Assembly (NCBI GenBank): GCA_046563655.1
Contig: CM102283.1
Span: forward strand, 7,812,001 to 7,876,000
Length of the DNA: 64,000 bases
Origin: Yuukianura sp. NJ FZ-2021
Lineage: Eukaryota
Reading direction: 5' to 3'
The position numbers and the translations under genes are program-made. Shown piece by piece: positions 1-64,000 of this stretch. Every line of letters begins with the position of its first letter. Position 1 is the first letter of the stretch. The notes under the pieces are model-generated. The model saw only the letters and a program-made list of their open reading frames with translations. It was not told the origin of the DNA and did not search any database.

Positions 1-3000
1 CTACCGGCAGAAATTTATGAGGGATGTAGTTAGTGACAGACCGCGCGAGAGACGCGAGCTGTGCGACTTTTTGAAAACAATGTGAAAGTGGCAGGTGAAA
101 CGCGGGAGATGACTTCCGACGTCGTTTTTTGAATTTCTGAAACTTTTTTGAGACATGGGGAGGAGATAAACGCTAAATTATGCAAGCTCACCTAACACCT
201 TGTTTTGCAAAAGGCTTTCACTTTCTTTCGTTTTTCAAATTTTAAACAAGGTGTGGAGAAAGTGCTTTTCAAAAAGACGCCGATCCTAATTTAATTTGAC
301 TTTGATCCTATCCAATTTTCAAAATTGTGATCTCCGTTTTTGAATTTACCGCATACGCTTTACATAAAAAAAATTGTTATCAAGGGAAACCATGAGGAAA
401 ATGACTTTTGGAGGGAAAAGAGAACAGGAGGCGGGAATTATGAAAACGACTAGTTTTTCCTTGAGTTCAAAATGGCGGGAAAGTTTTTGAAAATGGAGCT
501 CCTGCTGAAGTTTAGATTCTTCCGAAAGCCCGAGATTAAAATTTTACGTTAGAGACTTCAGGTCGTTTTCATTAATAAGTTGTAAGGGATTCCTGTGGGT
601 TTTTGGATATTTCCATAACCATAGTTTTGAAACAGACTCCAATTTTGACACGAAAGAGATTCCGCGGGAAAAGTTTCGATATTCAAATTGAAGCGATAAT
701 CCCGCTCTCTAGGAAGTTTCTAGAAAGGAATCAGTACATTGTTATCTAGTCAATCATTTTTGTTCATTTTGTGTTTGGATGAATTCAAATTCAGCGCTTT
801 TTTGGGCTGGGCGTTCCTGGGCACTCATGAACGGAAAATCGTGACCAGACATACTCAAAAACGGACAACCTAACTAAATAATCGTTATGATTTTCGTTTC
901 GCCCGTCCATTAGCGTCTATCTTCCGTCCATCAGTGTATCGGTCCTTTTATAATCCGTCCATTAGTGTCCGGTTACGGTGAATTGTAATGGAAATTGAGT
1001 GAAATTGAATCTGAATGAACCTGGATTCCATAAGTTTTGTGCCAAGTTGGTAGTCTATGGGAGCTCTTTTTGGCGGGAAAAGATTAAGCTTTTGCCAATT
1101 CCTCGACTGGTGCCCAATATCTCTCTTGTCCTTTTCTAATAAATAAATCTAGGATTTAGAACTGCGCTGCCGTTGCTGAAATGAGCTAAGGATTCTACTT
1201 GGTTTAACTCCTGCTGTTGTTCTGTTCAAACAGAACAACCAAAACAACAAAGTCTAGAAATAGCGAAGTTCATAGACTTTGTTGAAACGGCGGTGGGAAA
1301 AGGCAAAATGAGTGAAAGTTTGTGTGTTTGTCTGCTGTAGTCCTCACTTTCTCTTTTGACTTGGTCCAATATTTCCCCACTTTCTTATGCTTGAGCAGCA
1401 CAAGTTGTGCTGCAGCTATTTTGGAACTTGTGAGACAAGGGGAGGGGGGAATGTCACTGGTTCTGGAACAAGGTTGACAGGAACAGGCATCAACGTCAAC
1501 ATTAAAGAAGTTGACAAACATATTTCAAAATGGGACGTCATTTTTTGAAAATATTGGTTTTGAAGAACAAAACATAAAACGACGATTTTCTCTAGAGAAA
1601 TAGACATAAATTTAGATACAATTTTGTCGGAAAACCATAAGTAAATGTAAACAGAAATTTGAAATTATAACTGCGTTGTGTAACAATTTTTCGTCAACGT
1701 AAAATTGAATTGCAGTAATCAAATCAAAAAACTGTTTTAGTACTTTGTTGTTCTAAAAATGAGCAAGGTCATATGATATTTTTGGTTTTGAAGTTTTGTG
1801 GTAGTTTCATTCAAGGTGTTTTAAAAAACTGACATTTGTGACACCACCACCGCCATAATAATTTGGAACTCAAAAAAATTGTGAAGGACGCTCATGTCAC
1901 TTTCTGAACATGTCTGATATTTTTGCAAGAGAAAGTTCCTCATTTCATATGCTTTGCGCAATGGTTTGCAAAATTTATTCTGCGTCGTGAACCACTTTTT
2001 GTTCATTTTATAACGACATTTCAATGGTTTAGTAAACAGTGGTTACTAAACACACTTTGACATATGCAGAGTTTTTTGGCGGGAAAACATGAATTTGAAG
2101 TGTTTATATTTCAAAGTTGGGTGGAGACATAACTTTTTATAGTGTTAGTCCATCATTAAGTTTTTATTGATTAATCGACATTTCCTAAAATGTTTAGTTC
2201 GATGGGGTCAGTTTACTCTTAATTCAGTGGATTAGGTTACCCCTGGGAAAAATTAAGTTAAGAGTTTCTGCTATTTCAGTTTTAGTGCCTCCTAATAAAG
2301 AAAACTAATATCGAAAAATACTTTCTCCCGTTGATTTTTGATATTGGTTTTTCCCTCGCTCTACCCATTTTTCTTGGAACCAATCTCATCTTTCCGGCAG
2401 ACGGAGAGATATTTGTGTCCAATATATCACGGAAAGTGGACAAACAACTTCCATTTTTGATGTTTTTTCTGTCGAGAGATTCCAACATAATGACAAATGG
2501 TAGGAGAAATTTCAGTTTTTCAAAAACAAGCTTTCACTGAACCTGCAAAATTTCATTTACCCTACACAAATTCAAAAGAAAATATACATGAAAAATCATT
2601 TTTTAACTTTTGACAAAATTCGTTTTTAGGACACATTTTTGGATTAAATTTCAAATTTTCGAAAACGTTTTTTTTACTTCATCGGGTGTCTTTAGACTAA
2701 AAATAAGCTTTAAACGGCTTAGACAAAAAAAAATTTTTTTTCGTTAGAATTCTGTCGGCCGAATTCAACAGTGACACGCGAAACATGAAAAGTGCAACGA
2801 CTCTTAACTTGGCCTTGGACTTAGCAATTTTGAATTAGGAAAAACTTGAACTTTAGCGTTGAACAGGAAATGACGATGAGGATGACCTTTGAATTTGCCT
2901 GTGTTTCTGTTGAAACTTAACGGAACAAAGTAGGAGAAAGTTTGTCTGAAAGACAAAGTCTAAGAGTTCTATTTCCTAATGGGTCGAACGAACGTCAAAT

Positions 3001-5292
3001 GTGGTGTGGCGTGTCTCTTGAGCAAAGAAAGATGAAACGATGCTCTGTTTTTATGATAAGGACACCAGGTGAAGCACTCTACAGAGCCAGAACTATTTTC
3101 AACGTCTTCAATTACATTCTTCACGCTTTCACTTTCAAGTAGCAGTACAGTGTGTCCCACTTTCACTACTACAAACAGTTCTACTAAAATTCTCTCAAAA
3201 ACCATATCCAAGGTCGAGTTCGGTACGGAATTAAGGAAAAGTCGCTCCAAAGTGAAAGTTTTGAAATTGAAAACCCAGAATTTTTCCCAAGGTGAAAATT
3301 TTTTAGTCCCAAACTTTTCTTAACAGTTTTTTCTCAGATTCATAGCAGTCATACGGAGTGTTTTTTTTTCTCTTGGAACATTTTAGGATGATTTTTTCCT
3401 CTAAAACAGAAAGTTTTTCTTCTCTAAAACACTAAGGTGTTTTTTTCTGGTTGTTTTTTTTAGTCCTTTTTTTTCTAGTGTTTCTTGATGTTTGTTTTTA
3501 GTTTCAATCCAGTTTTTTTCTCGGTGTTTTCGTGTTTTCTTTTCTGTAAGTGAAAGTAATGGCCACTACGTGCGGATGATGCTGTACGTTGAGAATCAGG
3601 AGCACGCAAAGAGAAAGCACAATTACGAGCACAACTGGAGAAAAGCTTGATTAATGTGCGGTTCTGCATTAAGTGGAAGAAGGCAGACGTGGTTTAGTTA
3701 GTAGTGTGAATAAGCCGAACACGGAATCACCAGCTCTTTGGTTTTCTCTAAATTCCTAAAACTTAAGTTCTTCAACCACCATTCCCAGTCAAGTACCTCA
3801 AAACTAATTACAGTAAAGTAATAGTCGGGACTTGAGTCATGTCAAAGGTCACTGGCCATTTCACACTTTAATACCAGACCACGTCATCCACCGTCCTATT
3901 TCAGTTTTCTTCAGAAGTTCCCTCCCTCATGCGTGATAAATATTCGGTTTGTTCCAGCTCACTCAGTGACTGTAAGTTCCTCCATTAATAATTCGACTGA
4001 CTTTGTTTGGCGCCATCTTGAAAGTGGTTCCTAGCAAGAACTTCTTTTCGGTTTCAGTTTTCAAAAAACAAGTCAAAAAGTTTCGAATTTTGACTCCTCT
4101 GACGTATCTAACCATAAAGTGCCTCAACATCACTTTCACTTTGTTACATCAAAGTATCAAGTTTCGAACATCCAGCATACCCTCTGTGTGTCCAATTTTT
4201 TGGAAAGTTTGGCTTTTTCGGAAAAGTAAGTTTTTAGCATGATTTCGTTGACCTCAGTTATTGTTTGTTACTTGAGTGACAAACTTTATTTTTATTAGCA
4301 AATGAGCTTATTGGATTCCAATAATTTCAGTGAAAGTTTTTGAAAGTTTCAAATTTTGAAACCTTGTCGCGTCTTTTGGTGTTTGTGCCTGGAATTTTAG
4401 AAAATGCCGCCAAGGAAAGTGACCTTAGCCTTGGCCCCAATGTTATGTGAACTTTCCAGTCATTTGTGCCCATTTCACTCCCTTGACATGCCAAGTTGCC
4501 ATTAGAGTCAAACCAAAAGGCTGTGACGAAAGGCAATAAATCAATTTAGTGAAACCAATATTTTCATGTTATAGTCAAGGTTAGGTTAGTTATGTTAGCC
4601 TAACTTAACCTAGCATAGACCTCTGCCCTTAAGGCAAATCTATCTAGGTCTTACCTTGATACCAAAGAGACACTCGACACCATCGATCACTTCCTAATTC
4701 CTACAATTCTGTACCAGTACCACACACCTCAAACAACTAAAAATTGTTACCAAAACATAGCCTAACCTATCAATTCAAAATTTTGAAAAATCGAGGTCAT
4801 GTTGCCCTTGTCAAACTAAAAAAAGAACTGGCAAAGGAAACATACAAACGAAAAAAGTAAAGAAAATTGAAGATAAGTGAGAAAACATTTTGGGGAAAAA
4901 ATCTAGGAAAAAAATCGCGAAAAAAAAAGCTTCCAAAAAGAGAAAGTTAGAAAATGGAACATAGGAGAAAGGTTAAAAAAAAGGAATTTAGGACAAAAAA
5001 ATATATATTTTTTTCCAGTTCGAAAAACGGTTTCAAGTTCAAATGCTTTTTTAGATTAGATTCTAATCAAACAAGAAAAAGTTTTTGCAAGGGCTTTTCT
5101 CTTTCTCTTGAGTGAGTGTTTGCGTTCTCATTTGAGTGAAAGTACTTTTGGTCACATTTCGGCTCTTTCTGTGCCTCCATATTTAATGACCTTTGACATC
5201 ATTGTTTCAAATGAGCTTTCTACTTTGTCTGGATCGGTTTTCGTTTTTAAACTACTTTTCCTATTTTCTGAATCTATTTTTTCGTTTTCTAG

Positions 5293-8200
5293 ATCGATTG
5301 GCATCCAAGTGGCTCTGTGTAACTGTTCATTTGGAAGAATAGAAAACTCAACAGTTGCTTTGCTCGAAGCGCCGGAAGATTCCATGACCTCTTCACTTCG
5401 GCGTGACCCCGAAAGTGCACCACTTTGTGACTCAGAAAGAATGTCCACGTCGTCAGGCGATCCTGGAGTGTCTTCAGAAGATGTAGTAGATCGCTGTACC
5501 CGAGCAGAGTCATTGGAACTAGAAGAGACTCGACGGAGTCTACTTAGAGATGATGAGGATGGGAAACGGAAGAGCCAGTCCTCATCTCGTCCAGGAAGTA
5601 CATCGAGTCCAACGTATCCCTCTGGCCTGAGCCATGAAATGAAACGACAGAGTTCAGCTACTCGGACGAGCTCAAATGATTCCATGTCGAATGTCAAAAG
5701 AGATTCAGCCTCCTCTCACCACTCATATCACTTTCGCAGAAAACTGGCAAACTTCAGATCCGATTCGGTCTTTTCTGATGTGATGCCGACAAGTTCGTCA
5801 TCTTGTCAACAGGATCCACGCAAAGGATCTGGTAAATAAGTTTTTTTCTTTCAAACATTTTGTTAAACATTTTCATAATGTATAGCCTGCAGCGATTTGT
5901 TTTAGGCACTTCCGGAGAGCGATTACTTGCAAATGTTACGTTTTGGCGGAAGTCCAACAGTTTTTTGGAAATGTGCAAATTTTGATGATGAACGAGCTGT
6001 ACATTTTTGACATTTACGACTCGCTTTCCTGCATTTGAAATTGCACAGGCAGAATTTACGCTCCGCCGTTTTTCAATTTTTTATTGTTTCATATTTTCTT
6101 TAACATAGTAGTTTAGAAATTCAAATTAGAAATTCTGAATTATGTTGATTCTATTTTTCAAACTGTTTCGAATTTCAAAATTCTGTTTTCTTACAATTTC
6201 CGTCACTTTTTTTTAACTTTGGAGTTTGGAGGCAAAACTTTTAGCTAATGCGACAGGTTTAAGCTAAAAATTGTTCTAAAGTGTGAGATTTTTTTTTGAA
6301 ATGGAGATTTTCTGAATTGAAAAATATTCGAAAATTTGAAAGTCACGTCGGTTGGGCGTTTTTAAGGCGACGGGGTTTGGACATCAAAGTTGAAATGAAA
6401 CTCCTTTTCCATTTCCAGTTTAAATTCAGAAGAGAAAGCGACGGAGAAGTGAGCCGTAAATTGGAAGGGAAGAACGTGACAAGATTTTCCAAAAACTTCC
6501 AAAAGTTCTTCTCCTACTGTAAATTCCCTAGTTTGGTCAATCATTTTTGGACACAAAACTAAGCCGAAACCTAACATTACTTCTAGGCTGACGTTAGGTT
6601 AACCTAGACCATGGTTCAGGAGAGGATGAGGTTAGGTGAAAATATTTCCGCTAAAAAGATCTCTAGAGCACATAAACTATTTGTTAATGGCCAATTTGAA
6701 GTAGCCGCAACTTTCTGCTCAAAACCTACCGTTTGGGTTTCATTTCCTGCTGTGTCAAATGAAAAATGATCCAATTCAGACGGTGAAAGTAACTCTAAAG
6801 GGCTAAACGTAGGTTAGGGGACTCCAGACTGTCCGAAGAGCGATAGAAGGTGAAAGTGATTTAGAAAAGTCTGAAAAACGAGGGATGAAAAATTATGAGA
6901 CCATTAAGGTCTAAATGAAGTGGAAGATCTTAAATGATCCTTAAACATTCATTAAAAGCTGGAAATTGGGAGAAATGGACTAAGATTTTTTTAAAGTTTA
7001 GAAAAGGACGAAAAAATTTTTAACAAGGAAAACTTTTTTTTAGTGAAAAGTTTCCATTTTCTTTTACTTTCTCTGTCTGGTTCTACTAAAAAGATTTTTT
7101 TTGTCAGATTTTCCTAAACTTTTTGGTTCTCGCCTGATTACTTTTCACTTGGTTGATTTTCGTATAAAGAAAAGATTTTTTTTTCAAAAAAGCTAGACAG
7201 GCCACACCACGACGCTACTGCAGACTTTTTTTTTCTTTTTGCAACGTCCAGTTTTCTTTTCTATTGTTAAACGAATCACAATAGTAAAAAAAAACGAGAA
7301 AAAAATACACAAAAGGAAAGATTTTTCTTAAACTTTTTTTTTTCGTTTTGAGTCTAGAATTTTTGTCTGACTTTCTGAAAGCATTCCTCGGTATTATTAG
7401 GTTCTAAGTTCCAGTTCTTCCTCTTATCCAACTTCCTATCGGATGTTACAAAAAATTGTGTACAGTGACTTTCAAAAACTCACTTTTCAAAAAACGAAGA
7501 GAAAACAAAATAAAACCGGATACAAGTTGTGAAATGTTCCAAATTTATTAAAATTTGTTTCAATTTCGCTCAGGAAATGAAACATGGTATGAAATTTGGA
7601 TTTCTATTTGTGCAAAAATTGTTTGTCGCAAACAAAATGGCATTTTAGGTTTAAGCTTTTTGAAAGAACCGCTCTGTACTTTTGGAATATCCCTAAGGGA
7701 AACGGGGCGGGTGTATTACATGGAACGCAGACTAAGGATAAAACCGATTTCTGTTGGATCGTTGGAGTTGGAGTTATGGTGGAATGAACTAATTCAATTT
7801 TATTGCCAAAGGGATATGAGACTGATCTCATCTCGAATTGACCTTAGCATCTGGAGATTGCTTTCTCCATGACAACTTTCACCCTGAATTCAAAAAAATA
7901 CATTTCCCGCTTTCAATTTAGGCAGTTTGCATATTTAAATTTGACAAGCAAAATTTGATGGCCGAAACTTTTCTCCTCACTAACTTATTTTATGAACATT
8001 CCATCTGGATCTGCTTTTCAGCAGAGAAGAAACGGCTTAAATCCAATGCACATGAACAAATCAAACGGATTTTTCTACCCGCCGCCTTTTATTCTCTGTT
8101 TACTCAACATGCGAAAGGAATTCTTTTCAAATTTGGCTTAAATCCGGGTTTTTTCGACTCTACAAAACTTTACTTTTCGTTTTTTGAACTTGGAAAAAGA

Positions 8201-9430
8201 GGAAGATCAAAAGGATGATAGTATTGCTTCACTGAATTACATTTTTCTACATTTTCTTTTTTACAAAAAAATTCCGACTTTCTAAAAAACTCAGAGAAAG
8301 TCGAAATCTTGGGATTTTTCCTATTCTTATCAATTTTTACAGTTTTTGTTGAGCCGCACTTTCTCTGAAATTCTGTTAATAAAAAGTTGGAAAAGTTCAC
8401 ATAAAATTTAATCGAAGAAAAGCAGACAAACCAAAAATCTGCCGCCACAAAGTCTGTTTTAGTTGAAAAAGAACGAGAATTGGACAACCATGCACAGCAT
8501 AATTTTTAATACTCGAGCACACAACTTTTTTTCTTCTTTTTCCTCCCGTCTAACATTTGGTATTGTTTTGGGAAAATAAAACAATAAAAAGTAAATCTTG
8601 GAAGAAAAAGTAAATTTTGGAGGAAAAAAGTAAATTTTGGGAGAGAAATGCAGTTGGAGGAGAAAGTTGTTTTCCCTACTGCTGCTTGTGACCGAAAGAG
8701 AAAACGACGGAGGAAGTGATTTATTGAGAACATAAATTTTGTTCTCCAGTCCCGCTGTAACTGATTCGCCTTTTCGTGTGACCTTAAGAAAAAGTCCATA
8801 CTGGAAACAAAAATTTCCATTTTTGCAGGAATTCATAAAATTTTGATTTTTTTTTCATCAACCCTTACAGGGCCTTCTGGTCATGCAATTTTTAATTTAA
8901 TCTCAAGTTCATGATTCAGAGAAAATTTGGTTCCATTTTGTGCAAAAAGTGAAAGTTCGTGAAGTTGCAAATCTCTGTATTCAAATTTCCTAAAATTTCA
9001 TTTTTTTTACTTTTTAGATCCTCTGGAGAAGAGTGGCGGCGGAAGTGGTTCCCTTTCATCTCTGAAGCAGAAAGAATCCAAGTGGATTTCCCTACGAAAG
9101 AAACTTAAAATCAACTCCAGCACTACTGGCAGCATTTCTAAGAAGCAGCAACAGTCTGCAGAAAAGTCAGATGAAACTGTACCCCCACTCAAACCAGTGT
9201 CGGCCAAGCGCAGTCTCTTCCAGCGTGCAAAGACATTGGCCATTCTGCCTGTGGCCAAGGTCAAGGGAGACTCCACGGAGGATCCACCAAGGGCAGAGAG
9301 ACATCGACATCGCAAGAACCAGCATGCAATCCAGCAGCCCAAGGAACTCTTCAACGTCGGTGGAGAAATGAACATGATTCCACTCGAGTTCCTCATTGAC
9401 ATTAATGATTTGAACCTTGACGCAAAGTAG
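5293..9430 (+). CDS. Uncharacterised Ser/Arg-rich, probably disordered protein; exons 5293-5831 and 9018-9430, 5' end uncertain (possible ATG at 5383)
   Basis: Acceptor ttttctag before 5293. Phase-1 donor G|gtaaat at 5831 joins acceptor tttttag|AT at 9018 in frame (..RKGS-D-PLEKSGGGS..) and runs into ORF 9197-9430, ending LNLDAK*. No domain recognised. Confidence 0.65.
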
Positions 9431-9432
9431 AC

Positions 9433-9471
9433 AGGTCAAAGGTCATGTCATGACTAAAGGTCATGACCTTG
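9433..9471. promoter_or_regulatory. Cluster of four perfect AGGTCA nuclear-receptor half-sites (DR1, IR0 palindrome and an FTZ-F1-type CAAGGTCA)
   Basis: AGGTCA-a-AGGTCA at 9433-9445; AGGTCATGACCT at 9458-9469; TGACCTTG at 9464-9471 reads CAAGGTCA on the minus strand. Confidence 0.5.
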
Positions 9472-10442
9472 TCATTCAGAAAGAGCTTCTGACATAGGAG
9501 GCTTCCTCTGTCTTTCCAAAAATGACGACAATGGTTACACTTACACTCATAAAATTCCAGAATCGACACGACGACGATTACTCTGTACTTCAAATGGTTA
9601 CCTTCACTAAATATTACTAAACAACGCTTTTCTAAAAACATTTCTGATTCATAAAATGTGTAAACGGAAACTCATTTCTACAAAATGGCAGCAGAAATCC
9701 AAATTCTGAGCTTTAGTGGCAAAACTTAGCAACTTTAGTGGCGCTAAAAGTTCATTGGGTTTGATGTTGTGATTTCAAGGTCAACGGTTTAGTTTGAGTT
9801 AATTGTCTATCTGTCATACGTTGAAATGCTGTCAATTTAGGTTAGCTGGGATAGTAATCTGTTTCTGCCTTCTCGTAAGTAAAGCATAACTAAAAAGTTT
9901 TAGTTTTAAAATTTTTAGATCCTTGTATCCTGTTGGAAACGGTGCTAAAACGAAAATCAAAAGTGATTTGTGGAATTTGAAATTTTGATTGTCAGGTTAC
10001 AATTTAGATGTAAACTTCAAATGTTGTGGTAGGCTATGCTCACCGAATCTCAAGCAAAGACAAGGAAGCCATTTACTGAGCCTATAACATTACTTTAGAT
10101 ACAATTTATTTTTTAAAATGTGCTTGAATATTGTAACTTTAGTGTAAAGTTGTTTTCGTTCTATCGGTCTTTACGTAGATAAATTAGACGTATTAGACAT
10201 TACTTACTTGCTTTTCAAAATTATTGCTAAAAATATATGGTAGTTTTCGGGTGTACTACGCAGGTCGGTCTACTTTGTACCTACGAAAACTGAAAATGTT
10301 AAGCTCATTGGGTAACATTACGAACTAAAAATTAAAATGAATGTATTAAAATGACTCAACTGAATGTCGGCAAATGTTATCAGTTTTTTGAAAAAGAGCT
10401 CTGCAAAAGTGTACAGTATACATGATAGTTGGCGCATCGTAG

Positions 10443-12386
10443 TTATTTCTTAGCTGTTAAGATTAGATTGAAATGCTGGTACAGTTCAGCAGCTTGATGC
10501 TGTTCGGCAGTTAGAAAGGTAAGTTGCGTAGTAGTGGTAAGGTAGTGACTGCCTACTACTCCACTGGTCGATGGCTGTAACAATGACAACACTATTCTGT
10601 TTTTTGTTGCATCATACTTAACTCCATTTATAAGACTCAGTGGATAGCTCTTGATTTTGTGCTGAAACTCCAGGTCCATCCGGTCACCGCTCCAGATCAC
10701 TACAATTTTGAAAATCATGATGCCGATACAAGAGTTGACATTTAACATTACTAAACTTTTGGACTATGACGTACCACACATTGCATTTTTCAGCTTGTTA
10801 AACCTCCCAACAGAAACCATGACTGGAACCATGCAACTGAATATTCGTTCCAAGCGACTGGCAGCTAAATCAACAGCAGCATTCCGGCCACGTCTGAAAT
10901 TAATCAAACAAATACATTCGTTAAAAACGAGAAACGAACTGTCAATTGTCGTTTTTCTGGAAGAAATTCTTACAGATCTGCAAAGGCGTTACTTGCTGCA
11001 GCAACATCTTGAGCACTCTTGGAACCATTTCTCACTAGGCAAAAGTCTCTGCACTTTCCGGCTAAACTTAGCGGCTGCAATGGATCTGTAAACTTGACTT
11101 TAGGCTCTCCCAGTTTCTCCAAATGGTATCCAGTAGCTCCCATTGCCTCCGGTGATAGGCCCTTCTGACTCCAGCCAGATTCTTTTAACAAAAGCTGGAT
11201 CAATTGCCCCATTGGAATATCTGGATTGTCGATTTTGAGACGACAGGTTGAGCGATTTGGAAGCAAAAAGGAAATGGTAATTCGCCGAAGACTTTCGGCT
11301 CTCTGGGCATTTTCACACTTGACAAGGGCCAAATGACTAAACGAAAATTTGAGGACAGTCTCATTGTGATCCACTATGTAAAAAGAAATGAAATTAAAAC
11401 ATCCTGAACTCTGCGATTGAGTTATTTTTAGCCTTACATGGTGGAAAATCGGCGTCCCATTCTCCATCTTCATCTGCAATCTGTAAACTAATGGCAAATA
11501 TGTTTTGAAGAAATCTCTGAAACGTACAGCGTATGATTTGAATTTAACTCACTTATAGTGATTAGGAGGAAAAAGCTCAACGCCTGGATAATTCTGGGAA
11601 GTCATCCAGAGTATAAGTCCAATAAAATCAATTATCTTTGCAGTAACTGTTACGGCGACGGTAAGAGGATAGGCCCTCTGAGCTGGATCAAGAAATGTTA
11701 AGAAAATGGCCATCGTTTTACTAGGAATTGATGCAGGTTGACAGCTGGCTTCAAAACGGGCGTACTGTCTGAAGGGTAAATTGTCTGAACTGGCCACAGA
11801 TCTGAATAGTCAAAACACAATTCAGTTTAACTTGTCATACTTCGTTATTATTAAGGCTTACTCCAGAAGACTTTTAGTTGAAAAAATATTCTTAGAATTT
11901 AGCTCTTCTCTCCTTTTCTGAAAATCAGTATCCCTCTCGAAACAAAGATCGGTCTGAATTTGGTCATCGGGATTATAACGTACTACATGCGTTTCAATTT
12001 TGGCTCGATGCTGTTTATCCAGCTTTTCCAGTCTCATTGCGGTGTTAGACCTATGACGATGTCCTAGTTCAGCTCCCTCTGGAAACAAAAGAAAGTTCAA
12101 GTTAGTTTACTATTGTCGTTTACAACGAATTCCAAAACATATTACACTGACCTCTTATATCAAAGGACTCGTCGCTTTCTGCAGAATCTGAATCAGGTTC
12201 ATAGCCCTCCAAATACGGTTTTTGTTTAAGCACCTTTTCACAAATTCCTGGAAACGTTAAACGAGGCTTCATCACACTAGTCCAGGGTAAGCATTTATAC
12301 CTTAACCAATTACCTGTATCATCCTCAATGGAAAATGCAGTACGGATAAGCCTACATAACCACTTCTTGTCGTCATAAAGAACCAT
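10443..12386 (-). CDS. Sin1: SIN1/MAPKAP1, TORC2 subunit; exons 12386-12314, 12247-12152, 12078-11862, 11801-11553, 11487-11438, 11373-10974, 10893-10775, 10699-10443
   Basis: N-terminus MVLYDDKKWL..IEDDTGICEKVL, the RHRSNTAMRLEKL motif, CRIM region [34 protein letters not shown] and a C-terminal PH-like segment. All introns are GT-AG and phase-consistent. Confidence 0.88.
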
Positions 12387-13379
12387 TTTGTTTGGTTAGA
12401 AGAGCAAATTTGGTAAGTTGCGAAACGCTAGATTCTGGTCTTCTGAAATAAATTACATAATAAATAGTTAATTGCCAGACGCCTCTTCTATTATCAGCTT
12501 ACCTTATTGCGCCAAAGATGAATTAAATTAACTAATTCGTCTTAAAATTAACCTTCCTTTAATTGAATTTTGCGAGTTTTTTTCCTAGAAATATTTAAAT
12601 TTTCAAAATCAAAATAAACAAGGTTTGACTGTGGGGTAAGTTTGCGTTCTACTTGTCACCCAACTGGTATCTTCGTTAAGACATGGACATATTTCAAGTA
12701 AGTCGCATAGTGTAGCTAACGAATTAACTGTGGCGGACTAAATTAAAACTATATTATTAAGTATAACTCCAAAATTATGATTAGTTATTATTTTTAATTA
12801 ATTGTATTGTTTTACTAATTAATATAACATGGTTTTTGTAACGTTTCCCATATGTGGGAAGCAAAGCGGAGTGTGGTTGGTGGCTTTTTGATTGTCCAAT
12901 AATTTGAATTTGGAATGCCAAACAAAATGGAGTGGCAATTGGAGTTGACAAATCAATTGTTAGTTGTAATTAATTAATCTTTTCTAACAATTAGTGCTGT
13001 TTAAACTAATTTCATCTCGTACAACCTTAGTTTAGAAAATATTTACGTAATGTTAATAGTGTTTTCAACGAAGCATTTAATGAGAATTCAACGTCTTTCG
13101 GCAATTATTTTCGTTTTGGCAATTTCACCATTCGACATTTTGCCTTTTGTAGTGGCAAAAGCAATAGCAATGGAGTAATGCCAATGTGCATGACAGGACG
13201 ATTTGAAGACGACGACATGCTTGGCTTCCCTCTCCCTCCATTGTTTTGGCGGGACTGGACAACAATAGGAATCTTCTCGCGCTCTCCCGACTCTCGAGGT
13301 CAAGGTGTCATCCATCTCTTGCAATTAACAGTGACTCTTTAAGGCTTTAATTAATCAATCAAACAAGGAGGACGTCATC

Positions 13380-15745
13380 GTTGCGAAAACACGGACTTCG
13401 ACTGGAAAAAAATGGTGTCGTCGTCAATGTCTTCGGTTTTACATGGGTACATCGTGGACTTCAACAACTGCTCCTGCCATACTACCTCTCACAGTCCTGT
13501 CGCCTGACACTGACATCGACATTCATACCCTGACCGTCACCGTGGACCAGTGACAAGAACTTAAGGATTCTGGAAGTACGGAACAGGATCTTCAAGAGGT
13601 AGGTGATTATTAACTTCATATTTTATTTCTCCTGTACTTCTCCCTCATTCATTCATTGATGTCATTCATTTTTAGATTTAGCAGTATTTGGAGCAAGAAC
13701 ACGTCGGCTGAACTGGATAAACTACTTCTGAAAGTGCGAAAACGATAACGCCCCTTTGAGCTCTCAAAACGCTGGAAGTTGTCCCACAGTAAGAATTTAC
13801 ACGTTTTCAATAAGATTTTAAGCAAAGGCTTTTATAGTGTTTAACTTTGTTTTGCAAAAGTTTGTTGATAACTCCTTTGAGTTGGCGTATTCCAAGCTTT
13901 ATTTGTACAGACCAATTCATGCAAGTTATCAACACATGCTGACACACGTGGATCGATGTCGTATTCATTTATACTCAAAGTTCTGGATGAATTCTAGTTG
14001 GAGATTATAAGGGAAGTGTTCTGTGTGTACATAATGCATGGAGAGGTGGAGCCCATCCGAACTTTCATACTCTCCGAGCGGTGCGATGGAGGTTGGCGTG
14101 TGTGGACTTGGCAATGAAAAGTGAAACCTAAAGGGTGGACTATAGAAGAAGCCGAAGTGACGGAAATAAATGAGGGACCGGTTGGCTGGGCTGGAAAGTT
14201 GTTTAGTGGTTGTAGCAGGCGATTGCTCAACATTGCGAGGTCTAATATCTTCCTATGTTTTATCTTACAGGGTTTGGAACACTTTTACTTTGGAACATTG
14301 GCTATGAAACAAGAAGTTCTTGGGGATACGAAAATCTACCTCCATACTACTTCTGGGATGCGTACTTATTGCGTGTATATACAAACTACTATGATGGAGA
14401 TTGACTCAAAACCGAGATGGGGCATGGAGGGCTATCCAGCCGAACGGCTACAAGCATACTGAATCTCCATCTCCCCGACGAAAACTTTGACTCAAATCCC
14501 CAGTTCTGTTGATTCTGTCCTTAGGAGCAGCGCGACTGAACGTGAAAGTGGCCCAGATACCTACATTTCCCCCTTTTTCTTCCAAAGATTCACTTTCAGT
14601 TTCATTTACTATTCCTAAACCGAAAATATCCTTGGTGAATCATAAAACTTGGACCCTGACATTATCCTACAAACATTGACCGAGACCCACAGAACAATCC
14701 CTCAACTCGCAAGTATATAACCTCTCAGAAGGCTACACCGGATATCTAAAACAGAGTCAGGGAAAGCTAAGGGACTGGAGTGCCTAGACTCATTCGACTT
14801 TGCCATTGACTGAGTGACCTCATTTCGACGCTGGTTTTGGGGGCCGCCCCACCAACTGAACTCCCCACTCGTTCTACTTTTGCATCTACCCGAATTCGGG
14901 GAGGAAATGGACCACTGACTGCTTCGGCTCCAACTCTAACCTACAAACCTGATTTCTTCGTCAAGGTACGCTTTTCCAGCCCAAAAACTTCCAGTGCACG
15001 CAAATTCTCCAAAGTTAAATTCGACTGGTCTCGTTCTTATTTTACGCTGTGTGTCACTTGTTGTGCCTGGGTTCGCAAAACAGTCTGACGAAACCTTCAC
15101 CTTTACAGCCAATAGTGAACGAAAGTGAACTAAATACTGGCACTGGTAAGGTAAACAGCACAACAAAGGCTCGTCAACGCATTAGATGCAGTAATTAATA
15201 CTATCAACTTCTGATTTTCAATACAACTGTAAGTTGTAATAACTTTACTGTTTCGTTTTCGTTTGTTTCATTTTGATAACAGACACGCAAAGCAGTGACC
15301 TTTGCCTTTCGCCAATTTTGCTAACACTTTTACTTTTCTGCATGTCTTAGAATTATGAGATTATAAAAAGTAATTTGAAAACAATGAATTAACTAATGGA
15401 TTTTTTTGTATACTTTTTAGGAAACTGGAATTTGCAGAAACTATTGGCCGAACGGAGTTATTTGAGATGACGAACTCGGTTATTACCGGCTGATCGCTCC
15501 AGTAGCACCGAAGATTAACCGAACAATCTACATCACACCTAAATTAACCCTGGAAGTAAGTAAATTGTACACTGAAGTATCGACCGTTTTGGTTTTTTTG
15601 ATGTTTCAATTGATATTGATGACTTTCTGTTTTTGTTTTTCAAGATTCCCTGAAGACTTCAACAGTAGCCCGGTAAATGAGCTAGTCAGCTCCCAACTTC
15701 ACTTTTCTCAGAGTCAGAAGAAAACGAAGACAATCATTATTCAAA
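13380..15745 (+). other. Probable spliced non-coding 5' leader of the distal ftz-f1 isoform (or a lncRNA), divergent from Sin1
   Basis: Exon-like blocks bounded by donors (gtagg 13599, gtaag 13789, gtaag 15556) and acceptors (tttag 13675, tacag 13910, tacag 14270, tttag 15420, tcaag 15643). The blocks I translated contain only short ORFs. The start coordinate is approximate. Confidence 0.4.
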
Positions 15746-16100
15746 ATGCATGAAGACGAGGGCGTGGCCGGAGTCATTGTTCCGGTGACATCTACGTCTT
15801 TGGCGACAATCCCTTCCGGTGCAACGAGGCAAAATCTTATTGTGGATTCTCTGGAATTTGATGCAGAGCCTATCGATATTTCCGGTGGCCCACTGGACCA
15901 CATCGCTCCAATGCCCTGTCACGTCGAAAAAGACACTATTCTTGTGCTTCGTCGAAATGGTTCCATCGAGTCCTGTTCCGAAGCCTCCTCGTCATCTTCT
16001 GGTCAACACCAGCACAACACCAACAACCCTTCCAGTGATCTCCGTCAAACTGACGGCATGGACGAAGAAGAAGTCCAACCGGTGGATTTGCATTTAATCG
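15746..16100 (+). CDS. ftz-f1: Distal alternative first coding exon of ftz-f1 (MHEDEG... N-terminus), predicted to splice to 28451
   Basis: caaaATG start context, 118 codons plus 1 nt, strong phase-1 donor G|gtgagt matching the phase-1 acceptor at 28451. The MHED/MHEE start resembles insect FTZ-F1 N-termini as I recall them. Confidence 0.65.
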
Positions 16101-17341
16101 GTGAGTAACATCCATTTTTACTGTTAAATTCTTTACGTTAAGACGGAATGGTTGTCATCATGTCCAAATGTGGACTCACGGTCATGCACGCAGGTCAGGT
16201 TGATGGATTGGTGAGGGACTCGAGTTTTAGGCAAGTATAGAGTTACTTAGATGTTGAGCAGTTGAGCTGTTTTCAAGTTTTTTTTTGAAAGATGACGATA
16301 GTTTTTTGTAAGATGGTGGAGGAGGGGATGAGAAGTACTAACGACAACATCTTACACCTGAGATCCATTATGAGATTTTTCTACAGTCCAGCGATTCGCC
16401 TGAGGCTGTTCAAGTAGGAAAATCAACCAAGAAGAAAGAGAAATGTTGGATCTTTTGAGGTGGTACTAACTGAACAGGAGAACCAGAGATTCTGGATTGC
16501 ATAATGCTGAAACTACCTCACATTCATTTTCATTCAGATTCTGAAAGGGAGGCCAAACAATGGAGCCTCAGGCATTCAAAAATGGTAAATATAAACTATT
16601 CACCAGGAGAGACCCATGCCTGCGGCATTGTTCAAAACAAGTTTTTTGAAATTTGAAACACAACATTTGAAAAAATCATCATAAGGATTTTAGGCATAGG
16701 GATTGATTTTGTACCGATTTGGAACAGATTTTGACCTCTCGTTCTCGAATTTCATTTTGGGAATTCTTTGTTGTTTGAATTTTTGAAAAATTGATGCCGA
16801 TTTGGTGATTTAAATCAATCGCATCGTTCTGCGCACATTTCAAACTTTGTTGCAAAAAGTTGCATTGTTTTTTTAGAAGTGTATGTTTTCTGGATCTGTG
16901 GTTATTAGGCTCGTTTGTGGTGAAATAATTTGTTTCAGAAAGATCTTAAGTTAAGATATTATATTCTGGATGCTGTATATAATTTTTTGTCGTTTAAAGT
17001 TTTTGTAAAGGCTGAAACCTGTTTGAAGTCCCTACCTCGCCCATTATCAAATGACGTATAATGTGGCTTGTTGCATGCTGTCTAACAATCTCTGGGTATC
17101 CTGGTGGAACAAAAAAAAAGAGAAAAACTTCGTATTATATTTTTTTTTCAAAAACTTTTACTTTCATCGTGAGACTGAGACTTGAGGAAGACGGTTCTTT
17201 TCTTCCCTTTTCCTTTTCTTTTTAAAAGTGAATGCTGCAATTTCAACAATGGCGTAGAGATGGACTAATGATCATAATTCCTACTGGTGGAGGTAGATGT
17301 AGTAAGTTCTACTTATTGTTGGATGCTGGCTGAATGCTGCT

Positions 17342-17394
17342 CTTACTAGTATTTAAAATACTTACTAGTATTTAAAATACTTACTTAGTATTTT
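17342..17394. repeat. Short tandem repeat, 19-bp unit cttactagtatttaaaata, about 2.7 copies
   Basis: Directly visible tandem copies. Confidence 0.8.
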
Positions 17395-18442
17395 CCTAGC
17401 TACTTTAGATGAATGATGTGCAAAAATCACAATTGACTTCAGTTTTTTTGGTATTAGTTAAGGGGAATTTGTTAGGTTAGTTTTTATGTAGGCAACTTTT
17501 ATGGAGTTTTTTTTTTGAGTTTTATTTTTCCAGAGTACTTTCAGTTTCTGTGGTTATGATTTAGAAAAAGCGGGCAAGTTAGAGCGTCTTGTACTTCGGA
17601 GTTGTTAATTTTTTCAAGGGATAAAGTTGGCAAATGAGGAAGAGTGTTGGAGCTGTTTAGAAGATGCTGGATGCATAAATTATTGATTAATCGATTTGTT
17701 TGGACATTACGATAGTTAATAGTAGTTTGTTGGTGCAGTTCAATGTCAATGTCATCTGAGTAATTACTGAAAATGCTTCCTCAGGAATCAGGATTTGCAT
17801 TAGAGGGATTTTGAGGGACAGGGTGTTGCCCTGCGGAATAACCAAAACCAGCCAGAGACATTTCGTCAATTCATGCTCTAAATTCTCAATATAAAAATTG
17901 AACCTACCCTAACAATTTTTCATGGCCGAAACAGGAACTATTGGCCGTCATTAGGCTATTAAAAATATAATTTGGATCGACATCATAAAATTTTATTAAC
18001 ATTTAGCTGTTTTTTGTTATTTTTTTAACCAGATTTTTGAAGCACTAACTATTAACTCTAACTATAATTAAGTTTCCTGAATCCCCCGATAAGCTCTAAA
18101 GTCAATTTCAATTTTTGAAGTGTCAATTGAAGACTAACGGGAGAAATTGAAAATTTTGCACGCTGAATTGCACAGCTTCTGGTGAATTTTTTCGGTTAAT
18201 GCATAGTTGCTTGGTTACTGCTCGATCTCGAGTTTAATCTAGAATCCATATTTCTCATTTACTTTTGAATATTTTGCAATAATTTTCCGTGTTAAGTGGA
18301 GTTCACTGTTTTTGGAAAATTATGGTTGTTAAGTTTTAGCATTAGAGTGATGCTGGAGGCTGTTTGTCACATGGTTTAGCTGGTTTTTGTTGGTATGAAA
18401 GTGAATTTGTGAGAGGTGGGAGTCTGTTGAGGAGTGGAAGTA

Positions 18443-37841
<19,399 letters not shown>

Positions 37842-40800
37842 GAAGCGACGGTTCCGAAAACTTTCTTTCTGTATTTCTTAGGAAATGAAGCCCTCCCTCT
37901 GCCCCTTTCGAATTCAATTGCCGTGGAAATGGAAACCACACACAAGATCCACGGCGTCCTTTTCTTCTCTATTTTAAATTTACATGACTATGTTAGTAAG
38001 TGCGGAGAGAGTGTAACTTATTCTTGTGGAGTTTTTATATTCTCAAATCAATTGCCGTTCGTCGTCGTTACTAAGGTGGGAAGTCATCTCGTCATCTTCT
38101 AAAACCCTTAAAAAGAAAAAGTCAAGTCAAAACAAGTTTAGCAAAGAGAGAACTCTAGAAAAGAAACTTCGAACAGTTGTTTTTTGTCTTGTTGTGAAAA
38201 TTACAAATTCCAAGAAGAAGAAGCGAGAAAGGTTCTCAGCAGCGCGCTTTTATATTAATAAGTTTAGTTTAAAAAAAGGCAGTTTGTCATACATTATTGA
38301 TGAAGACATAGGATACGGGAAAATCTGTGATTTACAAGGTAAAAGTTAAGGCGAAAAAGGTGGTGGGTTTAGCTCATAGTTTTCTTAATTAGTTAATTAC
38401 AATTAGGCGTGTCCTGTATTTTTTCAAGAGGTCCCTTACTCGCTATTGGTTCTGCAGGGTTTTGTAGTTAAAATTGTGTAAAACGAGAGGCTCTAATTTT
38501 GAATTGGACATTTTTGGCAGACCTTTAAGGGCTAGAAAACTATTCTAATTTACAAAACTTTTCTTTTCTTTTTCTTTATTAGGCTTTAGTAAAAGTAATG
38601 ATTAGCAAAGAGTGAGATGTAAAGAACGCCTGGAAAAAATCGGTTTTTCGGAAAACGATTTTCAGCGTTCTGATTCTCCTGGGGGGATATTCGAGGGGTA
38701 TTGTCTTGTCTTTCCCGTTTGCTCAGAAAGTAATTTTTGGATTGATTATGTTGCTTTTTCGGGTTTATTTTTTTGAAAAGAGAGGCGATGGTTTACTTTC
38801 CGAATGGAAGAAAAAGCGAAAGTGATCATAAGAAAATTGCTAATGAGTAGAAAAAGAAATGGGAAGACAAGTTAAGATTATAAAATAACCATTAGGTTTT
38901 TCCTTTTCTTTTCCAAAGTGTTTGCGTTTGTCATAAAATTTCTTCTATTTTTCTATATTAGGATTTAAAATGGCTCTGACGCGGACGCGATCTTTTTTTG
39001 TGAAATATTTAAAGAATTAGGCTTAAATGTATTTCTTTGCGTGGAAGATTAAGATAAAATTTATTGAAACATTTTCATTTCTTGTAACAAGTTGTAATTG
39101 GACGGGAAGAAATGGTGACGGAAGAAATTTTTTTCTTGGGATCTTCTGGGCATCAAAAATTTTAGTTCTTATGAGTTACAACTAAAAATTAATTTTCTAA
39201 GAATTATAAAAACGAAAAAGAGGTGCATGGGAGCCTCTTCCTAATATGTTTACGGAAGAAATCTATATATTATATTCAAATTAAACTAAAAGTTATATTA
39301 CACTAATGTTAGGAGAAAACTGTGTACACATTCATGAGTTATAAATTTAGAGGAAATGGAAGTTTGGTGTTAGGGTCGTGGTGTCCAGATAATCAAAAGT
39401 GTATAAAAGATAATCACAATTTATTATAAACTTATTTTTTAGAAGTAACACAATGGAAGCGGATTTAGTATATATTTAGTAAAAATTAGGAATTGAAAAG
39501 CATGTAATAACATTTAGGACACGGAAGCAAAGTTAATTTAGATGTATAGAAATTTATTTCTTGTGGTTAGTGAATAATTAGTTGTACTAAAAATAGTTGT
39601 AAGGAATAAGTTAATTGAAAAATTTATTTACAAAGGTCTCGTTGGCAGAATAAGGCTTGTAAGAATTTTTTTTTTGGAAACTAAGGAAAATTTACTTGAT
39701 GAAACTGAGAACATATTGACAGCTATTTTTATGAAATAAGGAATCCAAAAAGAGCGCGAAGAACTTTGCAAAAAGAAAATTTTGCCGCAAAACTTGAAAT
39801 TAGTATAATATCTCACGCGAATGTGAATTTACCGGCTTTTTAGTCATTTTTTCAGCTGCAGCTTTAAGTTGTAGCCACACTACTGCTGCTGCGCTCGCGC
39901 AGAAAAAAAAACCTACTTTTTTCTGTCAATTTCTTACAAACAAAAACGAAAAGTATTGTCATTACCATCACCGCTGGCTGTTTTCATATAGAAATTTTTC
40001 GTTAAAGTCTCCTTCCCTATAAAGTCAGTCAATTTTGCTGACTTTTGCTTTTCTTTTCTTAAATTGTAACATTTCTTTTTCAAATTGTGTTTTTTTCTTT
40101 TTGATCAATGTGACAGGGACAATCAAAATTGAAACAGAAAACTTAAAACAATCTGAAACCAATCAAAACTTTGCTTGGATGCTAAAACAAACCTTATTAG
40201 AACAATCAAAATCGTTAGTTTTGTAACACCGCTCCTGCGTAAAGCCTAATACATTCCAATTGTGATTTCTGTTGATGTCCTGCCTATGCTCACGTGACCT
40301 ACACTTTAGTATGGTAAAGAACTGTTTGTTGGAAATATATATTTGACCTTTACACTAAAAACATGTGTAAACTATACTAAAAATTGTCGCTGTGTAAGGC
40401 TTTTTTCAGATGTGACTTCTTTAAATTTCTGTTTAAAGCCATTGAAGTTAAGAGTTCATTTAATTTAAATTTGTCTAAAAAGTTATCTTTGTAGTAAAAC
40501 AAAAGATTGTAGCAAGTGCTGGGAATTTTTGTATTGAGTGACTCCTTTGTTTTCTCTGCTAAATTAATTCTGTCTTACGCTGTTTGTTAGGTTCGAATGA
40601 CTGATGACATAACTTTCATAAGAAATCTACTTACTATTTTCTTTTTCGGTGTAAGAAAGGAAATTTAAGGTTCAAAATGTGGAATTAAAAGCGACGGAAG
40701 GAGGACTGAATGTATCCTAAAACACACAGCAGATAAATCATTGTAAAGGTTACATTTATAAAATTGTAGTGAATTAAAAACCGGATGGATTCAAACTCTC

Positions 40801-41290
40801 ATGGTAGTTTACTTTTTTTCCTCCTGAGTTTTGTTTTGAAAACATTTTTGAAGCCAAATGATGTGCTGCTGCTTGAGATGAGCCAACGAGTAGCGAAAAC
40901 TCTTCTAAAGTTGCAATTTTAAAAAATATAGACCAACGCTACATTTCGTGAATTTTATTTTGGAGGTACGGTTTCTGTGATTCATGGTTCAAATGGAGAC
41001 ATGAGAATTGAGAAGCGATTTGTATTGCATTTGCAACTGAAAAAGTTGAGGAGAAAAACGGCCACACTTGAATGGATTAATCCCTAAACTTTTTCGTCTC
41101 ATTCAAACTGTCGCCATAAAAAGCCAGCATACAAACATTTTTTTTTAGAAAAACGGAAATTCGAAATGTCCACTTTTGAATTTGCATTCGGATAGGTTTT
41201 GAGTCGCTGAATCCAAATCTGCAATCACATTTCCTTGGGCTCCACGATTTCCCGAGTTACAGCCATTTTGTGGGCATTGAGAGTTTTTTT

Positions 41291-42709
41291 TTTGAAAATT
41301 AAAATGAAATTTTGAAATTTTATATCTCGAGAACGGAAAGCGATAGAGATCTAATCTCTTCGCGAAAAACTTTCAAATAATATGAAGAATTTTTACAAAT
41401 TTTAAAAACTCCAAAATCGAACATCAAGTTTTTCGTCAAATTTTGAAAAAAACCATGGACTATAGTCCATGGATTTTTTCGAAATTTCGTCAAAATCTGA
41501 GGGTACCTTTTTATGTTTTCTAAAAATACTGTCTATTTTTGTGAGTTCAGGAGCGAAGAGTTTACCTTTCTATCACTTTCCGTTCCCGAGTTATAAATTT
41601 TGAAAGTTTTTGAAAATTAAAATGGAATTTTGAAAATTTATATCTCGTGAACGGAAAGCGATAGAGACCTAATCTCTTCGCGAAAAACTTCCAAATAATA
41701 TGAAGAATTTTTAGAAATTATGAAAACTCCAAAATCGAACATCAAGTTTTTCGTCAAATTTTGAAAAAAACCATGGACTATAGTCCATGGATTTTTTCGA
41801 AATTTCGTCAAAATCTGAGGGTACCATTTTATATTTTCTAAAAATACTGTATATTTTTGTGAGTTCAGGAGCGATGAGTTTACCTTTCTATCACTTTCCG
41901 TTCCCGAGTTATGAATTTTGAAAGTTTTTGAAAATTAAAATGAAATTTTGAAATTTTATATCTCGAGAACGGAAAGCGATAGAGACCGAATCTCTTCGCG
42001 AAAAACTTCCAAATAATATGAAGAATTTTTAGAAATTATGAAAACTCCAAAATCGAACATCAAGTTTTTCGTCAAATTTTGAAAAAAACCATGGACTATA
42101 GTCCATGGATTTTTTCGAAATTTCGTCAAAATCTGAGGGTACCTTTTTATATTTTCTAAAAATACTGTATATTTTTGTGAGTTCAGGAGCGAAGAGTTTA
42201 CCTTTCTATCACTTTCCGTTCCCGAGTTATGAATTTTGAAAGTTTTTGAAAATTAAAATGAAATTTTGAAAATTTATATCTCGTGAACGGAAAGCGATAG
42301 AGACCTAATCTCTTCGCGAAAAACTTTCAAATAATATGAAGAATTTTTAGGAATTCTGAAAACTCCAAAATCGAACATCAAGTTTTTCGTCAAATTTTGA
42401 AAAAAACCATGGACTATAGTCCATGGATTTTTTCGAAATTTGGTCAAAATCTGAGGGTACCTTTTTATATTTTCTAAAAATACTGTATATTTTTGTGAGT
42501 TCAGGAGCGAAGAGTTTACCTTTCTATCACTTTCCGTTCCCGAGTTATGAATTTTGAAAGTTTTTGAAAATTAAAATGAAATTTTGAAATTTTATATCTC
42601 GTGAACGGAAAGCGATAGAGATCTAATCTCTTCGCGAAAAACTTTCAAATAATATGAAGAATTTTTAGAAATTCTGAAAACTCCAAAATCGAACATCAAG
42701 TTTTTCGTC
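41291..42709. repeat. Tandem array of a 318-bp internally palindromic (fold-back) unit, about 4.5 copies; satellite or MITE/Helitron-derived
   Basis: Perfect 20-bp palindrome CCATGGACTATAGTCCATGG at 41453, 41771, 42089 and 42407, spaced exactly 318 bp. Outer arms 41321-41349 and 41567-41595 are 25/29 inverted matches. Confidence 0.95.
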
Positions 42710-43029
42710 TTTAGAAACGAAACGTGGCTATATCCTTCCCGTTTTTACAGATTTCATCAGAATCGGATTTCGAAAATTCTCGAGTTATAGCAGTTTTTAT
42801 AATCATTGAGAAGCTTTGTTTGGAGTTCCGCTCTACTGCAATTTTTTACTACGTAATTTTTTTTTTAAAAATCGGAAATTTGAAATGTCCACTTGAAATG
42901 TCCAGAAAAAGAAGTTTTTAATACAATTCATTACTTATAACTTGTGGTCTAGATTTTGTTTGAATTTACATTTTAACAAATACAACGAAGAACTCTGCCG
43001 CGATGAGGTCTTGTATATTTAATATTTTG

Positions 43030-43959
43030 TTAAATGTCTTTCAGTAAAATAGGTTTGTTTTGAGGATAGTGGTAAATGTTTGAACTTCTAAACATTTGAT
43101 CACAGTCCTTTGTAAAATATGTTCTACTGAACACTGATCTGCCAAAAGTGTTTTGACATCCCAGAATGTTGATGGCTTCAGATGCAATTGTTTGTCTAAA
43201 GTAGTAATTGTTCCCTTTGACCTCCACTAGTCCATCCAGGATGACATTCGTAAGCCTGCCACAACACGTTCCAGCTTCCAGGAGCAGAGCCAGTCCTTGC
43301 TTGGGATTATTATGAACTGCCAAATTGTGCATTTTTGTACGATCTCCACTTTCGACTAAGATTCCGGAACTGGCGTTGGAAAAACTGATGTCCCGAAGAA
43401 CGTTGTCGTTTCCTTGAATGACGATTCCTTCCTTGACGTTTGATATCGAAATGGATCCAAATTCATTTTCGTTTCCTAGAATTGCAATAGCTTGAAGTGC
43501 TTTGTTAACTCCCAGTGATTCTCCATGATTATTGTTTCCTTCTATAACTATTCCGTCTTCAATAGCCGAAATGTTTAGATCTTTCAGGAACCAATAATCT
43601 CCGCGAATCAGAATGCCAGTAGTGTTGGCTATAATGCGGGTTGTGGCTGCTCCGTCGGCTTGTTGCCGCCTAAGATAATAATGAGAGCAGTATTTAGAAA
43701 TCATAAAAGTTTTCAAAACAAATCTTTTTGATTGTCCGTCTTACCCGATGACTTGAATTGGATGACTCTTCTCTCCGCTGTGCTCCATTGCAAAATCTCC
43801 AGCGTAGTCGATAGCTTCCAGTTGAATTGTGTCTCCAGGGTTTGAAGCGTCGATAGCTTTTTGAAAATCTTCTGCAGATTTGGGGTTGGACAGCCTGCAA
43901 TCCACTGCAATAAAAGTGCTGCATACCACCAAAAGTACTACGAAAATATTGGCAGTCAT
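43030..43959 (-). CDS. Secreted right-handed parallel beta-helix (pectin-lyase-fold) protein; exons 43959-43745 and 43669-43030
   Basis: Signal peptide MTANIFVVLLVVCSTFIAVDC; beta-helix cap FQKAIDASNPGDTIQL..SGEKSHPIQVIG; PbH1-like repeats GIVIEGNNN, AIAILGNEN, GIVIQGNDN, GILVESGDR; one phase-2 GT-AG intron. Confidence 0.8.
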
Positions 43960-44790
43960 AATTAAAAATTTCACAATGTGTTTGAACAAAATCTGTTTAG
44001 CAAAGGTTTGGACCTGAAAACTTCACAGTTAAAAGAATAGAAAGTTGTTGTTGTGGTTTCTTTGAGGTCTTTTGCCTCACTGCATCTCCCTACGACTTTT
44101 CTGAATAACAATTCAGGGCCACTACAATTGTTCACCCCCTTCACTTACCCTTTCATCTAAAATTCTGAATTTGGCTTGAGGCGACAAATTCCTTCTTGTT
44201 TTTCACTATGCAACAACAAATCTCAGCGTAGAGTTCAAAAATGTATAAAAATTATATAATAATGCTGTTATGAGAAAAATGTTTAGAGGATGAACTGTTT
44301 TGAAAGATAAGTGTGCAACACTCTCAACCATTTAAAAATCTCTAAAACATGTTTTCTAGAGATTCACTCTTAATTTGACAGCCAATTTCGCAGAGTTTAA
44401 TGAGTATTTGAATTAAATATGAGTAATACATTTAACCTGACTTAAAGGGTTTAAGTCAACAACTGTCCCAAGTGCTCTATGAAAGAGAATTTTAGGGAGA
44501 GTAGCGAAATTTCAAAAAATAGAGTTGTAACAGAATTTGCAACAAATAACTACGTTTTTCACATTTTCAAAAAATTAGTTTGCGTGTTTCTTTTTACATT
44601 GAATGCGTATAATTAATGACACGCTTGCGTGAATACCCTAAAAATGCAGTACGTACAGTAAAATATCTAAAGATGCTGAGATTCTTCAAGCACTATTTGG
44701 TTCCAAGAGAAAGCAGGCACTGAAAGCGTCTATTTTTACGAGTAACATTCGTAGTGGTGCTCGGGCAGGAGCAGCTGAAGTTGCCACAGA

Positions 44791-45576
44791 CTAACCATGC
44801 TTCCTGCGTTCGTACAATGCCATGCCAATGCCAAAGCAACAAAGACAAAGGAATATGGATAGAATGACGCAGGAGAGGATCACGATGACCATGATGAGCC
44901 AATAGGCAAAGAGAAATAGGTTGGGGTTGCAGTAGTAGTTGACCTCATCTGGCCCCACGCTGTACGGTTCGAATTTGACATTCGGAGAAAGTCGAAAGAC
45001 CACGAATACCAAGAAGATGAATACCACCGTTTTCACCATTCTGGCAATGTACACGACGTAGTAGAACCAGTCCTTCTTCGGCTTTGTCACCTTGACCTCT
45101 CCTCCGGCTTCATCCGTTGTCACCGCCACCATGAACCGACTTCGTCCTTCTATGAGACTGAAGAAGACAGCAAGGACTCCACTGGCAATTAGCATGGGTG
45201 CCAACCTCTCATCTCCAGGGCAATTTTCTTTGTCCAAGTATATGATTCCAATGACAATACAAGCAATGGAGATACCGTTGACCAACGTCAGAACGACTAC
45301 TAAAGAGAGAAGAGAACAGCAAAGGGTGCAGGCCAATCCCATTGCACCTCCTTCCCAGTTGCTACATACTCTAGTGCTTCTGCGCAGAAGGATATGTTTG
45401 TTTTTGAAAGTGCCGCCGCTGACAATTTGTCCATCGCCATCCTCCTCTTGTCCACCGAAATGCCCGTCAATGATTCTCTGTGCTTCTGGATAAGTTGTGT
45501 CCTTCGGTTGACCTTGCGGTGTCAACTGAATACCTGTGTCATTTTCAACCCGGTATTCGACTACTAGATCCAGTGT
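44791..45576 (-). CDS. TMEM272-like four-TM membrane protein; 5' exon not located
   Basis: IACIVIGIIYLDKENCP..PMLIASG and YCNPNLFLFAYW motifs with four hydrophobic segments. The frame is open back to acceptor tttttag|ACA at 45576. Confidence 0.7.
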   Translation of the reverse strand, partial: TLDLVVEYRVENDTGIQLTPQGQPKDTTYPEAQRIIDGHFGGQEEDGDGQIVSGGTFKNKHILLRRSTRVCSNWEGGAMGLACTLCCSLLSLVVVLTLVNGISIACIVIGIIYLDKENCPGDERLAPMLIASGVLAVFFSLIEGRSRFMVAVTTDEAGGEVKVTKPKKDWFYYVVYIARMVKTVVFIFLVFVVFRLSPNVKFEPYSVGPDEVNYYCNPNLFLFAYWLIMVIVILSCVILSIFLCLCCFGIGMALYERRKHG

Positions 45577-46558
45577 CTAAAAAAAGTGGAAAAAATTAAA
45601 TCAGTGACATGTTGTTACTCTCACACTCTCCAAAATTTTCGAATTGTTACAATTGTATAAACCGCTCGCTCCAACTATTCAAGATTTACCATTGTTATAC
45701 TTCGATTGTTCGCAAGCAAGACAGAACGTTCAATTCAACTGTACTGTAACGTCACTTGACATCAATAACGTTCGACTCGTTTGTTTATTCAAAGAAGAGC
45801 AGAAAATGGATTTACTCTTCGAAGGTGGTTACGCTTCGCACTTTGTTCTAAAACCTTCAAAAACCGAGTGCATCCGATGCAACTACTTGGCGAACATACG
45901 CTAAAGACTGCTTTTTACTATGTGCTAAATGCCAAACGAAGCCTGATAGAGCTTGGACTGAAAGCTTTTTTTAGAGAATGTAAACAGAGAACTCCTATTC
46001 GGGACGACCTTCAATGGTCCAGAGTCCAGATCAATGTTCAGTCTGGACTGAAGTGACTTGGGAAAGCCTTATCTTCTTATCTGGAAGCTTTCACTTCCAT
46101 CCTGGTTTAGATCCATCAACAATCGAAACAAAAAACTTTCCCTCGTCAAAAAAACATTCCCACCAATATTTTTTTTTAACTTTTAAAATGCTATTTCCGG
46201 AAAAAGAATTACCAAAAACTGAACAAAGTCCCGGAAAAATTGTGAATGAAGGTTTGGATTTGGGAGTATAGTGCAGTACAGGTTTAAACCCGCTGGTGTT
46301 AAAAGCTGTCCATACAGTTGTCGTTTCCAGTACAATGTTGAAGTGACAGTCATTAACTGTGCAGTAAATAGTGCGTTGATCATGGTACGCACTAATTCAT
46401 GAAACTTAAATTCTTGTTCTGCATATAAGCTTCAATCCCAGAACAAAATTTCTCCAGTTGCACTTAGTATTAGGTGAACTGACAGACTGGTTTTCGAATT
46501 ATCTTTGGAAATTGACTTTTATAAAAACAATAATTTTAAAAAGTTTTCAAGCTACAGA

Positions 46559-47054
46559 ATGAATTTTCTAACAATTTTTGGAATTTTGGGAGTATTCGCA
46601 GTATCTAGTATTCAGAGCATCCGGATGCAAAAAGATATCGATATTTGGAATGGTCTTGGTGAGAATTTGAATTACTTTAAAAAGTTTACACAGTCAAGCT
46701 AAAGAGCTAATCTCTCATAAAAATTATTCAATTCCAGATGGAAGCGAAATCTACATCTTCCGCAGTATGTGCCATTTTAGTATTCTTTTGAAAACTAAAA
46801 ATTATTCAAGTAACTGAATTTGTACAGGAAATGCGATCCCACCCCATGTTCCCCCTCCTGGTCACACTTTGGCGTCTGACCTCGTGAAGAACGTTGTTCA
46901 AGGAACTTTTAACCACATCATTAACGGGCAGCACTCAGGACAAGGTCATGGTGAACCAGGTCAACCGCCAATGCCAATTAATGGGAAAGGACCAGCACCG
47001 GCAACTTTGAAACCAAATGGCGGAGACTCCGTTGGTGCAGCAGCCGCATCTTAA
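46559..47054 (+). CDS. Small secreted Pro/Gly/His-rich orphan protein; exons 46559-46658, 46738-46764, 46828-47054
   Basis: Signal peptide MNFLTIFGILGVFAVSSIQS; two phase-1 GT-AG introns join in frame to ..PPHVPPPGH..GQGHGEPGQPP..AAAAS*. Confidence 0.75.
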
Positions 47055-47616
47055 ACTAAAAATTATGAACGTTTCAAAAATTCTAATTGAAGAAAAACAT
47101 CATTTATGCAACAAACCATACATGATGAAATAAAAACGAAGATGTCACATAAAATCTTGGAAGTATTTCAGAAAACGAATCAAACTATTAGCAATACGAA
47201 CATCTATTTTAAGTAAATGAAAGAAAAATATGTTGGCTGTGGCAATTTTTGAAAACGAATGGCTTCTCAACAACCAAAACTTTAAAAAAATCGTTCATGT
47301 TTTCATGACGTGAGTCAAGTCTAGCAATAAAAGTGTTTAAATCTGATGAATTGCATGAATTGGTTTGAATGAGACAACGTTAATTCAATATTATATTTAG
47401 ACCGCTGATTAGTTAACGTTTCTAATTCAAAACTCCTAATTGCCCAGCACATTTTCGTTAATTCGTAATTATCGTGCTTGTGCTAGTTGATTGCAGCAAT
47501 TTCTGCTAATGCATAGTCGTTATATTTCAATTGGAAATTGATAAGTGACCATCCTTAAGCGACGGTGCACTTTAGGTTACGCAATCTGGAATTGTCCATG
47601 AAGGAATTGACCCTGA

Positions 47617-47678
47617 CCAATGTTAGTATAAATTACCTGAATTGTGCTGGATGGAAATTCATTCTAAGCAGTTCAGTC
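47617..47678 (+). promoter_or_regulatory. Core promoter of the repeat-precursor gene (CCAAT, TATAAA, Inr-like)
   Basis: CCAAT at 47617, TATAAA at 47627, TCATTC at 47659 and TCAGTC at 47673, with ATG at 47691. Confidence 0.5.
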
Positions 47679-47690
47679 AACACAGTCATC

Positions 47691-50140
47691 ATGAAGGTAG
47701 TCCTTGCCATCATCCTTTGTGTCACCCTTAGTGACGCTTTCAAGCTTCCTGCAGCTCCAGCCATTTCAAATCAAGTAACCAGAACAAAATTTTAAACAAA
47801 ATATCTCGTGTTGTAATTTTCTAACAGTGTGCTTCTTACGTAGGAATCTAAAGTGAATGCTGGTCAAGATGCCACTGGAATTTCTCACGGAGCTGCATCT
47901 TCATTGGGTATGATTTCCGAACAATAAAGTTGAACTCAAATTGCTGAAACTGATTTATAAACAACTCTTAATTACACAGGAGGTGCTGGAGGAGCCATCT
48001 CTAACCAAAAATCAGGTTTGGAAAAAATTAAAACCCAGGTTATTTTTTGAAACCAATTTCAAAATTTTTTGTACAACTTACTTTTCGTTTTCATCAGGCA
48101 CTAAAGTTGGAGCCGGTGGAATTGGCGTTGCCGATGGTGAAAGTCGTGCCAAAGTCGTTCCAGATCAAGTCGGAGGAATGTTGAACAAGTATGGCGTTGG
48201 TAAGGGTCGTCCCGGAGGCGTGGCAGTTTCTAACCAGGAATCCAAAGTTCTTGTAGGAGAGGGAGGCACTGGTAATTTCAAAACAAACATGTTGAATAAA
48301 CTTCAAAATAAAACTAATACTTCGCTCACCGTTGATTGTTTTTGGTTTGACAGGTATTAGTAACGGCGTTTCCACTGCAGAAGGTATGCAGCAGCAACCT
48401 GCAACAGAGAGAAAGAAAAACGTGTCAATTTTATTTTGAAAAAAAAAATTATAGGTCAAAATGGAGCCATCGCCAACCAGAAGAGTGTTGCCCTCGGAAA
48501 AGCTGGTATAAAGCGATTTTATAAAACAAATTTTCTTTTGAGGTTTAAAATAAACTTTAACATTTTCAAATGTTAAAAATTTTAGGAGCTACAGTTGTCT
48601 CTGAGGGACAAGCCTCCTCATCCACCATTGGTAATCTTAAAATGTGAAAAATTCCATCACTTTCGGCTTCAATGGTACAAGTTGCACGTGGATTTCTAAA
48701 ATTTATTGAATTTTTACAGCGAAGAGAAGCACGGAAATTACCGGCAATGGCACTTACACTCCCCCCGGAGGAGTTCGAGGTAATTTGACAGAATAATGTT
48801 AATGAACAGAAAACGTTGTCAATGTGGGTATGTTTAAAAATTAGTGGCAAAGAACGTGCGTCATCATAAGCATGGTAGTGGAGCAGCAGTTTCAAATCAG
48901 GAGGTATACGCATGAAATCGTCATTTCAAGTTATGTTTAATTCCTGTTCTAACTACTGACAAACATCATTTCATTTTAGAGCATCGTGAAAGGAGGACAT
49001 GGCAGTGATATTACTGGGATTTCTCATGGCGCTGCAACATCACAAGGTTTGACCTTTGACCTATCATTTGCAAAACTGTTATAAATTTAGTGACAAAGAG
49101 TTTTGCATTTCAGGAGGAAGCGGTGGAGCCGTGGCTAACCAAAAGTCAGTTGCAACTGCCGATGGACCTAGAAATACTTTGGTATAAACCTTTTTAATCC
49201 ATGAAAGTATTTTTTCGAAATTTAAAATTTTAATGTATGTTAAAAATTTAGGTATCTGACGGAGTTGCATCTGCATCAAGTGAGTTCAAATTACTGTAAA
49301 ACTTTTCCATTTTTACTTCTGTACGAACTAATTTTCCAAAAACTTTTCTTTGTAGCTGTTCGGGACGACAGAGGTAAAGTATCGAAAACTGTTAAATAAA
49401 CTTCAACTTACGTGAACAAAATATTACATTTTTTCAATTTCGTTTCAGAGGCTCGATTCCTTGGACACAGGACACACGGTGGCCCAGCCATAGCCAACCA
49501 AAACTCGATTGCAGAGACAAGCGGTTTTGGCAGCTCTGCAGATGCTACTGGATTGGCCCAAGCTAAAAGCAATGGCTAGTTAAAAAACAACATAGAAATC
49601 AATTAATTTGAAACACAGTTTTTTTATACGTAAAATAAAGGTGGACTTGCTCATGCCAGTCAAAACAGTGTCGCCACTGCCCGTGGACCAGGCAGCTCAG
49701 CATCTTCATCCGGTTCAGCCTTTGCCAGCTCCGATTGTAAGGCCCCTAGAAATTGAAAATAAAATTTAACAAAAAATTATTTAAAATTACTTATTTCAAA
49801 ATTATTTCAATTTGCAGACAAGCGTGATGTGGCAGCCGTGAGCGCTGATACAAAGTCCACCAGCGACGTTATCTCGGATGCTATTGCCAAAACTACAAGT
49901 GACGCTGCAAAGAAAATCATTAAGGACCCAAGTGCCCTTATTGCCTCCTCCAATGTGACTACCACTAACCGTAAGCTAATAAAAAGTTTATCACTTGCAA
50001 TTATAATATATATTTACATTTAAATAATGAAACTATTAGCTGCGCTCTTCATTTTCAGACTAACTGCAGAAACAGAAACGGAAATCACAAATGAAACAGA
50101 AGTTAACAACAACTTCGCCCAATACATTGGAATTTTATAG
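47691..50140 (+). CDS. Secreted Gly/Ala/Ser-rich internal-repeat precursor, 17 small exons: 47691-47774, 47844-47907, 47980-48015, 48098-48271, 48354-48383, 48455-48505, 48586-48630, 48720-48779, 48845-48903, 48980-49046, 49114-49181, 49252-49279, 49356-49373, 49449-49574, 49641-49736, 49818-49970, last exon (acceptor ambiguous) to 50140
   Basis: Signal peptide MKVVLAIILCVTLSDA. Exons join in phase and give eight copies of an A(I/V)(S/A)NQ(E/K/N)S-type motif, the last degenerate (AHASQNS). One donor is non-canonical (GC at 49575). Confidence 0.82.
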
Positions 50141-50224
50141 AACAAATTGAATTGATTCGGAAAATTAAAAAAATGCAATTTCATCAAAAAAAAACTTTTT
50201 CTAATGTTGTCACCTTCTTTAATT

Positions 50225-51530
50225 TTAAACGTCTTGAAATCCAATAGTATCTTTGCGTCGCCCAGGATTTCTCATGTAGTAAATCTCCTGAAATTTCAAA
50301 AGCAAATCAGAATTTGGCAGAATGCTAATTAAGAGTTAGTTAGCTAATACGATTTGTCTTACGTGAATGACAGCACAAGCAAGCAGAAGTGCTTTGGCGA
50401 CTGGGTCAATGTTAACGTAGTTTTCTGCCAGTGACAAGGCGAAGTTGACTGGTCCTTTGGCAAATTCAAAATCCAGATTGCGGCAGTTACTGATTTTGGC
50501 AATCAAAGATTTTTCAACTGGATCATCCGAAATGACTTCCAGCCCAGAATTGAAATTAGGATGGCCCATGAGGGTGGGTCTCCTTGTAAAGGCTCTGAAC
50601 GTGTCTTCGCGTCCCGTGACCTTGACTTTGTGGTTCATTCCAGGTGATGGACGATTGAGATATTCGTAACACTGTGCCTTAGGATGCTCCGTAACGATTT
50701 CTCCCATCTTGTAATCAAACACAGTTGCACTGATGATATGTTTCTGAAAAAATTCGACAAAATTTTTTGAAGTTAACGTATGAAGAAAGAAATTGCGTTG
50801 AAGAAAAACCTTGGTTTCACAATTTGAACACGGAAATACTGGAGCGGATCCAATGCAACCTTCGAAGGTCATGCACGTCATTCCGTTCGGTCCCACCAGC
50901 GCATAGTGAAAGTAACGCTTGGAAGCAAATCCTAAATTTTGAAATTACTAAGTTTTTACCAAATTAAAAGTGAAATCTTCGATTCTGTGTATATACTTGG
51001 TGCTTGGTTGACCATGACGTAAATACGTTTTCCACTGGCCAAGATAATGTTGAAGGTAGGTCGCCGTTCATCTAGGATTTAAAAGTTAATTAACTAAAAT
51101 AATTATCAGTTAGAAGCTTTGCATTTAAAAATGCCTACAATGTCACCTTTCAAATCATACTCGACAAGGCCACGCTGAATTTCTTGGAAGAAGAAGTTCT
51201 TCTCGCTGCACAAGGCTTCCAAACCCTGAGGAATTGCTGGAAGTAGTTCAAAATCACGATTATTTTTAAAGATTTTCCCAACAACTACTGAACTTTGTAA
51301 ATTTTTTGTTCATGCATAACCTGTAATTGACTTTCCCAGGATTGAATCGTCCTTTGAAGCATCACTGTCATTGTTGTTACTTTGCTGAATGTTTTGGTTG
51401 GGCGAATTATTATTCTCTGGCTCTGCGTTGAATTTGCAACAAATTTAACAATAGAATTTAAAAATTTGAAGAAACTAAAGAACATGAGCATTCTAAATAA
51501 TTTGAACAGAAGCTTACCGACGGCCGACAT
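50225..51530 (-). CDS. Divergent phospholipid scramblase/Tubby-C-like protein, multi-exon
   Basis: Spliced model MSAV|EPENNN..|AIPQGLEAL.. resembles scramblase PPGLEYL. C-terminal DPVAKALLLACAVIH|EIYY resembles the scramblase terminal helix. Stop at 50225. Confidence 0.55.
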
Positions 51531-52156
51531 AGTGCTTTAAGTAAAGATGGATCACGCTGTCCAAAGTCGTGACGATTGATCCTCACATATTTGATTGTTT
51601 GTTGTGGACCTCCCTAAAACTTTTTATGCATAACATGTTTTTGGATGTTAACGCGTTGTCAATAGCAACCTATCCTGTACAAGGCTTGACAAGGAAAAAT
51701 TGAGAATGCAGTATTGCATGCTGAACAAGAACATAAAACTGTCACAAGCCTGATTATATAAAACATTTACAATTACAACAAAATTACAACAAATTACGAG
51801 CCAGAATTCATAATAGAATGCTCCAATTCTTAATGCAGAACCAATTTGTTAGGAATTCATTCCGACCAAGTTGGTTGATTGAGTAATACTAATTACCAAA
51901 ACACAAAATATCCATCTACTTAAGTTGCATCTGGAGATTAGCAATACTAATCGTCAGGGTTACATTCGCTACAGGTTACATTCTAGGCATTAGTTAGCAA
52001 TTTACCTGACTGGAAGTACCGTTTGTTGTCATTTTCTTCTGTTTTGTTTAAATTATGTTTAAATTTTGAACTCAAAACACAAATTTACAGTTACGCCAAT
52101 TACTCAAACTGATTCGAAATTCTAATTGCGAGTCTATGAGCTAAAGCTTCTTTGTA

Positions 52157-55100
52157 ATGCGACTCCCTGAGTTCAGTATTTTCGCAGGACTTTGGATAGC
52201 ATTAGGCACTCTACAACACAGCCGAAACATGAACCCATCTCCGTACATTTTCGAGACAAAGAAGTAAAGCTTTCTAAAAAAAACTTCCCTATTAACTTTA
52301 ATAACTTTAAGAATAAAATTGAAAATAACTTAATAATCTTGTTTTATACGTTTTAGACTACCTTCGCACAACAGGAATATGGCGTCGGTTGGAAACGGTC
52401 ACGTGGCTACTGTCATATTCAACGACACTGTGTACATGAATGGACTTTACAATGGATTCAAAGGAGAAAGTCACCGTGCTAGAATTCCGTCACGGAACAA
52501 CATTCGAGTGTACGCTGAAACTGCTGCGGAAGTATCCAACCACACTTTTACTCTAAACGTACACAAAGGAGTTTTTACTGAAAAATTTAGTACTCCGACG
52601 CATCAAGTCCGACTCCACACCTTTGCTCATCGCTACTTCCACAAAATATTGGTCACTCAAGTTCATGTAACTCGCACTTCTGCTGAAGCAAGTAAGTTCA
52701 TGCCAATACCAATTGATCTTAAATTTTTAGTTATTTAATTAATTAATTCCTATCAATCACTTTAGAATCTTTAACTCTGACGGTAACTAGTGATCCAGGG
52801 GAACCCAGCAGTGACATTACTTTTGACCAGGAGGAAACGTTGTACATGACGCAATACGCCAGCTTCAATAAAAATTTTACAACAGAAGCCATCGTCACTT
52901 GTGGTCACACCAATATCATCGAAAATCCGGAATATCAAAAAACAACTTCCACGGTTTGCGTCGCCGCTACAAAGGTTGTCAATTCTACCTTCAAATTTTT
53001 TGAAAAAAGTTAATGCAATTCCAAGACACGCTACTAAATATAAGGAAATTTTAAAGTAAAATAAAAACGTTTTTTTTAATTTTAGCCACCGAGGTCGTTA
53101 ATTATCGATTCACACGTCGAAGAAGCCTGGTACACATTTTTCTCTGCTTACGACACCACTAAGGCCGGTGCCCTAGAAGATTTCTATGCCGGTAACGTTA
53201 ACTAAGGATTGATTTTTCAAAAGTTTTTAAAAAAATGTTTTGTGTTTCTAGTTGCCAAAATACTAGAAACTGTAGGAGGTCACCAGGATTTGTACAATTC
53301 CCATACATCAGCATGGGAAGCTATCTGGGACGACGGTAGGATTGAAATTGACGGAAATTTGGAACTGGCCAAAACTGTCAACGCTGCTTTCTACTACATC
53401 ATCAGTTCGTTACCAATTATAACCGAAACGCACAGTCCAATCAGTCCCTACTACGGTCTAAGTCCCAGTGGTTTAAGTCGTGGAGCTAAACTTAAAGACT
53501 ACCAAGGCCATAGCTTCTGGGACACTGAAATATGGATATTCCCGGTTATTTTAAATTTCTACCCAGCAAAAGCCCGGGAATTACTGCAGTACCGTGTAAA
53601 CAACTTCAAAGTGGCCAAGGATCATGCAAGAGAAACTGGCTGGGAAGGAGCTCGGTTCCCCTGGGAAAGTGCTTTTACTGGAAGTGAAGTCACGCCGGAG
53701 TGTTGTCCAGCACAAAGTGGCCTTCAAATTCATGTCACCGGCGACATTAGTTTTGCCATAAAACAGTATTTTACTGCTACGCTTGACATTGATTGGCTAA
53801 CAAACCAAGGTCAAAAAGTTTTGAACACAACCGAGGCCACAAACCCGTGCAATCTAGTTAGAGCGATTGCCGAATTTTGGGTTTCGCGCGGAACGTTCAA
53901 TGTCCGTTCGAAAAAGTACGACATTAATGGTAAAACGGACATTTTTCAAATTTGTTAACAGTATTGTTAAAAACTGTTGCAAGCATTAAGTTAACATTAC
54001 TTTTTAATATCATCGTAGGCGTAATGCCACCCGATGAAGACAATTATCCAGTGAACAATTCCGTTTACACCAACATCGTTGCTGCGAATTCCATTTTCTT
54101 TGCAAAGTAAAATTTTGCTTTGCTGCATAAAAATTTACGCTTCACAAGTTTATAAATGTGGTAAAAATTTAATTGTGCTAAACGTAATCCTGGAAATGTT
54201 TAGGTACTTGGAGAATTATTGCCTGGACAAAATGGAGCCAATACCGGAAGAGTGGTTAGAATATGCAAAGTCATTGACAATTCCATTTGACGCTACACTA
54301 AACTACCACCCAGAGTACGATGGCTACAACATTGGAACACAAATTAAGCAAGCGGATGTAGTTCTCATAGGGTATCCACTACTACACCAAATGAACGAAT
54401 CTACAAGGCGGAACGATTTAAAAATTTATCAAAATGTGACACGAAGTACAGGCCCAGCGATGACATGGGCGTGAGTACACTTCGAACAAAATCACACGAA
54501 ATTTTCAAAAATCTAGAACAAATTCTAAACTAAATTGGCTTAACATTGAACAGAATGCATACCATTGGCCATCTAGAAATTAACGAAACTGCGGAAGCTG
54601 AAACTTTGTTTCGTAGAAGCTATAAACCATATTTGCGAAAACCGTTTTACGTAACACTCAGAAATTAGCTGCCCATTTTCAAGATTCAAAATTAGACATA
54701 TTTTGTATCGTTTTTTTTTTAAACATTTTTTAAGACTTGGACAGAATCCCCACCACCAAAGTACGGTGCAAATAATTTCCTGACTGGAATGGGAGGATTT
54801 CTGCAAGCAATCATCAACGGCTACGCTGGCCTACGACTCTACCATGACAAATTGGTATTCACAAACCCCAAAGTCCCCCCGCAGTCAAAAAAGCTTAAAC
54901 TCATTGGTAAAAATAAACCTAGCAAAAAATTCATAGTATTTAATTTACCCAAAATTTTGAAACTGGTGAAAACTTTGAAAATTTAGGTCTGAAATACTTG
55001 GGCAGTTCACTAAACCTGATCGTGTCAGATACGTACGTAGAAATTTCAACTAACAAAACTAACAGTGAAATTCCGCTTATTCTGGACCTCAATGGAGAAA

Positions 55101-55294
55101 CCTACGCTCTACACGGTACAATGACAAAATCAAAGCAAACTACGAACTAACTAGAAAATTTCATCTATTATTTCCTAATATTGCTAAAATTTGTAGATGG
55201 ATTTGAAATTGTACACAGCATCCAAGGTTCTCTACAAGTAACAATACGGCCCTCAAAGTCTCCACCACCGTTCCCTAGCATGGATAAATTCTAA
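52157..55294 (+). CDS. PGGHG: Protein-glucosylgalactosylhydroxylysine glucosidase / acid trehalase-like (glycoside hydrolase family 65), multi-exon
   Basis: MASVGNGHVAT..SHRARIPS, GLSPSGL..DYQGHSFWDTEIW, GARFPWESA, IHVTGDI, GVMPPDE, IKQADVVLIGYPL, GPAMTW and NFLTGMGGFLQ are all GH65/ATHL1 hallmarks. Confidence 0.92.
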
Positions 55295-55310
55295 CCCTAA
55301 AGTAAAATTT

Positions 55311-57173
55311 TCACTTGGTCTTCTTTTCTGGAGACACAGATTTCGGATTTTTCCGAAATAACCCAACTAACTTTTTGAAAATAAATTTGATCAGTAAGCG
55401 CAACAGTGCAATTATGACTAACAGCACTACTACTATGACCCCAACTACATCCAAGGAATGATACTCAAAAAAATTCAAATCTCGTCCAGCCGAACGCAAG
55501 TGCAGTGCACCTACAAAGTGAAAACAAAGCTTCGAAACAGCTTCTTCGTTTAAAAAAAAGTAATGAAAGTTAAGCTGACCTTTGTGACGAATGATGTACT
55601 CTGTCCAGTACACTGCTCGATCCAGCGGCCTGTCGATTTGGTCTCGAAATATGTTGGATAGCTTTTTAACGTTGGCCATGTAGGACGGTTCGTTGAGCAC
55701 TTTTGAAACTGCCGCCAAAAATGTTTCCTCGGAAAGCTTGATGTAGTCCACAGTTATTCCAATGCCAGCTTCCCCCATCTCCTTCATGTTCATTTCTTGA
55801 TCAGAAAACAACGGAATTCCTACAAGTGGCACGCCATGGTACACAGCTTCAGTAGTACTGGCAAATCCTCCGTGGGTTACAAACAGTCTAGAAAATGGTT
55901 AATCACAATCACAATAATGCCACTGTTCAATTACTTTTACTTTCTACTTTTGTATTTTTATACTGGAAGTACCTGATTTTCGGATGGCCAAGCAGATCTG
56001 GTTGTGGAAGCCATTTGCCCAGTTTCACATTGGCGGGTAAATTCGGAATGGGATCGCCGTTCCACTTCCAAATGACTTGTTGTTTCAATTTTGAAAAAGC
56101 TTTGAGTAGTCCATCAACTTTTTCTTTCGAAATGTCATTGGATTTTAGTGCTGAGCCCATGCTGAACAGAATGAAGCCATCCGAGCCTTTGTTTACGAAG
56201 TCCTCCAAATCCTGGAATTCAAAAAAAAAGTTCAACTTAATCACCTTTAGTCAAAATTTAAGTTTCACATATTTTCAAAATTCTAAAAATTGGTATTACC
56301 TTTGGTATCGGCTTGGCTGGGCGACAGTGCATTCCTCCCACTTCAACAATATCCGGCAGAAATGGTCGTTTGCCGGAAATGCTGAAATGGCTATTGGACA
56401 GCATCAGACTCGTGCTTTTGTAGAACTCCACAATACTTGGCAAGGTTGAATCATTCAAAATTTCACGGGATTGCGCCTCCAGTGCTGGATACGCTTTGAA
56501 GTGCAGCATTCCTCGAACAAACGCTTCGATCAAAAATGTTGTCAATCGCTGCAAGAACGTCATTCGCTGCGGGAATCCCGTGAACATAAATGGATTGAAC
56601 GACGGAGCTAAAAATTAAAAAAATCAATTAACATTTCAAAATTTTGAAACAACTAAATATTGACTTGCGTGAAGGGTTCCCATAATACGACGTAGCGAAT
56701 GGAATTGCAGCAATTGGACTAAAAATGATAATCGGTGCTTTGAAATTGACCATGGCAAATGGCCCTACACACTCGTTGAACACTATTGGAATAATGACGA
56801 GGTCAAAGGTCTCGTTTTTAAGGGCCTTGAAAGCGGGTGACTTAAGTCCCTCCATACAAACCGTGCTGTAGCTCATGAGCATCGGCACTGGCTGAACACT
56901 TTCTCCGCGTTCCTTCATTTCAAAAATGTTCGGAATTTTGAGAACCGTGCTCAGCTCAAACGTCAAAATCTCCGTCATGTTCGGTACATTTTTTCCAAAT
57001 GTCACCGGCGACACTACAGTGACTTGATGTCCCCTGGACGCCAGTTCTTCCAGCAGCGGTTCCAGTGGAATCCGATGACTCTGCGTTGCCATAAGTTGTA
57101 ACGCCAGGATCTTAGCGGCTGATCCATTTTGTACCAGTGTAAGCAGTACCACCACGACACAAAATGTCGCCAT
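55311..57173 (-). CDS. UDP-glycosyltransferase (UGT, GT1), multi-exon
   Basis: Signal peptide, SH catalytic region, LASRGHQVTV, signature WLPQPDLLGHPK..FVTHGG..EAVYHGVPLVGIPLFSDQ, C-terminal TM helix and ER-retrieval tail EKKTK*. Confidence 0.95.
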
Positions 57174-58131
57174 TTTGAAAAAACGGCAATTTAAGCGCGA
57201 AAAATGGAAATTTCTTAAAAGTTCAAATTATGCTTCAGAAATCAGAAGTTTTAGACCAGTCGAGTGCCAGTTCTGAACTCAACTGGACAATCTCAATGAT
57301 AAAAACCCATGACAAACGCATCTTTTGTCTTCATCTTTCCATTGTTCCTCCAAATCAATCTTTGTCCTCAAATTATCTGCCATACAAAAACGCTCATTCT
57401 CTCCTTTCATCCACATGACTTCAGAAAGTCATCAGTCATCTAATCACGCCAAGTCAAATATCTGAAAAAACTGAAAATCTAGAAACTTTGTCCTTGGATT
57501 TTACTCGTTTTTGTTTCAGTAATTAATAAAAAAAACTTAGTTTTACGCAGACTTACTTGTTATGGACGTACAGTTTCGCAACACCTTCAATTTCTTCATC
57601 CAACTTCCAGAATCTTGATTGTCTGGTAGTAGATCCAAGTAGGCGGGCACATTTGAGGCACTTGGTCAAAAATCCACTCACCCATCATCATCATCATCTT
57701 CAAAGATTCGAACACATTATTTAAGTTATCTCTAGACTGTCAATTAACTAAACACGATTAATTGAAAAACACGACACTTAGACACTTACTTAATCCTAAA
57801 CAGTAAAATCTAAAACACTTTTTGAAAAAACACATTGATGTTGATCAGGGGGGAGAACAAGGCACGGCTAAAGACCCTCGTGGTAACAATTACAACTTCC
57901 TTGCTTTTTCCTAACTTAAAACTTAACTATCCTACCTACCTGGTCAATTACTTTTAGACTCACAGTTGAGCTTTAAACTGTTTAGAACAGACATGTCTTA
58001 TACCAAGACAAGGAAGATTTGTTTCTAACTCATAGTATATGAAACTTAAGGTGAAGATGGAGCAGAAATTTCAGATGATGAGCTGTTTAGCAGTAGTTTC
58101 TTGCCGTGGATTCAATCACACTCGGTTGTAG

Positions 58132-63420
<5,289 letters not shown>

Positions 63421-64000
63421 CTGAAAATTTATCCACAGGGATTAAGATCAACCTTTCACTTTTTACATTTTTCATGTTCAAGATCAGCATCACAGTGCTA
63501 TGGATTACTTGTCAGCGTTAGTTTAGGATTAAGTGCATGTCCAAGCTTATGAGTGCCAAATCCAACAAAAACTGCCAAGGCTTTTTAGTGCATTTAAGCA
63601 GTTTGAGAGTGAAACTTACTCCGACGTTCCTCCAGTAAAAATGAATAGGAATCAAAAGCAGCACCGAAGAAGCATCCACTTCCCATTGAATCAGAACCAG
63701 CAGAATCAAAAACATAATTTACAGGTAAGACTTACATGCGCATGCGTATTAAAAAGTGCGAAAAAGTTAAAAAAAAATACCCAATAGCTAAAAAAAGGAG
63801 AATTAAAAAAAAATCAAACACCCAAAAATTGAAATCCCAACGTTGGCAACAAGGAAGCAGAAAATCGGAAGAAGTGAAAATATCAAATTCAAAAACAACT
63901 AAAAAAAATATCACTCCACGTAGTTTTCAACCCAATTTCCAAATCGTTTCGTCTCTCCGATTTCAAAATTTGAATTCCCTGCAAATCGAATTCCTTTTCT

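What the first reader, a model, noticed from the sequence alone, without database searches (positions are those of the whole stretch)
47691..50140. Hidden 17-exon secreted polyprotein of four NQ-ladder beta modules with basic linkers
The ORF track misses most of it because most exons are under 100 nt (smallest 18 nt). After the signal peptide come four modules of about 60 aa, each with two related halves: PAISNQESKVNAGQDATGISHGAASSLG/GAGGAISNQKSGTKVGAGGIGVADGESRAK; VAVSNQESKVLVGEGGTGISNGVSTAEG/QNGAIANQKSVALGKAGATVVSEGQASSST; AAVSNQESIVKGGHGSDITGISHGAATSQG/GSGGAVANQKSVATADGPRNTLVSDGVASAST; PAIANQNSIAETSGFGSSADATGLAQAKSNG/GLAHASQNSVATARGPGSSASSSGSAFASSD. Linkers carry convertase-like sites (AKR, RDDREAR, YKR) and His/Arg-rich leaders (RHHKHG, GHRTHG). 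Alternating small residues, Gly turns, near-invariant N-Q and no Cys in the mature part suggest stacked beta-hairpins or a solenoid. Candidate roles are a curli-like functional amyloid, glue or silk, an ice-binding protein, or a processed Gly-rich antimicrobial. I recognise no family.
Basis: partly seen in the sequence, partly recalled or inferred. Interest (0 to 1): 0.8.

Follow-up and report, generated by a model that had tools for sequence, protein, structure and literature searches.

The report
Unannotated secreted beta-repeat protein gene
A real, spliced 17-exon gene in what is probably a springtail genome encodes a secreted protein built from eight related 30-residue units; it belongs to no described family and its function is still unknown.

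Summary
Joining 17 exons by coordinates (47691-50140, + strand) gives one open frame of 409 codons. There are 16 introns of 65-99 nt: 15 GT-AG and one GC-AG. Exon GC is 0.50 against 0.26 in introns. One soil-metatranscriptome contig joins exons 4-9 across exactly the five predicted introns. A colinear homologue on metagenome contig L001 is 54% identical, shares six phase-1 intron positions, and has pN 0.33 against pS 0.70.

The product has a signal peptide and no Cys in the mature part. It has eight units around an A-[IV]-[SA]-N-Q-x-S core, alternating as a and b types in four near-neutral modules, joined by basic, His-bearing linkers.

No known family matches: Pfam, PDB sequences, Foldseek and the protein atlas all gave nothing significant. 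A profile search of 1.84 billion proteins found only four unnamed environmental fragments.

AlphaFold gives low-confidence beta-hairpins and a disordered linker. Function is not shown. My best guess is a self-associating extracellular beta-sheet material, possibly cut at dibasic sites; an immune-peptide precursor and a disordered hydrophilic protein are live rivals.

Uncertain parts of the model: the C-terminal exon, the GC donor of intron 14 and the 18-nt exon.

The parts
47627..47632 (+). TATA-box-like hexamer, 59 nt before the start codon
   Evidence: Motif scan of the 600 nt upstream. It is a consensus match only; its function was not tested.
47691..47774 (+). Exon 1: start codon, signal peptide (about 47691-47738, 16 residues) and the start of unit 1a
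   Evidence: Model. Mean Kyte-Doolittle hydropathy of residues 3-13 is 3.3. Homologous N-termini are seen in L001 and P0005. The cleavage site is inferred by the -3/-1 rule and was not computed.
47844..47907 (+). Exon 2: rest of unit 1a
   Evidence: Model. There is no RNA evidence. In L001, P0004 and P0005 this part is contiguous with exon 1.
47980..48015 (+). Exon 3: start of unit 1b (phase 1-1)
   Evidence: Model. In L001 this part is fused with the next exon.
48098..48271 (+). Exon 4: end of unit 1b, linker 1, start of unit 2a
   Evidence: Model. The donor junction is seen in the RNA contig. It is 49% identical to P0001.
48354..48383 (+). Exon 5: end of unit 2a
   Evidence: Both junctions are seen in the RNA contig. 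L001 has the same intron positions.
48455..48505 (+). Exon 6: start of unit 2b (51 nt, as in L001)
   Evidence: Both junctions are seen in the RNA contig. The corresponding L001 exon, 1138-1188, is also 51 nt.
48586..48630 (+). Exon 7: end of unit 2b (45 nt, as in L001)
   Evidence: Both junctions are seen in the RNA contig. The corresponding L001 exon, 1249-1293, is also 45 nt.
48720..48779 (+). Exon 8: first half of linker 2, with the conserved KR
   Evidence: Both junctions are seen in the RNA contig. tblastn shows 68% identity over 19 residues to L001.
48845..48903 (+). Exon 9: basic, His-rich second half of linker 2 and the start of unit 3a
   Evidence: The acceptor junction is seen in the RNA contig, which ends here. 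Model.
48980..49046 (+). Exon 10: rest of unit 3a
   Evidence: Model only. L001 has no intron before this part.
49114..49181 (+). Exon 11: start of unit 3b
   Evidence: Model only.
49252..49279 (+). Exon 12: end of unit 3b
   Evidence: Model only.
49356..49373 (+). Exon 13: 18-nt micro-exon in linker 3 (phase 1-1, so it could be skipped in frame)
   Evidence: Model only. Its GC is 0.61 inside AT-rich sequence. Without it the intron would be 169 nt, against 65-99 nt for all the others.
49449..49574 (+). Exon 14: rest of linker 3 and unit 4a; it ends at a GC donor (49575-49576), immediately followed by an in-frame TAG
   Evidence: Model. Splicing here is inferred. Exon 15 is a clear b-type unit and can only be joined in phase 1.
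49641..49736 (+). Exon 15: unit 4b
   Evidence: Model. Unit similarity.
49818..49970 (+). Exon 16: KR site and non-repeat C-terminal part with moderate amphipathic-helix signal
   Evidence: Model. The hydrophobic moment reaches 0.54 at 100 degrees. No Pfam match.
50070..50140 (+). Alternative: acceptor at 50058, exon from 50059, stop at 50061-50063
   Evidence: Model. Its GC of 0.32 is unlike the other exons. The two acceptors were read from the sequence. No RNA evidence decides between them.
50164..50169 (+). ATTAAA, a possible polyadenylation signal
   Evidence: Motif scan. It is a consensus match only.

Best explanation
This is a genuine, transcribed and spliced protein-coding gene of a soil arthropod, probably a springtail.

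The product enters the secretory pathway through a 16-residue signal peptide. The mature chain of about 390 residues has no Cys, and 64% of it is Ser, Thr, Gly, Ala, Val or Lys. It carries eight related units of about 30 residues. Each unit has an A-[IV]-[SA]-N-Q-x-S segment, a Gly-rich turn and a second segment with small residues at alternate positions. The a-type and b-type units alternate to form four near-neutral modules. Flexible, basic, His-bearing linkers separate the modules, and three of the four module ends are followed by a KR or RxxR motif.

Shown: the gene, its splicing over five junctions, its conservation under constraint, the unit architecture, and the absence of any described relative.

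Inferred: each unit forms a beta-hairpin. Outside the cell, the small-residue faces would let hairpins of the same or neighbouring molecules pack into sheets. The protein would then act as a self-associating extracellular material, such as a coat, matrix, glue or fibre component. The linkers would serve as spacers, as pH- or metal-sensitive joints, or as convertase cleavage points.
For: Gene:
- One frame runs through 17 exons with canonical sites; exon GC is 0.50 and intron GC 0.26.
- Five of 16 junctions are seen in an RNA-library contig, with GT..AG on the + strand.
- The homologue L001 is colinear. It is identical at 119 of 222 aligned residues, has pN 0.334 against pS 0.698, and has six introns at the same positions and phase.

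Secretion:
- The N-terminus is hydrophobic, and the same is true in L001 and P0005.

Units:
- N-Q-x-S occurs 7 times, against at most 3 in 20000 shuffles.
- The a and b types separate in the score matrix. Units 2a and 3a are reciprocal best matches between the two species, so the modules are older than the species split.
- Units 2a (22 of 29 identical) and 3a (19 of 31) are the best conserved segments. Linker 1 is the worst, at 7 of 21.

Beta tendency:
- AlphaFold on P0003 gives six strands of 10-12 residues, pairing as three hairpin-like units, with block pLDDT of 59-70 there. The linker is below 50.
- The N-Q segments are also strands in the second model.

Material-like character:
- 63.9% of the mature chain is S, T, G, A, V or K. 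This is the same six-residue bias reported for barnacle cement proteins cp19k and cp43k (passage in PMC9097139). One cp19k forms amyloid fibres (abstract and passage of PMC10410215).
- Modules carry net charge -1 to +2, and linkers +1 to +5 with 5 of the 9 His.
Against: - No experiment or expression pattern bears on function.
- Both structure models are of low confidence: mean pLDDT 59.8 and 50.5, with four of five models near 40 in each job. The second model did not make the second strand of unit 1b.
- No structural neighbour is significant: 0 of 58 Foldseek matches reach E 0.001.
- The chain is hydrophilic, with few aromatic or large hydrophobic residues. That fits an intrinsically disordered protein as well.
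- The resemblance to cp19k is one of composition only. The profile search of 1.84 billion proteins returned no barnacle or other named protein.
- The KR site conserved between species fits a processed precursor as well as a material.
- Eleven of 16 junctions and the C-terminus lack RNA support.
Confidence: 0.4

Rival explanations
1. It is a precursor of several Gly-rich host-defence peptides. Convertases would cut after the KR and RxxR motifs and release pieces of about 60-145 residues that act on microbes. Insect attacin-type peptides and multi-peptide precursors work this way (recalled knowledge).
For: - It has a signal peptide and repeated modules.
- KR follows module 2 and is kept, as RKR, in L001.
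- RDDREAR follows module 3 and YKR follows module 4.
- The linkers are His-rich and basic.
- The promoter has a TATA box.
- The attacin superfamily is described as Gly-rich peptides of more than 50 residues (passage of bioRxiv 10.64898/2026.03.03.709459).
Against: - Modules are near neutral (-1 to +2), not cationic.
- There is no dibasic site between modules 1 and 2 in the window, L001 or P0003.
- No Pfam attacin or other antimicrobial-peptide family matched any of the 18 pieces scanned at E up to 10.
- No GGGRNYYYYY site occurs in the 600 nt upstream.
- dN/dS near 0.2, with colinear orthology, does not suggest the fast turnover common in such peptides. This last point is weak.
Confidence: 0.2
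2. It is an intrinsically disordered, hydrophilic secreted protein with no stable fold. It would act as a hydrating, lubricating or mucin-like layer, or as a desiccation protectant. The conserved N-Q segments would be short binding or modification motifs rather than strands.
For: - Hydropathy is low throughout the mature chain and there are few aromatic residues.
- Both structure models have low pLDDT.
- The protein atlas recognition values are low, at 1191 and 1118.
- There are four N-x-S/T sequons, and the C-terminus is rich in Ser and Thr.
Against: - The best conserved parts are whole units of about 30 residues, not short motifs: 22 of 29 identical in 2a.
- Unit length and the a/b alternation are kept across species.
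- The same segments come out as strands in two separate predictions.
- Disordered linkers usually drift, as linker 1 does (7 of 21 identical).
Confidence: 0.2
3. It is an ice-binding or antifreeze protein whose flat beta-sheet faces of small and polar residues bind ice.
For: - The host is a soil arthropod, probably a springtail.
- Springtails make secreted Gly-rich antifreeze proteins (listing and start of abstract of PMC7033094).
- The units have small-residue faces.
- Ice-binding proteins appear among the non-significant Foldseek matches.
Against: - Those Foldseek matches have E of 0.56 or more and TM of 0.16 or less, so they mean nothing.
- Gly is only 15%.
- No three-residue periodicity stands out: the lags scanned began at 5, and the top lags were 32, 46-49 and 78-79. 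The Gly-x-x polyproline-II pattern of known springtail antifreezes (recalled) is therefore not evident.
- No T-x-T ladders were seen when reading the units.
Confidence: 0.07
4. It is not a gene. On this reading, the open frame is a chance product of picking splice sites in a compositionally odd region.
For: Eleven of 16 junctions rest on the model alone. No annotated protein matches.
Against: - Five junctions lie in one RNA contig.
- A colinear homologue is 54% identical and shares intron positions.
- Three further environmental homologues exist.
- Exon and intron GC differ strongly.
- The motif count lies far outside the shuffles.
Confidence: 0.02

Closest known systems
Barnacle cement proteins cp19k and cp43k
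   Same: [quoted passage not shown] One cp19k self-assembles into amyloid fibres (PMC10410215).
   Different: No sequence relation was detected: the profile search of 1.84 billion proteins gave no named hit. I did not compare the two sequences directly, because no cp19k sequence was available from a tool. The 30-residue a/b units with the N-Q core and the four-module layout are not described for cp19k in what I read.
Bacterial functional amyloids CsgA (curlin repeats) and FapC
   Same: Both are secreted, and both have imperfect strand-turn-strand repeats with conserved Asn/Gln and Gly (the curlin features are recalled, not tested). FapC was the top Foldseek row.
   Different: That match is not significant: E 0.04, probability 0.06, TM 0.14. 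No Pfam curlin-repeat hit appeared at E up to 10 on any of 18 pieces. This is an animal gene with 16 introns, and its units are longer and separated by basic linkers.
Gly-rich insect antimicrobial peptides and multi-peptide precursors (attacin superfamily and the like)
   Same: Both are secreted, with Gly-rich units of more than 50 residues and dibasic motifs between units (passage).
   Different: The modules here are near neutral. No Pfam match was found. One of the three linkers between modules lacks a cleavage motif.
Springtail antifreeze proteins
   Same: The host group is probably the same, and both are secreted and rich in Gly and Ala (listing of PMC7033094).
   Different: Gly is 15% here. 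No Gly-x-x pattern was seen in the units as read. The lag scan started at 5, so it did not test period 3 directly. The defining features of the known antifreezes are recalled, not taken from a call.
Pfam DUF4774 (PF15999)
   Same: One window piece, exon 4 residues 38-57, matched profile positions 15-34 of 56.
   Different: The match has E 0.17 and 12.1 bits against a cut-off of 25. None of the 9 homologue pieces matched it. No paper in the library mentions the family.

Membership tests
Pfam DUF4774 (PF15999) | Score at or above the gathering cut-off of 25 bits | tested here: not met
   Of 18 pieces scanned, 1 matched, at 12.1 bits and E 0.17. None of the 9 pieces from homologues matched. The spliced whole protein could not be scanned, because joined sequence cannot be handed to the tool.
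Curlin repeat / CsgA-type functional amyloid | Match to the curlin repeat profile, or a significant structural match to a solved functional amyloid | tested here: not met
   No such Pfam hit at E up to 10. The FapC Foldseek match has E 0.04 and TM 0.14, from a model of mean pLDDT 59.8.
Curlin repeat / CsgA-type functional amyloid | Forms cross-beta fibres | not testable with these tools
   This needs ThT binding, electron microscopy or fibre diffraction of recombinant protein.
Ice-binding proteins (solved beta-helical types) | Significant fold match | tested here: not met
   The best such row has E 0.56 and TM 0.12.
Springtail polyproline-II antifreeze proteins | Very high Gly content in Gly-x-x tripeptide repeats (feature recalled) | tested here: not met
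   Gly is 15.1% of the mature chain. The units as read show no tripeptide repeat.
Attacin-type Gly-rich antimicrobial peptides | Match to the attacin or related Pfam profiles | tested here: not met
   None of the 18 pieces matched at E up to 10.
Convertase-processed polyprotein | Dibasic or RxxR motifs at every unit boundary | tested here: inconclusive
   Motifs follow modules 2, 3 and 4 but not module 1. The one after module 2 is conserved in L001.
Convertase-processed polyprotein | Cleaved products exist | not testable with these tools
   This needs peptidomics or N-terminal sequencing.
Barnacle cp19k-like cement proteins | Bias to S, T, G, A, V and K | tested here: met
   63.9% of the mature chain, against the description in PMC9097139.
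Barnacle cp19k-like cement proteins | Sequence homology | tested here: inconclusive
   The library-wide profile search gave no named hit. No direct comparison was made, and I cannot confirm that cp19k is in that library.

The most novel reading that the evidence does not exclude
This would be an unrecognised family of arthropod extracellular beta-hairpin-repeat proteins that assemble into cross-beta material, a functional amyloid or glue of soil hexapods convergent with barnacle cement. The family would be invisible to genome annotation because its genes are broken into exons of 18-70 nt.
Probability: 0.2. Interest if true: 0.7.

Novelty: new variant of a known kind. Interest (0 to 1): 0.45.

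Why it matters
If the model is right, a conserved, expressed, secreted protein family is absent from every annotated proteome in a library of 1.84 billion representatives. It appears there only as four metagenome fragments. That is a concrete example of gene families lost to annotation because of very short exons.

If the protein is a self-assembling material, it would give a second arthropod lineage with a cement-like composition. It would also give a simple 30-residue hairpin unit to study. If it is instead a peptide precursor, it would add a new host-defence family in a group whose immunity is little known. As it stands, it is an orphan with no function shown.

Tried and rejected
- Word-indexed search with exon 4, longer proteins: none of 60 candidates scored E 0.01 or better.
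- Same tool with a unit profile: one hit, P0001, at E 0.21. It proved to be real once its contig was read.
- First metagenome scan, with alignment A4: 596 pattern matches, none confirmed. The second scan, with P0001, found L001 only.
- Protein atlas on exon 4 and on L001 exon 2: no usable hit.
- PDB sequence search with the unit profile: 0 hits at E up to 10.
- Foldseek against PDB: 58 rows, none at E 0.001 or better.
- P0002, a 719-residue Cys-rich repeat protein, reached E 8.5e-07. It matches only profile positions 12-26, and I judged it spurious by eye.
- A sub-threshold Pfam Keratin hit on P0004 (E 0.059) lies mostly on the non-coding read-through part.
- Complex prediction with three copies of P0003: no answer.
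- Paralogues in the window: tblastn of the model found nothing outside 47691-50140 better than E 0.1.
- DNA-level tandem repeats: only short chance arrays.
- NF-kappaB-type motif in the 600 nt upstream: none.
- The whole genome is not held.
- Earlier findings of the scan: nothing, by place, sequence or words.
- Papers: 'DUF4774' gave 0. 'springtail' with 'microexon' gave 0. Of the 8 papers listed for Collembola with 'secreted', 'glycine-rich' and 'repeat', none appeared from title and abstract to describe such a protein.
- Only one sequencing run held any part of the stretch, with a share of 0.05. I draw no habitat or abundance claim from it beyond the junctions it shows.
- MAFFT alignment A1 put the second-strand pieces on top of the first-strand pieces. 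I took this as a hint of a 14-15-residue sub-repeat but did not test it further.
- The spliced protein could not be scanned, folded or searched as a whole, because joined sequence cannot be handed to the tools.
Full report
**1. Is it there?**

The region is eukaryotic: short AT-rich introns separate GC-richer exons. I joined 17 exons by coordinates: 47691-47774, 47844-47907, 47980-48015, 48098-48271, 48354-48383, 48455-48505, 48586-48630, 48720-48779, 48845-48903, 48980-49046, 49114-49181, 49252-49279, 49356-49373, 49449-49574, 49641-49736, 49818-49970 and 50070-50140. This gives a 1230-nt frame of 409 codons plus a stop.

- Every acceptor is AG. Fifteen donors are GT and one is GC.
- Introns are 65-99 nt.
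- Exon GC is 0.50, intron GC 0.26 and window GC 0.375.
- Fourteen of 17 exons are under 100 nt, and the smallest is 18 nt.

**2. Independent support**

Only one public run held any part of the stretch, a soil metatranscriptome with a word share of 0.05. When laid, it gave one 357-nt contig in six colinear pieces from 48162 to 48903. It has 5 other letters in the 355 laid. Its five joints skip 82, 71, 80, 89 and 65 nt, each GT..AG on the + strand. These are exactly introns 4-8 of the model. The other 11 junctions have no RNA evidence.

A unit profile then found P0001, an unnamed 106-residue metagenome ORF. Its 1677-nt contig, L001, was fetched. L001 carries a colinear homologue that runs off the contig end. 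It has, in order, a signal peptide, units 1a and 1b, linker 1, units 2a and 2b, linker 2 and unit 3a. My seven-exon model of it gives 246 residues.

- It is identical to the window protein at 119 of 222 aligned positions.
- pN is 0.334 against pS 0.698. After correction, dN is 0.44 and dS about 2, which is saturated.
- Six phase-1 introns sit at the same places as in the window gene, and two exons have identical lengths (51 and 45 nt).
- Window introns 1, 3 and 9 are absent from L001.

The frame is therefore conserved under constraint, and the gene is real.

**3. Anatomy**

- The first 16 residues are a hydrophobic signal: mean hydropathy of residues 3-13 is 3.3. The same is seen in L001 and P0005. 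The cleavage point is inferred, not computed.
- The mature chain has no Cys or Trp. Gly is 15.1%, Ala 14.5% and Ser 13.3%. [quoted passage not shown]
- Eight units start at residues 24, 55, 104, 134, 196, 229, 275 and 307.
- The N-Q-x-S core occurs 7 times, against at most 3 in 20000 shuffles. The eighth unit has S-Q-N-S instead.
- In a BLOSUM62 score matrix, the a units (1a, 2a, 3a) and the b units (1b, 2b, 3b) form two groups that hold across species. Units 4a and 4b are divergent.
- Window 2a and L001 2a, and window 3a and L001 3a, are reciprocal best pairs (scores 100 and 97). The four-module layout therefore predates the species split.
- Modules carry net charge +2, -1, -1 and -1. The linkers carry +2, +5 and +1 and hold 5 of the 9 His.
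- KR follows module 2 and is RKR in L001. RDDREAR follows module 3 and YKR follows module 4. Linker 1 has no such site in the window, L001 or P0003.
- Identity between the two species by segment is 22 of 29 for 2a, 19 of 31 for 3a, 15 of 29 for 1a, 15 of 30 for 1b, 16 of 30 for 2b, 16 of 32 for linker 2 and 7 of 21 for linker 1.
- Exons 3-8 and 13-16 are all phase 1-1 and multiples of three. Exon skipping or duplication would therefore keep the frame.

**4. Weak points of the model**

- Intron 14 has a GC donor, and an in-frame TAG follows it at once. I accept the splice because exon 15 is a clear b-type unit that can only be joined in phase 1.
- Exon 13 (18 nt) could be skipped in frame. Its GC of 0.61 argues for it, as do the two flanking introns of 76 and 75 nt, which would otherwise be one intron of 169 nt.
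- Exon 17 has GC 0.32, against 0.45-0.61 for all the others. The acceptor at 50058 has the better pyrimidine tract and would end the protein one codon after exon 16, with the stop at 50061-50063. I lean slightly to this shorter end.
- A TATAAA lies 59 nt before the ATG, and an ATTAAA lies at 50164.

**5. What family?**

None was found.

- Pfam at E up to 10 on 9 window pieces gave one sub-threshold hit: DUF4774, 12.1 bits against a cut-off of 25.
- The same scan on 9 homologue pieces gave only a spurious Keratin hit, at E 0.059.
- The protein atlas gave no usable hit, twice.
- A 29-position unit profile built from window and L001 pieces was run by HMMER over 1,835,955,588 representatives. It gave 5 proteins at E 0.001 or better.
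- Four of these are real by eye. P0001 is one. P0003 has 128 residues with about three and a half units. P0004 and P0005 carry a signal peptide plus unit 1a. One hit, P0002, is spurious.
- All four real hits are singleton, unnamed metagenome ORFs.
- A full-length annotated relative with several units would have scored far above these fragments. I therefore conclude that none is in that library.
- The PDB sequence search gave 0 hits.

**6. Structure**

AlphaFold on P0003 with a six-row alignment gave mean pLDDT 59.8 and pTM 0.46; the other four models scored 36-42. It shows six strands of 10-12 residues at the two halves of each unit, and a linker below pLDDT 50. A second job, on L001 exon 2, gave pLDDT 50.5 with only the two N-Q segments as strands. 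Foldseek against PDB gave no match at E 0.001 or better. The top rows were FapC at E 0.04 and TM 0.14, then ice-binding proteins at E 0.56 or more; they carry no weight. The structural evidence is therefore a weak, partly reproducible tendency to beta-hairpins.

**7. Context**

- There is no paralogue in the window.
- The neighbours are ordinary animal genes: a GH65 glucosidase, a UDP-glycosyltransferase and a protein kinase.
- The best named relatives of comparable length for the GH65 exon are two springtails, at 53-54% identity. Four longer Anopheles proteins top the list by E-value at 39-46% identity, and Daphnia magna is at 47%.
- No hit is near 100% identity. The window is therefore probably from a springtail or a near relative whose proteins are not in the collection. 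This rests on one exon.

**8. Reading**

Shown: a real, spliced, conserved gene for a secreted repeat protein of an undescribed family.

Inferred: the units are hairpins with small-residue faces, and the protein self-associates outside the cell as a material. The composition matches the six-residue bias described for barnacle cp19k and cp43k. At least one cp19k forms amyloid fibres. This is analogy only.

The near-neutral modules and the linker 1 that lacks a cleavage site argue against a classical cationic peptide precursor. The conserved KR site keeps that reading alive. Low hydropathy and low model confidence keep a disordered reading alive. The ice-binding idea has nothing specific in its favour.

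**9. Verdict**

The family is new to the databases searched, but the kind of protein (a secreted, low-complexity arthropod repeat protein) is familiar. Supplementary files of papers were closed; none of the papers I read appeared to bear on this family.

Noticed in passing
window 46478-47054 (+): A small gene lies just upstream. One open frame starts with a signal-peptide-like hydrophobic stretch, and a second frame (46818-47054) ends in a Pro/Gly/His-rich tail. There is no Pfam match. It may be another unannotated secreted protein.
   Followed up: partly
window 43030-43740 (-): A 236-residue open frame has repeated segments of about 22 residues rich in Gly, Asn, Ile and Val. By eye it recalls parallel beta-helix repeats. 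No Pfam hit at E 0.01.
   Followed up: partly
window 28372-33618 (+): These exons look like a nuclear receptor. There is a two-zinc-finger DNA-binding domain, followed in a later exon by a basic box like that of the FTZ-F1/NR5A group. I recognised this by eye and did not test it.
   Followed up: no
window 52337-54474 (+): A GH65 family glucosidase gene (Pfam PF03632, E 2.3e-34). Its best named relatives of comparable length are two springtails at 53-54% identity.
   Followed up: yes
window 55311-57227 (-): A UDP-glycosyltransferase gene (Pfam UDPGT, E 4.9e-49 on one exon).
   Followed up: partly
window 58792-63511 (-): A protein kinase gene (Pfam Pkinase, E 2.3e-33 on one exon). The upstream exons look PKN-like by eye.
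   Followed up: partly
window 50336-50944 (-): A 202-residue open frame convergent with the finding's 3' end. No Pfam match at E 0.01.
   Followed up: partly
window 44791-45576 (-): A 261-residue open frame with several long hydrophobic stretches, probably a multi-pass membrane protein. No Pfam match.
   Followed up: partly
window 47980-49970 (+): Ten of the 15 internal exons (3-8 and 13-16) are phase 1-1 with lengths divisible by three. Alternative exon use could therefore change unit number without breaking the frame.
   Followed up: no
alignment A1: MAFFT laid the second-strand pieces of the units over the first-strand N-Q pieces. This hints that each 30-residue unit is itself an old duplication of a segment of about 15 residues.
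   Followed up: no
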